Assembly (NCBI GenBank): GCA_045651985.1
Contig: JAZRTK010000020.1
Coordinates: forward strand, 717 to 64,716
Reading direction: 5' to 3'
Source: Eubacteriales bacterium
GTDB lineage: Bacteria > Bacillota > Clostridia > Oscillospirales > CAG-272
DNA length: 64,000 bases
Under the pieces are notes generated by a model. The model had not been told where the DNA came from and ran no database searches. It saw nothing but the letters and a program-made list of their open reading frames with translations. Shown in pieces: positions 1-64,000 of this stretch; position 1 is the stretch's first letter; every line of letters begins with the position of its first letter. A program made the position numbers and the translations under genes.

Positions 1-1
1 C

Positions 2-1708
2 TATAAGGTACGAGCCGATATATACTCGGTTTGTGCCCTTATAGTTGACCGTGTGGATGGTTTGCTTGACGGGGGTGTATTTTCCGTCGTTGGTAAAGGT
101 TACCGTGTTCTTATAATCGCCCTCGATAATGATCTGGTTTGCATTTGTGATGGCCTTACCGTCGATGTAAACGTTATTAAATTTAATGTCGTAATTTTCG
201 GTAAAGATATCGTTTGCGTTGGTGAACTCCACCATAAGGTTCTTATACTCTTTGAAGCTGCTCTTGTGGGGGTTAGTCACGCCCGTCATTTTAGGCAGGG
301 AAATTCCGTCAAATACCATAGTCTTTTTCATAGTTCCCATGTTACCTGCCTGTAAGAAGCGATTGACGTTGAGGCAGTCCATGCAGTCGATATTTTTGAA
401 GGTTACGTTTACCTTTCTTTCCTTTGCACCGCCGTTGTATCGGTTGTTAATAATACCGTCGTTTGAACGGAATATGTAGATATTTTCAAGGGTAGTGCCT
501 TCGTTATCGTTCTGTGGGAAGATCGCAGCGCACGTGGTGCCAATAGTGATGTCGCGGTAGGTGTGACCGTTCGAGCCGCTCAATACCAAGGCGTTATCGC
601 CGCAGTATATCCAGCAATGCTCAAAGGTCTTGTTCTCGCCGCCTGCGGTGATACCGTCGGTGGTCATCATAGTGGAGAGTGCCTTGTAGTTTCTGACCTT
701 AGTGTTTTTTGAGCCTGCCATAAGGTTAAAGCAGCGCGCGTCCATAAGAATGGGACCATCAAATTCAATGCCCTCGGCGTAGAGCTGACAGAGCATGACA
801 CCGTGGGACTCGGTGCCGCCGTCGCGGATATCCAGCTTGTAGCTGTTCGCAAATGCGTCAAGGATAACTCCGCGGCCTGTGATCTTTGAATATGCTCCGC
901 GCATGTCAACGCGGCCGTTGAGCACGGCGCCGGGAGCGATGTAAAGGTGGCTGTTTTTCTTTTCTACCTTCAAGATTCCGCCTTCAACCTCGTGCCAGCC
1001 TTCGACCCAAATGGTGTTGGGGTCGTTCTTTGCGGGAATGTCGCCGGGGTATTCGGGCAGGTCGGCAAATACGGAAAGGATAGTATTATCGTCGTTGTCA
1101 AGACGGATTCCGAAATAATCGGGCTTGTCAAGGTATACGGAGATGGTGCCGCCGTTAAATTCGGTCTTGAAATTCTTTGCGGAAGGAATGACCGTATAGT
1201 ATTCAAAATCGCGGTTGACCTTAATGTCGACTCTTACCTGCTTACCCGAGAAAGCAAACTGGGAGAATCGGCGGTAAAGGTCGCCGCCAACCGAGCGGTC
1301 GGAGACCTCGTATTCCATGGTGTGGTTGTAAACGGGAATAGATTTTGTTTCAAGACCCTGTGTGACTGTCACCTTGTAGTCGTAGTTTCTGTGTATCTGT
1401 TCGGGCAGCTCGGGGTAAATAACGAGCTGATCCTTTGCAAAAAACTCCTCTCTGGGGGGGATGTTTTCATCGACCTTGCCCGTGTCTGCGGGATCTGTGT
1501 CCTCAGCCTTGTCTGTGCCGGCAGGTGTGCTGTCGGGTGTGCTGTCGGGTGTGCTGTCCGCGGTGCCGTTGACCGGTCCGTCGACCTTTTCGTCGGTATC
1601 GGTGTTGTCGGGACCGTTGTCAGTCTGATTTCCGCAGGCAAAGAGGGAAAGTGCCACAACTGCCGAGAGAATGAGGCAGATCAGAACCTTCAGGGTGTTT
1701 TTTTTCAT
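2..1708 (-). CDS. Secreted lipoprotein, beta-helix glycoside hydrolase-like (GH28/GH49-like fold); 3' end runs off the window; absent from ORF track
   Basis: Manual translation: GGAGG RBS, then MKKNTLKVLICLILSAVVALSLFACG (lipobox) and a D/S/T/P-rich linker. Segments read in this frame (e.g. TTDGI..YCGDNALV..IGTTCAAIFPQ; IHTVNYKGTNRVYIG at the window edge) align with the C-terminal half of 12592..17910. Confidence 0.85.
   Translation of the reverse strand, partial: MKKNTLKVLICLILSAVVALSLFACGNQTDNGPDNTDTDEKVDGPVNGTADSTPDSTPDSTPAGTDKAEDTDPADTGKVDENIPPREEFFAKDQLVIYPELPEQIHRNYDYKVTVTQGLETKSIPVYNHTMEYEVSDRSVGGDLYRRFSQFAFSGKQVRVDIKVNRDFEYYTVIPSAKNFKTEFNGGTISVYLDKPDYFGIRLDNDDNTILSVFADLPEYPGDIPAKNDPNTIWVEGWHEVEGGILKVEKKNSHLYIAPGAVLNGRVDMRGAYSKITGRGVILDAFANSYKLDIRDGGTESHGVMLCQLYAEGIEFDGPILMDARCFNLMAGSKNTKVRNYKALSTMMTTDGITAGGENKTFEHCWIYCGDNALVLSGSNGHTYRDITIGTTCAAIFPQNDNEGTTLENIYIFRSNDGIINNRYNGGAKERKVNVTFKNIDCMDCLNVNRFLQAGNMGTMKKTMVFDGISLPKMTGVTNPHKSSFKEYKNLMVEFTNANDIFTENYDIKFNNVYIDGKAITNANQIIIEGDYKNTVTFTNDGKYTPVKQTIHTVNYKGTNRVYIGSYLI
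1524..1558. repeat. 12-bp tandem repeat x~3 (GGTGTGCTGTCG), encoding DSTP linker repeats
   Basis: Seen directly in sequence. Confidence 0.9.
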
Positions 1709-1869
1709 TTTTGTGTCCTCCGTTTGTACAGTTTTGTTATTCTTTTATGAGCTTAAACTCGCTTACGCTTAAGTAGTCGTACGGCGTTACCGCGTCCTTG
1801 ACGGGAACTCCGAAAAGCTCTTTTTCTTGTATTTGATCTGTATCGGTATTAATGAGATCGATTCAAATA

Positions 1870-1898
1870 ATTTTACCATATATAACAAACGCTGTCAA
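1870..1898 (-). promoter_or_regulatory. SigA-type promoter for the lipoprotein gene
   Basis: TTGACA-N17-TAAAAT on minus strand. Confidence 0.75.
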
Positions 1899-2015
1899 TA
1901 CGGCATATTAGACAAAGATTTGGGCTGAATTTTTATGTATCACACGGAAGATAGGGCGCATAAAATGGTAAAGGAAGAAAAACGAAAGGTGAGCCCTCAT
2001 TGGGCGAGTGTTTTT

Positions 2016-2246
2016 ATGATTCTTGACAGAAAAGCGCTGAACAGACTGCTTTCATTAAACGACAGTCAATTAAAAACGGTAATGGAACGGCTGGCTGCGG
2101 ATTCGGGGCTTGATCTCTCGGCTCTGAACATATCTTCAGGAGATATTGCGTCGGTGCGCTCGGCGCTGTCGGGGGCAAGTGACCGAGATCTTGAACAGCT
2201 TGCCGAGCAATTTTCAAAGAATAAGAAGAGGGAGGGAGAGAGTTGA
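2016..2246 (+). CDS. Small hypothetical protein (start uncertain; 1935 possible)
   Basis: Helical 76-aa ORF whose stop overlaps the next start; first gene of a compact 3-gene operon. Confidence 0.65.
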   Translation: MILDRKALNRLLSLNDSQLKTVMERLAADSGLDLSALNISSGDIASVRSALSGASDRDLEQLAEQFSKNKKREGES

Positions 2247-2650
2247 GCGAGGAGAAAAGGTCGCCTATTGAGGAGGCGATTGCTACCTTGCAGTCAAATC
2301 CCGAGATAATTACAAAGATTGCCGACGCTATCGGAATGGAGCCGCCAAAGGCGACGGAAACGGGCACTGAGCCCTCTAACTCTGCCAACTCTGAGCCCGC
2401 CGCCGCGCCTACGGGAGCAAAGACTCCCGACGGACTTATTGATAAACTGCCGCAGGTGCTGTCTGCCCTTGGGGCGTCGGGACTTGGCGGGAGCGGATTG
2501 GGAAAACTGAATCTGGGCGCACTTATGGGAGACCCCAAAAAGACGGCGCTTTTACGCGCGCTGTGTCCCTATCTCAGTCCCGCTCGGCGTGAGACGGCGG
2601 AAACTATCCTGCGCCTTTGGTCGATCGGCGACGTTCTGAAAGGGATTTAA
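2243..2650 (+). CDS. Hypothetical protein, possibly sporulation-associated
   Basis: GGAGGGAG RBS with TTG start; C-terminal ALLRALCPYLSPARRE motif of a kind seen in small clostridial proteins. Confidence 0.7.
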   Translation: MSEEKRSPIEEAIATLQSNPEIITKIADAIGMEPPKATETGTEPSNSANSEPAAAPTGAKTPDGLIDKLPQVLSALGASGLGGSGLGKLNLGALMGDPKKTALLRALCPYLSPARRETAETILRLWSIGDVLKGI

Positions 2651-2665
2651 GAAGGGGGATAAGGC

Positions 2666-3085
2666 ATGTATAGTCGAAGCTACAACAAAAACGCCCCTTT
2701 TAGCGTGCCCAAGCAGTACAGCGGCGTCGCTTTTTCGCGCCCTCGTTCCACCGAGAGCGCAAAGCCACAGCCACCCGCTTCGCGTCCGCCCGTAGGGTAC
2801 TCGCCAGAGGCGAGTGAACGGCTCTACGCCCCGGGCGACCTGCCGAAAATAAGCATTCCTCTGCCGCCGCCTCGGGAAGACGAAAAATTGGTCGAAGAAG
2901 CCGAGGAAAAGGGCGGTGAGAGGTCACTTAAAGCACCGGAGCCCAAGACACAGTCTTTTTTGACTTCGCTGGGAACTTTGGGTGACGACGCGCTCATGCT
3001 TTTGGCGCTTATCCTGCTCCTTTCGGGGTGCGAGGACGCAGGGGATACCGTGATATTACTTATTTTACTGCTTGTGCTGGGGTAA
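2666..3085 (+). CDS. Hypothetical Pro-rich protein with hydrophobic C-terminus
   Basis: AAGGGGG RBS; ends DDALMLLALILLL...VILLILLLVLG. Confidence 0.7.
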   Translation: MYSRSYNKNAPFSVPKQYSGVAFSRPRSTESAKPQPPASRPPVGYSPEASERLYAPGDLPKISIPLPPPREDEKLVEEAEEKGGERSLKAPEPKTQSFLTSLGTLGDDALMLLALILLLSGCEDAGDTVILLILLLVLG

Positions 3086-3143
3086 GAGATGCGCTTGGGA
3101 TCCCTTTGAAAAAGCGCCCAACCCCCGCAAAATTTTCAAAAAG

Positions 3144-3173
3144 AAAAACGGCGATGGAACATCGCCGTTTTTT
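3144..3173. terminator. Bidirectional intrinsic terminator
   Basis: AAAAACGGCGATG-GAA-CATCGCCGTTTTT between convergent genes. Confidence 0.85.
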
Positions 3174-3218
3174 GCCTTTTGGTTTGGTGGGGCCAGCCCC
3201 CTTTTTAAAGGGGGTCGG

Positions 3219-5219
3219 TCAGAATCCGAAAGGATTGTTTTGGTCATTTGGAATGTCGGCAGCGTCGGATTTTTCATCCGCCTGCTGCTGCTCGCGCTTT
3301 GCGTTCTTTTCCGCTCTTTCGCGGTTTTCTTTTTCGCTCTCGCGCTTCTTGTCCTCGGCGATCTTTAGGATATCCTCTTCCGTTGCGCCCTCTTGCATAG
3401 CCGCCTCAAACTGGTCGCGGTCCATGGATTCGTGCTTGTAAAGGAATTCTGCAACAAAATGAAGCTTGTCAATGTTTTCCTGCAAGTAGGTCTTGCACTT
3501 TTCGTAAGCCTCGTCGATTATTGCTCTTACTTCGTCGTCGATCTGTGCCGCGGTCTTTTCGGAATAGTTTTTGCCCGAGCTGAAATCACGGCCTAAGAAT
3601 ACCTCGCCGCTTGAATGTTCGTTGCCGTAAAGTACCGTGCCCAGACGGCTCATGCCGTAGCGTTCGACCATGGCGCGGGCGATCTTTGTTGCGTGGCTGA
3701 TATCGCTGGAGGCACCGGTTGAGATGTCGTCAAGCACAAGCTCCTCGGCAATACGGCCGCCCAGGGAAACGATGATATTTCCTATCATCTCGCCTCTGGT
3801 CTGTACCATTCTGTCCTCCTCGGGGACACGGACGGTAACGCCTCCCGCCGAGCCTGCGGGGATAATGGTAACAAGCTTTACGGGGTCGGAATCGGGGCAG
3901 CAGTAAGCGGCAATAGCGTGGCCTGCCTCGTGGTAAGCGCAGAGCTTGTTATCCTTTTCGCGTCTCTGCTTATTCTTTTTCTGAGGACCCATGAGGGACT
4001 TCATGTAAGCGTCCTCGATCTCATCCATGCCGATAAGATCTTTTCCGCGGCGTGCCGCCAGAAGCGCGGCTTCGTTCAACAGATTTGCCAGATCCGCACC
4101 CGTAAATCCTACGGTGCTCTGAGCGACCTTCTTGAAATCGACCGTTGCTTCCAAAGGCTTATCCTTTGCGTGTACCTTCAAGATCTCCTCGCGGCCCTTG
4201 ATGTCGGGGTAGTTTACCGTCACCTGACGGTCAAAACGACCGGGACGTAGAAGCGCGGGGTCAAGAATGTCGGGACGGTTGGTAGCGGCAATAACGATGA
4301 TACCCTCGTTTGAGCCGAAGCCGTCCATTTCCACAAGCAACTGGTTCAAGGTCTGCTCACGCTCGTCGTGACCGCCGCCAAGACCCGCTCCGCGGTGGCG
4401 TCCCACGGCGTCGATCTCGTCGATAAAGATAATGCTTGCGGGGGCTTTCTTTGCCGTATCAAACAGGTCGCGGACACGGGATGCGCCGACGCCCACGTAC
4501 ATTTCAACGAAGTCCGAGCCGGAAATCGAGAAGAAGGGAACGTCCGCCTCGCCCGCAACTGCCTTTGCCAAAAGGGTCTTACCCGTACCGGGAGGGCCTA
4601 CGAGAAGGATTCCGTGGGGAATACGCGCGCCCAGCTTTGAGTAGTGCTTGGGGTTCTTGAGGAATTCAACCACCTCTTGAAGCTCTTCCTTTTCCTCGTC
4701 GGCACCTGCCACGTCGGAAAAGAGCACCTTTTTCTTCTCGGAGGAGCCCATCTTCACTCTTGCGCGGCCAAAGCCGCCCATTTTTCCTGCGCCGCCCTTG
4801 CCGCCCACGGCGGAATTCATAATGAATATCCAAAGGACGATAAATATAATGATGATAATAGCGTAAGGCAGCAGGGAGACCCACCAAGGGTAAACTGTGG
4901 CGGGCTCGTATTCGTATCGCAACAGCTTTCCTGCATCAAGCTGTGCGTTTATAGTCTCGCCCAGATCGTTGTAGAACAGATTGAGACTGCTCAGCTGGTA
5001 GAGTGCCTTTGTATCGTCTGCTAAGATCATGTAAAGCTCAAGATCCTCGGAGACTGTAAATTCCTTTACCTGCTCGCTGCGAAAGAGCGTGATGACCTCG
5101 CTGTAATTTTCAAGTATTTTGATCTCACCCTCGGCGTCGCGGAAGATGCCCGAAACAGCCAGGAGCACGGCGCCGATAAGCAGCGCGTAAAAAAGTATGA
5201 CTTTAAATTTGCTTTTCAT
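3219..5219 (-). CDS. ftsH: ATP-dependent zinc metalloprotease FtsH
   Basis: Two TM segments, GPPGTGKT Walker A, IIFIDEID Walker B, SRH, HEAGH zinc motif. Confidence 0.98.
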
Positions 5220-5240
5220 TTGTTTGGGTTATCCTCCGAG

Positions 5241-5789
5241 TCAGTTTTTGACGTATTCGGGCTTCAGCACGCCCACAAAGGGCAGAGCCCTGTATTTTTC
5301 ATCGTAATCCAGACCGAAGCCCACCACGAACTTGTCGGGAATGACGCGGCCTACGTAGTCCGCCTCGAAGTTCACCTCGCGGCGCGAGGGTTTGTCGAGC
5401 AGTGTACAGGTCTTGACGGAGTATGCGCCCTTGAGCTTCAAATATTCGGTCAGGTGACTCAGAGTCCTTCCGCTGTCGATGATGTCCTCGACTATGACTA
5501 TGTCAATGTCCTCAAGATCGGGACGGTGCAGGTCAAGCAGAATGTTTATCTTGCCCGCGCTGGTCGTGCCCGCGCCGTAGGAGGAGACCTTCATAAAGTC
5601 TATCTCCACGGGTATGGATATCTTCTTCATCAGCTCGCCCATAAAGACCACGGAGCCCTTGAGAATACAGAGGAGCAGCAGCTTTTTGCTTGAATCTGCG
5701 TAGTCACGGCTGATATCGGCGGCAATTTTGTCGCAGATGGAGTCGATCTCTTGCTCGCTTATGAGTATTTCTTCAATAAAATCGTTCAT
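5241..5789 (-). CDS. hpt: Hypoxanthine phosphoribosyltransferase
   Basis: VIVEDIIDSGRT PRPP motif, FVVGFGLDY; tilS-hpt-ftsH synteny. Confidence 0.97.
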   Translation of the reverse strand: MNDFIEEILISEQEIDSICDKIAADISRDYADSSKKLLLLCILKGSVVFMGELMKKISIPVEIDFMKVSSYGAGTTSAGKINILLDLHRPDLEDIDIVIVEDIIDSGRTLSHLTEYLKLKGAYSVKTCTLLDKPSRREVNFEADYVGRVIPDKFVVGFGLDYDEKYRALPFVGVLKPEYVKN

Positions 5790-5804
5790 GATAGTGTCCT
5801 TTTT

Positions 5805-7217
5805 TTATTTGTTTTCATTGTATTCTGTGTATATAGAGAGGGTTGTGCGCTTTTTTTCTCTTTCGGCTTTGACGCCGTCCCTCAGCGCCATATCGGGTAT
5901 CCACAGCACCCCTGCTTCATCGCACACAATGGGATAAGTTTTTCGCGCGTTAAGAGGAAGCTTTTTTTCTGACATGAGCTTCCGAACGTCACGAGAAAAT
6001 CCGCCCTTTTTGATTTTGTCGCCCGATCTGCGGGTGCGGCAGGAAAGCCGCCCTACAATTTTATCAGACGATAAAGTCACTTGTGTAAATAAGGTGTAAA
6101 TATTTTCCTGTGTCGGATGATTTTCCTGCGTAGATACGGCGAAATTTGTGTGAACGTGCAGAATATAACCGCCGGGGAGCGGATTTTCGCCCTCTGTCAG
6201 CGGGGTTTCGGAGATTTTCTCGTCCTTTTTCGTTTTGGGACGTGATTTTTTAAAAACGAGGCGGTCGAAATCTATAACCGCTTCAACTTCTCCCGGCAGT
6301 GAAACGGAGGAATGCGGCTTGCCGGCGAAAATGAGTGCGGAAAGCGCCTCGAAATGCACGTATTCGGGCATGGCGCCGCTGACTTTAGCCATCATTTTTG
6401 CAAGAACACGGCGCAAAAGAGCTCCGTGAAGGTTGCGGAGTCGCCCGATCTTGTTAAAATCGGGGTCGCTCATGTATTTTTCTGCCTCACCGTCAATAAA
6501 ATCGCAGTCGTCGGAAAGGAGGGACGAGAGGCGCGCGGCTGAAGTGTGGACAGACGGATTTATTTCCTTTAATTGAGGAATGACGTTCAGTCTTATTCGG
6601 TTTCTTGAATAAGAGTCGTCGGAATTTGTGCTGTCACAGACATATTTTATGTCAAGTTGACGGCATATATCAAGAATTTCTTCTTTTTTAATAGAAAGAA
6701 TTGGCCGCACAGCGACTTTACCTTCGCCCAGATCCCTTTTTTGCGGAATACCGCGCAATCCCTTTGCACCGCTTCCGCGAGTGAGACGGAAGATAAGCGT
6801 TTCCAGATTGTCGTCGGAGTTGTGGGCTGTGGCGAGGGCATCAATATTCTCTTTTTCCATAATTTCGCGGAAAAATTCGTATCTGACCTCTCTTGCCGTC
6901 TCCTCCAAGCCCTTTTTGCGCTTTTTTGCGAGAGCGGGCACGTCCGCGTCAAGCACGAAGCAATGGACTCCCAGCATTTTTGCGCTTTCATAGCAAAAAT
7001 CGCGGTCTCGCAGCGCTTCGCCGCCCCGAATGGAGTGGTTTACGTGGGCGGCGTAAAGCTTTACGCCGTTTTTTTTGCACCACTCGCAAAGCAGATTCAA
7101 AAGTAAGGAGGAATCCGCGCCGCCCGAATATGCCACAAGCAAGGAGCGGGGCATGCGTCCCAGAATCTTATCGGGGGTTTTAAAGCCTGTGATGCTCGAT
7201 AGATCAGTTCGGTGCAT
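5805..7217 (-). CDS. tilS: tRNA(Ile)-lysidine synthetase
   Basis: SGGADS PP-loop, AHNSDDNLET, RNRIR; ATG at 7217 with GGAGGG RBS inside the dnaB 3' end. Confidence 0.95.
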   Translation of the reverse strand: MHRTDLSSITGFKTPDKILGRMPRSLLVAYSGGADSSLLLNLLCEWCKKNGVKLYAAHVNHSIRGGEALRDRDFCYESAKMLGVHCFVLDADVPALAKKRKKGLEETAREVRYEFFREIMEKENIDALATAHNSDDNLETLIFRLTRGSGAKGLRGIPQKRDLGEGKVAVRPILSIKKEEILDICRQLDIKYVCDSTNSDDSYSRNRIRLNVIPQLKEINPSVHTSAARLSSLLSDDCDFIDGEAEKYMSDPDFNKIGRLRNLHGALLRRVLAKMMAKVSGAMPEYVHFEALSALIFAGKPHSSVSLPGEVEAVIDFDRLVFKKSRPKTKKDEKISETPLTEGENPLPGGYILHVHTNFAVSTQENHPTQENIYTLFTQVTLSSDKIVGRLSCRTRRSGDKIKKGGFSRDVRKLMSEKKLPLNARKTYPIVCDEAGVLWIPDMALRDGVKAEREKKRTTLSIYTEYNENK

Positions 7218-8550
7218 TTTCGCCCTCCGCAAGGTTGCGGAACTTGGTAAACTTGCCGATCCAGCCCATCTTTACGTTCTGAGTTGAGCCGTGGCGGTTC
7301 TTTGCTATAATGACCTCGGCTACGTTGGGACCTTCGTCGCCCTTTTCGTCGTCCCGCTTGTAGTACTCGTCGCGGTAGAGGAAAAGAACGATATCCGCGT
7401 CCTGCTCGATAGCACCGGATTCACGCAGGTCGCTCAGCATAGGACGCTTGTCAGTACGTCCCTCCGCGCCACGCGAAAGCTGAGCGCAGCAGATAACGGG
7501 AACGTTAAATTCCTTTGCCATGAGCTTCAGGCTTCGGGAAATTGCCGAGACCTCTTGCACGCGGTTGTCCTGATGGGATTCGCCCGTCATCAGGCTCAGA
7601 TAGTCGATGACTACCATTCCCAGATTTTTCTGGCGGCGGAGCTTAGCCTTCATTTCGGAGGCAGTGATGCCGGGGGTGTCGTCAATGAGAATGTCGCACT
7701 TTGACAGCCAGCCCGAAACGTGAGCGAGCGTCGACCAGTCCTCGGGAGACAGCTCGCCTGTTCTCAATTTGTAGGAGTCGATCATGGCTTCGCTGGAGAC
7801 GATACGGGTGACCAGCTGCTCGGCGGACATTTCAAGGGAAAAGATGCAGACTTCCTTTTTTGTGTTGCGCGCAACGTTGGTCGCCACGTTCAAAGCAAAC
7901 GAGGTCTTACCCATACCCGGACGCGCGCCCAAAATAACAAGGTCGCTTTTTCCCAGACCTGCAAGAACTCGGTCAAGACCCGAAAATCCCGTGGGGATTC
8001 CCTGTGTTGCTTCCTTGTCGGTGACGAGGAGGTTCAGATGGTCGTATACCTGCATAAGCACGTCGCGAACGTGGACGAAATTCTTTGAATCGCGTCCCTG
8101 AGAGATGTCAAATATTTGATTTTCCGCGTTTTCGATAATGTGGGCAACGCTGTCCTGCTCGCCGTAAGCCGTGTCGGAGATGTCTCCGCAGACCTCAATA
8201 AGGCGGCGCAGGGTGCTCTTGTCCTTCACTATTTTTGCGTAATCGCGCACGTTCATGGCACCGGGGACAACGTCGCCCAGGTGTCTTACGTAATCCTCGC
8301 CGCCCGATTTTTCGTACACGCCCAGACGCACCAGTGTGTCAACGAGGGTGACGGCGTCTATTTCGTTGTTTTCCGAGTAGAGCTTTTGCATTGCAAGAAA
8401 GATCTGCTCGTGCTCGCGAATATAAAAATCCGTGCTCTTTACCATTCCCGCGATAGTGTTGAAGCACTCGGGGTCGATAAGGATACAGCCAAGGAGCGAC
8501 TGTTCCGCCATCATGGAGAAGGGAAGCTTTCTGACTAAATCTTCACTCAT
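7204..8550 (-). CDS. dnaB: Replicative DNA helicase
   Basis: GARPGMGKT, FSLEM, VIDYL, QLSR, SDLRESGAIEQDAD, IAKNRHG. Confidence 0.98.
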   Translation of the reverse strand: MSEDLVRKLPFSMMAEQSLLGCILIDPECFNTIAGMVKSTDFYIREHEQIFLAMQKLYSENNEIDAVTLVDTLVRLGVYEKSGGEDYVRHLGDVVPGAMNVRDYAKIVKDKSTLRRLIEVCGDISDTAYGEQDSVAHIIENAENQIFDISQGRDSKNFVHVRDVLMQVYDHLNLLVTDKEATQGIPTGFSGLDRVLAGLGKSDLVILGARPGMGKTSFALNVATNVARNTKKEVCIFSLEMSAEQLVTRIVSSEAMIDSYKLRTGELSPEDWSTLAHVSGWLSKCDILIDDTPGITASEMKAKLRRQKNLGMVVIDYLSLMTGESHQDNRVQEVSAISRSLKLMAKEFNVPVICCAQLSRGAEGRTDKRPMLSDLRESGAIEQDADIVLFLYRDEYYKRDDEKGDEGPNVAEVIIAKNRHGSTQNVKMGWIGKFTKFRNLAEGENAPN

Positions 8551-8584
8551 TTTAAATAAACCTCAGGTTTTATTTTTGGGTCAA

Positions 8585-9031
8585 TTACTTTTCTGATACG
8601 AGAATATTGATCTTGCCCGTGATCTCGGTATAGAGCTTGACCTCGACGGTAAATGAGCCGAAGGTCTTTATGGGATCCGGGAGGTTGATCTTTCTCTTGT
8701 CAACGACAACACCGTGCTCTTTTTCAAGCTTTTCGGCAATGTCCTTTGAGGTGATGGAGCCGTAGAGACGTCCGTCTGCGCCCGCGGAAGCGGGGAATTT
8801 TACAAGGATACCCTCAAGCTTTGCGGCAATATTTCTTGCCGCCGCCTTTTCCGTCTCTATTTTGTAAGCCTGAGAGGCTTCGCGGTTTTTAAGCTCGTTT
8901 ATAGCCTTGGCATCTGCGGGAATGGCAAGCTTGCGCGCGATAAGAAAATTTCTGCCGTAGCCGTCGGAGACCTCAATAAGGTCGCCCTTTTTTCCCTGTG
9001 CCTTTACGTCCTGTGTAAGTATAACTTTCAT
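8585..9031 (-). CDS. rplI: 50S ribosomal protein L9
   Basis: MKVILTQDVKAQGKKG, GYGRNFLI, GRLYGSIT. Confidence 0.98.
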   Translation of the reverse strand: MKVILTQDVKAQGKKGDLIEVSDGYGRNFLIARKLAIPADAKAINELKNREASQAYKIETEKAAARNIAAKLEGILVKFPASAGADGRLYGSITSKDIAEKLEKEHGVVVDKRKINLPDPIKTFGSFTVEVKLYTEITGKINILVSEK

Positions 9032-9086
9032 TTTGATCTCCAATCCGCCGCCGCGTGGGGGCTATGTAGTGTGTGCCGAAGCACAC

Positions 9087-11177
9087 TTATTTCTTGTCGA
9101 TGTTGCGTTCAAAGTATTCGGTGATGTTGTCGTCGATCACGCGTCGGAACTGTTTTAAGGTCATATCGTCGGCAAAACCGCCTGCGTTGTTGAAATTACC
9201 GCCTCCAACGCCGCGCAAAAGCTGAGCGCAATCGACGATATTGTTGTTCGACCGTGCGCTTGCGTTAATTCTGCCGTTCCACTCTGCGATGACGATGGAA
9301 GCCAGCGCTCCGTTCATTGAAAGAAGCTGGTCGGCGACGCGTCCGATGACGATCTTTGTCTTGCTTTCGTCCTCAAGTCCCGTGCCCATGCAGACGGCGA
9401 TCCTGCCGTCCTGAACCAGCTGCAAACCTGCGCCGATGCGGTACTGCGCGTCAAAGGTCTCATAATCCGCTTCAAAGAAACGGCGTACCTTGTCAACCTT
9501 TGCCGAGCAAAGGCTTAAATATTCGGCTGCCGCGTAGGTCTTGCGGCTTGCGTACTGAGTAAAGTTCTTTGTATCAAGCATTATTCCTGCCAGCATAGCC
9601 GTCGCCTCGTCGGAGGAGAGCTTGCTGCGGCGGAGTCCTACGTCAAGGATCCCCGAAACCATCTCGCAGGCAGAGGACGAGGTAGTGTCGATGTACTCGT
9701 AGTCACATTCGGCGCTGTTTTCGTTCTTTTCGTGGTGGTCGAGAATTATTATCTTTCCGCCAAGGGTCTCGCGGAGAGTTTTGTAAAGATGGGTGCTTTC
9801 TACGTTGCGTGCGTTGTTTACGTCAACTATTATAAGCAGGGAATCGGTGCGTGCTTTTGAGAGTGCCTCCTGCTCGCAAATGAACATTCCGTCGTACTCG
9901 GGGGTGGAGACAAGCGACTCTGTGAGAGCGGAAAAATTTACGTCCGAGGGGTCGTTTATAATGATGTTTGTAGGTTTACCGAGCTCGCGCGTCAGTTTGG
10001 TCATACCGATAGCGGCTCCGATGCTGTCGTAGTCGGGGCGCGCGTGTCCCATTATAAAGACGTTGGAGCACTCGGAAATATATTTCTTGACGGTTCTCGC
10101 CACGCGGGGGTAGTCAAAGCTGTCGGTGCTTGCCTGCTTACGGCGGTCGCGGCCGTAGTCCTCAAAGCGTCCGTCGTGGTTTACGATGACCTTGTTTCCG
10201 CTCTTTCTCTGCTCAAAGGCAAGCTCCGCGTTGTGGAGTCGCTCGGAGAGGGTGCTCCCGCTGGCGGAAAATCCCATTGAAACGGTCAGCTCGTCGTCAC
10301 CGACGGTCAGCGCCTCGCGTATGGTGTCGAGAATGGGGAATTTCTCCTTCTCGCAGTCACGCATCGAAGCAAACGGAAGAATCGCGATGAACTTTCTCGT
10401 TTCGGGCTCGTACATGATGCCGCACTGCTGGTGTATCCACTCGGAAAGGAGCTCGCGCACCTTGTCGGCGGCTTGCTTTTCAGAAACGCCCGCAGCACCG
10501 GCAAAAGCCTTGAGGTCGTCGATCTCGATTCTGCCGACGGCGGCGGTCTCGTACTCAAGACGGCGTTTTAGGTCGTCTATGGTGTTCTTGTCGTCGGTGC
10601 AGTCGATAATGGTCGAAAGGTAATACGCACCCTTGAAAGAGTCTACGGGGTTCTTTTCGTCGCCGATGACGGTCTTTACCGAACGGATAGTCATGTAGCG
10701 GTTTGAGCCGTCGGGCATTTCGTGGCGGAAGGGTAACGTTTTTTCGACCGACTCGGCAATCTTTTCGGGGGTCAGGTTGCGGATAACGGCGGAGATCGCG
10801 GGGGCAGCTCCGGGCATTTTGCTGTTAAACAGTTTTTGCGCGGCGGGGTTGCATTTTACGATCACGCCGTCGTGGTTTGTGATAATGTAAGGGTATACCA
10901 TGCCGTCCAGCATGCGGCTGAAGCGGTGAAGGATTATCTCATTTCTGCTGTCCGAGCGCGCGCGAATGACAAGAAGGATTATTGCCAGCGCGTCAAGGAC
11001 GACCAGGGTGGCTGCCGATATCAGCACTGCCGTGGCAGGCTTCAGATCGGTCAGGAACAGAATAAGGAGCAAGATAACGAAGCTCAGCAGTCCCGCGCCA
11101 AGGCAAAGAGCAAAGGCGAGAGGGAAGTTAAAGAAGCTTTTCTTATTGCTTTTGTTTTGGGTGTTTTCGTTTGTCAT
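9087..11177 (-). CDS. gdpP: GdpP/YybT-like c-di-AMP phosphodiesterase (2 TM, PAS-like, degenerate GGDEF, DHH, DHHA1)
   Basis: GHARPDYDSIGA and ILDHH motifs; yybS-gdpP-rplI-dnaB synteny. Confidence 0.88.
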   Translation of the reverse strand: MTNENTQNKSNKKSFFNFPLAFALCLGAGLLSFVILLLILFLTDLKPATAVLISAATLVVLDALAIILLVIRARSDSRNEIILHRFSRMLDGMVYPYIITNHDGVIVKCNPAAQKLFNSKMPGAAPAISAVIRNLTPEKIAESVEKTLPFRHEMPDGSNRYMTIRSVKTVIGDEKNPVDSFKGAYYLSTIIDCTDDKNTIDDLKRRLEYETAAVGRIEIDDLKAFAGAAGVSEKQAADKVRELLSEWIHQQCGIMYEPETRKFIAILPFASMRDCEKEKFPILDTIREALTVGDDELTVSMGFSASGSTLSERLHNAELAFEQRKSGNKVIVNHDGRFEDYGRDRRKQASTDSFDYPRVARTVKKYISECSNVFIMGHARPDYDSIGAAIGMTKLTRELGKPTNIIINDPSDVNFSALTESLVSTPEYDGMFICEQEALSKARTDSLLIIVDVNNARNVESTHLYKTLRETLGGKIIILDHHEKNENSAECDYEYIDTTSSSACEMVSGILDVGLRRSKLSSDEATAMLAGIMLDTKNFTQYASRKTYAAAEYLSLCSAKVDKVRRFFEADYETFDAQYRIGAGLQLVQDGRIAVCMGTGLEDESKTKIVIGRVADQLLSMNGALASIVIAEWNGRINASARSNNNIVDCAQLLRGVGGGNFNNAGGFADDMTLKQFRRVIDDNITEYFERNIDKK

Positions 11178-11214
11178 GAATTGGACCTCCTTTTTGTTTG
11201 GAGATTTGTTTTTG

Positions 11215-12264
11215 TTAAGAGCGCTTTGTTTTTCTCAGTGCCTGTCCGATTATCTCGAATGCGCCGAACAGCGCCAGGACTTTAACTGCCAGAGCGGGGT
11301 TCATGTAGAAAAGGAAAACGAACAGGATTATAGGCAGACAGCCTATGCGTACCACGCCGCCTCGCCTCTGGGCAAAATGGGATTTTATGCCGACAAGGGC
11401 GAGAGCGGGGACAAAGCAAAGGGCGATATTGTGTGCCGACACCTGAACGATCCCCGCAGGGACGAACAGGGAAAGCGCAAGAGCGATCGCGTATACTATG
11501 CCTGCCGCGGCAGTTATCTCAAGCCGTCTCGACTGCTCGGGGATGTCTGCGGGTGACCCGAACACGCGGGCAACGAAAAACATTGCCTTCTGGACCAGAT
11601 AGGAAAGCAGAACGGCGAGCGCCACAAGCGTTCCGGGAAGGGTGTTAAAAGCCTCGCTTACCAGCCCCTCTGCATTGATGGCGTATTCGTAGCCCAGTGA
11701 TTCCTTCATCTGTTCCACGGATTCCTTGATCATTGTTACAGCTTCCTCTCTGGCTTGTGACAAGGCAACGTGTAAAGTTTCAAAGGGTGAGCCTGTAACT
11801 GCGTAGGAATGGACGATAATAACTGCCGCCGCCAGAGCGCAGGGTGCTGCGGCAGAAAGCATGACGGTGATCTTCATGTCTTTCTTTTTTCGTGTGCATA
11901 AGCCCATGGAAGCGCCGCAAATAAGTGCCGTAACAGGCAGGGAAGCGATGGCAAGAGCTTCGCCGACGCCATTTATCTTACAAAGGAAGGAAAGACCTGC
12001 CACCGACACCGCGCACAGACAGGCGGAGACGACGGCAAAAGGTGTGCTTGCAAGCGTCGTGTAGGCGAATGCCCCTGCGCCGAAGACGGCAAGCACGGGC
12101 AGGGCGGGAGCAAGGGACAGGGCGAAGTCCGAGCCGTGGCAGCCCCAAGCGTAAATGGCGAAAGCCACCGACAAAAGAAGTGCCGATGCGATAGCGGGGC
12201 TGACGGGCGAAATTTTCTTTTTGGCTTCCTCGTCTATGCCGTCTCTTACGTTGTTTTCTTTCAC
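11215..12264 (-). CDS. YybS/DUF2232-like membrane protein
   Basis: Multi-TM protein with central soluble segment, directly upstream of gdpP. Confidence 0.75.
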   Translation of the reverse strand: MKENNVRDGIDEEAKKKISPVSPAIASALLLSVAFAIYAWGCHGSDFALSLAPALPVLAVFGAGAFAYTTLASTPFAVVSACLCAVSVAGLSFLCKINGVGEALAIASLPVTALICGASMGLCTRKKKDMKITVMLSAAAPCALAAAVIIVHSYAVTGSPFETLHVALSQAREEAVTMIKESVEQMKESLGYEYAINAEGLVSEAFNTLPGTLVALAVLLSYLVQKAMFFVARVFGSPADIPEQSRRLEITAAAGIVYAIALALSLFVPAGIVQVSAHNIALCFVPALALVGIKSHFAQRRGGVVRIGCLPIILFVFLFYMNPALAVKVLALFGAFEIIGQALRKTKRS

Positions 12265-12308
12265 GGCCTGTACCTTCCTTTCCTAAAGTTTGGACAAAAA
12301 TTCATTAT

Positions 12309-12337
12309 ATTATATCACATAAAATCCCAATTGTCAA
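12309..12337 (-). promoter_or_regulatory. SigA promoter of the yybS-gdpP-rplI-dnaB-tilS-hpt-ftsH block
   Basis: TTGACA-N17-TATAAT. Confidence 0.8.
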
Positions 12338-12591
12338 ATATTTATAGGGTAAAGGGCGCAATTTGGTTTTGTGCAGAAAGCGATTTGGAAAAACGACCAA
12401 TTTTTTTCGTGCAAAACGCGCTTTAAACTTTGATTTTTGTGCATTTCGTGGATTTTGGCAATACCCCCTTGCGCAACGTTGTAAAATATGGTAAGATGAA
12501 ATGCAAAAATTTGTTTCAACCTTTGTTCGGGCTGATAAAAATCCTCCCGCCGAAGGTTGAGAGCCGCCCATGGGGCAGAAACGGAGAATAT

Positions 12592-15500
12592 ATGAAGAAA
12601 ACATTGAAAGGACTTTTGTTCATCGTAACGCTTGTGTGCATTGTGGCAGCGTTTGCCGTTTGCGTGTTTGCGACGGAAGCACAATACGACTACACGAATG
12701 CAGGCATAGCGGGCGTTACAACATACGTAGATACGTCGGGCTACGACGACATCTACTATTCAAAGACGTCGGGTTGGTTTTGGAACCAAACGACTACGTA
12801 CGCCAACTGGCTGCAGGTCGCCACAAGCGACTCCAGCAAAAAGACGGCTAACGGTGACAGCGCGTACAACACCTTCGGCGATCTTCACTACGGAAAAAAC
12901 TACAAGGCTTACTATCACGCCGGAAAGAAGACTCTCGTAATTATAGGTACGAGTACCTCTTCGATGCCCACCGCAGCCTACGGTGATACAACCAAAACAA
13001 CGACGGGCGTGTTCCCCAACTGGTGTACTCAGAACGCCGATAAGGTAGAGCACCTCGAATTCCGCAACGTGAAGGGCTTCGATTACGCAGGCTATATTAT
13101 CAGCCCGTTAAAGAATGTAAAGACCATAAAGATCGACAACGCCGCGACCACGATGACGGGTACAAACCACGGTTCCGCAGCATTTGCCAAGTTGACGTCT
13201 CTGACCACTGTGGGTTGGGGTAGCTGGACGACCGCAGGCACATGGACGCCATCTTCTTATGAGGACAATGTGGTCGACCTGAGCCCTTTTACTACGCTTA
13301 ATCCTCTCCACACAAACGGTACTGACGTTCCCGACATGATCCTTTATATGGGTTCTGCCATTCGCGAATCTAAAGCTGTGACGAAGGTTAAACTTCCTTC
13401 TTCTCTTACCACGGCGGACAGCACGACCGTAAAATGTGTAAAGGTTTCCGACGGCACGAGCACCTATCCTCTTTATGACGGCAGCGGAAACGTGACAAAG
13501 GGAACGGCCTGCTATCAGATAAAGAATCCGTCGACGAACGCAATTGCTTACACCACAAGCTCTACCGTACCCTCGGGCTGGGAGCAGGTCTATCTCACAG
13601 CAAACGAAATAGCTCCCTATAACGGTCAGTTTGCGGGCATGATACCTTATGAGTTTGCATATAAAGCTACTTCCCTTTATACTGTCGAGATCCCCGAGGG
13701 AGTAACGCTCCACAGGATCTATAAAAAAGCGTTCGACGGCTGCACTTCTTTGCGCGAGATCTATTTCAACGGCACGGTTTCCGATGACTTTACCATTGAT
13801 GCGGGCGCTTTTGGTTCCGGTACGGGTAACGTAAGTGGCGTCAAGATCTACGTAAACGGCGCAAAGACCCAGAGAATTATTAACAACGCACTTTCCGCGG
13901 CAGGCTACACTGACCGTTCCAAGGTCATGGCTTACTGCGATTCTATTGAAAGCCCCATTGTAGCAGACGGCTTCCAGGTAAAGATCAACGGTAACTATAA
14001 CGGTCTGCGCGCTCTGTTCACCTTTGACGAAGGCTCAAAAGCGACATACGCGGAGATGGGATATAACTTCGTTGAATACGGCGTTGTGGTTTGCGCCAAG
14101 ACGGTTGCAAATCAGTACGCATCAAAGGACGCGCTTCTTGCCGGTGCCAATGGGACAACAGTAAAGAAGGCTGTGGTAGAAAACGTTGACGGAACGGGTG
14201 AGAACCGTTGGGTCAACTATAACACCAGACAGTTCTGCATTGCTCTTACTGATATCCCCGCTGCCAACAGTATGACCGACCTATACTTCTTGGCTTACAG
14301 TACTTGGGAGGACGATGTTGGCGGAGAGTATAAATTCTATACCGAGTATATTGCCGCAGACGGTGAGCCTTACGTAAATCTTTACGAGGTGACCATGGGC
14401 CTGTTCAAGAACGGTCTGCTCAACTCCGAGACTGTCAAGAACGCGGGCGGTGATGCCGACGCGGTCATCTGGAGTCCTCTCCAAACGGGTGCAGTGACTA
14501 TTGCAAGCAGCAATTTCGGAACAGTCGGCACACCCAAGAATACCTCTAATTCTACTACATATACACTGAACGTCAGCGCAACGTATAACAGCGACGGCAG
14601 CTTTACGTATCTCGACCTGCCTCTTCACGCCACAACGGGCGCGACGACAAATAACTACAGCTTTAATCCCTCGGGATATGAGGCAACGGCGTCCACGAAC
14701 GTTCTCTGGTCTCTCTATCAGGACGGCGACAATTACGTGGCAGTCTACCGCCGCGACCCTGCGGCAGCGTCCGATGCAACGGCATTCCTGCCCACTCAGA
14801 CCAGTGAGTCCTCCAGTAACAAAAATGCCGTTCACCCCTTCAGAGAAAATTACGGTGCTCTGAATACCAAGGGCCTTTCGGGCAACGTCACGATCTATTC
14901 TCCCGTTCTTTCCTCTGCTAACGCGCAGAAGGTAAAGACTCTCGTTATCGACTACGGCGTAAACTCCACCGAGGGCAATGGCAAAGCAAACGGCTTCGCT
15001 GCGCTTGCTAACGCAAAATATACGGAGACTATCGTTTACCCCAACGGCTTTACGGTAAGATCCTCTTCCGAATCACTTTTCAGAAACAACACCGCGCTCA
15101 AGAACGTCATCTGGGCAAACAAGCCTGGAGAAAGTGCGGCGCAGAAGTATCATATGGGCGACGTTACAGGCACTCTGTCAAGCCTTGCAGACCTTCGCGG
15201 TATGGGTACTATCAACCCCAATGCGGCGTTTATGAAGAGCGGTATCGAAAATCTGGTATTTGCAGGCTACTCAAGTGACAGCCACGTTCAGACTTACTCT
15301 GGTATGACGTCGCTTAACAGAGTTTGGATCGCCGGTGCAGGTCAGACTGCCGCTCCTGCGGAAAAGACCGTCGACCTGTCAGCTGATACCAAGGTTACAA
15401 AGATCAACAGAGAGAGCTTTGCTTTTACTGTTGATGGCTACACCATAAAGCTTTCCGATACGGTATCCACGGTTTCCAAGCCGACGTCAACTACTGACTC

Positions 15501-17910
15501 TAACCTGTCGGCTCTTGCCAAGACCTTCGGTACAAAGCACGTAGCGGTTGACGTCGTTACAAACAACGAGGATTTCGCTGCTTCCTTCTACGACTATTAT
15601 CTGTCCTTTATTGAGACGAGCTACAGAACTAACCCCAATTACGTTAGTGTAAACGGCAAGACGTATCTTGAAATTGCCGAGGACGTATGCTTTGTTGGTG
15701 AGAACGTGCTTGAGATCTATCCCGAGCTTCCCGCGCAGGTAAACCGCGATTATACTTATAAGGTAAGCGTTCACCAGGGCGGCGACTCTGCAACTCTTCC
15801 CGTTTATAACCACACCATGTCTAACGGCGCGGAAGCCCGCGGAATCGGTGCGGATATCTACCGCAGATACAGTACATTCGGCTTTGCAGGCGATCAGGTA
15901 AGAGTTGACATCAAGGTTGGATGTGATTTCACCAGCTACAGTGTCTTCCCTTCCGCGAAGAACTTCCAGTCCTCCTTTGATGCAACGACGGGAACAATTT
16001 CCGTATACCTTGATGAGCCCGATTACTTCGCGATCCGTCTTGACGACGATGATAACTCTATTATTTCCATCTTCGCCGAGAATCCCGAATATCCCCACGT
16101 TACAAATCTTGTAAACGGTAAGGGCGGCGCTATCGTATTCGAGTCGGGAACGTGGTATAAGCCCGTTCACGGCGACGGAATCACTCAGACCACGTCCGAG
16201 CATACGGGAACACTCTACATCACCACAACCGATACCGCAATTTACATTAAGCCCGGTGCGGTAGTTTACGGAAGAATCAGGATGACTAATACAGCTGTAG
16301 GATCTTCTGTTGTGGGCTACGGCGCAGTCATTGACTGCTTTGCAGATAACAGAATCATGGATATCAGACAGGGCGGCACCGAGGCAGGTACCGGATACAA
16401 CTCTGCCTACAAGAGCCAGCTGGTACACATCAGCGCTGCTAACTTCCTGTATGACGGTCCTACCGTTATGGACGCACGCTGCTATAACCTTGCGACCAGC
16501 GGTGCTAACACTCGCGTCCGCAACTACAAGGCAATGTCCTCCATGCTGACCTCCGACGGTATTCTTGATTCCACCAAGGCGAACGGTGTATACGAGCATT
16601 CGTGGCTCTACGTAGGAGACAACGCGCTGGTTATTAACTCCGCAAACGGCGCTCGCTATAACGACGTAGTTATCGGCACCACCTGTGCGGCAATATTCCC
16701 TCAGGGAAGCATAACAAACGTTCTGGTTGAGAATACGTCCGTATTCCGTTCAAACGATGGTATCATCAACCACTATCACAACCCCAACAACAAAGAGGAG
16801 ACTATCACAATGACGGTCCGCAACTTCGACTGTGTGGACGTTGTCAACTATCCTCGATTCTTCTATGGCTCCAAGATGGGTACGAGCACGGGGAAGGTCA
16901 TTAACTTTGAGAACGTCACCCTTCCTTCCGCCTCCGGTGTTACCAACGCTCACGTGGCAAGCACTACCACGAATACAAAGAACGTGCTTGTTAGGATCAA
17001 CCAGGCCAAGGGTCACACGTGCGGAAATTACACCATGAACTTCGTAAACACCTATATGAACGGTGTTCTGCTTGACGCTAAATCAAAGGCGGTACTTGAG
17101 GAGACTCTCACCGAGAATACTACCATGAAGTATACATTCAAGGCGGTAAGCAACGGCTTCACACCTCCTCAGAGGCAGGTGAATACGGTAAATTACACTG
17201 CAACGAATAAGGTCTACATTGGAGCACTTCTCGTTCACTTCGATGCTGACGTTATCGTTGAGGGCAGCACATTCTATCTGCCCGCGGCTGAGGTTCTTGC
17301 AAAGCTTCGCACCACAGTTCAGCCCTCCACCGTTACAAAGAACGGAATGGCTTACGTGGCTCACACAACCCTTCAGTCCAGCGGCGCGGCATCGAGCGTA
17401 TTGGTAAGCGGCTCAACTCTGACCATTACCCCCGTTGCTCCTTCCTCTACCACCAACCTTATCGTCCAGAATGCGGGACTTATAACACGTGAGTACGAGG
17501 CCGTCTGCTACATGATCGACCTGGTACAAAAGGACGGTGTGATGTACGGTTATCCCACAGGTTCCCAGTATAACGGCGGTATCTGCTATAACATGACCGA
17601 GGAGATCAAAATGTACGGCGCAGGCACTTACAAGATCTCTATGAAGGCTATGTGTAAGATAAACGACGGCGGTTCCTACACGACCGGACGCATTGTCTTC
17701 GATTACGAGTATAAGGACGCGGTAAAAACCGACAAGCGAACCGACATTACTCTGACCGGCGATTGGGTAGAGTACACATACGAGGTCACCGTTACTCAGT
17801 CTATGATTGATAATGCAATCACCTTTGGTAACGTCGGCTTTGTTGCAACAGGCGCGGTACCTGTTCAGTACTTTGCGATCAAGGATATGGCCGTAACGAA
17901 AATAAGCTAA
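12592..17910 (+). CDS. Large secreted multidomain protein (1772 aa): signal peptide, BspA-like LRRs, beta-helix GH-like domain, C-terminal CBM-like beta-sandwich
   Basis: GGAGA RBS before MKKTLKGLLFIV..AFAVCVFA; LRR5-type KKAFDGCTSLREIYF; TSDGI..GDNALV..IGTTCAAIFPQ shared with 2..1708; DITLTGDWVEYTYEVTV tail. Confidence 0.85.
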   Translation: MKKTLKGLLFIVTLVCIVAAFAVCVFATEAQYDYTNAGIAGVTTYVDTSGYDDIYYSKTSGWFWNQTTTYANWLQVATSDSSKKTANGDSAYNTFGDLHYGKNYKAYYHAGKKTLVIIGTSTSSMPTAAYGDTTKTTTGVFPNWCTQNADKVEHLEFRNVKGFDYAGYIISPLKNVKTIKIDNAATTMTGTNHGSAAFAKLTSLTTVGWGSWTTAGTWTPSSYEDNVVDLSPFTTLNPLHTNGTDVPDMILYMGSAIRESKAVTKVKLPSSLTTADSTTVKCVKVSDGTSTYPLYDGSGNVTKGTACYQIKNPSTNAIAYTTSSTVPSGWEQVYLTANEIAPYNGQFAGMIPYEFAYKATSLYTVEIPEGVTLHRIYKKAFDGCTSLREIYFNGTVSDDFTIDAGAFGSGTGNVSGVKIYVNGAKTQRIINNALSAAGYTDRSKVMAYCDSIESPIVADGFQVKINGNYNGLRALFTFDEGSKATYAEMGYNFVEYGVVVCAKTVANQYASKDALLAGANGTTVKKAVVENVDGTGENRWVNYNTRQFCIALTDIPAANSMTDLYFLAYSTWEDDVGGEYKFYTEYIAADGEPYVNLYEVTMGLFKNGLLNSETVKNAGGDADAVIWSPLQTGAVTIASSNFGTVGTPKNTSNSTTYTLNVSATYNSDGSFTYLDLPLHATTGATTNNYSFNPSGYEATASTNVLWSLYQDGDNYVAVYRRDPAAASDATAFLPTQTSESSSNKNAVHPFRENYGALNTKGLSGNVTIYSPVLSSANAQKVKTLVIDYGVNSTEGNGKANGFAALANAKYTETIVYPNGFTVRSSSESLFRNNTALKNVIWANKPGESAAQKYHMGDVTGTLSSLADLRGMGTINPNAAFMKSGIENLVFAGYSSDSHVQTYSGMTSLNRVWIAGAGQTAAPAEKTVDLSADTKVTKINRESFAFTVDGYTIKLSDTVSTVSKPTSTTDSNLSALAKTFGTKHVAVDVVTNNEDFAASFYDYYLSFIETSYRTNPNYVSVNGKTYLEIAEDVCFVGENVLEIYPELPAQVNRDYTYKVSVHQGGDSATLPVYNHTMSNGAEARGIGADIYRRYSTFGFAGDQVRVDIKVGCDFTSYSVFPSAKNFQSSFDATTGTISVYLDEPDYFAIRLDDDDNSIISIFAENPEYPHVTNLVNGKGGAIVFESGTWYKPVHGDGITQTTSEHTGTLYITTTDTAIYIKPGAVVYGRIRMTNTAVGSSVVGYGAVIDCFADNRIMDIRQGGTEAGTGYNSAYKSQLVHISAANFLYDGPTVMDARCYNLATSGANTRVRNYKAMSSMLTSDGILDSTKANGVYEHSWLYVGDNALVINSANGARYNDVVIGTTCAAIFPQGSITNVLVENTSVFRSNDGIINHYHNPNNKEETITMTVRNFDCVDVVNYPRFFYGSKMGTSTGKVINFENVTLPSASGVTNAHVASTTTNTKNVLVRINQAKGHTCGNYTMNFVNTYMNGVLLDAKSKAVLEETLTENTTMKYTFKAVSNGFTPPQRQVNTVNYTATNKVYIGALLVHFDADVIVEGSTFYLPAAEVLAKLRTTVQPSTVTKNGMAYVAHTTLQSSGAASSVLVSGSTLTITPVAPSSTTNLIVQNAGLITREYEAVCYMIDLVQKDGVMYGYPTGSQYNGGICYNMTEEIKMYGAGTYKISMKAMCKINDGGSYTTGRIVFDYEYKDAVKTDKRTDITLTGDWVEYTYEVTVTQSMIDNAITFGNVGFVATGAVPVQYFAIKDMAVTKIS

Positions 17911-17916
17911 AAAAAT

Positions 17917-17949
17917 AAGCCCCACAGGCAATTGCCTGTGGGGTTTTTT
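17917..17949. terminator. Bidirectional terminator
   Basis: CCCCACAGGCA-AT-TGCCTGTGGGG with flanking A/T tracts. Confidence 0.9.
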
Positions 17950-17950
17950 A

Positions 17951-20044
17951 TTATCTTACTCCGAAAAGCAGGTCTCCGTAGTCGGGGAATGGCCAATATT
18001 CCTTGGAAACAAGGGTCTCGAGAGTATCGACATAGGAGCGAAGCTCCTCCATTGCGGGGAGGACGCTGTCCTTGTACGCCATGGCGCGCTTTTCGTAATT
18101 TTGCTCGGATTTTGCCTTTTCGTTCAAGTCCGAGAGAATTTTTTGAGTCTTGTGAGTCTTTGAAATAAGGTCTGTGACCTGATCTATCATGTCCTGCTCG
18201 TATGTAGTGTCGCTGTCGGGGGAAACGCTGAGCACGCAAGCGGCGTTTGACGCCGTGTCGCCCGCGAATTTTGACGCGGCGGGAAGAATACTGCGGCGGA
18301 CCATGTCGACCATCGTCAGTGCCTCGACGTTCAGTACCTTGCAGTAGTTTTCAAAGTAAATTTCGGCTCTCGCGCGCATCTCGGACTCGCTGAGCACCTT
18401 GTTTTGGGTAAAGAGCGCCACATTCTTTTCGTCCATGTAGTGAACGAGCGCCTCGGGCGTGGTCTTAAAGTTGGAAAGACCTCGGCGTTTCGCTTCTTCT
18501 ACCCACGCGTCTTCGTAGCCGTTGCCGTTAAACAGTATGCGCTTGTGGTTTATTATAGTTCGCTTGATGAGGTCGTGGAGAGACTTTTGGAAGTTGACCA
18601 CGCCGTCAAGCTCCTCGGCAAACTCGCGCAGAACCTGGGCTACCGCCGTGTTCATAACGATATTTGCCGATGCGATAGAGGCAGACGAACCAAGCATACG
18701 GAACTCGAACTTGTTTCCGGTAAACGCAAACGGCGAGGTGCGATTGCGGTCTGTGGTGTCCTTTTGGAACTTGGGCAGAACATGGACGCCTATCTTCATC
18801 ATTTCCTTTTCTCTGGAGTCCAGGGAGCCGTCGCGCTCGATAGCTTCAAGGACTTCGGTTATCTCCTCACCCAAAAACATGGAAATGACCGCGGGAGGTG
18901 CCTCGTTTGCGCCAAGACGGTGGTCGTTGCCTGCAGACGCCACCGATATTCTGAGCATATCCTGATATTCGTCGACCGCGCGTATAACGGCGGAGAGGAA
19001 GAGAAGGAACTGCGCGTTTTCAAAGGGGGTGTCGCCGGGTTCGAGCAGGTTGATGCCCGTGTCGGTGGTCAGCGACCAGTTGTTATGCTTGCCCGAGCCA
19101 GAAACGCCGTCAAAGGGCTTCTCGTGGAGCAGGCAGACCAGACCGTGTCGGCGGGCAACTCTCTGCATGACCTCCATGGTGAGCTGGTTGTGGTCGGTAG
19201 ATATGTTCGTTGTGGTAAATATGGGGGCTAACTCGTGCTGAGCGGGTGCGCCCTCATTGTGCTCGGTCTTAGCCAAGACACCCAAGCGCCAAAGCTCCTC
19301 GTCAAGCTCCTGCATGAACTCTTTGACGGGTGTCTTGATGCTTCCCGAGTAGTGGTCGTCCATTTCCTGACCTTTTGGGGGCTTTGCGCCAAAAAGCGTT
19401 CTGCCCGTGTAGATAAGGTCGGGACGGCGGTCGAACATTTCACGGGGCACAAGAAAATATTCCTGTTCGGGACCGACCGTGGTTTTTACCGAGGTCACGT
19501 CTTGATTCCCGAACAGTCGAAGAATTTTGAGAGATTCGCGGTTGATAGCCTCCATTGAGCGGAGCAGGGGGGTCTTTTTGTCAAGCGCCTCGCCTCCAAA
19601 GGAGCAGAAAGCCGTGGGTATGTATAGAGTATTGTCCTTGATAAAGGCGTAGGAGGTAGGGTCCCATGCGGTGTATCCGCGAGCCTCAAAGGTTGCTCTC
19701 AGACCGCCGGAGGGGAAGGACGAAGCGTCCGACTCGCCTTTGACCAGCTCCTTGCCCGTAAATTCCATTAAAATTCTGCCGTCAAAGTCCGGCTCGATAA
19801 AGCTGTCGTGCTTCTCGGCTGTAATTCCCGTCATAGGCTGGAACCAATGAGTGAAGTGGGTGGCACCGCGTTCTATCGCCCAGTCCTTCATGGCGTATGC
19901 CACGATGTTGGCAGTATCGATATCCATACGCTTACCGTTTTGGTGTGTCGCGCGGACCTTGATGTAAACTTCCTTTGGGAGCTTTGCGCGCATTACGGCG
20001 TCGTTAAAGACCATAGAGCCGAAATTCTCAATAACCTTACTCAT
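17951..20044 (-). CDS. glnA: Glutamine synthetase type III
   Basis: 697 aa; [54 protein letters not shown]. Confidence 0.96.
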
Positions 20045-20087
20045 TTTTGTGGTTCCTTTCCATAATTCAGAAAAAAGCTGATTATAT

Positions 20088-20116
20088 TATTTTACACTTG
20101 TTTTTATAATTTGTCA
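20088..20116 (-). promoter_or_regulatory. SigA promoter of glnA
   Basis: TTGACA-N17-TAAAAT. Confidence 0.75.
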
Positions 20117-20139
20117 ATAATTTTCTGTCTTAACAGGAG

Positions 20140-20243
20140 AAAAAAGAGTGCGGACGGCGAGACTAAACTGCAAAGGAACGTATAGAAAAGCCGCAGAACC
20201 TGCCGTCTCCCTCGGTAAGATCTCCCGAATTGGTGTGCCCGCA
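20140..20243 (-). ncRNA. Candidate ~100-nt structured small RNA or leader
   Basis: GC-rich island in an AT-rich intergenic region; nested stems with G-U pairs on the minus strand, 3' U-tract, upstream TTGAAA..TATAT. Confidence 0.4.
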
Positions 20244-20345
20244 TATAACACGCTGTGCTTTGTTTTTCAAGGCTGAATTGCCTTTTCGCCTTGACCTTTC
20301 GGGCAAAAGGTGATATACTTGATCTTGAAAAAGGAGCGTGATCAT

Positions 20346-20852
20346 GTGGGTGAATTAACATTTAGATTTCTCGAAAAGGACGAATTTGAGCAACGGGGTG
20401 CGGAGCTTTTTGACATCATGTATTCGAATATGTCGGTCATCGCGCCATTCAAGAACGGGTACGACGAGGAAAAAACCGATTGGATTTGCACATACGGCGG
20501 AGCGTTTCGGGGCAGAGAAGAACGCAGGATCGTGCTCATAACCACTTGCGACGGCGAGATAAAAGGCTTTTTCGGATATTGTGCCCGGGGTGAGATTTTT
20601 GATATGGAGGAGATACAGTTTTTACCCGAAATTCAGGGAAAGGACGGCATTTTCCGACGGCTTTACGGACTTGTTTTAAGCAAGCTTCCCGACAGTATAA
20701 AATACGTCGAAGCTTGCGCCAACAAGGAAAATAAAAAGTCTCAAGCGATCTTGGCGAAGCTGGGACTGAAGAGAACAGGCGCAGACGACGAAAAAGGGAT
20801 TTTATTTTTCCGCGGCGATCTTGCAGACCTTATGAAATGGTACAATAAATAA
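20346..20852 (+). CDS. GNAT-family N-acetyltransferase
   Basis: AAGGAG RBS with GTG start; PEIQGKDGI and NKKSQAILAKLGL motifs; promoter TTGACC-N17-TATACT. Confidence 0.75.
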   Translation: MGELTFRFLEKDEFEQRGAELFDIMYSNMSVIAPFKNGYDEEKTDWICTYGGAFRGREERRIVLITTCDGEIKGFFGYCARGEIFDMEEIQFLPEIQGKDGIFRRLYGLVLSKLPDSIKYVEACANKENKKSQAILAKLGLKRTGADDEKGILFFRGDLADLMKWYNK

Positions 20853-20882
20853 ATAGATCCCAACGACTGTTGGGATCTATTT
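20851..20882. terminator. Bidirectional terminator
   Basis: AATAGATCCCAAC-GACT-GTTGGGATCTATT. Confidence 0.85.
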
Positions 20883-21945
20883 ATTTGCTTTTGTCTTCGA
20901 GGTTTTGAAAACCTTGCGAGGTCTGTATCTGACCGTCGGGGAAGACCCAGAGGGCTTCCACGTCTTCAAGGGAGTTTATCAGATCAAGTCCTTTTGCGTA
21001 GGGCATACAGAACAGCGCGGTGGAAAGGGCGTCGCCCAGACCGCTGTCGCGGCAGACGATCGACACCGACAAGTACTCCTTGGCGGGCTGAAGCGTCAGC
21101 GGGTCGATGATATGGTGGTAATTTGCGCCGTTCACCGTGTAATATCTCTGGTAGGAGCCGCTGGTCACCACTGAGCAGTCTGACACCTTCAGGTATTTGA
21201 TATAGGTCTGCTCGGATTCAATTCCGGGGTTTTCGATACCCGCCGTCCATTTCTCGCCGCCCGGCTTTGAGCCCACGGTACGGACGTTTCCGCCCACGTT
21301 TATAACGTAAGCTCCGATGCCCTTTTCCTCAAGAAATCGCGCCGCCATTTCAACGGCGTAGCCCTTTGCGATAGCACCAACGTCAAGCGTCATTTTAGGG
21401 TCGGAGATGAAGACCGTGGAATTTTTGTCGTCGATTATGAGATTATTTATGTCCGTGTGCTTTGCCGCTTCGTCCAGCAATTCTTGCGGTGGAAGCTCCG
21501 CGTTTTTAGGATCGTTTAAGCCTGCCGTGCGGTAGTCGTGCCATATGGAAAGCACGCTTCCCATGGCGATATTCACCTTTCCGTCGGTCAACTCGTACAT
21601 TTCTTTTGCGTAAAGCAGCAGGTCGATTATCTCGCGGTCCACTTTTATCACTCTGTGCGCGCCGTCTTTTACCTCGTTTACGGTGCAGAGGTTTTCCAGT
21701 CCCTCAAAGCGACGGTAAATGGTGAAAAGCCGATGGTATTCACCCAACAGTGAAAGAACCTCGCCGCTTGTTTCGTCGAACTTCTCCTTGCTTTGCTCGT
21801 AGCCCGTGATAGTGGTGGCGGTGTCGAAGTAATCAAGGGAATAAGCCGAAAACTTCTCCGTTGGGGGCGCGCAGGAGGGAAGATATGCGGACAGAATGAG
21901 AGCGAGCGCAAGGAATGCGCAGGACAACTTTGTTGTTTTTTTCAT
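20881..21945 (-). CDS. apbE: FAD:protein FMN transferase (ApbE/FmnB), lipoprotein
   Basis: LDVGAIAKGYA, VTSGSYQRY, YHHIIDP, GDALSTA; lipoprotein-like N-terminus. Confidence 0.95.
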   Translation of the reverse strand: MKKTTKLSCAFLALALILSAYLPSCAPPTEKFSAYSLDYFDTATTITGYEQSKEKFDETSGEVLSLLGEYHRLFTIYRRFEGLENLCTVNEVKDGAHRVIKVDREIIDLLLYAKEMYELTDGKVNIAMGSVLSIWHDYRTAGLNDPKNAELPPQELLDEAAKHTDINNLIIDDKNSTVFISDPKMTLDVGAIAKGYAVEMAARFLEEKGIGAYVINVGGNVRTVGSKPGGEKWTAGIENPGIESEQTYIKYLKVSDCSVVTSGSYQRYYTVNGANYHHIIDPLTLQPAKEYLSVSIVCRDSGLGDALSTALFCMPYAKGLDLINSLEDVEALWVFPDGQIQTSQGFQNLEDKSK

Positions 21946-21998
21946 TAATTCCTCTGTGTAAAAAAAGGGAGGTTGGACCTCCCTTTTTGTTTTTTTAA

Positions 21999-23030
21999 TC
22001 AACCGAGCTTTGCAGCAGCTTTTGTAAAGCCTGTCACGTAAATGGTGCAGCCTGCAGCCTGAACGTCAGCGTTGCCGCGTCCGTCCTCGCCGACAAAGCC
22101 TGCGATCTCAGCGGGAGTCTTGCCGATAGAGGTTGCATCAAATGCGGCAGCCTGCTCGAACCACTCCTTGGAAGCGCCACCGTAAGCAACCATGCCGTAG
22201 TTTGCGCCCTTTTCCTTCTTTGTGAGAATTTCAGCAGCAGCGTCGAAGTTGGACTTGCCTGTTGTGTCGAAGCCGAAACTTACCTCAACGCAGTCGCTGG
22301 AAGCGGCAACGACCTTGCCCTGAGCGTCAAGAGCAGCAGCAAAGAGAGTCGTCTCTACCTTGTTTGTGCCTGTCTTGTCCTCGGTTGCGTCAGAAATAGT
22401 CTGTGCTGTGGAGACACCAAGCTTGAGAGTGCTGTCGGCAGTTGCCTGAGACTCCGTTGCGTTTGCGATAGCCTTTTCGATAGCGTTTGCAAATTCAACG
22501 ATAGTGATGGTGCAGCCTGCGTTGAGTACGTCCTCCGTACCCTTGTCACCGTCAACCACGAGAGCCTTGACCTCGTCAGCCGTTTTGCCAACGATGAGAG
22601 CGCAGAACGCGTCGACCTGCTCGAACCATTCCTTTGCGGCGCCGCCGTATGCGACCATGCCGTAGTTTGTGCCCTGCTCGTACTTTGTTTTAAACTCTTC
22701 AACTGCAACTGCCTTGCCGTCGAGGGTATAACCTACCTTGTTGTCAGCGCAGTCGATTACTGCTTTTACGATCTTACCGTCGGCGTCAACGAGAACAGCA
22801 GCTGCCGTAATCGTTGCCTGACCCTGACCGTTCTTTTCCTCTGTTGCGTCGGTAGCGGAAGCCTTAACGTAAACGCCGAGACCGAGCTTAAGTGCGGATG
22901 CGGGTGTCTTGTTTTCTGTTTCGGGAGCGTCCGTGCCGTTACCGTCGGAGGGCTTTTCTCCACAGCCTGCGAAAGCGAAAGCACAGAGAACCATTACGAG
23001 AACAAGAAGAAGAGAAACTAACTTTTTCAT
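21999..23030 (-). CDS. Extracytoplasmic lipoprotein with two tandem FMN-binding-like (PplA-type) domains
   Basis: Lipobox FAGC; two repeats of NYGMVAYGGAxKEWFEQ...AGCTI; adjacent to apbE; own promoter TTGACA-N17-TATAAT at ~23096-23124. Confidence 0.8.
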   Translation of the reverse strand: MKKLVSLLLVLVMVLCAFAFAGCGEKPSDGNGTDAPETENKTPASALKLGLGVYVKASATDATEEKNGQGQATITAAAVLVDADGKIVKAVIDCADNKVGYTLDGKAVAVEEFKTKYEQGTNYGMVAYGGAAKEWFEQVDAFCALIVGKTADEVKALVVDGDKGTEDVLNAGCTITIVEFANAIEKAIANATESQATADSTLKLGVSTAQTISDATEDKTGTNKVETTLFAAALDAQGKVVAASSDCVEVSFGFDTTGKSNFDAAAEILTKKEKGANYGMVAYGGASKEWFEQAAAFDATSIGKTPAEIAGFVGEDGRGNADVQAAGCTIYVTGFTKAAAKLG

Positions 23031-23119
23031 TTTTATACTCCTTTTTGCGTGTTTTTAAATTTGCCTATGAATTTTTGCAAGCATTACTGCGCGAATTATA
23101 CCACATTGACATTGTTTTG

Positions 23120-23656
23120 TCAATACCTGTTTCGGAATTTTATTTGTCGAATAAACCTTTTTGACAATCTTTTCACAAGATAGGCACCAAGGAGACCGAC
23201 AAATACGCCCGAGATCGTTCCCGTCACGGTCAGGACGACCATATAATAGGCGATCTGGGGGGTGTTCAGCAGGAAAACGGCTATCAAAATCTGTCCCAGA
23301 TTGTGCGCCACACCTCCTGCGACGCTGACTCCCACACAAGAAAGTTTGTCCGTTTTCTTCAAAATTATCATCATAAGAAGGCTCAGAATCGCGCCTGCCG
23401 CGCTGTAAGCAAACATCACGGGGTTACCGAAGAGAAGCGAGGACACGCAAAGTCTCACAAAGGACACGCACGCCGCCGCTTTTGCACTCATGCAATACAG
23501 GACGCATAGGATAATAACGTTGGGCAGACCTATCTTGATTCCGGGTACTGCCGCGTAAAGGGGCGGAAGAAGGAACTCCACGTAGGACAAAAGAAGAGCA
23601 AGTGATGCGGAAAGCCCGAGAAACGCAACTTTTTTTGTTGACGACTGCTTTTTCAC
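23120..23656 (-). CDS. Gx transporter family / heptaprenyl diphosphate synthase component I-like membrane protein (EetB-like)
   Basis: VPGIKIGLPN and GVSVAGGVAHNLGQ motifs. Confidence 0.88.
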   Translation of the reverse strand: MKKQSSTKKVAFLGLSASLALLLSYVEFLLPPLYAAVPGIKIGLPNVIILCVLYCMSAKAAACVSFVRLCVSSLLFGNPVMFAYSAAGAILSLLMMIILKKTDKLSCVGVSVAGGVAHNLGQILIAVFLLNTPQIAYYMVVLTVTGTISGVFVGLLGAYLVKRLSKRFIRQIKFRNRY

Positions 23657-23666
23657 GCTATCCCTC

Positions 23667-24086
23667 CTATGCTATAATATCGGGCTGATCGTCCGAGGAC
23701 GAATGGACACGGATAACAACCTTGTTTGGCAGGCAGATAATGCTCTCGCCATCGTGCTTTACGGGGCGGTGAGAGGAGCAGATGCCGTCGGGGCAGCTCG
23801 CCTTTTCCACACGGGCGTAACCGTTCTCAATTATGAGAGTGTTGTAGCCTCCGTCCCGTTTTATCTCTACCGTGCGGTCTTCAGACAGCGAATATTCCCC
23901 GAAAAACTTGCCGTCAACGGTGACGGTTACTCGATCGCCCTCTGAGCGAAATAAAAAGAGCGTCAGAGCGAAAATTCCCGCCAAAAAGAGAAGAACGGCA
24001 ATAAAAATAAGGTCGTTCTTTGTTTTTCTCCTGCCTTCCGCCAAAGCGGAGGCAGGAGAATTTGTGTTATTTTCAAATGACTTCAT
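23667..24086 (-). CDS. NusG domain II-containing membrane-anchored protein (EetA-like)
   Basis: TM anchor, then NTLIIENG..ASCPDGIC..IICLPNKVVI. Confidence 0.88.
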   Translation of the reverse strand: MKSFENNTNSPASALAEGRRKTKNDLIFIAVLLFLAGIFALTLFLFRSEGDRVTVTVDGKFFGEYSLSEDRTVEIKRDGGYNTLIIENGYARVEKASCPDGICSSHRPVKHDGESIICLPNKVVIRVHSSSDDQPDIIA

Positions 24087-24087
24087 T

Positions 24088-24918
24088 TTATCTGTCCCAG
24101 ACGAAATCCTCGGGAAGATCGGGGAAGAATACCTTCTTGATGCAGCCCGTGGGACAAACCTCGGCGCACTTGCCGCAGCCTGTGCACTTTTCGTAGTCGA
24201 TAACGGCACAGTTGTCCACGACCTTAATGGCATCGTGAGGGCAGGTCTTTTCGCACCTGTGGCAAGCAATACAAGCGTTCTTGCAAACTTTGCGCGCGTC
24301 AGCGCCCTTGTCCTTGTTGTTGCAATAAACGACGGTTGCCGCCTCCTGAGGGATCATGGAGATGATGTTCTTTGGACATTCCTTTGCGCACATTCCGCAG
24401 CCTATGCAGCGGGCGGTGTTGACTCTTGCTATTCCGTCTGAGATGCAGATGGCGTCGGAAATGCAGACCGAAGCGCAGTCGCCGCAGCCGAGACAGCCGT
24501 AGGTGCAGAGCTTGGGACCGCCGTAGGTCTGACTTGCAGCCTTGCAGGTCTCAATGCCCTTGTAGAGAGCTTTGTGGGGAGCGGCTTCGCAGGTGCCGTT
24601 ACAATGAACGAACGCCACGAAGTCCTTGGGTTCCTCGACTTCAACGCCCATGATCTCGCTCAGCTGCTTTGCAACAGCCTCGGCACCGGGAATGCACAGG
24701 TTGGGCTTTGCCTCACCCTTTGCCATGGCCTCTGCATAGTCGTTACAGCCCTTGAATCCGCAGGCACCGCAGTTGATGCCGGGGAGGAGCTCTCTTAATT
24801 TCTTTGCCTTTTCGTCCTCCTCGATTCCAAAGAAACGGGAAACGATCGCAAGCAGGATTCCGAAAAGGAGACCTACCGCCACAACGACGGCAAAAGCAGT
24901 TAAAACATCAATTAACAT
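24088..24918 (-). CDS. rnfB: Rnf complex subunit B
   Basis: LPGINCGACGFKGC; multiple CxxCxxCxxxCP ferredoxin motifs. Confidence 0.95.
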   Translation of the reverse strand: MLIDVLTAFAVVVAVGLLFGILLAIVSRFFGIEEDEKAKKLRELLPGINCGACGFKGCNDYAEAMAKGEAKPNLCIPGAEAVAKQLSEIMGVEVEEPKDFVAFVHCNGTCEAAPHKALYKGIETCKAASQTYGGPKLCTYGCLGCGDCASVCISDAICISDGIARVNTARCIGCGMCAKECPKNIISMIPQEAATVVYCNNKDKGADARKVCKNACIACHRCEKTCPHDAIKVVDNCAVIDYEKCTGCGKCAEVCPTGCIKKVFFPDLPEDFVWDR

Positions 24919-24931
24919 ACGTATCCCCCTC

Positions 24932-25531
24932 TCATGCAAACAGATTGTCGACGATTCCCGCAAGGCCCATAAAAGCAAGGGAGATAAAGGAAGCGGCGAT
25001 CAGGGTGATGGCAACTCCGCGGAAGGGCTTGGGGACCTCTACCTCGTCGATGCGGGAGCGAATGCCCGAGAAAAGCACCATGGCGAGGAGGAAACCAAGT
25101 CCGCAGCCAAGGGAGCTGACCATGGACTCAATGAAAGTGTAGTTGTCGGTGATGTTGTTTATAGCAACGCCGAGAACCGCGCAGTTGGTCGTAATAAGAG
25201 GCAGGTAAACTCCGAGTCCGCGGTGAAGTGCGGGAGAGAATTTTTTCAAGATCACCTCAAGCATCTGCACAAGAGAAGCGATTACCAGAATAAATACGAT
25301 GGTCTGCAGGTATCCTAAGCCAAATGCGTCCAGAACGAAGCGCTGAATGGGCCAGGTAACAAGCGTTGCAAGAAGCATTACGGCAGTGACCGAAACGCCC
25401 ATGCCCGCCGCCTGGTCTAATTTCTTTGAAACGCCCAGGAAGGGACAGATACCAAGGAAGCGTGCCAAAACGTAGTTGTTGACCAGCACCGAGGACAAAA
25501 GTATAACGACAAGATTCTTAAATCCTTCCAT
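24932..25531 (-). CDS. rnfA: Rnf complex subunit A
   Basis: NNYVLARFLGICPFLG, YLPLITTNCAVLG. Confidence 0.96.
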   Translation of the reverse strand: MEGFKNLVVILLSSVLVNNYVLARFLGICPFLGVSKKLDQAAGMGVSVTAVMLLATLVTWPIQRFVLDAFGLGYLQTIVFILVIASLVQMLEVILKKFSPALHRGLGVYLPLITTNCAVLGVAINNITDNYTFIESMVSSLGCGLGFLLAMVLFSGIRSRIDEVEVPKPFRGVAITLIAASFISLAFMGLAGIVDNLFA

Positions 25532-26224
25532 TTACGCTTCCTCCTTTCCCTGCGCACATTCGGACGAGGAGCAGAGGTGCGCTCCGGGACAGCCTGCACA
25601 GGAGAATGATTTTTTCTTGGGGGCTTTGCCTGACGTAAGTGCGCTTACCAGCGCGATGAGCAGACCGTAGACGAGCAGACCGCCGGGAGCCTTTACCAAA
25701 AATTCGATCTTGTAGCTTTCAAGGGCAGGTATTGCAATTCCCGCAAAGCTTGCGGCGCCGAACACTTCGCGAAGCGTTGCCATAGAGCATAAAGCCAAGG
25801 AAAAGCCGATGCCCATGCCCAGACCGTCAAGAGCGGACGCCCCGACGGAGTTTTTGCTTGCAAACATTTCGGCACGTCCCAAAATAATGCAGTTTACAAC
25901 GATCAGAGGCAGATAGACGCCCAGCATATTGTAAAGATCGGGGAAAAACGCCTGCACAAGCATCTGAACGACTGTAACAAATCCCGCGATGATTACGATA
26001 TAGCAAGGGATACGCACGTTGTCGGGGATAACTTTACGGAGCAGGGAAATGAGCATGTTGGAGCAGATAAGCACCGCCAGAGTTGCAATTCCCATACCAA
26101 AAGCCCCGAACACGTTGGTGGTGGTCGCAAGGGTAGGGCAGGTGCCAAGGATAAGCACCAGAGTGGGGTTTTCCTTTATAATGCCGTTTAAAAGAACGGA
26201 AAGACAGTTGTTCTTTTTCATCAT
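25532..26224 (-). CDS. rnfE: Rnf complex subunit E
   Basis: ENPTLVLILGTCP, PLIVVNCIILGRAE. Confidence 0.96.
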   Translation of the reverse strand: MMKKNNCLSVLLNGIIKENPTLVLILGTCPTLATTTNVFGAFGMGIATLAVLICSNMLISLLRKVIPDNVRIPCYIVIIAGFVTVVQMLVQAFFPDLYNMLGVYLPLIVVNCIILGRAEMFASKNSVGASALDGLGMGIGFSLALCSMATLREVFGAASFAGIAIPALESYKIEFLVKAPGGLLVYGLLIALVSALTSGKAPKKKSFSCAGCPGAHLCSSSECAQGKEEA

Positions 26225-27411
26225 TCATTCACCCCCTCAAAGATCTTAACGGCGTTGAAGGCGCGTTCGATCGCCTTAGTGTAGCCGTTTGTTGTAAGAG
26301 TTGCGCCCGAGATCGCATCGATCTCGGTGTAATCTGCTTCGGTCTTGCCGTCGAACTGACCGTAGAACTTTTCATCGGCGCAAGCGTCGCCGAGTCCTTG
26401 GGTTTCAGCCTGGGAGATGGTGAAGCAGTCGATGATCCTGCCGTCGGCAGTAATGGATACACGGACCATGATATATTCGCCCGATGCGGGGTGATATTCA
26501 TCACCGCCCACGATTCCGTATCCTGCCGCCTTGATCTCAATAATATAATTGCCCGTTGCCGTCTTGCTGACCTGTGTGAGCTGAGAGGGAAGTCCCTCGT
26601 AAGCATTAAGGTCCACGGGCTCGGAGGTCGTTGCATTGACAGTCTCAACGGCGGTCTTTACCACCTGAGCCTCGTCCGCTGACGCCTCGGTGAGGGCGTT
26701 GCCTTCGTTGTCAGCACCGATAAACTTTTCACCGATGACGCAAACGTAGCCCGACTTATTATCTGCGACGTACATAGCGTCAACCCCCTCGACGACCTCA
26801 ACGAAGAAGATCTTTGTGAAAGCGCCGTTGGCTGCGCCAAGCGCACTTTCAAGGTTGTCCTGAAGGATCTCTTCCTCGGTTCGGGTGTCGATTGACGCAC
26901 CGCCTAAGATAAGAGCGGTATTCAAAGCGTCCTTGACTGCCGAGCGGTATGCCGCCGTGGTTTTTGTCGCACCTGAAATTATTTCAACTGCGTCAATATC
27001 CTCTGCGGTCTTGCCCTCAAGGGTGGGTGCAAACCTGCCTGCAGCCTCACCGCCGATCGAAGGGGTTTCGGAGGAGGAAAGGAGCTTTGAGCCCGCAACC
27101 GTACCGTCCGCGTTGATTCCGCACATGATGACCATGCCCGAGGCATAACCCGTGGTGGTCATCTGTACCACACAGCCGCCGCTTGAGGCTTTGTAGACGG
27201 CTGTAACGGTGGAGGGCAGGGTGTATGCGGTCATATCAACCGTCTCAAAGGTTCCGCCGTTGGGCAGGACTTCAAGGAGGGCGGCGTTTGCGTTTGCCGC
27301 CTCATTCTTTTCAATAATGGGGGCAGTGATCGAATTGGTCAGTGCCATGACGACAGATACAACGGCACAGATGCTGACCAGAACGACGATACTTTTAATT
27401 GAACTTTTCAT
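26221..27411 (-). CDS. rnfG: Rnf subunit G with two FMN-binding domains
   Basis: TM anchor; ETPSIG..ISGATKT and ETQGLG..ISGATLT. Confidence 0.9.
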   Translation of the reverse strand: MKSSIKSIVVLVSICAVVSVVMALTNSITAPIIEKNEAANANAALLEVLPNGGTFETVDMTAYTLPSTVTAVYKASSGGCVVQMTTTGYASGMVIMCGINADGTVAGSKLLSSSETPSIGGEAAGRFAPTLEGKTAEDIDAVEIISGATKTTAAYRSAVKDALNTALILGGASIDTRTEEEILQDNLESALGAANGAFTKIFFVEVVEGVDAMYVADNKSGYVCVIGEKFIGADNEGNALTEASADEAQVVKTAVETVNATTSEPVDLNAYEGLPSQLTQVSKTATGNYIIEIKAAGYGIVGGDEYHPASGEYIMVRVSITADGRIIDCFTISQAETQGLGDACADEKFYGQFDGKTEADYTEIDAISGATLTTNGYTKAIERAFNAVKIFEGVNE

Positions 27412-28334
27412 TTCTTCTGACCTCCGAAAACCTTAAATGCTCCGAGCTTTTCGATATACGGAGTCAGTATGTTCATAAACAGGATAGCAAAGGACACGCC
27501 CTCCGGATATACGCCGAAATGGCGGATAAGGAAGGTGAGCAGACCCGCGCCGAGGGCGAAAACTATCTTGCCCAGAGGTGTGGGAGGGGACGTTACGTAG
27601 TCGGTCGCCATAAAAATGGCGCCGATAAAGAGACCTCCCGAGAGAATGAGTGCCGTTGCCGCGGTCGCGTTTCCTTCAACGGCGAAGGACAGAAGGAACA
27701 CAGACCCGATGTAGACCACGGGAATGTGCCACGTTATAACGCGGCGAATGAGCAGGTAGACAAAACCCACGAGAAGAGCCGCCGCGCTTACCTCGCCGAT
27801 AGCACCGCCGACCCGTCCCACAAACAGATCAAGCAAAGAGGGTGTTGTGCCCTGGGAGATCTGCATAAGAGGAGTTGCGCTTGAAAGTGCGTCAACGCCC
27901 GCGGGAAAATCCGCCTTTGCCACGCTGCCAAATGCAACCAACATAAAAACGCGCGCCGTTATTGCGGGGTTTACAAGATTGCGTCCGATTCCGCCGAACA
28001 GGCATTTAACGAGAATAATGGCGAATACGGAGCCTACTGCGCACTGCCAGATCGGGACGTTTGCGGGTAGGTTGAGCGCCAGAAGAAGACCCGTGACGGC
28101 GGCACTCAGGTCGCCTACCGTCTGGTCTTTCTTTGTGATAAGGTTAAAAAGTGCTTCGAGAAGCACACATGAAGCCACGCATACTGCCACTACAAGCAGA
28201 GAACGCAGCCCGAAAATGACGGTGCCCGCGAGCGTGGTAGGGAGAAGAGCGATAATAACGTCGCGCATGATAGCGGACGTAGATCTTCCGCTGTGGATAT
28301 GGGGGGACACCGAGAGGGTCAGTAAATTATCCAT
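27408..28334 (-). CDS. rnfD: Rnf complex subunit D
   Basis: SPHIH, GGIGRNLVNPA, SSATPL, FMATDYVTSP. Confidence 0.96.
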   Translation of the reverse strand: MDNLLTLSVSPHIHSGRSTSAIMRDVIIALLPTTLAGTVIFGLRSLLVVAVCVASCVLLEALFNLITKKDQTVGDLSAAVTGLLLALNLPANVPIWQCAVGSVFAIILVKCLFGGIGRNLVNPAITARVFMLVAFGSVAKADFPAGVDALSSATPLMQISQGTTPSLLDLFVGRVGGAIGEVSAAALLVGFVYLLIRRVITWHIPVVYIGSVFLLSFAVEGNATAATALILSGGLFIGAIFMATDYVTSPPTPLGKIVFALGAGLLTFLIRHFGVYPEGVSFAILFMNILTPYIEKLGAFKVFGGQKK

Positions 28335-29640
28335 TCTTTGAGGTCTCCTTTGCTTTTTCGTCACGAAGCAGCTGCTTTGACAGGGTGTTGGTCTGAACGA
28401 GCGGACGGTTTGCGGGACAGATAAAGCTGCAGCAGCCGCAGAGCATGCACATGTCCACCGACAGGCGGCGGAGTGCTTGGGCATCCTTTTTCTTGTATGC
28501 AAGCAGGATCTCTGCAGGGTTAAGACCGAAGGGACAAGCATTTGTGCAGGCTCCGCAGCGAATACACGCGGTGGTCTTTGGGAGCTTTGCCTCCTTTGCG
28601 GTCAGAGCGATCACGGCGTTACTGCTCTTAAGCACGGGAACGTCGGCGTTTGGTACGGCAACGCCCATCATGGGACCGCCGTAAAGTATCTTTTTGGGCT
28701 CTGCCTTAAAACCGCCGCAGAAGTCAAAGAGAACGGAAAGAGGCGTTCCGATAGGAACGATCACGTTCTTGGGCTCTGCCACGGCGCCGCCGTCAACGGT
28801 GACGCACTTTTCTACCAGCGGCATACCCGTTTTCAGATACGAGCCGATAGCGGCTACCGTCGTGCAGTTGTTGACGACGCAGCCCACGTCAATAGGAAGC
28901 ATGCCTGCGCCGATCTTCTTCTTTGTGGTGTGATAAACCAAGACCTTTTCGCCGCCCTGGGGATAGACCTGAGGAAGAACGGCGACCTCGCAGCCTTCTA
29001 TCTTTTGAGCCATTGTCTTCATTGACTCGATGGCTCGCTTTTTGTTGCTTTCGATACCGATGATGATGCGCTTCAGTCCGAAATGCTTTTTAAGAGCGAG
29101 GATAGCGTATTCCATATCGTCGGCGCGCTCTGTCATTGTAAGAGAGTCGCTTGTGATATAAGGCTCGCACTCTGCGCCGTTAATTATAAACTCCTCGATG
29201 CGCTCGGGGTCAACGTCCCACTTGACGTAGGTCGGAAAACCCGCGCCGCCAAGTCCGACGATCCCGCTTTTTCTTATAGCTTCGATAAGTTCCTGTCGGG
29301 AGTTTACCTGTGGGACTGCGATATTCTCGTCGGGGGTCATCTCCCCGTCCGATTCGATAATTACGGCAGGACAGGTCTTGCCGTTTGACGTGGGAACGTC
29401 GGAAATTTTTGTCACCTTGCCCGATACGGAAGCGTAAATTGGGGAGGAAACGGCACCCGTGCCCTCAGCGACGAGCGTTCCTACCTTTACAAGGTCGCCG
29501 ACCTTGACTGCAGGAACGGCAGGTGCGCCGATGTGCATCTGCATGGGCAGGGTCACGGATTTTACGTCTGTGAGACGCTCGGCAGATTTATCGGCGGTAT
29601 TCTTTCTGTGCGGGGTGTGAACTCCGTGTAAAAAGGACAT
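28327..29640 (-). CDS. rnfC: Rnf complex subunit C
   Basis: GIVGLGGAGFPT, INGAECEPY, YPQGGEK, two 4Fe-4S motifs. Confidence 0.97.
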   Translation of the reverse strand: MSFLHGVHTPHRKNTADKSAERLTDVKSVTLPMQMHIGAPAVPAVKVGDLVKVGTLVAEGTGAVSSPIYASVSGKVTKISDVPTSNGKTCPAVIIESDGEMTPDENIAVPQVNSRQELIEAIRKSGIVGLGGAGFPTYVKWDVDPERIEEFIINGAECEPYITSDSLTMTERADDMEYAILALKKHFGLKRIIIGIESNKKRAIESMKTMAQKIEGCEVAVLPQVYPQGGEKVLVYHTTKKKIGAGMLPIDVGCVVNNCTTVAAIGSYLKTGMPLVEKCVTVDGGAVAEPKNVIVPIGTPLSVLFDFCGGFKAEPKKILYGGPMMGVAVPNADVPVLKSSNAVIALTAKEAKLPKTTACIRCGACTNACPFGLNPAEILLAYKKKDAQALRRLSVDMCMLCGCCSFICPANRPLVQTNTLSKQLLRDEKAKETSKNG

Positions 29641-29719
29641 CTTGTTTTCTACCTTTCTGTTAATTTTTTCACATATAAAATATTAATTTTTGTATATATT
29701 ATATATAGTTTGCCAACAT

Positions 29720-29748
29720 ATTGTACCATTTAAACGCGCTTTTGTCAA
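29720..29748 (-). promoter_or_regulatory. SigA promoter of the rnf operon
   Basis: TTGACA-N17-TACAAT; a divergent TTGACA-N17-TATAAT lies at ~29771-29799. Confidence 0.75.
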
Positions 29749-29833
29749 CACTGTTTTTATCTTTTATATGTTGACAAAATTCGCCGAAAAGGATATAATG
29801 ATCTCATAGATGGCCTGCTTGGAGGACGTAAAA

Positions 29834-30190
29834 ATGAACGAGTTGCATGATTTTATTGAGCTTATTCTTCCGTATATGATCTCGGTGCTTGAGATCATTG
29901 GTATTATAATCGTTTTTTGGTCGGGAATATACGGATTCTGGCAGTACTTCCAGAATACCTTTATGAAAAAAAATCACGACCTGCAAACAAACCTTGCAAA
30001 CGGACTTGCCATGGGTCTGGAATTCAAAATGGCGGCAGAGATCTTGCGTACCGTGCTTATCCAGAATCTGCAGGAGCTTTATATGCTTGGCGCGGTGATT
30101 TTGCTGCGCGCACTGCTCAGCTTGCTTATCCATTACGAGATAAAGCACCCCAAAAAGTCCAAAAAGGACAATTCCGAGGACGAAGACTAA
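29834..30190 (+). CDS. DUF1622-like membrane protein
   Basis: LANGLAMGLEFKMAAEILRTV...LGAVILLRALLS. Confidence 0.85.
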   Translation: MNELHDFIELILPYMISVLEIIGIIIVFWSGIYGFWQYFQNTFMKKNHDLQTNLANGLAMGLEFKMAAEILRTVLIQNLQELYMLGAVILLRALLSLLIHYEIKHPKKSKKDNSEDED

Positions 30191-30243
30191 AAGAAGACGA
30201 GATCGTTCCGAACATATAAAAAAAGGACCTTTCGGTCCTTTTT

Positions 30244-30768
30244 TTATATGCCGTAGGTTCCCGTGACGGGATCCTCAAACAAGCCGATCTGTGGTGTGAC
30301 GAAGGTGAAAAGCACGAAAAGCAGGGCAATCAGGCAAAGGGCGGCGAGAGCCGATTTTCCCGACTTGCATTTAAGTCTCTCCGAATTGAAGAGCCGCGTT
30401 TCGTAAATATAGGCCACCGCCGCCGAAACGAAGAAAATGGTGATGTTCAGCCAGTCGGGGGATTTTGCCACCGCGCCGTTGTAGGTGTAGAACAGAATCG
30501 GGATAAGCGCAAGTCCGAGAAGCGTTCCGCGAAGCTTTACGCACCAAAAATCCTGACGGTCACGAAAGAAAAAGCTCTGCACCACGGCAAAAATGAACAG
30601 TGGCCAGAACAGCAGCTTCATGTGCTCCCATGTGGACTCGTTCACGCTTGAAAAAGGTGCCGCCAAAACGCTTTCACCTGTCCAGTCGTACAAAAAGTGA
30701 AGCAGAGTTCCTCCAAGGGACGTCGCGCCAAAGCCGACCCACTGCCACAACCCGATAGATCTTTTCAT
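30244..30768 (-). CDS. DUF6512-like membrane protein
   Basis: GTLLHFLYDW, VNESTWEHMKL, FEDPVTGTYG. Confidence 0.8.
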   Translation of the reverse strand: MKRSIGLWQWVGFGATSLGGTLLHFLYDWTGESVLAAPFSSVNESTWEHMKLLFWPLFIFAVVQSFFFRDRQDFWCVKLRGTLLGLALIPILFYTYNGAVAKSPDWLNITIFFVSAAVAYIYETRLFNSERLKCKSGKSALAALCLIALLFVLFTFVTPQIGLFEDPVTGTYGI

Positions 30769-30882
30769 ATGATACCTCTCAGATGTTTTTAAAAAGTATA
30801 TTCAAAAGGAGCGTTTTCTATTCGTTTTGACTTGAAAGTCGGGGAGACGTGTGGTAAAATAAAGAAAAAACGGAGGGCTGAC

Positions 30883-31410
30883 ATGAATACTCTTGAAGCA
30901 ATCGCAAAAAGAAGATCGACCAGAGCGTATACTCGGGAACAGATATCCGAGGAGGCGCTGAACGCCATTTTGAAAGCGGCTGATTCGTCGCCTATCGCCA
31001 TGGCAAAATATGAAACTCTGCATATTACGGTGGTGCAGGACGAGAAGATCATAAAGCGCATAAACGATATGACGACCGAGATGTTTTCACGCATGGCGGG
31101 CAAGAAAAGGGACACCGATTACGGGGCAAAGACAATGATTTTTGTGTCGGCTAACGGCGAAGGACTTCCTCCCGAAATGACGTTTGCAAACGTAGGTATA
31201 GTAGTTGAGAACATGGTGCTTGCGGCAACCGATATGGGGGTTGCAAGCGTGATTTTGGGCGGTGCGCCCAGGGTAATGGCAAACGACGCGAACCTGATGT
31301 GTGACCTCGGTATACCCGAAGGGTTTAAGCCTGTACTCGGTGCGGCGTTCGGCTACGCGGTCACCGAGGAAGCGCCTCGGGAGCACGGTTTTTCGGTTAA
31401 TAGAGTCTGA
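30883..31410 (+). CDS. Nitroreductase family protein
   Basis: AIAKRRSTRAY, ENMVLAATDMGVAS. Confidence 0.92.
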   Translation: MNTLEAIAKRRSTRAYTREQISEEALNAILKAADSSPIAMAKYETLHITVVQDEKIIKRINDMTTEMFSRMAGKKRDTDYGAKTMIFVSANGEGLPPEMTFANVGIVVENMVLAATDMGVASVILGGAPRVMANDANLMCDLGIPEGFKPVLGAAFGYAVTEEAPREHGFSVNRV

Positions 31411-31435
31411 TTTTCGTCGGATAGAAACAAGTTCT

Positions 31436-31522
31436 GAACTTTAATTCGCGCCAAAACTCGCGGAAATTTGGTGTTCACCGCGGCGCGAACTTGTGCACTC
31501 GCCTTGCGGCGGTGCGAAGTTC
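31436..31522 (+). repeat. Three-way-junction palindromic element, copy A
   Basis: GAACTT/AAGTTC closing stem; TTCGCGCC/GGCGCGAA; GCAC.CGCC/GGCG.GTGC. Confidence 0.6.
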
Positions 31523-31542
31523 TGAATCGGTGCAGTTCAATG

Positions 31543-31581
31543 AATAAAGAAAAGGGAGGATAAACCTCCCTTTTCTTTATT
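31543..31581. terminator. Bidirectional terminator at the tRNA-Pro 3' end
   Basis: AATAAAGAAAAGGGAGG / CCTCCCTTTTCTTTATT. Confidence 0.9.
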
Positions 31582-31657
31582 GGTCGAGATGACAAGATTC
31601 GAACTTGCGGCTTCCACGTCCCGAACGTGGCGCTCTACCAAACTGAGCCACATCTCG
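31581..31657 (-). tRNA. tRNA-Pro (CGG)
   Basis: 77 nt cloverleaf CGAGATG...CATCTCG-ACCA; anticodon loop TTCGGGA; GTTCGAA T-loop. Confidence 0.97.
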
Positions 31658-31662
31658 ATATT

Positions 31663-31680
31663 AAACTGAGCCACGTCTCG
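31663..31680 (-). repeat. 18-bp near-exact duplicate of the tRNA-Pro 5' end
   Basis: CGAGACGTGGCTCAGTTT vs CGAGATGTGGCTCAGTTT (17/18). Confidence 0.9.
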
Positions 31681-31783
31681 TTGGCATTTGGTATTTTATC
31701 ACACATTCAATTCTTTGTCAAGTGCTTTGGGGATTTTTCGGGGCACGGCGAATAAAGAGGGGCGCGGAGAGCGCCCCCTATTT

Positions 31784-32452
31784 TTATCCTTCTCTTATGG
31801 TGATCGTCTTAATCACGGGCTGCTTTGAGTACTCCACCAGCCCCGTTCTGTTGATGGGCTCTGCCGCCTCACAGATATCGTCCACTATCTCCATGCCTTC
31901 GGTCACGCGGCCGAATGCGGCGTACTGACCGTCAAGGCTGGTATAGTTTTTGTGCACGATAAAGAACTGCGACGTTGCGCTGTTGTAGGAATCCCCGCGG
32001 CGCGCCATGGAGATTGTACCGCGCAGGTGGGGTATCATATTATCTACGCCGTTATACATAAACTCGCCTTTGATAGGTCTGTCCGACCCGCCCGTTCCGT
32101 CAGCCTTGGGGTCGCCGCCCTGCATTACGAATCCCTCAACGATGCGGTGGAATGTCAGACCGTCGTAAAATCCGTTTGATGCGAGAGTTGCAAAATTCGA
32201 GACGGTAATGGGCGCTGATTTTTGGTCGAGCTGAACGGTTACAGTGCCGTAGCCCACAATTTCAATGTCCGCGAAATAGGTCACGTCGTCCTTTATCTCG
32301 TAAGGGGTCATGTCCGCCACGCTCATAGGCTCCTTTACGTTTGCCGTGTCGCGGGACAGAGGGTCGCCGCCGATAGGTCCTTCTTCTTTGCCGCACGCGG
32401 CAAAGGCAAAAACAAGCGCTGCAAAAAGCGCTAAAATCCTTATAAATTTCAT
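31784..32452 (-). CDS. Cyclophilin-type peptidyl-prolyl isomerase, lipoprotein
   Basis: Lipobox FAAC; FHRIVEGFVMQGGDP, SMAR, SQFFI, LDGQYAAFGRV. Confidence 0.95.
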   Translation of the reverse strand: MKFIRILALFAALVFAFAACGKEEGPIGGDPLSRDTANVKEPMSVADMTPYEIKDDVTYFADIEIVGYGTVTVQLDQKSAPITVSNFATLASNGFYDGLTFHRIVEGFVMQGGDPKADGTGGSDRPIKGEFMYNGVDNMIPHLRGTISMARRGDSYNSATSQFFIVHKNYTSLDGQYAAFGRVTEGMEIVDDICEAAEPINRTGLVEYSKQPVIKTITIREG

Positions 32453-32622
32453 GGTTTTACCTCCGAGGTCTCATTTACTATATGTTATCCCATTTGGACG
32501 CGAAAGTGGTGAACAAAGCGTGAATATTTGACCCGCAGCCGCAAATACGACAAATGATATTGACTTTTCTTGAAAACCGCCGTATAATTTAAAGAGAATC
32601 AAGCATACAAAGGACGAAAACG

Positions 32623-33483
32623 ATGAAAAACAAATCGAGAGTCATAATATACGGCGGTGCGGCGGCGCTTTTGACGGTGCTGTGCACTCTGCTCCGCACG
32701 GTGGGGCTTTTTAAATATTACGACAGGGAAGCAGGGTACTTTCAGAGCGGCGAGCTTGTGCCCGAGGCATTGAAGTGGCTCTGCATAATTGCGCCCGTTC
32801 TCTTTGCTTTCGCGGGACCTTTTGCCTCAAAGGTGAAGGTCGGGCCCGCGTTCACGGGGTCTGCCTCTAAAATTGGCTCGGCTGTGGCGGCGGTTATGGT
32901 TTTTGCACACGCGGTGTACCTTGTGTTCTATTGCTTATCTTACGTTGAGGGAAGTTTGCTCATTCCCGGACTTTTCCTTGCGTTTGCGGTGCTGTCCGCC
33001 CTCTATTTTGCTTCGGGAGTAACGAAAAAGGCCGACAAGGAAAACCGCGCGCTCCTCGGTTTTGCCGTTATTTTCTACGCCACGGCGGGACTTGCAAAAT
33101 CCTACTTTGATTTCAAGACGACCATGAACAGCCCCGACAAGCTGCTTTTGCAGGTGGCTTACATGGCTGTGATGCTTTACATGCTTGCCGAGACGGGCTT
33201 GCTTATCGGCGCCAAAAAGAGCGGAAGATTTACCGTATTTTCATTTCTTGCTTTCTTTTTCTGCACCGTTTCCTCCGTTCCCGCGCTGACAGCGTACCTG
33301 TCCCGCGGCTTTTACGGATTTATTGCCGCGCCCGAATATGCTATGAGTCAGACGGGTGTGCTTGCTCTTGCGGTCTTTTCTGTTTGCAGATTTATAGACT
33401 GTCTGCACGGCGCCGACGACTATACGCAGGAGGAGCTTGATGCCATGAAGGAAGAAAAAAGGGCTGAAAACGAAAAAAAATAA
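32623..33483 (+). CDS. Hypothetical multi-pass membrane protein
   Basis: About 8 hydrophobic segments, AAGGA RBS, upstream SigA-like promoter. Confidence 0.8.
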   Translation: MKNKSRVIIYGGAAALLTVLCTLLRTVGLFKYYDREAGYFQSGELVPEALKWLCIIAPVLFAFAGPFASKVKVGPAFTGSASKIGSAVAAVMVFAHAVYLVFYCLSYVEGSLLIPGLFLAFAVLSALYFASGVTKKADKENRALLGFAVIFYATAGLAKSYFDFKTTMNSPDKLLLQVAYMAVMLYMLAETGLLIGAKKSGRFTVFSFLAFFFCTVSSVPALTAYLSRGFYGFIAAPEYAMSQTGVLALAVFSVCRFIDCLHGADDYTQEELDAMKEEKRAENEKK

Positions 33484-33502
33484 AATATTTTTCAAAAAAC
33501 GC

Positions 33503-33531
33503 TTGACAGAGGGGGATTTACGTGGTATAAT
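33503..33531 (+). promoter_or_regulatory. SigA promoter of rplJL
   Basis: TTGACA-N17-TATAAT. Confidence 0.85.
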
Positions 33532-33539
33532 CCCCCTGT

Positions 33540-33720
33540 TACCTAAGACAGCAGGTTCCCGTAAAGGCAGTTTTTAAAACGCTGCTCTCCTGCCGAGGAA
33601 GCGATTTATAACAAGGGCGATATGGCAATAGCTGTGCGCTTTTATATTGTGGTTATTTATCTTTTCTCGAGTGAGGGCAATGCCTTTGGGGGAAAAGATT
33701 TTTTTATTTATTTTCACAAT
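33540..33720 (+). promoter_or_regulatory. Ribosomal protein L10 leader RNA
   Basis: CCTAAGACAGCAGG...CCTGCCGAGG kink-turn signature upstream of rplJ. Confidence 0.85.
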
Positions 33721-33735
33721 GGGAGGTGAAACTAA

Positions 33736-34245
33736 ATGCCCAGTAATGCAATACTCGAACAAAAGAAACAGACCGTTGCAGACCTTGCAGAGATGCTTCG
33801 CAACTCTCCCGCAGGCGTTCTGGTAAACTACAGCGGTATCACGGTTGAAGACGACACAAAGCTTCGCGCAGAGCTGAGAAAGGCAGGCGTTAAGTACACT
33901 GTTATGAAGAACACTCTCACAGGCAGAGCTTGTGATGAGGTAGGCTTTGGCGATATGAAGCAGTACCTTACAGGTATGACAGCTATCGCAATTGCCGGAG
34001 ACGATGCCATCGCTCCCGCAAAGGTCCTCAAGAAGTATGCTGAGAAGATCGAATCCTTCAATATTCTCGCAGGTTATCTTGACGGCGCAGTTGTTGACGT
34101 TAAGACTGTAAACGAGCTGGCTGATATTCCTCCGAAGGAAGTGCTTATCGGCAAGCTGCTCGGAAGTATCCAGTCCTCTCTGTACGGACTTGCTTATGTC
34201 CTTCAGGGAAAGATCGACAAGGAGGGCGGCGTAGCAGAGGCTTGA
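33736..34245 (+). CDS. rplJ: 50S ribosomal protein L10
   Basis: YSGITV..LRAELR..VMKNTL. Confidence 0.97.
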   Translation: MPSNAILEQKKQTVADLAEMLRNSPAGVLVNYSGITVEDDTKLRAELRKAGVKYTVMKNTLTGRACDEVGFGDMKQYLTGMTAIAIAGDDAIAPAKVLKKYAEKIESFNILAGYLDGAVVDVKTVNELADIPPKEVLIGKLLGSIQSSLYGLAYVLQGKIDKEGGVAEA

Positions 34246-34311
34246 TCCTCGTACCCGTCAAAAAACAAACAAAAAAACAATATCTTATTTATTTTACGGA
34301 GGTAATTTAAA

Positions 34312-34692
34312 ATGGCTAACGAAAAGACCACCAAGATTTTGGATGAAATTAAAGAACTTACAATTCTCGAGCTTGCTGACCTTGTAAAGGCTCTCGAGGA
34401 AGAATTCGGCGTATCCGCTGCTCCCGTTGCAGTTGCTGCTGCTCCCGGTGCCGCTGCTGCAGGCGCTGCTGCTGAAGAAAAGACTGAGTTCGACGTTGTA
34501 ATGACAAGCTTCGGTGCAAAGAAGCTCGATGTTATCAAGGTCGTACGTGAGGTTACAGGTCTCGGCTTGAAGGAAGCTAAGGAAAAGGTTGAGGGTGTTC
34601 CCAGCACAATTAAGGAAGGCGCTTCCAAGGAAGACGCTGAGGCTCTCAAGAAGCAGCTCGAAGAGGCTGGCGCAACTGTTGAGCTTAAGTAA
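34312..34692 (+). CDS. rplL: 50S ribosomal protein L7/L12
   Basis: [27 protein letters not shown]. Confidence 0.99.
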
Positions 34693-34743
34693 TAGGCTAA
34701 CTCAAGTAAAATTTTTGGTACGTAACAAAATCTGCTGTACATT

Positions 34744-34776
34744 AAAGGCTGTCGCATGAAGCGGCAGCCTTTTTTG
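34744..34776. terminator. Terminator after rplL
   Basis: AAAGGCTGTCGC..GCGGCAGCCTTTTTT. Confidence 0.85.
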
Positions 34777-34779
34777 TGC

Positions 34780-35364
34780 TTATTTCAATATTCTTTCGAT
34801 ACGAAGCATCTTGCGATATTTCACAAAATACGCGCGAATGAGCATGGAAAGGGCGATGTCGAAAACGATGAACGTGACGTTTCCGATAGCGTAAAGGGCA
34901 ATTATGTAGCCCTTTGTCAAGCCGGGCAGGGTGAAGATAAACTTTGCCGCGGCGATTATGACCGTCATTGACAAGTTGAAAAAACCTGTTTTGAAAAGAA
35001 GCCGCATTCCGTTTGATCGCAGACCTTCAATTTTTGCCTTTATCATAGGGTAATAGCCCGCCATGCAGGCGTAAATGAGTGCTCCAAACTTGTTGGGAAG
35101 CAATAAAAGCGACAGGATCGAGGTGACCGCGTAGGTAAGCCATGGGTAAGCGCCGCCGATCTCGGAAATTATTATCACGCAGAGCATGGACGCGACAGCC
35201 GCCGCCGAAAGATCGAGCACTTCTATGAGCGCGCCCATGTAGAGCAGCACTACACCGAGGGCGGAGAATACCGCGCAAAGTGCAATTTTTTTGGATTTTT
35301 TGATCTCTTTCTTTTTTGGAAGCTCTATCTTTATCTCGGGTCTATGGTTATCAGCAGCAGCCAA
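34780..35364 (-). CDS. Membrane protein (start uncertain: TTG 35364 with GGAGG RBS, or ATG 35388)
   Basis: Six-TM-like pattern, GYYPMIK motif; overlaps the end of the J-protein gene. Confidence 0.75.
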   Translation of the reverse strand: MAAADNHRPEIKIELPKKKEIKKSKKIALCAVFSALGVVLLYMGALIEVLDLSAAAVASMLCVIIISEIGGAYPWLTYAVTSILSLLLLPNKFGALIYACMAGYYPMIKAKIEGLRSNGMRLLFKTGFFNLSMTVIIAAAKFIFTLPGLTKGYIIALYAIGNVTFIVFDIALSMLIRAYFVKYRKMLRIERILK

Positions 35365-35962
35365 TGAGATCCCCTCCCATACATTCACAGCAGCAGTCGG
35401 CGCAGATCAGAGTATTACAGATGTCGCAGGTGTTGCAGGTGGTCATACCGCCGCCGTAGGGCGCGTAGCCTCCGCGGTTCGCTCCGTACATTCTTACCTG
35501 CTCACGCATATTTCTGTATTCGGCGTTGTTTGGGTCCATGGAGCAGGCGGTGTCAAAGTAGCTTTGTGCGTCGAAAATGTTGCCTCGCCGCACGCAAACA
35601 CAGCCCATAAGGAACTGCCATTCCGCACCGCGCTCGGCCGCGGAGATCGACTGAAGCATGGAGTACGCCGCTTCGGTGTTCCCCATGTTAATATGATTTC
35701 TGATAGCAGTATATACGTCGTTTGAGCCTGTGGTGTTAAATCCGCCGTAGCCGCCCGAGCTCCTTCCGCCCCCTGCACGCATCTTCTGGATCTCGTCGTA
35801 TGCCGCGTTCACCTCAGCCATTTTTTCACTGGCAAGGTCGGCAAGATCGCTGTCTTTGTATTTGTCGGGGTGGTATTTCTTTGCCAGATTTCGGTAGGCT
35901 TTTTTTATTTCATCGTCTGATGCCGCGGGGGACACCCCAAGCACCTTGTACGGGTCTGTCAT
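35351..35962 (-). CDS. J-domain protein with TPR-like middle and Cys-rich C-terminus
   Basis: DPYKVLGV..KYHPD; AEWQFLMG; CDICNTLICADCCCECMGGDLIGCC. Confidence 0.9.
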   Translation of the reverse strand: MTDPYKVLGVSPAASDDEIKKAYRNLAKKYHPDKYKDSDLADLASEKMAEVNAAYDEIQKMRAGGGRSSGGYGGFNTTGSNDVYTAIRNHINMGNTEAAYSMLQSISAAERGAEWQFLMGCVCVRRGNIFDAQSYFDTACSMDPNNAEYRNMREQVRMYGANRGGYAPYGGGMTTCNTCDICNTLICADCCCECMGGDLIGCC

Positions 35963-36855
35963 TTGTCGCTTCCTTTCAGTTCTGTCTCGCAGGACGTGCA
36001 GTCCTCGCCGTAGATTATCTTACGTGCCTTTGCAGGCATTCCGAGCAGGAGTATGTTTTTGAGAAGACCTTCAAGATCGCTCCGACCGTCAAATGAAATG
36101 AGGTCGAGAGAGTTCACGGCATCACTAAGCGTTGCGGTGAGTGCCGATTCGATGTCCTTTTTTATCTCGGGGTCAAATTCACGATCTCCGTAAAGACACA
36201 AAAACGGGTTATAACGCCCTTTTTCTTTGTCCTTTTCATAGTCGTCGATCGCATCGGTAATGTATATCCACCGCCCGATACACCTGCCGAATGTCTCTGA
36301 TTTCTTTTTTTGAGCACCGTCAAGACCGAACGCGAATATTTCTGATAAAATGTCGCCGAAAATGTTTGCGGGCAGGTCTACGGAGGGCGTTTTTACGCGT
36401 TCCAGATCGGACAGCTCAGAGAGCTTTTTTTCAATGAAAGTATCGAGCTCAGGCAGGGCTTTCTTGGCTTTTTTGTACCCGCCGTCAAAGACAGACCTTG
36501 CTATTTTCGCCTTTTGCCGTTTTGCGCCCTTTTCGTCGGAAATGTCGTCAAGTATCTTTCTGTATGCAAGTATTGTACCCGCGTAAGCGGAAAATTCAAG
36601 AGATCGGCAATCCTTTAAGGTCAGCCTTTTTTTGCACGGGTGGATAATGCAACGCTTTTTCTCAAACTCGGGCTTTTCTCCCGTTACTGCCAGACGGAAA
36701 AGCACGAGCAGGGTGAAATCGTAGCTCAAGCCGAGACGGGAAAGCTGACCGCAGGATCTTCCCAGAGCATGGCAAAGCCCGCAGTATGACGCGCGGTAGT
36801 ACTGCTGTTCGATCATCCTCAGCTGAGGCTCGTATGGTCTTACGTATCCAAGCAT
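35959..36855 (-). CDS. DUF5685-like protein
   Basis: MLGYVRP..YCGLCH..LSYDF..GRWIYITDAIDD..YNPF. Confidence 0.85.
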   Translation of the reverse strand: MLGYVRPYEPQLRMIEQQYYRASYCGLCHALGRSCGQLSRLGLSYDFTLLVLFRLAVTGEKPEFEKKRCIIHPCKKRLTLKDCRSLEFSAYAGTILAYRKILDDISDEKGAKRQKAKIARSVFDGGYKKAKKALPELDTFIEKKLSELSDLERVKTPSVDLPANIFGDILSEIFAFGLDGAQKKKSETFGRCIGRWIYITDAIDDYEKDKEKGRYNPFLCLYGDREFDPEIKKDIESALTATLSDAVNSLDLISFDGRSDLEGLLKNILLLGMPAKARKIIYGEDCTSCETELKGSDK

Positions 36856-36993
36856 GAAATCACCTCACCACTATATTTTACAGCATTTTCTTCAAGCATA
36901 TATCAACTTTTTGTAAATTTTGGGCGGTTTTCTTTCACAGGGGACTTGACAGGGACGGGGCAGAGTGATATAATTTAGGCAAGGTGAACTTCA

Positions 36994-37084
36994 CCTCAGG
37001 GGTGCCAACTCGCACGCGCGACGGCTGAGACGGACGAAAGCCCGAACCCTTTAACCTGATACGGATAATACCGGCGAAGGGAGT
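36994..37084 (+). promoter_or_regulatory. TPP riboswitch
   Basis: AGGGGTGC..GCTGAGA..ACCCTTTAACCTGAT.CGGATAATACCGGCGAAGGGA; upstream of thiT. Confidence 0.95.
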
Positions 37085-37177
37085 CATATAAGGGCGAATG
37101 CTAGCTATGCCTTTTTGGTGGTCTCACGGTATTTCCGTGAGAATTTTTTTTGCAATTTTTGCGGAAAGGTATAGCTT

Positions 37178-37843
37178 ATGAACTCAACATTTAACACGCG
37201 GAGGTTGGTTTTGACCTCCATGCTTTTGGCACTGGCGGCGTCTCTTGCTTTTGCCTGTGCTTATATCCCGTTTTTAAATCTTCCCTTTGGCGGCGGATTT
37301 ACCGTTGCAAGTATGCTTCCCGTTGTGCTCGTTTCTTATATGTACGGCACTCGGTGGGGACTTGCAAGTGCTGCTGTTTATTCCTTTATCCAGCTTGCTT
37401 TCGGTGCGTTTACGGGAGGCGGATACGTAATTTCGCTCTTTACCGTGGGAAGCGACGACTTTATGGGTTACGGCGCGGCGATCTGGATATGTCTTATTGA
37501 TTATCTTCTGGCGTATACACTGCTGGGCTTTGGCGGAGTCTTCAGAAACAAGCTGAAAAAAGCGCCCGCGCTGGTGGCAGGTACGGTCCTTGCGCTGGGA
37601 TTGCGCTATCTGGCGCATATCGTGTCGGGATATATCTTTTTTGGCGAGTGGGCTGACTGGTTCTTCTCTCAGGAGGGCTTTTACGCAATAGGTGAAAAGA
37701 TACTTTCGACCTTCTCGGGCGAGGTGCTGGGCATCGTCTATTCGGTGTTCTATAACGGACTTTACATGATTCCCGAAATAGTCATTTCTGCCGTTGCCGC
37801 CGCGTTGGTTTCGGCGGTCCCCGTGATAAAAAAGTATGACTGA
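37178..37843 (+). CDS. thiT: ECF thiamine transporter S component
   Basis: PFGGGFTVASMLP, IDYLLAY, HIVSG.IFF, YSVFYNG; TPP riboswitch upstream. Confidence 0.92.
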   Translation: MNSTFNTRRLVLTSMLLALAASLAFACAYIPFLNLPFGGGFTVASMLPVVLVSYMYGTRWGLASAAVYSFIQLAFGAFTGGGYVISLFTVGSDDFMGYGAAIWICLIDYLLAYTLLGFGGVFRNKLKKAPALVAGTVLALGLRYLAHIVSGYIFFGEWADWFFSQEGFYAIGEKILSTFSGEVLGIVYSVFYNGLYMIPEIVISAVAAALVSAVPVIKKYD

Positions 37844-38041
37844 ATTAACAGACCCACCCGAAAGGGTGGGTCATTTTTCTTTGCCCTGCAAAGAATTCCG
37901 TGATTTTGTATCAAAAGTTTGCTGTTATGCCCCTGCGTTTTTTCAAATTTTTCTTATTGACCGAGAGGGAAAAAGGTGGTAAAATAGTATAATGGTAATT
38001 ATGCCCTCAGACGGGCGCATTAAATGAAAGGAAATTTAAGC

Positions 38042-39790
38042 ATGATAAAAAGACTTACTGCCAGCGTGCGCGAATACAAGACCGCGGCACTGCTGACACC
38101 CCTGTTTATCTTAGGCGAGGTAGGCATTGAGTGCTGTATCCCGTTCCTTACTGCGGGACTTATCGACCGCATTGAGGGCGGTTGCGACATGAATACCATA
38201 CTACGCTATGGCGGACAACTGCTCGTTTTGGCTTTTCTGTCTCTTATCTGCGGATTTTTGGCGGGAAATTTCGCCGCGAAGGCGTCTTGCGGCTTTGCAA
38301 AAAATCTCCGCGGCGACGTTTTCAGAAGTATTCAGCGCTTCTCCTTTGCCAACATTGACCGCTTTTCCATTTCCAGCCTCGTTACCCGACTGACAACCGA
38401 CATCTCAAACGTCCAAATGGCGTTTATGGTCATTATCAGGACCGCTATCCGCTGTCCTATGATGCTGGTCTTCTCCTTCGTTATGTCTATACGTCTCGGC
38501 GGCAAGCTGGCGTTGGTGTACGCGCTGATAGTTCCCGTTCTGGGATTCGGACTTTTCAAGATAATCTTCACCGTAATGCCTATATTCAAGCGCATTTTCA
38601 AAAAATACGACCGAATAAACGAGTCGGTGCAAGAAAACGTCAAGGGTATGCGAGTGGTAAAATCATTTGTCCGCGAGGACTTTGAGCGCGACAAGTTTGC
38701 CACAGCCTCCGAGGACGTTGCAAACGATTTTACACGGGTTGACAAGATACTTGCTTTAAACGCGCCCCTGATGCAGTTCTGCATATATTCCTGCATGATC
38801 GCCCTGTCCTATCTGACCTCAAAGCTGGTCATTTCCACGGGCGGTGTCAAGTACGGTCTGGGCACGCTTACGGGTATGAACACATATTCCATGCAGCTGC
38901 TTATGAGCATGATGATGATCTCCATGGTCTTCGTCATGATAACTCTTTCTATCGAGTCTGCCCGCAGGATAGTTGAGGTGCTTGACGAAAAAAGCACGAT
39001 AGAAAGCCCCGAAAACCCCGTCATGCAGGTTAAAAACGGCGAGGTCGTATTTGACGGCGTGTCCTTCAAGTATTCCGCCGAGGGCGAAAAGTTTGCCTTG
39101 GAGGATATCAACTTCAGAATAGAGAGCGGCCAGACCGTGGGTATTATCGGCGGTACGGGAAGCTCGAAAACCACACTTGTAAACCTTATCTCCCGTCTCT
39201 ACGACGTTTCCGAGGGAAAGGTCACGGTCGGCGGCGTTGACGTGCGCGACTACGACCTTGACACCCTGCGGAATCAGGTGGCTGTGGTGCTTCAGAAGAA
39301 CGTGCTGTTCTCGGGCACCATAAAGGAAAATCTCCGTTGGGGCGATCCCGAGGCTTCCGACGAGGAGCTTGTGAGGATCTGCAAGCTTGCACAGGCAGAC
39401 GAGTTTATTCAGACCTTCCCCGACGGCTACGACACCTATATTGAGCAGGGCGGTGCCAACGTCTCGGGCGGTCAGAAGCAGAGGCTTTGTATTGCACGCG
39501 CGCTTCTGAAAAAGCCGAAGGTCCTGATTCTGGACGACTCCACCTCGGCGGTGGACACCAAGACCGATGCGCTTATCCGCCGCGCGTTCCGCTCCGAGAT
39601 TCCCGGAACGACCAAGTTCATTATTGCACAGCGGATCTCCTCCGTTGAGGACGCCGACGTTATAATCGTCCTTGACGGTGGTAAGATAAACGGTATAGGA
39701 AACCATGAAACTCTCCTTGAGACCAACGAGATCTACCGCGAGGTATATACGTCACAGATGAGAGCGGGAAAGGAGGGCGAAGATGAGTAA
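38042..39790 (+). CDS. ABC exporter TMD-NBD, degenerate-site subunit
   Basis: GGTGSSKT, VSGGQKQR, ILDDSTSAVD, IAQR. Confidence 0.95.
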   Translation: MIKRLTASVREYKTAALLTPLFILGEVGIECCIPFLTAGLIDRIEGGCDMNTILRYGGQLLVLAFLSLICGFLAGNFAAKASCGFAKNLRGDVFRSIQRFSFANIDRFSISSLVTRLTTDISNVQMAFMVIIRTAIRCPMMLVFSFVMSIRLGGKLALVYALIVPVLGFGLFKIIFTVMPIFKRIFKKYDRINESVQENVKGMRVVKSFVREDFERDKFATASEDVANDFTRVDKILALNAPLMQFCIYSCMIALSYLTSKLVISTGGVKYGLGTLTGMNTYSMQLLMSMMMISMVFVMITLSIESARRIVEVLDEKSTIESPENPVMQVKNGEVVFDGVSFKYSAEGEKFALEDINFRIESGQTVGIIGGTGSSKTTLVNLISRLYDVSEGKVTVGGVDVRDYDLDTLRNQVAVVLQKNVLFSGTIKENLRWGDPEASDEELVRICKLAQADEFIQTFPDGYDTYIEQGGANVSGGQKQRLCIARALLKKPKVLILDDSTSAVDTKTDALIRRAFRSEIPGTTKFIIAQRISSVEDADVIIVLDGGKINGIGNHETLLETNEIYREVYTSQMRAGKEGEDE

Positions 39791-41741
39791 GAAAATGCAG
39801 ATGCAGGGCGGCAGACCCAAAGCTAAAAAGGGTACGCTTCTCCGACTTATAAAAATGCTTTTTGCGGATTTTAAGGGTCTTCTTATCCTTGAGATAGCAC
39901 TTATCGCCACCTTTGGACTTGTTAGCACCGCGCCCGCAATTTACGTCCGTACTATCGCGGGCTATATTGCAAAGGGACTTGAGCGCGTCAAGGCAGGCGA
40001 GGCGGGCGCAACAGTCTACGCCGATATGTCCCCCGAAATAATTAAGACTATTCTTATAATGGTCTGCGTGTACGTTTTGGCGCTTGCTTGCGTATTTACC
40101 TACCAGCGCTTGGGCGCAATTATTACTCAGCGCTTCCTTTGCAACATGAGAAAGCGTATGTTTGACCGTATGCAGGCTCTGCCCATCAAGTATTTTGACG
40201 CAAACAGCCACGGCGACATCATGAGCCATTACACAAACGATATCGACACTCTCCGTCAGCTCATTTCCCAGTCTTTGCCCAGCATTCTTTCATCGGGGCT
40301 GATACTTGCTTCCCTTATCTGCATCATGCTGTATTACAGTATATGGATGACGATGGTCGTCATGGTGGGTATCTTTTTTATGCTCCTTACCGCCAAGATC
40401 GTGGGTGGAAACAGCGCAAAGTTCTTTATCCGCCAGCAGAAGTCGTTGGGTAAGGTAGAGGGCTTTGTTGAAGAGATGATGAACGGACAGAAGGTGGTTA
40501 AGGTCTTCTGCCACGAGGACAGAGCAACTGAGGATTTTGACAGACTGAACGGTCAGCTTTGCGCCGACGCGACGTCTGCCAACCGCTTTGCCAATATCCT
40601 CATGCCCATCATGGGTAACATCGGAAACATTTTCTACGTTGCGGCGGCGTTCATGGGCGGTCTTTTTCTGACCACATTCAACGTGCCAAACTATTCTATC
40701 CACGCGCTGGTCACGGGAAGCCTGACTCTTGAAATTGCGGTGGTAGTTACCTTCCTTGGCATGACCAAGCAGTTCGGCGCGAACGTTTCCTCGGTCTCTC
40801 AGGAGGTCAACTCTATCGTTATGGCGCTTGCGGGCGCGGACAGGATCTTCACCCTCATTGATGAGGAGCCCGAGACCGACGAGGGCTACGTTGCTTTAGT
40901 GAACGTAAAGGAAGAGAACGGACAGCTTGTGGAGAGCGAAAAGAGAACGGGTATGTGGGCGTGGAAGCATCCCCACACCTCGGACGGCTCGGTCACCTAT
41001 ACGCCTTTGCGCGGTGACGTTCGCCTGTTTGACGTCGACTTCGGCTATACGGACGAGAAGATAGTTCTTCATAACATCACTCTCTACGCCGAACCCGGTC
41101 AGAAGGTGGCGTTCGTAGGAGCTACGGGCGCGGGTAAGACAACTATAACAAATCTTATCAACCGCTTTTACGACATTGCCGACGGAAAGATACGTTACGA
41201 CGGCATAAATATCAACAAAATAAAGAAATCGGACCTTCGCCGCTCTCTGGGCATCGTTTTGCAGGACACAAATCTGTTCACGGGAACGGTCATGGACAAT
41301 ATACGCTACGGCAAGCTTGACGCTACCGACGAGGAGTGTATTTCCGCCGCGAAGTTGGCGAACGCACACGATTTCATTACCCGACTTCCCAAGGGATATA
41401 ACACAATGCTTACGGGTAACGGAGCGAACCTGTCCCAAGGACAGCGCCAGCTTCTCTCTATCGCCCGCGCGGCGGTGGCAGATCCGCCCGTAATGATCTT
41501 GGACGAGGCGACCTCCTCTATCGATACCCGTACCGAGGCGATAGTTCAGCGCGGTATGGACGCTCTTATGAAAGGTCGCACGGTTTTCGTTATTGCACAC
41601 CGACTTTCAACAGTCCGCAACTCTGACGTGATAATGGTACTTGACCACGGCCGCATTATCGAGCGCGGAACTCACGAGGATCTTATTGCCCAGAAGGGGC
41701 AGTATTACAGCCTTTACACAGGCGCATTTGAGCTTGAATAA
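39783..41741 (+). CDS. ABC exporter TMD-NBD, consensus-site subunit
   Basis: GATGAGKT, LSQGQRQ, ILDEATSSID, IAHRL. Confidence 0.95.
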   Translation: MSKKMQMQGGRPKAKKGTLLRLIKMLFADFKGLLILEIALIATFGLVSTAPAIYVRTIAGYIAKGLERVKAGEAGATVYADMSPEIIKTILIMVCVYVLALACVFTYQRLGAIITQRFLCNMRKRMFDRMQALPIKYFDANSHGDIMSHYTNDIDTLRQLISQSLPSILSSGLILASLICIMLYYSIWMTMVVMVGIFFMLLTAKIVGGNSAKFFIRQQKSLGKVEGFVEEMMNGQKVVKVFCHEDRATEDFDRLNGQLCADATSANRFANILMPIMGNIGNIFYVAAAFMGGLFLTTFNVPNYSIHALVTGSLTLEIAVVVTFLGMTKQFGANVSSVSQEVNSIVMALAGADRIFTLIDEEPETDEGYVALVNVKEENGQLVESEKRTGMWAWKHPHTSDGSVTYTPLRGDVRLFDVDFGYTDEKIVLHNITLYAEPGQKVAFVGATGAGKTTITNLINRFYDIADGKIRYDGININKIKKSDLRRSLGIVLQDTNLFTGTVMDNIRYGKLDATDEECISAAKLANAHDFITRLPKGYNTMLTGNGANLSQGQRQLLSIARAAVADPPVMILDEATSSIDTRTEAIVQRGMDALMKGRTVFVIAHRLSTVRNSDVIMVLDHGRIIERGTHEDLIAQKGQYYSLYTGAFELE

Positions 41742-41908
41742 AAACAAGACCCCGACGGCATGCCGTCTGGGTCTGTTTTTATTCATTGGGATTCTGTTGA
41801 GGCTGTTGCGGCGCTTGGCTGGGAGGGAATTCCCGATCGCCGTTGTGACCTTGATTTGCATTGGGGGTGCTATACCCTTGATTGAAATTAGGGGCGTCTC
41901 CTTTCTTT

Positions 41909-42610
41909 TTATGCGCTTTCGCTCTCCTTTTTTACCATAGAGTTTCTCTTTGCAAAAAGGAAGAAGGGAATGAATACAGGGAAAATAATAGAAACCGCAA
42001 GATAAACGGGCGCACAGCCGCCTACGCATGCTTTGTACACGAAATAGAGGGTTATGTAGAAGAATATCGCCACCGCAAGACTCAAAAGCACGATCGCCAC
42101 AATATTTGTGACCAGCGGACCGCCCACGAACGTAAAGATGTCCTCAAGGGAAGTGACTACGTTTTCTGTGGTCATGTCAGTGGTGATCTTTGCCAGACCC
42201 GTTGCGATAGACGTTGTTGCGATGGGCTCAAACACGGCGGAAACACAGGTAAGCGCAAGGAGTATCCAGCCGAAGGGGAACTTACGCTTCTTTTCGCCGT
42301 TACCCTGTGCAACGCGGCCGAGCAGGTAGACGTTTGCCACGGGAATGAACGCGATCCAAGGTGCGGGGATATCAAGGGTCTTTGCCATTCTGAAAAGTCC
42401 CACGGAATAGAAAACGTAAGAGAGAGCTGTCAAAGTCAAGGCGATCAGACCGATGATGCCTGCGATAGCAATAAGCCAGGCGGTTCCTGCGCTTGCCGCT
42501 GCGTTCTTGATGCCGTCGTACTGAGAATAGTCGTAGTTTGCATAGAAGTCAAGGATCTCCTCAAATTCATATCCGGAGAAGCGTTCGTAAATTTCGTAGA
42601 TCTTGTCCAT
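41909..42610 (-). CDS. Hypothetical membrane protein
   Basis: GLFRMAK..PWIAFIPVANVYLLG motif; several TM segments. Confidence 0.8.
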   Translation of the reverse strand: MDKIYEIYERFSGYEFEEILDFYANYDYSQYDGIKNAAASAGTAWLIAIAGIIGLIALTLTALSYVFYSVGLFRMAKTLDIPAPWIAFIPVANVYLLGRVAQGNGEKKRKFPFGWILLALTCVSAVFEPIATTSIATGLAKITTDMTTENVVTSLEDIFTFVGGPLVTNIVAIVLLSLAVAIFFYITLYFVYKACVGGCAPVYLAVSIIFPVFIPFFLFAKRNSMVKKESESA

Positions 42611-42661
42611 AATCGTTCGTCCAAAAAGGACTTTTCCTTTCATTTTCTGCAATTTCAGCAG

Positions 42662-43399
42662 TTATTTTAGTTTTATATCAGCCGTAAGCGGCAGATGGTC
42701 GGAGCATGAAGTGCCGTGGATCTCGGCGCAAGAGACTTCAAAATTGTTTGATACGAATATGTAGTCAATCTTTAGTGTCGGATTGTTGGTAGGGAAGCTG
42801 TGAAGATTTTCACAGGCAAATCCCAGCGAGGTGTCGTGCAGACGGGACTTTATGGGATCGAGCACCGTGTTGTCGGGGGTCATGTTGAAATCTCCCATAA
42901 GTATTACGGGTGTCTGTATTTTTTCAAGCTCGGAGCATATGGTGATGACCGCGTTTACGCGCTCGTCGTCATTCAGCCCCATGTGGCAGGACAGAACGGT
43001 GACGACCCTGCCGCCCGTGTCAAGCTCGGCTTTTAGCAGACACCTGTCCTCGTATCGGTGAATGCTGTAATAACGGTCGCGGGGGGAGGGAACGGGAATA
43101 TCAACCGAACGAACGATGGGGAATTTGGTAAGGAGCGCGTTCCCGTAAAGCCCCTTGTCTTTAATGTTTATTGCGGGGGCAAAATAGCCCGTCATGCCCG
43201 TCAGTAGAGCAAGCTCCTCGGTTTGGTTTATGTACGTGGGGTCGGCGGTGCCGCTGTTTGCGGCTCCGCGGACCTCGTTTAGCGACACGATATCGGGGTC
43301 AAACCGACGTATGACCGACGCAACGAGCCCCAGGTTTATCTTCTTTTCGGGGTGGTAAAATTCAGCGCCGTGCTGAATATTGAATTGCATTACTCTCAT
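42662..43399 (-). CDS. Endonuclease/exonuclease/phosphatase family protein
   Basis: FNIQH, LNEV, GNALL, MGDFN, IDYIF, SDHLP. Confidence 0.93.
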   Translation of the reverse strand: MRVMQFNIQHGAEFYHPEKKINLGLVASVIRRFDPDIVSLNEVRGAANSGTADPTYINQTEELALLTGMTGYFAPAINIKDKGLYGNALLTKFPIVRSVDIPVPSPRDRYYSIHRYEDRCLLKAELDTGGRVVTVLSCHMGLNDDERVNAVITICSELEKIQTPVILMGDFNMTPDNTVLDPIKSRLHDTSLGFACENLHSFPTNNPTLKIDYIFVSNNFEVSCAEIHGTSCSDHLPLTADIKLK

Positions 43400-43405
43400 G
43401 GCCGT

Positions 43406-44848
43406 TTACCCTCTCTTGTAGAGTTGATTTAAACGGCGGTATTTTTTTGTGTCGATTCCATTGAGCTGGTCACGAGTCACACGAAAAGCCCAGTTGCCTT
43501 CCATCTTGCCTGGAGTGTTGAGACGGGTGTCCGAGCCGTAGCCCAAAAGGTCTTGTATCGGGAAGATGACCGTTTTTGCGTGGCTTGCCATGATAGCGCG
43601 GATAATATGTCCGTAGCAGTTGTCCCAGTTTTGGTCGCGGTAGCCCAGATATTCAAGCATTTCGCGGCGCTCGCCCTCGTTTTGTTCCCAGACGTAGCCA
43701 AGAAGCGTATTGTTGTCGTGAGTTCCCGAATATGCGATACAGTTGCTTATATAGTTGTGGGGCAGATGAGGATTGTCGCCCCCAAGGAAAGCGAACTGGA
43801 AGACCCTCATTCCGGGGAATCCGCTGTATTCTACCAGCGCTTCCACTTCGGGTGTGATATCGCCCAGATCCTCCGCGATAATAAAATTCTTTTCGGGGTC
43901 CACGACGCTCTTGACCGCGTCAACGAAAGCGCGTCCGGGGCCTTTTACCCACTTGCCTTCTCTTGCGGTCTCGGCTGTGGCGGGAATGCTCCAGTAGGAC
44001 TCGATACCTCTGAAATGGTCTATTCTCACTCCGTCAAACATGCGGAACATGTGGCGGATACGCTCCTTCCACCATGCAAAGCCGTCCTTCTCCATTTTAC
44101 TCCAATTGTAAATGGGGTTGCCCCAGAGCTGACCGTCCTGAGAAAAATAGTCGGGCGGTACGCCTGCAACCACCGTAGGACGACCGTCCTCGTCAAGCAG
44201 GAACATATCGCGGTTTGCCCACACGTCCGCGCTGTCGTCGGACACGTAGATGGGAATGTCGCCGATAATTGAGATGCCCTTATCGTTTGCGTATTTTTTG
44301 ATCTTTGACCATTGGTCAAAGAAGGTGTACTGAATAAATTTCCAGAGCTGATATACGCCCTCGTCGTATAGGTCGGAGGTCCACTCAAGCCAGCTGTCTT
44401 GATTGTTGGCTTCCTTTAACGCCATGAAACGGCATACTTGTTCAAGATAAGGATTTTCGCCGATAAATCGGTCGATCTCGGCCTTTTTCTCGTCGGAGCA
44501 ACGGTCAGAGGCGGCGCGGAGCAGGGAGACACGCTCAAGACGAAGACGATCAAACTCGCAGCTGTAGGGAGTCTTCTGCTTTGCGGCCTGAAGCTCGGGG
44601 TAGGATAGAAGACCCTCGGCTGCCAGCTCCTCAAGGTCGATAAAATAAGGGTTTCCACCGAAAGAGGAATAGGATTTGTAGGGGGAATTTACCCAGTCTG
44701 TCATGCAGAATGGCAGGGTCTGCCAAAAGGAGAATCCGCATTTTTCAAGGAAATTCACAAATTCCTTTGCCTCTTTTCCGAAGCTTCCGCAGGAATATTC
44801 GCCGGGTAGGGACGAAACGTGCATCAAAACGCCGCTTTTTCTCTTCAT
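43406..44848 (-). CDS. malQ: 4-alpha-glucanotransferase (GH77)
   Basis: GVLMHVSSLP, GVPPDYFS..GQLWGNP, RIDHFRG, AEDLG, GTHDN. Confidence 0.97.
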   Translation of the reverse strand: MKRKSGVLMHVSSLPGEYSCGSFGKEAKEFVNFLEKCGFSFWQTLPFCMTDWVNSPYKSYSSFGGNPYFIDLEELAAEGLLSYPELQAAKQKTPYSCEFDRLRLERVSLLRAASDRCSDEKKAEIDRFIGENPYLEQVCRFMALKEANNQDSWLEWTSDLYDEGVYQLWKFIQYTFFDQWSKIKKYANDKGISIIGDIPIYVSDDSADVWANRDMFLLDEDGRPTVVAGVPPDYFSQDGQLWGNPIYNWSKMEKDGFAWWKERIRHMFRMFDGVRIDHFRGIESYWSIPATAETAREGKWVKGPGRAFVDAVKSVVDPEKNFIIAEDLGDITPEVEALVEYSGFPGMRVFQFAFLGGDNPHLPHNYISNCIAYSGTHDNNTLLGYVWEQNEGERREMLEYLGYRDQNWDNCYGHIIRAIMASHAKTVIFPIQDLLGYGSDTRLNTPGKMEGNWAFRVTRDQLNGIDTKKYRRLNQLYKRG

Positions 44849-45013
44849 TTTGTATCCTTTCGCGCCGGTTGGCATTGTGAATTGGTACTATTTTTTCTAT
44901 TATACCATTTTTTTAATATAAATACAACAAAAATTTCACTTTTTTTAATTTTAGTTATGAAATCTTTCAACAAAGAAATCCCCGCTTTGCCAATAAGCAT
45001 AGCGGGGAGAATT

Positions 45014-45520
45014 TTATTTGTAGCACCTTTTGCAGGCTGTAAAGCCGCGGTCTATGGCTTCGTCCAAGGAAACGTGGAGAGGATCGATCATATTGGAACA
45101 GCTTGATTTTTTGTGATATTTTGTGCCGCCGTTTGTTGGAATCCAAACGTAATTTGTTGTATCGGGTGCCTTGGTGGTGTCGGCAGGCTTTTGGGTTGTT
45201 TCTTCGGGTTTTTTGGTTGTTTCGGTCGGCTTTTTTGTTGTGTCTTCAATCTTCTTCGTTGTATCTTCAGCCTTTTTCGTTGTATCCTCGGGCTTTTCCG
45301 TGGTGTCGGGCTCCGCTACGTCGGCAATGGCTTCTGTATCCGGTTCGACGTAAGGCTCGTCGGTGTCCTCTGTGTCGCCAACCAGCTTGTCGAGAAAATC
45401 TCGGTCAGGTGCGCTTGTATCGGGAATATCGGTCGGGGTGGAACAATTTGCGAGCACAAATAGCAAAATGACGACAAGCAGAATTAAGGAAACTTTGCGG
45501 GTTATGCGGATGCTTTTCAT
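45014..45520 (-). CDS. Putative lipoprotein with T/E/K/P repeat stalk and small Cys/His C-terminal domain
   Basis: LANC lipobox-like; ~6 x (P/A/I)xxTT(K/Q/E)K 7-aa repeats; GTKYH..C...GFTACKRC. Confidence 0.8.
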   Translation of the reverse strand: MKSIRITRKVSLILLVVILLFVLANCSTPTDIPDTSAPDRDFLDKLVGDTEDTDEPYVEPDTEAIADVAEPDTTEKPEDTTKKAEDTTKKIEDTTKKPTETTKKPEETTQKPADTTKAPDTTNYVWIPTNGGTKYHKKSSCSNMIDPLHVSLDEAIDRGFTACKRCYK

Positions 45521-45638
45521 TATATTTTTTCCTTTCAAAATATTTTATTGTTGCACTTGTATCGGTGCACATATATTATACCACTCGGATATAATAAAGT
45601 CAAGATAATGTTCCTAAATAAGTGCAAAAAGGTGAGAT

Positions 45639-45869
45639 ATGAATCCGACGGTCGAAAAGAAAATAGGTCAAAATATTCGACTCCTTCGAGAGAAAGCGGG
45701 GATAACCCAAGACGTGCTTGCCGCAAAGCTTCAGCTTCTCGGGTGTGATATAACCAGAAGCGCCGTGGCAAAGATAGAGGTGGGTCAGCGTCATCTTTAC
45801 CCCGACGAGATAATTTTAGTAAAAGAAATACTCGGCGTAGAGTACGACGATATCTTTTCTCTGAAATAA
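45639..45869 (+). CDS. XRE-family HTH regulator
   Basis: IGQNIRLLRE..TQDVLA..AVAKIEVGQR. Confidence 0.9.
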   Translation: MNPTVEKKIGQNIRLLREKAGITQDVLAAKLQLLGCDITRSAVAKIEVGQRHLYPDEIILVKEILGVEYDDIFSLK

Positions 45870-45898
45870 AAAATGCGTGGTTCTCCACGCATTTTTTG

Positions 45899-46516
45899 TT
45901 ATCTTATAAAGCTGGTTCTGAGCTTTTCGTTCTCGGGACGTTCAATACCTGACTTTCTGCCTGCTTCGATGCATCGAAGCAGCCATGCCATGTTTTTGCC
46001 GATGTTGGTCATGGTCATAAGTCCCTCCTTGTCCTGTTCGACCTCCTCGGGTGTGTTGCCGTGGACGGCGTTCCAGTAGGTGGAGGAGACGACGGGCATT
46101 GAAGTGATCCCGAAATATTTGTTTATTACTTCAACCGATGCGGTAGTTCCCGCGCGGCGGGCGCTGACGACGGAAGCCGCAGGCTTAAAAGCAAAATTGC
46201 GCCCGCAGGAATAGAACGCGCGGTCAAGTACATTTAAAAGCCGTCCGCTGGGGTGGGCGTAATATACGGGCGAGCCGAAAACGAATCCGTCGCACTCAAG
46301 TGCTTTTTCAGCCAAGCGATTTGCCACGTCACCAAAAACGCAGCTGCCTGTTTTGCGGCATGATCCACAACCCGTGCAGTCGGGAACAGGGGCGTTTCCG
46401 ATAAAAAAGAACTCGGTGTCAACGCCCTCGGCGTTCAGTGCCACAGCCACTTCCCGCAAGGCGCGGTCGGTGCAGCCGTGCTCACGGGAGCTTCCGTTTA
46501 CAAGTAATACCTTCAT
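45899..46516 (-). CDS. Flavodoxin-like iron-sulfur flavoprotein / NADPH-dependent FMN reductase
   Basis: NGSSREHGCT, CTGCGSC..C, GSPVYY. Confidence 0.92.
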   Translation of the reverse strand: MKVLLVNGSSREHGCTDRALREVAVALNAEGVDTEFFFIGNAPVPDCTGCGSCRKTGSCVFGDVANRLAEKALECDGFVFGSPVYYAHPSGRLLNVLDRAFYSCGRNFAFKPAASVVSARRAGTTASVEVINKYFGITSMPVVSSTYWNAVHGNTPEEVEQDKEGLMTMTNIGKNMAWLLRCIEAGRKSGIERPENEKLRTSFIR

Positions 46517-46782
46517 TTGTATGTACCTCCGATATCATATTCTGCTCTTATTATATTTGCAAAGATTGATTTTTTCAACACATTCTTGTTTTTTTTTCAA
46601 AAAATTTCTGTAAGCACCTGAAATTGTGCCAAAAACAAAAGAAATCTTTGAATTTTTAAAAAAAATTAAAAAAACCTCTTGCAAAAAAACGGGTTTTGGT
46701 TTACAATATAAACGTAAAATAAAAATTATAATCGGTTACTGCGTTCAGCAGTGCGATAAGGAAAATTTCGGAGGACAAAAAC

Positions 46783-47340
46783 ATGGTAGTAGCCGGCGAT
46801 TTTAAGAACGGTATAACTTTCGACATGGAGGGTCAGGTATTCCAGGTTGTGGAATTCCAGCACGTAAAGCCCGGTAAGGGTGCGGCGTTCGTTCGTACAA
46901 AGATCAAGAACGTTATCACAGGCTCTGTTATCGAAAGAACATTCAGCCCCACAGACAAGTTTGAGAACGCTTACATCGAAAGAAAGGATATGCAGTATTC
47001 TTACGACGATGGCGATCTTTACCACTTCCTTGACACAGAGACATGGGAGGAGACTCTTGTTGCTCACGACAAGGTTGGCGATAACTTCAAGTACGTAAAG
47101 GAAGAGATGATGTGCAAGATCGTTTCCTATAAGGGTAACATCTTCTCCGTTGAGCCTCCTACATTTGTTGAGCTTGAGGTTACAGACACTGACCCCGGTT
47201 TTGCAGGCAACACAGCTACAAATACACTCAAGCCCGCAACGCTCGAGACAGGTGCCGAGATCAAGGTCCCTCTCTTTATCAACGTGGGTGACGTGCTCAA
47301 GATCGATACACGTACAGGCGAGTATCTCTCCAGAGCATAA
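46783..47340 (+). CDS. efp: Elongation factor P
   Basis: [34 protein letters not shown]. Confidence 0.99.
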
Positions 47341-47426
47341 GATAATTGAATGATAAAACGGGGAAAGGGAATATGCTTTTCCCCGTTTTGATAATACGGT
47401 AATAACCGAGAAAGAAGGTATCTAAT

Positions 47427-47852
47427 ATGAATCTTACGGAAAAGGCATCTTACATCAAGGGTCTGGCAGAGGGTCTTGCGCTTGACGCAAACAAGCCCGA
47501 GGCAAAGATCATCGAGAAAATGCTTGAGCTTATTGAGGACATGAGCCGCGCCATCTCCAACATTGAGGAGGACGTTGAGTATCTGGCTGACTACGTAGAC
47601 GAGCTTGACGACGACCTTGCTATGGTCGAGGACGAGGTCTACGGACTTGAGGACGACGATTTCGAGTGCGACGGCGACTGCTGCAACTGCGACCTTGAGG
47701 ACTGTATGGAGGAGGAAGAGTGCATCGAGATCGTTTGCCCTTCCTGCGGTGAGACTGTTTGCTTTGATCCCGACATCGACCCCGACAACTTCATCTGCCC
47801 TGCTTGTCAGGAAAAGATCGAGGTTGACTTCGTTGAGGACGACGAGGAATAA
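47427..47852 (+). CDS. CD1247-like acidic protein with zinc-ribbon C-terminus
   Basis: ASYIKGLAEGL N-terminus; CPSCG..CPAC; typical efp neighbour in Clostridia. Confidence 0.85.
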   Translation: MNLTEKASYIKGLAEGLALDANKPEAKIIEKMLELIEDMSRAISNIEEDVEYLADYVDELDDDLAMVEDEVYGLEDDDFECDGDCCNCDLEDCMEEEECIEIVCPSCGETVCFDPDIDPDNFICPACQEKIEVDFVEDDEE

Positions 47853-47923
47853 CCGATCCCTTTGAAAAGGGTGACGGCCCCCCAAGCTAAAAAGAAAAAA
47901 CGACGGCTGAACGCCGTCGTTTT

Positions 47924-48496
47924 TTATCCCAAATCAAACTCTCGCATAATACAATCACGTATCATTGAGTAGGTCTCGGGGGTCTTTTTAAGCTGACCGC
48001 AGTCAAGAAGGAACGCTGCGCCGTAAATGAGTGAGCGGATAATAAACACTTTTCTTTGCCTGTCTGCCTCCGACATTTTTACCGCCTCGCAGTATTTGTA
48101 TATGTAATCCATGGTGCGGTCGCTGACCGACGCTTTTTCTTTTATGTGATCCTCGTTTTCGTCCTTCATGAGGATTATTGAGCGGAAATTGGGGTGGTCG
48201 ACCAGAAAATCAATGTACCCTACGCTGATCTCGGTGAGAATCTCACGGGGGGTGGCGTCTTTCCCGCACTTATTGATTATGTCCTGCTGAATATCCGACC
48301 AGCAACGGTTTATGTAGCGGATTATTGCCAAAACAAACTCGTCGCGGTTTTTGTAGTGCTTGTACGGCGCGGCGCATGAGATCCCGCACTGGGCGGCGAT
48401 CCGCCGCATAGACAGATTTTGCAGTCCGTTCTTTTCTATTTCCCGTATTCCCGCAAGCAGAAGAAGCTCGCCCGTTTCTTTTTCGTTTTTTGCCAT
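47924..48496 (-). CDS. TetR/AcrR family regulator
   Basis: GLQNLSMRRIAAQCGISCAAPYKHY. Confidence 0.92.
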   Translation of the reverse strand: MAKNEKETGELLLLAGIREIEKNGLQNLSMRRIAAQCGISCAAPYKHYKNRDEFVLAIIRYINRCWSDIQQDIINKCGKDATPREILTEISVGYIDFLVDHPNFRSIILMKDENEDHIKEKASVSDRTMDYIYKYCEAVKMSEADRQRKVFIIRSLIYGAAFLLDCGQLKKTPETYSMIRDCIMREFDLG

Positions 48497-48509
48497 CTTT
48501 TCTCCTTTG

Positions 48510-48526
48510 GGTTATCGTTGATAACC
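48510..48526. promoter_or_regulatory. Palindromic operator, probable TetR autoregulatory site
   Basis: GGTTATC-GTT-GATAACC next to the tetR RBS. Confidence 0.6.
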
Positions 48527-48651
48527 GATGTGAAAATTATATCATATTTTTGCCGTGAAGTCAAGTGAGCACTTGACAAGAGAGCAGGGTTGTTGTATAA
48601 TTACAATGTATAAATATTTTCGGACGTAAGCCCCGATGAAAGGAACCAAAA

Positions 48652-50091
48652 ATGGCAAACGAGAAAAAGACAGTTGAGCAAATTACCAACCGCGACGTAG
48701 ACTTTGCTCAGTGGTACACAGATATTTGCAAAAAAGCAGACCTGATCGACTATTCAAGCGTCAAGGGCTGTATGATAATCCGTCCCTACGGATACGCGAT
48801 CTGGGAGAATATTCAGAAGAACCTTGATGACCGCTTCAAGGCTCTGGGACACGAGAACGTGTATATGCCTATGTTTATCCCCGAATCTCTTCTCAACAAG
48901 GAGAAGGACCACGTCCAGGGATTTGCCCCCGAGGTCGCGTGGGTAACGCACGGCGGCGAGGAGAAGCTGACCGAGCGTCTTTGCGTTCGTCCCACCTCAG
49001 AGACACTTTTCTGCGAGCATTTCGCGAACATTATCCGCTCCTACCGCGACCTGCCCAAGCTTTATAACCAATGGTGCTCGGTGGTAAGATGGGAAAAGAC
49101 CACCCGTCCTTTCCTGCGCAGCCGCGAGTTCTTGTGGCAGGAGGGTCACACAATGCACGAGACGGCGGAGGAGGCAAGAGCAGAAACGGTCCAGATGCTC
49201 AACGTCTATGCCGACTTCCACGAAAACGATCTTGCTATTCCTGTGATCAAGGGCTGCAAGACACCCTCCGATAAGTTTGCGGGAGCTGAGGACACATACG
49301 CTATCGAAGCTCTGATGCACGACGGTAAGTCTCTGCAGGCGGCGACCTCCCATTTCTTTGGCGACGGTTTTGCCCGCGCGTTTGATATTACCTACGCTTC
49401 AAAGGACAATACCTTAAAATATCCTTTCCAGACCTCCTGGGGCTGTACCACCCGTATGATCGGCGGTATCATCATGACCCACGGCGACGATAACGGTCTG
49501 GTGCTTCCTCCCTCCGTTGCGCCCATTCAGGTCGTAATTATTCCCGTTGCGGCTCACAAGGAAGGCGTGATCGAAGCGGCAACAGAGCTTTACAATAAGC
49601 TCAAGGACAGATTCAGAGTTAAGCTCGACGACAGCGACCAGTCTCCCGGCTGGAAATACGCCGAGTACGAGATGAAGGGCGTTCCCGTACGTATTGAGAT
49701 CGGTCCTCGTGACATCGAGGCGGGTCAGTGCGTTTGCGTGACAAGGCATAACCTTGAAAAGACAGTCGTCGCGCTTGACGGAATCGAGGATTCCGTTGCG
49801 TCAAAGCTGCAGGAGGTTCGCGACGGAATGTACTCAAAGGCTCTTGAAAACAGAGAAAAGAGAACGTATGCTTGCCGTACTCTTGACGAGATCAACGAGG
49901 CGCTGGAGAAGAACGGCGACGGATTCGTCAAAGCTATGTGGTGCGGCGACGAGGAGTGCGAGGACAACGTAAAGGCAAAGACAGGCATCGGCTCTCGCTG
50001 TATTCCTCTTGAACAGGAGTCCATTGGAGACGTCTGCGTATGCTGCGGCAAGCCTGCAAAGCATATGGTGGTCTGGGCAAGAGCATACTGA
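48652..50091 (+). CDS. proS: Proline--tRNA ligase (archaeal/eukaryote-like type)
   Basis: [23 protein letters not shown]-terminal zinc domain ending ARAY. Confidence 0.97.
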
Positions 50092-50166
50092 TAAGATACT
50101 GAAAATGGCTGTCGGGCGAGATCCCCGACAGCCATTTGCAAATTTTTTCGGATAGGGGGTGACCGT

Positions 50167-51300
50167 GTGGTACGCTCGTTTAACGTAACAAAAAGGGAAC
50201 GGCTTAAAATGCTCGATCCTACAATAATTATCTGTACGGTCATTCTCAGCACCATGAGTATTCTGACCCTTGTGGGCGGATATGGAGAATTTCCCGACGT
50301 GACCGCAAGCAATCTTATAATTCAGGTGGGATCTGCCGTCGTCGGCGTCATCGCCATGATGATACTCTCTATGCTTGACTACGAGGAGATCGTGGAAAAG
50401 CTTTACGGCGCTTTCTTTATTATATCTGTGGCGCTGCTTGCGGTAACATTGCTTTTCGGAACGAGCATGGGAACGAACCTCAGTTACCTGCGAATCGGCC
50501 CCGTTGGAATTCAGCCCTCAGAGTTCGTAAAGGCTTCTTACGTTCTGACCTTTTCCCGCCATCTGGGCTACGCAAAGGAGAAGATAAATTCGCCCAAAAC
50601 CCTTTTAGGACTTGGATTGCACGCAGGAGTTATCATAGGTCTCGTGCTGATTTCCGGCGACCTTGGGGTTGCTCTGGTCTACATCGGGATCACTGCTATA
50701 ATGCTCTTTTGCGCGGGACTTAGCGTATGGTATTTTGCGGGCGCGCTTGTGGCGGTTGGACTTGCCTTTCCGTACATCTGGGAACGTCTTGACTACTACC
50801 AGCAGCAGAGAATTATAGTTGGATTTAACCCCGACCTTGACCCTGTCGTTTGGGGATACCAGCAGACCTGGGGCAGGCGTGCTGTTGCAAACGGCGGCGT
50901 TTGGGGCAGGGGGATGTTTAGCGGGGACTTCTATCAGATAACTCCTCATTCCGAGACCGACTTTATTTTCTCGACCTACTGCGAAAAATTCGGACTTGTG
51001 GGCGGAATATTGCTTTTTCTTACCATGGCGGTTCTGATCGTGCGTATTTTGTTCATCGCGGCGCGGGCTCGAAAGAGCTACGGACGGTTTATCTGCATCG
51101 GCGCGGCGTCGGTGCTTGTACTGCAGACCCTTGAAAACGCGGGAATGTGCATGGGCTTTTTGCCCGTTGTCGGAATCACGTTGCCGTTTATGAGCTACGG
51201 CGGCTCGTCCATGCTGGCGCTCTTTATTTTGATGGGAATGGTGCAAAGCGTCCGTTCACACCACGACAAATACTTCTTCGCCCGTACGTGGGAGGAGTGA
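50167..51300 (+). CDS. SEDS family protein (RodA/FtsW/SpoVE)
   Basis: IQPSEFVK, DLG, PHSETDFIFS, GITLPFMSYGGSS. Confidence 0.95.
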   Translation: MVRSFNVTKRERLKMLDPTIIICTVILSTMSILTLVGGYGEFPDVTASNLIIQVGSAVVGVIAMMILSMLDYEEIVEKLYGAFFIISVALLAVTLLFGTSMGTNLSYLRIGPVGIQPSEFVKASYVLTFSRHLGYAKEKINSPKTLLGLGLHAGVIIGLVLISGDLGVALVYIGITAIMLFCAGLSVWYFAGALVAVGLAFPYIWERLDYYQQQRIIVGFNPDLDPVVWGYQQTWGRRAVANGGVWGRGMFSGDFYQITPHSETDFIFSTYCEKFGLVGGILLFLTMAVLIVRILFIAARARKSYGRFICIGAASVLVLQTLENAGMCMGFLPVVGITLPFMSYGGSSMLALFILMGMVQSVRSHHDKYFFARTWEE

Positions 51301-51356
51301 AAAATAAAAATTGCGGCTTTTGCCGCAATTTTTTTGGAAAATTTTGAATATAACTA

Positions 51357-51385
51357 TTGCATTTGTCGCAGAAACGAAGTATAAT
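51357..51385 (+). promoter_or_regulatory. SigA promoter of the dual-HTH regulator
   Basis: TTGCAT-N17-TATAAT. Confidence 0.75.
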
Positions 51386-51444
51386 AAGATTACAGTTGTC
51401 GCAGCTGCGACGGATATAGCCATATATACGTCGTTTCGACGACA
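51364..51444. promoter_or_regulatory. Three 16-bp palindromic operator-like sites, TGTCG-N6-CGACA
   Basis: 51364-51379 TGTCGcagaaaCGAAG; 51397-51412 TGTCGcagctgCGACG; 51429-51444 CGTCGtttcgaCGACA. Confidence 0.65.
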
Positions 51445-51462
51445 GATAGGACGGTTGAAAGT

Positions 51463-52710
51463 ATGAAAATGATAACGGCGCAAGAAGCGGCACAAAAATG
51501 GGGTATTTCGCTCAGACGAGTGCAGGATTACTGCAAAAAGGGCAGGATCACGGGGGCTGAAAAATTCGGGCTGAACTGGATGATCCCCGAGGGCGCGCAG
51601 CGCCCTGCAGACGGACGCACGAGACAGGGCAGAGAGGGGCAGGCGGACAAGGTATCTGCCGATATGCCCATGCCCAGAAAAACTCCTTTCCTTTATATGA
51701 CCGACTTGTACCATACTCCGGGCGCGGCGGAGGAGAGCATTGCGGCTTTAGCTGATAACCCCGAGGCTCAGATACTTTTTGCCGCCGAGGTAGCATATTC
51801 AAGAGGTGAAATAGACAAGGTCTATGAAAGTGCCAACTATCTGCTTCAAAAGCACTCGGGATTTTATGCGGTCATAGCCGCGGGAATGTTGCTGGCGCTT
51901 TGCGCCATCTGGAAGGGCGACCTGAATATGTGGCGCCGCGCCAAAATGCATATTGCCGAGGTACCGGCGCAGACCGATGCTCAGCGGGACCTTGCCGTCT
52001 TTTCCATTACCGCCGTTGACAGTATGCTATATGACGTGGCGGGTTTCCCCGAATGGTTCAAGATCGGCTGTTTTGACCCGCTTCACCGCGACTCATTGCC
52101 TGCGGCAAAGGTCTTTTACGCAAAATATCTTTACGCGGCGGGATATGCCGTTGCAACAAAGGAAATAGAGATCGAGGGTATTCACGGCTTGTCGCTCCTT
52201 AAATTGCTCCCCGCGACCTTGGAGCCCATGATCTCACAGGCGGCGGCTGACAGTACGGTCATCGCCGAGATATATTTGCGCATGACGTGCGCGGTGGTCT
52301 ATCACACGGCAGGAAACGATACGCAGGCAGTCCGCCACATCGACCGTGCTATAGCCTTGGCTTTGCCCGATCGTCTTTACGGTCTGATCGCCGAATACCG
52401 CCGCACTCTCGGTGCGTTGCTTGACCGCAGGCTTATGCACGCAGGACCCGAGGTCTGCGAGCGGGTGTCGGCTCTGCACGTCGCATATAACGAAGGCTGG
52501 GCGAAGCTCAGCGGTGCCGCCAGAGGGCGCGTAATCTACACCACTCTTGCTCCCAAGGAGCGTGAGGTGGCAAAGCTTGCGGCGTTTGGCATGAAAAACG
52601 CCGAAATTGCCCAGAAGCTGCATATGTCCATCTCGGGCGTAAAGCAGGCGGTCACCAAGGTATCTCAGAAAACGGGTGTATCAAGAGAAGAATTCGCGGC
52701 TATACTGTGA
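51463..52710 (+). CDS. Regulator with N-terminal excisionase/MerR-like HTH, helical (TPR-like) core and C-terminal LuxR HTH
   Basis: TAQEAAQKWGISLRRVQDYCKKGRI..WMIP; LAPKEREVAKLAAFGMKNAEIAQKLHMS. Confidence 0.88.
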   Translation: MKMITAQEAAQKWGISLRRVQDYCKKGRITGAEKFGLNWMIPEGAQRPADGRTRQGREGQADKVSADMPMPRKTPFLYMTDLYHTPGAAEESIAALADNPEAQILFAAEVAYSRGEIDKVYESANYLLQKHSGFYAVIAAGMLLALCAIWKGDLNMWRRAKMHIAEVPAQTDAQRDLAVFSITAVDSMLYDVAGFPEWFKIGCFDPLHRDSLPAAKVFYAKYLYAAGYAVATKEIEIEGIHGLSLLKLLPATLEPMISQAAADSTVIAEIYLRMTCAVVYHTAGNDTQAVRHIDRAIALALPDRLYGLIAEYRRTLGALLDRRLMHAGPEVCERVSALHVAYNEGWAKLSGAARGRVIYTTLAPKEREVAKLAAFGMKNAEIAQKLHMSISGVKQAVTKVSQKTGVSREEFAAIL

Positions 52711-52845
52711 TGTCCTCTTTGTCCTGAAAAAGTACAGGAAAAAATGTCCCGAAAAGGCAATTTCGGGTAGTACACAAAAACGAAAAGATCTGCTATACTG
52801 TTCTCAGTCGAACGGCATAGCAGATTTTTTTTGAAAGGAGACACC

Positions 52846-53199
52846 ATGTTTACAAAAACGCTCAATTCGGGCAACGTCCCCATGCCGCGTGAAGGGGATC
52901 TGTATAAAAGGATAACGGTCTCGGGCAAGACCTTCGAGCTGTATTACGGTTATTATGAAGAGTTCGAGAGAGAATACAACGACCCGATACCGCTGTATCC
53001 CGATTTTTCCCGACAACCGTGTTACACCGATGACGGCGAACCGATTGTTACGGGAATGCAGGACCCCTGTCCGTATTATAATGGAAAGGAAAGCGGCGAC
53101 AGCTGTGCCTCCTGTAGGTTTTTTGAAAACCGCGAGGAGCTTTTCGGCATCTGCACCTGTCCGAAAAACAAAAAAGACGCGCAGGGTAACGACATATAA
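52846..53199 (+). CDS. Small Cys-rich hypothetical protein
   Basis: AAAGGAG RBS; FELYYGYYEE, PIPLYPDF, QDPCPYY, CASCRFF, GICTCP. Confidence 0.85.
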   Translation: MFTKTLNSGNVPMPREGDLYKRITVSGKTFELYYGYYEEFEREYNDPIPLYPDFSRQPCYTDDGEPIVTGMQDPCPYYNGKESGDSCASCRFFENREELFGICTCPKNKKDAQGNDI

Positions 53200-53246
53200 A
53201 AGTAAACCCCAAAATTCATATAAATGATTATAAAAGGAGAAAAATT

Positions 53247-56200
53247 ATGAAACAGACCAAAAAGCTTCTTGCCCTTTTAATGGCGGTTGCAATGATCCTC
53301 GTTTCGGTACCGTTTACAGGCGCGGTACAGACCGCTTCCGAGACGAGAAAGATGAATGACAACCAAGGCGACGGCATCATCCTCTACAAGGACGCCGTAC
53401 CTCACGTAGAAAACGGCACCCCCGACGGCACGGTGGATATTATAATCGAAGCCATGACCACAGGCGCTGTTACAAGCTCCCAGAGAGTTATTCCCACCGA
53501 CATCGTTCTCGTTCTCGACACATCCGGAAGTATGGATGAGATCGACTCGCACATGGTTGACACCTACAACGAGGTGCTGGGTACGAGCTTCACATATTGG
53601 TTTAACACCTACTACGGCTTTAACAACACAAACAACTATTACATTCTCGTTGACGGTGAGTATATACAAGTTTCCCGCTCCAACGCAGACGATAATAACT
53701 ACTATTATTACCGCTACCGCAACGGTCAGAGCTGGGTGTACGTTTACCCCGAGCTGAACGCAAGCATAGCGGCAAACAGAAGCGAGAATTATCCTGTTTA
53801 TCAGTTCTATAACAGAACGACAGGTTATCCCGCAGGCACCAAGACCAAGATGGAGCACCTTCAGGACGCGGTAAAGAACTTTATCGACCAGACCTTAGCC
53901 AGCAACGCAGGTATCGCAAACGATCGTGATAAGCACCGCATCTCTATCGTTAAGTTTGCAACCGACGCTTATTACAGCGGCTCGGGCTCTACTCAGGACG
54001 CAGGAAGCACCGCCGTTGGCAACAACTTTAACCGTGACGGATACAACTACACTCAGATAGTTGAGGAACTGACGACGGTCAATGCAGCGGGTGCCGCTTC
54101 TCTCAAGAGCGCGGTCGATTCTCTTGAGGCTGCGGGCGCTACCGCAATAGATTACGGTCTGGCGCTGGCAGAGCACGCCCTCTTTGACGACAGAACGGCG
54201 GCTGATATCGCAGGCCGTCACGAGATCGTGGTACTCTTTACAGACGGCTCTCCCACACATCAAAGCGGATATGATGCTTCTGTTGCGGCAGACGCCGTAA
54301 AAAACGCGGCGGCACTTAAGTCCGAGAACGTTGAGATATACACCATCAGCGTGGCGGCTAACGCGGACGCATCTCAGCTCGGCTCCGATCAGACAAACGC
54401 TTTCTGCCACTACGTTTCAAGCAATTATCCCAACGCTACCGCTTCGGGTAACAGTATAAATGCAGGCACGGGCGATCCCACGGCAGGCTATTACTGGGTT
54501 CCCGATGACGTTCTGACTCTTGACGCTATCTTTGAGTCGGTCCTTGACGCTGTTGGAACTCCCACCATCGAGCTTGGTGAGTCTGCGGCGGTCATCGACT
54601 CCCTGACACCTTATTTCACTCTCCCCGACGGAACAAATAACATCACTCTCCAAACGGTTGACAAGACCGCAACCGATTGGGGTACGCCCGTAGTTGATCC
54701 CTCTTTGACCGCTTCCGTTGTAGGAAGCCAGATAAAGGTAAGCGGATTTGATTTCGACGCAAACTACGTTTCCTCAACTCCCCGCGACAACGGCTTTTAC
54801 GGTAAGATGCTCCGCATCATAATCAACGTGACCCCCGATCTGGCAGTACTTGACGAAAGAGTAGACGCTATCGCGGCGTCAAACGGCTACGTTGAAACCA
54901 ACCTTGGCAACGCGGCGGTTCTGGACAGCACCCAGACCCCTGTGGCGGTAGTCGAGTCCCCCGGTATAACATTAAACAAGGTTACCTATAAGCTTGACGG
55001 TCAGGTGTACGATATTCAGTTCCGACTTCCCGGAACTGTTGACTCGGTTCTGCCAAAGCACGCAAACGACGACGTTGCAACCTACACCGATTGGACTACT
55101 TCCGACGTGACGGTCAGTGAGGGCAAATACACCATGCCCGACGGCGACGTTGTATTCAACGCAACGAGTACAAAGCTTGACTATACCGTACATTATGAAT
55201 ACAGAGGTACGGTCCCCGCAGGCGTTCCCGCACCTCCCGCTTCCGCCACCTACAAGACGGGAGACAAGGTGACGGTTGCCGCTGCTCCCGCGCTTACGGG
55301 CTACGTATTCTCGGGCTGGCAGGCAGCAGAGGTCGTGGTTGAAAACGGAGAGTTTGCAATGCCCTCCCGTAACGTGACTCTTATCGGTTCTTTTGCGCCT
55401 TCCAATACGGTCGCATACAAGGTCGAGCATTATTTCCAGGGCACAGACGGAGAGTTCCCCGCAGAGCCTTCCGATTTCCATTATCATTACGACGGAACAA
55501 CAGGTGAAAAGGCAACTGCTATCATCATGACGTATCCTCAGTTCACCTACGCAGATGCTGTGACCACACCCGCAGGACACACCTATACGTCTGTTCCCGA
55601 GGGCACAGTTGTATCTGACGGCTCTTTGGTTCTGAAGCTTTACTACGTTCGTAACGTTCATACCGTAACTTACAGATACGACGGCACAGTTCCCGCAAAC
55701 GCTCCCGAAGTTCCTGCAGTCAAGAGCTACCGCAACGGCGAGACAGTAACGCTGGCAGCAGTTCCCGCACTTGAGGGCTACACCTTTGTGGGCTGGTCCT
55801 CGGACGGGGCTGACGTTATTATCACCGACGGCAAGATCATGATGCCCGACCGCGACGTTATTCTCCACGGCTTCTTCCTTGAAAACGGTGATACAAAGTA
55901 TACGGTAGAGCACTATCTTGAAAGCGACACGAACGGTGTTTACGAGACTGCTCCCGCAAAGACGACGGAGCACACGGGCAAGACCAACGCCCCCGTTGTG
56001 GGCGAGCCCCTGAGCTTTGAGGGATATACTTACAACACAGAGTACAGCGCAGCTACGGCTTCGGGCAACATTCTCCCCGGCGGCGACCTTATTCTTAAGC
56101 TCTACTACGATAAGACCCCTTACAAGGTTTCTTATAAATATACGGGTGATATTCCCGCGGGTGCTCCCGCGCTTCCCGCCGAGACTACTCAGCACATGGG

Positions 56201-58478
56201 CGACGTGGTTGACGTGGCAGATCTGCCTACATTTGCAGGCTACACGTTCCACGGCTGGACGGTTGCTAACGTGACCGTATCGAACGGACAGTTTACTATG
56301 CCCGACGAGGACGTTGTATTTGTCGGTTACTTTGACAGAAACGAGGCGGCCTATACTATCTCCCACTACTTCCAGAACGAAAACGGCACTTGGGGCGATC
56401 CTCAGATCTCCTACAAGGTGGATTCTGTCGAGGGTGAGAGCGTAAGCGCTGATTACGTGACCGTTGACGGCTACGTAAATTACCCCGAGCACGCAGAAAC
56501 GCTTACAGCCGGCGTGGTTCTGGCTGACGGTTCTCTTGTACTCAAGTTCTTCTATAAGAGAACTGCCTTCAAGGTTACGTACGTTTACGATCAGCCTATT
56601 CCTGCAGGGGCTTCCGCGCTTCCCGCAGAGTCTACGCAGCTTCACGGTGCTACCGTAACGGTTGCTCCCGCGGCAACAGCTCTCGGGTACGAGTTCAGCG
56701 GCTGGACGTCTGAGAGTGTGACCATCGAGGGCGGCAAGTTCACGATGCCTCAGTCCGACGTTATCATAGTCGGACACTTCACGGCGACGACCGATACCCC
56801 TTGGAGAGTTGAGCACTACAAGCAGACTTTGGCGGGTACTTACAACAGCACTCCCGACGACGTGGATAATTTTGCGGGAATAACGGGCTATCGCGTATCC
56901 GCCGAGTACCGTCAATATGAGGGATTCACACCTGCCAAGAATAACGTTTTGGTAGGAACTATCACTCCCGCACCCGACATGCTTGTGATCAAGCTTTACT
57001 ACGAGAGAAATACCTATAACGTGACCTACCGCTATATCGGCGTTCAGCCCGAGGGCGCACCCGATATCGCAAAGTACAACATGACAAATGTGCCTTACGG
57101 TGCCACTGTCAACTTCGCGGCAAAGCCTGCCCTTGAAGGCTATGAATTTGAGGGCTGGACCTCTCATGAGGTAACTACGGCAGGCGCAAGCTTTACAATG
57201 CCCGCAATGGACGTTATCATTCTCGGTAAGTTCACGGAGAAGGCAAAGTACACCGTTATGTATCAGTACGAGGGTACAGTTCCCGCAAACGCTCCCGAGC
57301 TTCCTGCAGTTCAGTCTTATCTGCCTTCAAAGAGCGTAACGGTAGCGAACGTTCCAACTCTTGCAGGCTACACATTTGTTGGTTGGACCTCTGAGCAGGT
57401 CAACCCCGACGGCGGCAAGTTTGATATGCCTGCGCAGAACGTTCTCTTTACAGGCAAATTTGTTGAAAATGCACCTGTTGACACAAGCGGATATGCCGTT
57501 GTAAGCAAGCTTGTGGTCGCTCCTGCGGGCTTTAAGATCACGGCACCCTTTACGTTCCGTCTCCACCGTATCGACAATAACGCGGTAAGCGGTATTTACG
57601 AGGAATTTTACGTTGTTCCCGGTACACCCGCAGTTCTCGCTCTTGACCCGGGTAGGTATATGATCACCGAGATCGGCGGTGACATGAACGGATTTACACA
57701 CTCCGTATTCTGCAGTGTCAAAAACGGCATAATCGAGGTTGAGACGGGTAAGCGCACAAGCGTGATCTTTACCAACACGTACGTTGCGGTACAGCTTGAA
57801 AAGGACGATCACTTCGGTTACATCATCGGTTACCCCGACGGAACCGTAAGACCCGAGTACAATATCACCCGTGCCGAGGTCGCGACCATCTTCTTCCGTA
57901 TGCTCAAAGAGGAGAGTCGTAATAAGCTTTGGTCCACGACCAACACGTTCTCCGACGTTTCAAAGGGCAACTGGTTCAATACCGCTATCTCCACTCTCCA
58001 GAACGCAGGCGTTCTTGACGGATATTCCGACGGAACCTTCCGCCCCAATGCATACATTACAAGAGCCGAGCTTGTTAAGATCGCGGCTACCTTCTACGGA
58101 ACGGCGGCAGGAATGCAGTCGCACTTCTCCGACACCTCCTCTCACTGGGCAAACGATTTCATCGAGGCTGCACGCGAGCTTGGAATCGTTGACGGTTACA
58201 CAGACGGATCCTTCCGTCCTAACCGGTATGTGACAAGAGCCGAGGCTATGAAGATCATCAACCGTACTCTTGACAGAGTTCCTCATAAGGATCACCTGCT
58301 TCCTAACATGATCAAGTGGGTTGACAACAGCAATAAGAACAAGTGGTACTACGCAGACGTTCAGGAAGCTACCAACTCTCATATTTATATCCGTGACGAG
58401 GAGTTTGAGAGATGGGTGAGAATACTTCCCGTACGGGACTGGGCAGCACTTGAGTTGGGCTGGAGTAAAGAACACTGA
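53247..58478 (+). CDS. Large SLH-anchored surface adhesin (vWA domain + repeated beta-sandwich stalk + SLH)
   Basis: Signal peptide; LVLDTSGSM MIDAS and LFTDG; repeats GYxFxGW..FxMP..V alternating with YxVEHY..LKLYY; IGYPDGTVRP..ITRAEVA SLH motifs. Confidence 0.92.
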   Translation: MKQTKKLLALLMAVAMILVSVPFTGAVQTASETRKMNDNQGDGIILYKDAVPHVENGTPDGTVDIIIEAMTTGAVTSSQRVIPTDIVLVLDTSGSMDEIDSHMVDTYNEVLGTSFTYWFNTYYGFNNTNNYYILVDGEYIQVSRSNADDNNYYYYRYRNGQSWVYVYPELNASIAANRSENYPVYQFYNRTTGYPAGTKTKMEHLQDAVKNFIDQTLASNAGIANDRDKHRISIVKFATDAYYSGSGSTQDAGSTAVGNNFNRDGYNYTQIVEELTTVNAAGAASLKSAVDSLEAAGATAIDYGLALAEHALFDDRTAADIAGRHEIVVLFTDGSPTHQSGYDASVAADAVKNAAALKSENVEIYTISVAANADASQLGSDQTNAFCHYVSSNYPNATASGNSINAGTGDPTAGYYWVPDDVLTLDAIFESVLDAVGTPTIELGESAAVIDSLTPYFTLPDGTNNITLQTVDKTATDWGTPVVDPSLTASVVGSQIKVSGFDFDANYVSSTPRDNGFYGKMLRIIINVTPDLAVLDERVDAIAASNGYVETNLGNAAVLDSTQTPVAVVESPGITLNKVTYKLDGQVYDIQFRLPGTVDSVLPKHANDDVATYTDWTTSDVTVSEGKYTMPDGDVVFNATSTKLDYTVHYEYRGTVPAGVPAPPASATYKTGDKVTVAAAPALTGYVFSGWQAAEVVVENGEFAMPSRNVTLIGSFAPSNTVAYKVEHYFQGTDGEFPAEPSDFHYHYDGTTGEKATAIIMTYPQFTYADAVTTPAGHTYTSVPEGTVVSDGSLVLKLYYVRNVHTVTYRYDGTVPANAPEVPAVKSYRNGETVTLAAVPALEGYTFVGWSSDGADVIITDGKIMMPDRDVILHGFFLENGDTKYTVEHYLESDTNGVYETAPAKTTEHTGKTNAPVVGEPLSFEGYTYNTEYSAATASGNILPGGDLILKLYYDKTPYKVSYKYTGDIPAGAPALPAETTQHMGDVVDVADLPTFAGYTFHGWTVANVTVSNGQFTMPDEDVVFVGYFDRNEAAYTISHYFQNENGTWGDPQISYKVDSVEGESVSADYVTVDGYVNYPEHAETLTAGVVLADGSLVLKFFYKRTAFKVTYVYDQPIPAGASALPAESTQLHGATVTVAPAATALGYEFSGWTSESVTIEGGKFTMPQSDVIIVGHFTATTDTPWRVEHYKQTLAGTYNSTPDDVDNFAGITGYRVSAEYRQYEGFTPAKNNVLVGTITPAPDMLVIKLYYERNTYNVTYRYIGVQPEGAPDIAKYNMTNVPYGATVNFAAKPALEGYEFEGWTSHEVTTAGASFTMPAMDVIILGKFTEKAKYTVMYQYEGTVPANAPELPAVQSYLPSKSVTVANVPTLAGYTFVGWTSEQVNPDGGKFDMPAQNVLFTGKFVENAPVDTSGYAVVSKLVVAPAGFKITAPFTFRLHRIDNNAVSGIYEEFYVVPGTPAVLALDPGRYMITEIGGDMNGFTHSVFCSVKNGIIEVETGKRTSVIFTNTYVAVQLEKDDHFGYIIGYPDGTVRPEYNITRAEVATIFFRMLKEESRNKLWSTTNTFSDVSKGNWFNTAISTLQNAGVLDGYSDGTFRPNAYITRAELVKIAATFYGTAAGMQSHFSDTSSHWANDFIEAARELGIVDGYTDGSFRPNRYVTRAEAMKIINRTLDRVPHKDHLLPNMIKWVDNSNKNKWYYADVQEATNSHIYIRDEEFERWVRILPVRDWAALELGWSKEH

Positions 58479-58629
58479 TAAAACTCCGAAGGGACCGCTT
58501 CTTTTGAAGCGGTCCCGCATTTTGAAAACAAGACAGGGTTTTGGGCGTGTTTTGGTTGACTGTGTGAAATTTTTGTGGTATTATACAGGGGAATGGGATT
58601 TTGATACTGCAAAAGAGAGGTGAATTTCC

Positions 58630-59487
58630 GTGTCAAAGACAATTTTTTGGAAGAATTTCAGGGATTTTTCGATTATAACCTTCGGAGTTATGCTTGCGGC
58701 GGCGTCCATATTCTTCTTTATGATGCCAAGTAACGTGGTGGTAGGAAGCGCGTCGGCGCTTGCTATGGTCATCAGCAACTTTGTTCCGTTGCAGGTGTCG
58801 GCGATCAACCTGATAATAAACGTGGTCCTGCTTATCATCGGATTTATCCTTATTGGACCGGAATTTGGTGTCAAGACCGTATATGCGGCAATTATGCTGC
58901 CTGTTTTTATCGGTGTTTTTGAGTTTGTTTTCCCGAATTTTCAGTCTCTGACTCAGGACCCCTTGCTTGATACTTTGTGCTACGTTTTAGTGGTCAGCAT
59001 CGCTATGGCGATACTGTTCTCCCGCAACGCGTCGTCGGGCGGACTTGACATTGTTGCGAAGATAATCAACAAATTTATGCATATGGAGCTTGGCCGAGCC
59101 TATTCGTTTTCGGGAATTGCCGTGGCGTTGACAGCGGCGTTGTGCTATGATACAAAGACAGTCATTTTATCGGTGCTGGGTACGTATTTCGGCGGAATCG
59201 TGGTCGACCACTTCATTTTCGGGTTAAATATCAAACGCCGTGTTTGCATAATTTCGCCGAAGCTTGATGAGATAGTAGGTTACATTCTCCACGAGCTTCA
59301 CAGCGGTGCGACATTAAACGACATAACGGGAGCTTACGACAACATTACCCGCCGCGAGGTCATTACGATAGTGGATAAGAACGAGTACCGTAAGCTTATG
59401 GATTTTGTGAGAAGGACCGACCCCAAGGCGTTTGTAACGGTTTATTCGGTCAGCGAGATGCGATATCAGCCGAAGGTGAAGAAGTAA
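58630..59487 (+). CDS. YitT family membrane protein
   Basis: NASSGGLDIVA, GAT..GAY, DPKAFV. Confidence 0.92.
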   Translation: MSKTIFWKNFRDFSIITFGVMLAAASIFFFMMPSNVVVGSASALAMVISNFVPLQVSAINLIINVVLLIIGFILIGPEFGVKTVYAAIMLPVFIGVFEFVFPNFQSLTQDPLLDTLCYVLVVSIAMAILFSRNASSGGLDIVAKIINKFMHMELGRAYSFSGIAVALTAALCYDTKTVILSVLGTYFGGIVVDHFIFGLNIKRRVCIISPKLDEIVGYILHELHSGATLNDITGAYDNITRREVITIVDKNEYRKLMDFVRRTDPKAFVTVYSVSEMRYQPKVKK

Positions 59488-59501
59488 GAAAGGAAATCAA
59501 T

Positions 59502-59879
59502 ATGAAAAGTATAAAACCCGGACGCGGTCCTTCAATGATGGGCGGTGTTATTGGAATATTTATGATAGGTTTCGGTGTCGTATGGACCGTTCTGGCATCA
59601 CAGGCCAGCGGGATTTTTGCTCTGTTCGGGGTGTTCTGGACGGGTATGGCAATAGCTATGACGGTGTATAATTTCAAGAATGCCACGGGCAAGAACCGCT
59701 ATTCCGCATACGACATTACCGATGGGCACGAGGAGCCCGATCCGCTCAATGAGATTTTTGGTACTCAGAGTGCAGAGGCGAAAAAGGGCGAGACGGAGAA
59801 CAAGTTCTGCCCGTATTGCGGAACGCCTTTGGCTCGGGATTTTGAATTTTGCAATAATTGCGGCAAGAAGCTGCCGTAA
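59502..59879 (+). CDS. Membrane protein with C-terminal zinc ribbon
   Basis: Two TM segments; FCPYCG..FCNNCG. Confidence 0.88.
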   Translation: MKSIKPGRGPSMMGGVIGIFMIGFGVVWTVLASQASGIFALFGVFWTGMAIAMTVYNFKNATGKNRYSAYDITDGHEEPDPLNEIFGTQSAEAKKGETENKFCPYCGTPLARDFEFCNNCGKKLP

Positions 59880-59897
59880 AGCTTTAGCAAAAACAGC

Positions 59898-59997
59898 CTG
59901 ATTCGGAACCAAAATTTGCGCAAATGTGTAGTAGGGTCGTTTGCAGGTACGGCGCAAATACGTTCAAGCGCGAAGCGCTTGAGTGGCTTTGAATCGG
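59898..59997 (+). repeat. Three-way-junction palindromic element, copy B
   Basis: CTGATTCGGAACCA/TGGCTTTGAATCGG closing stem; ATTTGCGC/GCGCAAAT; TTCAAGCGC/GCGCTTGAG. Confidence 0.55.
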
Positions 59998-60010
59998 TGG
60001 AGTTTTCAGC

Positions 60011-60046
60011 AAAAAAAGAGGAATGGTAAACCATTCCTCTTTTTTT
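60011..60046. terminator. Bidirectional terminator at the tRNA-Val 3' end
   Basis: AAAAAAAGAGGAATGG-TAAA-CCATTCCTCTTTTTTT. Confidence 0.9.
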
Positions 60047-60122
60047 GGTGGAAACAGCTGGATTCGAACCAGCGACCCCTTGCATGTCAAGCAAGTACTC
60101 TAACCATCTGAGCTATGCTTCC
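60046..60122 (-). tRNA. tRNA-Val (GAC)
   Basis: 77 nt GGAAGCA...TGTTTCC-ACCA; anticodon loop TTGACAT. Confidence 0.97.
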
Positions 60123-60293
60123 GTGTCCTGCCTTGGGTATTGTACCACAACTCAAACCAAAAGTCAAGTATTTTTGTAAACAAGGTATAAAATTCTGTTT
60201 CGGAGGCTGAGAAAAAATAAAAAACTCTTGTGATTTTACAAAAAAAGGTGTAGAATAAGTTCTGCAATAAAATTTTTAGCAAAAGGACGCATC

Positions 60294-61559
60294 ATGAAAA
60301 CATTCAGACCGAAAATTTTTGACCTATTTATGAATTACTCCAGAAAACAGCTTATTTCCGACCTCGTGGCGGGACTTATCGTGGCAATTATCGCACTTCC
60401 CCTGTCTATCGCACTTGCCATCGCGTCGGGCGTTTCGCCCGAGAGGGGACTTTACACTGCTATCGTTGCGGGATTCGTTATCGCGCTTCTCGGAGGCAGC
60501 CGAGTCAATATTTCCGGACCTACGGCGGCATTTGCGGCGATAGTTGCGGGAATCGTCGCCGACCACGGTGTGGACGGTCTTGCCATAGCCACTCTTATGG
60601 CGGGAGTTATCCTTATTTTAATGGGACTTTTGCGATTGGGCTCACTTATAAAATACATACCCGAATCTATAACCGTGGGCTTTACCTCGGGTATCGCGGT
60701 GACTATCGTTATAGGTCAGATAAAGGATTTTCTGGGTCTTACCTTTGCCCCGGGCACAAACGCGGTGGAGGCTGTGGAAAAGCTTGAGGCTATCGCAAAG
60801 TCGATCACTACATTCAATCCTTGGGCACTGCTGACGGGGCTGATGGCGCTTGCCATACTTATCGTCTGGCCCAAGGTCAGCAAAAAAATACCCGGCTCTC
60901 TTGTTGCGGTTCTTTTTTTGACGGTTGCGGTGGCGCTGACGGATCTTGCCGTAAACACTATCGGAGACCTTTATAATATCAGTGCGTCCCTGCCTCCCTT
61001 TACCCTGCCAAACTTTGAGGGCTCAAAGATAGTCGCGCTTATCCCCTCTGCTTTTACTATCGCTATTTTAGCGGCTATCGAGTCGCTTCTTTCCTGCGTC
61101 GTTTCGGACAAGATGATAGATGACACCCACAACTCCAACACCGAACTTATGGCGCAAGGTGCGGGTAACATCTGCTCGGCACTCTTTGGCGGAATTCCCG
61201 CAACGGGAGCTATTGCGAGAACGGCGGCAAACGTAAAGAACGGCGGACGCTCTCCCGTGTCGGGAATGGTCCACGCAGTGGTGCTTCTTCTGGTGCTTGT
61301 GGTGCTCATGCCTTACGCGGCGTTTATTCCCATGCCCGTTATTGCCTCGGTCCTGTTTATGGTCGCATACAACATGAGCGAGTGGAGACATTTTGTGAAG
61401 ATCTGCAGGACGGCTCCTATATTTGACAGGCTGGTGCTTGTGCTTACCTTTGTTTTCACCGTTGTCTTTGATCTGGTCGTGGCTATCGCAGTCGGTCTTG
61501 CGGTGCATTATTTTATCGTTATTATAAGAATCCTGACTAAAAAGGAGGATTTAATATGA
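60294..61559 (+). CDS. SulP/SLC26 anion permease, lacking the STAS domain
   Basis: DLVAGLIVAIIALPLSIALAIASG, ISGPT, ELMAQGAGN, GAIARTAAN. Confidence 0.93.
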   Translation: MKTFRPKIFDLFMNYSRKQLISDLVAGLIVAIIALPLSIALAIASGVSPERGLYTAIVAGFVIALLGGSRVNISGPTAAFAAIVAGIVADHGVDGLAIATLMAGVILILMGLLRLGSLIKYIPESITVGFTSGIAVTIVIGQIKDFLGLTFAPGTNAVEAVEKLEAIAKSITTFNPWALLTGLMALAILIVWPKVSKKIPGSLVAVLFLTVAVALTDLAVNTIGDLYNISASLPPFTLPNFEGSKIVALIPSAFTIAILAAIESLLSCVVSDKMIDDTHNSNTELMAQGAGNICSALFGGIPATGAIARTAANVKNGGRSPVSGMVHAVVLLLVLVVLMPYAAFIPMPVIASVLFMVAYNMSEWRHFVKICRTAPIFDRLVLVLTFVFTVVFDLVVAIAVGLAVHYFIVIIRILTKKEDLI

Positions 61560-62089
61560 CATTTGAAACCGAGCGGCTTATCTTGCGCCCGTGGCGCGAG
61601 GAGGACGCAGACGACTTATACATATACGCAAGCGACCCCGATGTGGGGCCGTGGGCAGGATGGCCCGCGCATACGAGTGTCGAGAACAGCCGTGAAATAA
61701 TTCGTGACGTGCTTTCCAAGCCCGAAACCTACGCGGTCTGTTTAAAGGAGGACGGTCGCGCCATTGGCAGTATCGGATTCCACCGTGCCGACCTTGCCGA
61801 GCTTGACGACGAATACGAGCTTGGTTATTGGATAGGCAAGCCCTTTTGGGGTCGGGGCCTGATCACCGAAGCCTCGCGCGAGCTTCTCAGACACGCCTTT
61901 GAGGACCTTGGTATGAATCGGGTTTGGTGCGGATATTACGACGGCAACATCAAATCCCGACGGGTCCAAGACAAGCTGGGATTTGTTTATCACCACACCA
62001 CCGAAGGGCTGGAGGTTAGGCTGATGAACGAGACCCGCACGGGTCACGTGATGCTTATGACGCGGGAAACATGGGAGAAGATTAATTAA
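61556..62089 (+). CDS. RimJ/RimL-type GNAT acetyltransferase
   Basis: ETERLILRPW, ELGYWIGKPFWGRGL, NIKSRRVQDKLGF. Confidence 0.93.
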   Translation: MTFETERLILRPWREEDADDLYIYASDPDVGPWAGWPAHTSVENSREIIRDVLSKPETYAVCLKEDGRAIGSIGFHRADLAELDDEYELGYWIGKPFWGRGLITEASRELLRHAFEDLGMNRVWCGYYDGNIKSRRVQDKLGFVYHHTTEGLEVRLMNETRTGHVMLMTRETWEKIN

Positions 62090-62130
62090 AAAATGAATTT
62101 GACATGCGGGCGGTAGAGGATAGGAAAAAA

Positions 62131-62170
62131 ATATCGAGTGTTCCTAACATCAGTTATGAACACTCGATAT
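62131..62170. terminator. Terminator hairpin
   Basis: ATATCGAGTGTTC..GAACACTCGATAT. Confidence 0.8.
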
Positions 62171-62195
62171 GGTCTGAGTGACAAGACTTGAACTT
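62170..62195 (-). mobile_element. tRNA(Pro)-like 3' fragment, probable att site / island boundary
   Basis: AAGTTCAAGTCTTGTCACTCAGACCA = T-arm, acceptor strand and CCA; closely similar to the 3' end of the tRNA-Pro at 31581. Confidence 0.75.
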
Positions 62196-62275
62196 AGTTT
62201 TGCGCCGAGGTTTACAGGAAAACAATGCCTGAGTTTGGCGCAAAACAGCAAATGCGTGACGCATTTGCGAAGTTC
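62190..62275 (+). repeat. Three-way-junction palindromic element, copy C
   Basis: GAACTT/AAGTTC; GTTTTGCGCC/GGCGCAAAAC; GCAAATGCG/CGCATTTGC. Confidence 0.65.
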
Positions 62276-62337
62276 TACGTAGTGTACATACAAACGAAAT
62301 AAGGGCAACCCGAAGGATCGGATTAAAAGATTATGAA

Positions 62338-62964
62338 ATGAAGATTAATGCTGAATCGGGAGAAATTTCTGATGTTTTAAGAGCGAAAAATTTAAGAGAC
62401 TTGTTGGATAAATTCAAAATAGAGTACGGAGAAATATCAAAACAACTAGATGATATAATAAAAAAACTTGACGATTTAAGAAAGGAAAAACGCAAATACG
62501 ATCAAAAGAAAAAGTTAGTCAACAAAAGGTATAGTGAGTTAGTGCAGGCTGATAGATTCTCTTTTGGTTTGCAAGAAATTGATGTGGATAGATTTGCCAG
62601 CATAGATATATCATTTGAAGCTGGAGGAAGCAATAAACCAATAGCTACTGTAATATGGTATTTTAATTTGTTGAGATTGAAAAATGAATTCAATCCTAAC
62701 AGCATAAAATTCCCGCTTGTTTTGGATAGCCCCAACAATGTGGAGCTTGATGACGGAAAAAGGCAAGAACTGTTCGAATACTTGTTTGAAAATGTAGATG
62801 CAAACACTCAGTTAATCGTATCAACATTAGGTTTTTCCAAAGATGATTATCCAGATGCTGAAATAAGTAATATAGTAGAGTTAAAGAATCCCAAATATTC
62901 GTTATTAAATAGTGAGGATTACGAGCAAAATTTGGATGTTTTAGTTTTGTGTGACGAACTATAA
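62338..62964 (+). pseudogene. C-terminal fragment of an SMC/Rad50-like ABC ATPase (ABC-three-component/Lamassu LmuB-like)
   Basis: Coiled coil, then GGSN signature-like, FPLVLDSP Walker B and QLIVST; no Walker A, no clear RBS; very AT-rich. Confidence 0.6.
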
Positions 62965-63071
62965 TCTTTAAGCAACAATTGTTACTTAATTGATAACTAA
63001 TTCACGGTGTGCTGGACTTTCTCTCAAACTTGTGGTATTGTTGATGTTACCAAAGAACAGGAGGTAACAAA

Positions 63072-63326
63072 ATGATACTGCAAGCATTGAAAAACATGTA
63101 TCCGAAAGCGAGCGAGAAGGTGCTCAAGGCGGTCATGAAGGATCTCGAAAAATGCCGTGGAAAGAATATGAGCACCGAGGAACTCGCGGATTGGATAGGG
63201 AAGCTCGTAACAGCACACACCATTCAAGAAGCATTAAAAATAATAGAGGACGATTCAGAACCGAGTCAAGTCGGTGATGAGTCGTCCTTTGCTATTACGG
63301 AGGTGGGCAATGAAGCAAACAATTGA
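63072..63326 (+). CDS. Hypothetical protein
   Basis: GGAGGT RBS; overlaps the next gene. Confidence 0.7.
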   Translation: MILQALKNMYPKASEKVLKAVMKDLEKCRGKNMSTEELADWIGKLVTAHTIQEALKIIEDDSEPSQVGDESSFAITEVGNEANN

Positions 63327-63588
63327 AGAACTGTGGCACGGAAACATCATACCGCAAGAGGACAGCCGAAATAACTCGCCGGAGATGAAGGAACTGTTCA
63401 GTTACATGGCAAGGCATCACAAGGACTTGGAGAAAAGCTTCACAGACGAGCAGAAAGAAATCTTCGAGAAGTTCCATGATTGTTGGAGCGAATACATGAG
63501 CCTTGCAGAAAAGGCGATCTTCGTATATGCCTTCAAACTCGGTGGAAGATTGATGCTTGAAACGCTATTAGAGCAACGCAAAAATTGA
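63310..63588 (+). CDS. DUF6809-like small protein
   Basis: IEELWHGNIIP..FVYAFKLGGRLMLE; GGAGGT RBS. Confidence 0.75.
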   Translation: MKQTIEELWHGNIIPQEDSRNNSPEMKELFSYMARHHKDLEKSFTDEQKEIFEKFHDCWSEYMSLAEKAIFVYAFKLGGRLMLETLLEQRKN

Positions 63589-63608
63589 TACGCAGTAAGC
63601 AAAGAAAA

Positions 63609-63642
63609 AGCCTCTGAGAAATTTCTCGACTTCTCAGAGGCT
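63609..63642. terminator. Terminator between convergent genes
   Basis: AGCCTCTGAGAA..TTCTCAGAGGCT. Confidence 0.8.
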
Positions 63643-63652
63643 AATTCTACGT

Positions 63653-64000
63653 TTAGCGAACTACCGAAGAATGGCTATAGATATAGAACTCTTCTTGGCT
63701 CGGCATCCACTTCTTTTCTTTTGGTGGAAATGTCGCGTCGAATGCCTCGACAGCGGCGGTGTCCTCACAGCAATCGGCGGCGGTGGAAGGAATATACATC
63801 CACTTTCTGCCGTCAAGTGCATTCGGCACAAGCTCACATACGAGAAGTGCGGTAGGGAAGTTTCCGTCCACGATGAAGCTGACGTTCTTCTTTTTGCAGC
63901 TCACGAAACCACGGCTGACATAGTTGCCCGGATTTCCGAAATTGATGTTCACGTCATAGCCCATCTTGCGTGCTGCTTCAAAGGAATGCTCGATCAGCAT
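63653..64000 (-). CDS. GNAT acetyltransferase, C-terminal part (5' end outside window)
   Basis: LIEHSFEAARKMG..FGNPGNYVSRGF..FDATFPPKEK. Confidence 0.85.
   Translation of the reverse strand: MLIEHSFEAARKMGYDVNINFGNPGNYVSRGFVSCKKKNVSFIVDGNFPTALLVCELVPNALDGRKWMYIPSTAADCCEDTAAVEAFDATFPPKEKKWMPSQEEFYIYSHSSVVR

Follow-up and report, generated by a model that had tools for sequence, protein, structure and literature searches.

A conserved, undescribed regulator cassette ahead of diverse secreted and surface-protein genes in uncultured gut Clostridia

In the 64,000-nucleotide window (the whole stretch of DNA that was analysed), a regulator gene, a gene for a small Cys-rich protein and a giant surface-protein gene follow one another, and together they belong to a conserved, hitherto undescribed control cassette of uncultured gut Clostridia, found ahead of secreted or giant surface proteins that differ widely from one another. 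From the sequence, the module would be two transcription units, split by a predicted internal terminator which overlaps a putative promoter. The reading towards which we lean, with moderate confidence, is that of a portable two-promoter cassette in which an autoregulated activator and an anti-activator or antirepressor partner would control the adjacent gene for a secreted or surface protein.

The regulator and its small acidic partner

All three genes are present as originally predicted, motifs and both flanking hairpins included, and the ORF list and profile searches bear out their domains and Cys motifs. The regulator gene (51463-52710, on the forward strand like all stranded features below) encodes in the ORF list 415 aa, arranged as a winged HTH of excisionase/MerR-like type (residues ~1-45), a disordered linker (~50-66), a TPR-like superhelix (~67-355) and a NarL/LuxR-type HTH (~358-415). 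Profile searches recovered both of the HTH classes attributed to this protein: at the N-terminus, HTH_17 on residues 4-43 (E 2e-5, 25.2 bits, slightly below the cut-off of 27) and the PHROGs excisionase phrog_2655 on residues 2-58 (E 1.6e-7); at the C-terminus, GerE/LuxR on residues 361-407 (26.8 bits, cut-off 23.5) and Sigma70_r4_2 on residues 361-398 (27.1 bits, cut-off 25.7). The absence of a receiver and of a Walker A motif also held, as the profile searches matched no receiver or NTPase family and GxxxxGK[ST] was not seen in the regulator sequence. The core, described earlier as helical, is TPR-like in the AF2 model (pLDDT 87.4) and in structural comparison, where it matches Rap (4gyo_B, Z 11.8), NprR (4gpk_C, 11.6), phage Rap (8rsv_B, 11.4), RapF (4i9c_A, 11.1) and MalT domain III (1hz4, Z 11.2, rmsd 4.4 over 234 residues), the Z values of the Rap/NprR-type matches lying in a range that the tool flags as common among helical repeats. 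The C-terminus superposes on the NarL DNA-binding domain 1je8_A with a Z of 10.2 and an rmsd of 1.6 over 58 residues (36% identity).

The small gene (52846-53199) was listed with a TTG start at 52831, which we replaced by ATG 52846, located 5 nt after AGGAG (52836-52840); this start yields 117 aa, and an identical 117-aa protein, P0001, is present in the collection. The protein has no signal peptide and carries Cys at positions 59, 75 (DPCPYY), 87 and 90 (CASC), and 103 and 105 (CTC), with the spacing C-x11-C-x2-C-x12-C-x-C. C75, C87, C90 and C103 are invariant in the family and C105 is kept in at least 90%; the four invariant Cys suggest that the protein may bind a metal, and this Cys4 site would probably hold Zn. 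The family is acidic, with a median pI of 4.9 and a median net charge of -7 (29 members). The AF2 model (pLDDT 89.8) is mostly beta; searches of Pfam, NCBIfam and PHROGs gave no family for the protein, and no fold match or relative was found in the PDB.

A predicted complex at the LuxR-type recognition helix

At the level of models, the complex between the regulator and the Cys protein that had been proposed is supported against controls: its ipSAE is 0.68 (runs of 0.69, 0.65 and 0.68), whereas all three controls scored 0.00. The score expresses the modelling program's own confidence. Its mark was attained by 116 of 157 complexes of solved structure, as against 2 of 215 mismatched pairs, a calibration which holds only roughly since the alignments differed (our own were supplied). 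The runs had at least 57% of contacts in common, with a partner pLDDT of at least 80. As no relative of the small protein turned up in the PDB, it is unlikely that the program passed by remembering a solved complex. The predicted interface includes regulator residues 365, 379, 386-389, 391-392, 394-399, 401-402 and 407-409, and the interface helix superposes on the NarL DNA-binding domain. The contact segment of the small protein, YYEEFEREYNDPIPLY, contains five acidic residues and one basic.

The same pairing and the same predicted binding would also be seen if the small protein were a positive co-regulator or sensor subunit, its complex with the regulator being the active DNA-binding or RNAP-contacting species. 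We consider this improbable, even if the four invariant Cys suit a sensing metal site and WhiB-like proteins, which bind the sigma region-4 HTH, act positively. The predicted interface lies, however, on the recognition helix itself (residues 386-402). As this helix can be superposed on the DNA-binding domains of NarL and LiaR, entries solved with DNA, the small protein and DNA would compete; moreover, the partner is strongly acidic, as for a DNA competitor. With an interface that covers the recognition helix of the LuxR-type domain, the model points to an antagonist (anti-activator or antirepressor) and not to the co-regulator of the original prediction.

Promoter and terminator elements

On the left, the cassette is bounded by the intrinsic terminator that belongs to an ftsW/rodA-type gene upstream of it (51306-51336; stem ATTGCGGC/GCCGCAAT followed by a T-run, -16.7 kcal/mol, scanner match). 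On the right, the cargo gene is followed by a hairpin at 58491-58516 (GGGACCGCTTC/GAAGCGGTCCC; -24.1 kcal/mol, z -5.6), which has only a short ATTTT on its 3' side and was not called in the consensus scanner output. The bounding hairpins are where they had been placed, but they would not enclose one unit, as a predicted internal terminator splits the module.

The putative promoter of the regulator gene, P_reg (51357-51385), consists of TTGCAT (51357-51362), a 17-nt spacer and TATAAT (51380-51385). It was not listed in the consensus scanner output; by regular expression, a promoter of this form (TTGnnn-N16-18-TATAAT type) lies upstream of 64 of the 71 regulator genes. Its spacer contains the half-palindromic stretch TGTCGCAG...ACGA, and just 3' of the -10 stands a perfect 14-bp palindrome, GTCGCAGCTGCGAC (O1, 51398-51411), a candidate autoregulatory operator, followed by a second candidate operator, the palindrome CGTCGTTTCGACG(AC) (O2, 51429-51443). 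Repeated palindromes occur within or after the P_reg-type promoter in most cases, and equivalents of O1 keep the same position in most related loci with a different sequence. In some clades, the palindrome type follows the sequence of the LuxR recognition helix: all 10 loci with the helix SESTVKQTVL(R/K)VVQKTG have TTCGTT..AACGAA-type palindromes. The helix SLSVVKQAVRIV is found with two types, TAGCG-N6-CGCTA and TTCGC-N4-GCGAA, and for this reason the assignment of helix to operator is loose.

Between the regulator and the small gene, the dyad IR1 (52746-52774; CCCGAAA 52748-52754 / TTTCGGG 52761-52767, then TAGTACA) lies upstream of the -10 of a putative second promoter, as a candidate site for an activator. 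Across 50 aligned loci, paired cells make up 71.8%, and both partners vary in 8 of its 11 pairs. The second promoter, P_cargo (52771-52799), combines a poor -35 (TACACA), a 17-nt spacer, TG at 52791-52792 and the -10 TATACT (52794-52799); the scanner matched it, including the TG before the second hexamer, and in the 50 aligned loci T, A and the final T of the hexamer are invariant, the remaining three positions nearly so. This extended -10, TGnTATACT, is carried by the 5' arm of a hairpin (52788-52825) that continues into T8 (52825-52832), the whole element (52788-52832; -25.4 kcal/mol, z -7.3) being the predicted intrinsic terminator of the regulator transcript. The original reading had overlooked the two units, the terminator arm with its extended -10 and preceding dyad, and the palindromes at the regulator promoter. 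Its proposal that each HTH reads a different operator fits the two conserved dyad classes, one per promoter, either of which may belong to either HTH.

The stem has 14 pairs with compensatory changes in 11; on the sense strand, pair 82-109 is U.G in 30 and U-A in 19 of 50 sequences, and conservation extends to the T-run. Pairing in alignment A3 reaches 93.8%, a value inflated by the selection of its loci with a hairpin finder. A covariance model of the hairpin had sense-strand matches at 71 of the 80 MAG loci and at 14 of the 15 in the family (none at the other nine and one, respectively); outside the training set, it matched 22 of 31 MAG loci and, once the family locus duplicating a training locus is set aside, 13 of 14 in the family. 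Scores on the sense strand were about twice those on the antisense strand, and the 1.53-Mb genome has a single instance of the element. At locus L105, where the regulator gene has the opposite orientation, the hairpin and T-run are still there, so that terminating the regulator transcript cannot be the only role of the hairpin.

This persistence at L105, where termination of the regulator gene is impossible, would also fit a single operon with an attenuator and no internal promoter, in which read-through of the hairpin and T-run from P_reg is regulated and IR1 serves as the alternative or anti-terminator structure. In most loci, hairpin and T-run are indeed on the sense strand directly 5' of the small gene, and IR1 folds weakly as RNA (-10.2 kcal/mol, z -2.9). 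We nevertheless judge an attenuator unlikely: pairing alone would neither demand that the 5' arm keep its sequence TGnTATACT nor allow for the U.G pair and the unpaired A by which the hexamer is kept, only the terminator helix is predicted, with no overlap of IR1 and the terminator arm to suggest alternative pairing, the element matched no Rfam family, and HTH proteins are not known to act as antiterminators.

Cargo, related systems and the proposed circuit

The giant gene (53247-58478) begins 47 nt 3' of the small gene, with no hairpin and T-run seen in this gap, and encodes a secreted, SLH-anchored VWA/Listeria-Bacteroides-repeat surface protein of 1743 aa. It presents a signal-peptide-like N-terminus, a VWA domain (209-383), the MIDAS-like motif DTSGS, Flg_new_2 in six stretches, Flg_new in four and SLH in three. 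The full-length regulator was found in 15 copies in 13 of 150 same-family genomes, and 14 of them have the small gene directly 3'; at the fifteenth, the contig stops within the beginning of the small gene. Among 80 MAG loci retrieved with the small protein, 75 have room to assess the upstream neighbour, and a regulator lies directly 5' on the same strand in 70 (the exceptions are L072, L078, L105, L113 and L121). Judged by gene neighbourhoods, the pairing is obligate.

The 73 downstream ORFs sort into 25 BLAST clusters with mutually unrelated Pfam architectures (among them VWA/Flg_new/SLH, FctA pilin-like, GLUG, LRR_5, Cthe_2159, coiled-coil, lipoprotein); 66 have a signal-peptide-like N-terminus and 42 are of at least 1000 aa. 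The predicted synteny of the pair before varied large secreted proteins is therefore clear in family genomes and MAG loci alike. The cargo is a giant adhesin here, but in several other loci it is a ~330-aa lipoprotein or a ~160-aa membrane protein. Between the stop of the small gene and the start of the cargo gene lie 44 nt at the median and at most 120 nt in 61 of 73 cases, with overlaps in some pairs. That the small protein serves the cargo as a cytoplasmic chaperone, targeting or maturation factor, its contact with the regulator being a modelling artefact, is very unlikely: its gene is always first in the cargo operon, sometimes translationally coupled, and in L103 it is fused in frame to a downstream 2306-aa ORF through a basic linker and a hydrophobic segment, but it remains about 45-80% identical before unrelated cargo ranging from ~160-aa membrane proteins to 3000-aa adhesins, its presence follows the regulator and not any cargo type, the complex controls all failed to score and, a weaker point, a search for longer fused forms found none.

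That no described system was recognised in the original reading is borne out: no characterised match was found in Pfam, NCBIfam, PHROGs, PADLOC or the PDB, and no published description of the cassette in the literature searched. MalT/LAL-type (STAND) LuxR regulators share the order of a helical, TPR-like sensor region and, C-terminal to it, a LuxR/GerE HTH, and one regulator homolog has a precomputed match to PF17874, which we take to be the MalT-type TPR family. MalT/LAL-type proteins usually have an NTPase or sensor domain and not a second HTH; the present regulator, in contrast, lacks an NTPase/NOD domain and Walker A, has 415 aa against ~900, and carries in addition a winged HTH of excisionase-like type at the N-terminus, its gene being obligately paired with that of a small partner. 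RRNPP receptors (Rap, NprR, PlcR, AimR) also combine an N-terminal HTH with a TPR superhelix and have a small gene immediately 3', but here the first HTH is of excisionase/MerR type, a second one of LuxR type is present, and the adjacent gene encodes a folded cytoplasmic Cys protein without signal peptide instead of a secreted pro-peptide.

For the predicted contact, TraM-TraR offers an anti-activator on a LuxR-type DNA-binding domain. In RapF-ComA, a partner protein occupies the DNA-binding surface of a LuxR/NarL-type HTH (PMC3246441). The placement predicted here is alike, whereas the partner is unrelated, mostly beta, with a Cys4 site and no PDB match, is encoded in the regulated operon, and targets an HTH fused to a Rap-like TPR domain in one chain. 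CarS is likewise acidic, but it acts on a winged helix of the MerR type and not on a LuxR HTH, and it is not known to have a Cys cluster. This Myxococcus xanthus protein, small and rich in beta structure, is an antirepressor which mimics operator DNA and sequesters the recognition helix of a repressor (PMC2926617). Sequence and fold searches detected no similarity between CarS and the small protein. The predicted contact of a small Cys-rich protein with an HTH of the sigma-4/LuxR clan, with a metal site as possible redox input, also resembles that of two kinds of zinc- or Fe-S-dependent partner of sigma region 4, the ZAS anti-sigma factors (RsrA) and the WhiB-like proteins, a likeness extended by the Sigma70_r4_2 match above cut-off; the small protein lacks, however, the motifs HxxxCxxC (ZAS) and C-x(14-22)-C-x2-C-x5-C (Wbl).

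In the two-promoter circuit that we favour, unit 1 would be the regulator gene under a near-consensus sigma-A promoter with locus-specific palindromes of 5-N4-5 type in the spacer and early transcribed region, which would be autoregulation operators, their most likely reader being the LuxR-type HTH as a dimer. The regulator transcript would stop at the conserved intrinsic terminator; with read-through blocked, cargo expression would depend on the second promoter alone. Unit 2 would begin inside the terminator, at an extended -10 with no usable -35 and a conserved dyad upstream, and its transcripts would not terminate because they would lack the 5' arm of the stem. P_cargo would be activator-dependent and switched on by the regulator, possibly via the conserved N-terminal winged HTH, while the TPR-like region may sense a signal. 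The first product of unit 2, ahead of the cargo, would be the acidic Cys4 protein: a cis-encoded, DNA-competitive anti-activator or antirepressor that would cap the LuxR-type recognition helix and, with a metal or redox input possible at its Cys4 site, would feed the output of the cargo operon back, presumably as an antagonist, onto the regulator.

A conserved gene pair ahead of variable cargo genes

The three co-directional ORFs of the original prediction are present on the forward strand of the window and encode a regulator of 415 amino acids (51463-52710), a small cysteine-containing protein (ORF ending at 53199) and a cargo of 1743 amino acids (53247-58478). The ORF lister started the small gene at a TTG (52831) inside a T-run; the sequence favours the ATG at 52846, preceded by an AGGAG at 52836-52840, so that the gene spans 52846-53199 and encodes the 117 residues originally proposed, a length shared by an identical record of the protein collection (P0001). 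Both hairpins bounding the module are real, the left one (51306-51336) being followed by a T-run and the right one (58491-58516, -24.1 kcal/mol) by a short T tract only. The cargo presents a signal-peptide-like N-terminus, a DTSGS motif and matches exceeding the Pfam cut-offs for VWA (36.8 bits, cut-off 23.8), SLH (120.4, 20.8), Flg_new (106.6, 27) and Flg_new_2 (134.8, 23.6), with six stretches of Flg_new_2, four of Flg_new and three of SLH in addition to VWA. Its description as an SLH/vWA adhesin is thereby upheld and, judged from these domains, it is a wall-anchored protein of adhesin type. Further along the window, a 125-residue membrane protein with a C-terminal zinc ribbon (Zn_Ribbon_1, E 2e-8) is encoded at 59502-59879, a tRNA-Val(GAC) lies on the minus strand at 60046-60122, just downstream of the neighbours of the cassette, and the G+C content falls to 0.36-0.39, versus about 0.50, between 62000 and 63600; this stretch spans the ORFs 62338-62964 (208 aa, Lys/Glu-rich), 63072-63326 and 63274-63588 and may be foreign DNA.

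In its own genome (1.53 Mb, 52 contigs, 96.7% complete), each of the three genes exists in one copy. A survey of 150 further genomes of the family gave full-length homologs of the regulator (46-66% identity) in 15 places in 13 genomes and the small protein in 14 strong places in 12 genomes, each directly 3' of a full-length regulator; the 15th regulator (genome G121) is located at a contig end, where the small gene is cut off after its first codons. The two genomes of the same genus have no small protein and only unrelated proteins sharing the N-terminal HTH of the regulator; their genes after ftsW differ from those of the window, and the missing cassette fits either a gain or a loss. A profile of the small protein retrieved 132 relatives from species-representative genomes. 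The best 80 of these 132 were kept; they come from MAGs of Oscillospiraceae, Acutalibacteraceae, Faecousia, Candidatus Fimenecus and unclassified Eubacteriales and Clostridia, many of them from goat, sheep and deer gut. Within this best 80, where related genomes are not independent samples, 75 MAG loci leave room of 1.6 kb or more, and in 70 of these a regulator HMM placed the regulator directly upstream in the same orientation. In the remaining five, it was not found by this HMM beside the small gene (L072, L121), was on the opposite strand (L105) or was about 3 kb away (L078 and L113, split in the latter). The co-occurrence of the pair across clostridial genomes and MAGs, a check that came with the original prediction, is borne out by these two surveys. 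The small family comprises 226 representative clusters at E <=1e-3, and of the 8000 proteins scored in the regulator search 2795 reached E <=1e-10, with lengths of 404-454 amino acids for all of the best 120; the source names shown for relatives of both proteins are "hypothetical protein" throughout.

Downstream ORFs were called in 73 loci. The gap between the stop of the small gene and the start of the cargo has a median of 44 nt and does not exceed 120 nt in 61 of the 73, and some pairs overlap. By a crude in-house rule, 66 of the 73 cargos have a signal-peptide-like start; 42 reach at least 1000 amino acids, the longest having 3056, and single-linkage BLAST separated the 73 into 25 clusters. 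Pfam searches on 13 cargos from family genomes and 22 representatives gave mutually unrelated architectures, among them the VWA, Flg_new and SLH combination of the window, FctA isopeptide repeats with DUF7601 and VWA_2, DUF11 with FctA, GLUG, LRR_5 with or without DUF285, Cthe_2159, and long coiled coils with MBG, while many cargos have no Pfam family at all. Because these architectures are unrelated, the conserved unit consists of the regulator and the small protein, with an interchangeable gene behind, and the expectation that the pair would stand ahead of varied large secreted proteins agrees with these counts. An alkyl sulfatase (L128, after a gap of 494 nt) and a LuxE (L126) are probably not cargo. 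Smaller cargos also recur, namely a lipoprotein of about 330 and a membrane protein of about 160 amino acids. Lipoprotein-like ORFs (218-728 aa) lie downstream of the small gene in L067, L068, L072, L074, L077, L082, L084, L085, L090, L098, L106 and L124; they share a conserved N-terminus, with a signal peptide, a Cys and then a CEHTYDNACDA-type motif, and the two members scanned (L067, L084) have no Pfam family.

The regulator and its own promoter

The regulator combines two HTHs of different classes, as had been read from the sequence at the outset. At the C-terminal, GerE/LuxR (PF00196) covers residues 361-407 with 26.8 bits (cut-off 23.5) and Sigma70_r4_2 matches within the same residues with 27.1 bits (cut-off 25.7). 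At the N-terminal, HTH_17 (PF12728) matches residues 4-43 (E 2e-5) with 25.2 bits, slightly below its cut-off of 27; the same family is a precomputed match on many regulator homologs at 65-76% identity, and the PHROGs excisionase phrog_2655 matches residues 2-58 with an E of 1.6e-7. The AF2 model (38-sequence alignment, pLDDT 87.4, pTM 0.71) gives residues 3-42 the strand-helix-helix-strand-strand topology of a winged HTH (E3-5, H6-13, H17-25, E33-35, E38-42; pLDDT 85-88). After a linker with pLDDT below 50 (residues 53-66), the model continues with a helical repeat core and a four-helix C-terminal domain which superposes on the DNA-binding domains of NarL and LiaR (Z 10.2, rmsd 1.6 over 58 residues and 36% identity with NarL 1je8_A; Z 10.2, rmsd 1.1 over 57 residues with 4wul_B). 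The core aligned with APC subunits (Z 13), Rap 4gyo_B (11.8), NprR (11.6), MalT domain III (11.2) and RapF (11.1); values of 11-12 to Rap, NprR and AimR are no better than those to APC subunits, and the best Foldseek E was only 3e-3. Helical repeats often reach such Z values, a caveat of the tool, and we therefore call the modelled core TPR-like, a generic TPR superhelix, and claim no family for it.

The regulator has no NTPase (NOD) domain in Pfam or NCBIfam, no GxxxxGK[ST] in its sequence and no Response_reg match in Pfam; NCBIfam response-regulator models cover only residues ~350-412, with 15-26 bits against cut-offs of 250-300. These searches agree with the initial observation that neither a receiver nor a Walker A motif is visible, and they distinguish the regulator from MalT/LAL STAND regulators, defined by an N-terminal P-loop NTPase, and from NarL-family response regulators, which carry a receiver with a phospho-acceptor Asp. 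A role in defence was rejected, the PADLOC matches being CARF3 models on the C-terminal HTH region only and a weak N-terminal mad1, and so was a mobile element, suggested by the excisionase-like HTH, as the flanks in the window are housekeeping genes (proS, ftsW/rodA-type and YitT-type). The excisionase-like HTH (residues ~1-60, 40-55% identity) also heads many other frames of about 300, 470, 620 and 740 amino acids in genomes of the same family and, going by these matches, is a widely reused module in this bacterial family.

The predicted promoter of the regulator, P_reg (51357-51385, forward strand), reads TTGCAT-17-TATAAT and is followed by two candidate operators, the perfect palindrome GTCGCAGCTGCGAC (51398-51411) and the palindrome CGTCGTTTCGACG (51429-51441), with a related half-palindromic stretch in its spacer. 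A promoter of this type was present in 64 of the 71 regulator upstream regions examined (in six further loci, outside the 71, the anchor motif failed), and most of the 71 have two or three palindromes of 14-16 bp within the spacer or a short way downstream. As the spacer is not transcribed, the copies in it favour operators acting at the DNA level over 5'-UTR hairpins. The palindrome type varies by locus (TTCGC-N4-GCGAA, GTCGC-N4-GCGAC, TTCGTT-N2-AACGAA, TAGCG-N6-CGCTA, CAGCG-N6-CGCTG, TGCGG-N4-CCGCA) and partly follows the recognition helix of the LuxR-type domain: SESTVKQTVL(R/K)VVQKTG goes with the TTCGTT..AACGAA type in 10 of 10 loci, and the helix SLSVVKQAVRIV pairs with two different types. 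The layout of 5/6-N4-5/6 presumably resembles the ComA box of Bacillus subtilis. Across the genome, the pattern GTCGY-N5-RCGAC gave 11 forward matches versus 7 for the control; these counts are uninformative, since the window palindromes have N4 and N3 instead.

A predicted promoter within a terminator

Between the regulator and the small gene lies an element of about 108 nt (52726-52834, forward strand), for which an alignment of 50 loci gave the consensus AAAAATATGACCnAAAAAAnnnnTTTTnGGTAATACC, an A-rich spacer, ATCTGCTATACTGTT-loop-ACAGTATGGCAGAT and a T-run. Its second half is a hairpin of 14 pairs, 11 of which show compensatory changes; in the window, where a T8 comes after it, its folding energy is -25.4 kcal/mol (z -7.3). 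Read on the sense strand, one pair takes the form U.G in 30 sequences and U-A in 19. In the alignment, 93.8% of the hairpin cells are paired, a value biased upwards because the loci were picked by a hairpin finder. A covariance model built from the alignment offered a less circular test: at E <=0.01 it matched the sense strand in 71 of the 80 MAG loci, including 22 of the 31 outside its training, and in 14 of the 15 family-genome loci, or 13 of 14 as an independent figure since L040 is the same contig as the training locus L076. Its sense scores were about twice those of the antisense. An Rfam scan of 51200-53400 with E up to 1 yielded only two sub-threshold chance matches, BSnc120 at the ftsW terminator and mir-513 antisense to the hairpin. 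In L105 the element precedes the small gene despite the inverted regulator; in L113 the element (7041-7147) adjoins the split regulator and the small gene is found at 9950-10312, which suggests an insertion between the two.

The 5' arm of the hairpin is also conserved as a sequence, TGnTATACT, which in the window belongs to a promoter called by the scanner as TACACA-17-TATACT with TG, and at the very positions where a -10 hexamer needs T and A the stem accepts a wobble and an unpaired A. Our reading is that one stem would serve twice, as terminator for the regulator transcript and as extended -10 for the predicted cargo promoter, P_cargo; transcripts started in the stem would lack the 5' arm and so would not terminate. 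A rival and less likely explanation, an attenuator without an internal promoter, would draw on the same hairpin and T-run; pairing of the stem by itself would not account for the conserved TGnTATACT of its arm. A dyad (CCCGAAA/TTTCGGG in the window) makes up the first half of the element. Across the 50 loci, which were chosen without regard to this dyad, pairing holds in 71.8% of its cells, and both sides have changed in 8 of its 11 pairs. Located upstream of a promoter without a usable -35, this dyad is a candidate activator site. The 12-mer of the -10 arm has one exact copy in the genome, in the cassette itself, and with one mismatch its count (5+1 versus 3+1 for the control) stays at control level; as the exact arm occurs only once in this genome, the regulon looks local.

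The small cysteine protein and a proposed switch

The alignment of 29 members of the small family showed an invariant N-terminal motif (EG.LY...F...YG.Y) and four invariant cysteines, C75, C87, C90 and C103 in the 117-residue numbering, with C105 conserved in at least 90%, which gives the spacing C75-x11-C87-x2-C90-x12-C103-x-C105. The family is acidic (median pI 4.9, median net charge -7). The small protein of the window was modelled by AF2 with confidence and as mostly beta (pLDDT 89.8, pTM 0.77). Foldseek found no fold match for this model in the PDB (best E 1.2), and the best of 48,161 chains in VIA-align were CorC_HlyC domains with Z 3.0 over 51 residues; these searches found no known fold, short of proving that the modelled fold is new. 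A profile search of PDB sequences returned bL36 chains only (E 0.38-0.96, profile positions ~85-117, the CxxC-x12-C stretch), which we take as a lead towards a zinc-ribbon-like site and nothing beyond. The ESM Atlas returned only "hypothetical protein" clusters. No longer fused form was found at E <=1e-5, which is weak evidence; the representative search nevertheless lists a few longer proteins, P0223, in which the small domain comes after a GerE domain and which is probably a merged gene call, and P0270 with its relatives, whose extra N- or C-terminal regions have no Pfam family. P0249, P0254, P0274 and P0270 form a divergent subfamily with a C-terminal extension of about 100 amino acids and nothing in Pfam at E <=1e-3, and the 200-residue N-terminal region of P0270 resembles, by eye, a sigma-4/LuxR-type HTH. 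In one of the 80 loci, the small domain is in frame with the downstream giant ORF (L103:3558-10478, forward strand, 2306 aa) through a Lys/Ser/Asp-rich linker and then a hydrophobic segment, VKVAVWVLIAALLFTSAVATIGLI; either membrane tethering of the small domain or the loss of a stop codon could account for the fusion. Two homologs of the small gene, L037:1897-2202 (reverse strand, G124) and L047:3217-3531 (forward strand, G104), have one internal stop each (TAA and TAG, respectively) and may be decaying copies or alignment run-over.

Co-folding of the regulator with the small protein gave an ipSAE of 0.68 (0.69, 0.65 and 0.68 in individual runs) and 0.00 for all three controls, at least 57% of the contacts being common to the runs and the partner pLDDT being at least 80. 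In a benchmark, 116 of 157 solved complexes attained the mark, as did 2 of 215 mismatched pairs; this calibration is only rough here because co-folding used alignments built in this analysis. A pass owed to a memorised structure is unlikely, since no relative of the small protein has been solved. The predicted interface falls on the recognition helix of the LuxR-type domain and involves residues 365, 379, 386-389, 391-392, 394-399, 401-402 and 407-409 of the regulator and 37-52, 70-72, 84-90, 96 and 100 of the small protein (alignment numbering, one above the 117-residue numbering). These models support binding of the small protein to the regulator. The arrangement, an acidic protein placed on a recognition helix, follows a logic known from RapF on ComA (PMC3246441) and CarS on CarA/CarH (PMC2926617).

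Taken in four steps, the regulator would be made from a strong promoter and limit itself through the palindromes, its transcript would stop at the hairpin, it would activate the hairpin-embedded promoter through the upstream dyad, and the Cys4 protein, the first product of the operon, would bind the LuxR-type helix and so feed back on the regulator. We consider this scheme slightly better than an even bet. Which HTH reads which operator is inferred: if the LuxR domain reads the autoregulatory palindromes, feedback would be positive and the switch could be bistable, and if it reads the dyad, feedback would be negative. Possible roles are ligand binding, peptide binding or oligomerisation for the TPR core, and structural zinc or redox/metal sensing for the Cys4 site. 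A rival scheme, in which the small protein would be a positive co-regulator, shares the predicted contact with the regulator and reverses its effect; another, in which it would be a chaperone of the cargo, has to be set beside the unrelated cargo architectures and that same contact. In a bolder version of the antagonist scheme, the LuxR-type HTH would bind the clade-specific palindromes and repress the promoter of its own gene, the winged HTH at the conserved N-terminal end would activate the promoter inside the terminator, and a Zn- or redox-sensitive Cys4 DNA mimic of novel fold would strip the LuxR domain from its operators, thus closing a positive loop with bistable, oxygen- or metal-tunable expression of the plugged-in adhesin. 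The cassette would then be a new kind of portable non-genetic ON/OFF switch for surface-protein display, a combination we regard as rather unlikely in its entirety.

The small protein also differs from the partners of known systems. In RRNPP systems the adjacent gene encodes a secreted pro-peptide, whereas here it encodes a protein of 117 residues with a confident fold model and no hydrophobic N-terminus. ZAS anti-sigma factors present HxxxCxxC, whereas the small protein reads GKESGDS before CASC, and a His four residues before CxxC is not conserved among the 29 aligned members. Further analogies for a small protein on an HTH are TraM-TraR, RsrA and WhiB; WhiB-like proteins are defined by C-x(14-22)-C-x2-C-x5-C, and the small protein has a different spacing and no Pfam Whib match. 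By analogy, the pair would work like a regulator/anti-activator pair, a known kind. The original prediction had not recognised a described system, and indeed no characterised system matched the pair in Pfam, NCBIfam, PHROGs, PADLOC or PDB sequences, nor is it described in the full texts searched; the small protein by itself has no match in Pfam, NCBIfam, PHROGs or PADLOC. As far as searched, the combination of winged HTH, TPR and LuxR HTH in 415 amino acids, the small-protein family with its predicted fold, the predicted promoter inside a terminator and the apparent plug-in cargo are undescribed.

It is mainly through giant surface proteins and adhesins that uncultured gut Clostridia (Oscillospiraceae, Acutalibacteraceae and relatives) meet their host, fibre or neighbours, and to our knowledge almost nothing is known of the control of these proteins. 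The cassette offers a defined control logic, made of one regulator, one proposed antagonist and two compact predicted promoters, which recurs ahead of dozens of unrelated cargo genes. It appears to be a clear case of a predicted promoter within a terminator stem, insulating two adjacent units in about 110 bp, and would provide a new small-protein fold, as modelled, aimed at a LuxR-type recognition helix. It may be used as a compact heterologous switch for anaerobe engineering, and it could help to predict which surface proteins these bacteria display conditionally.
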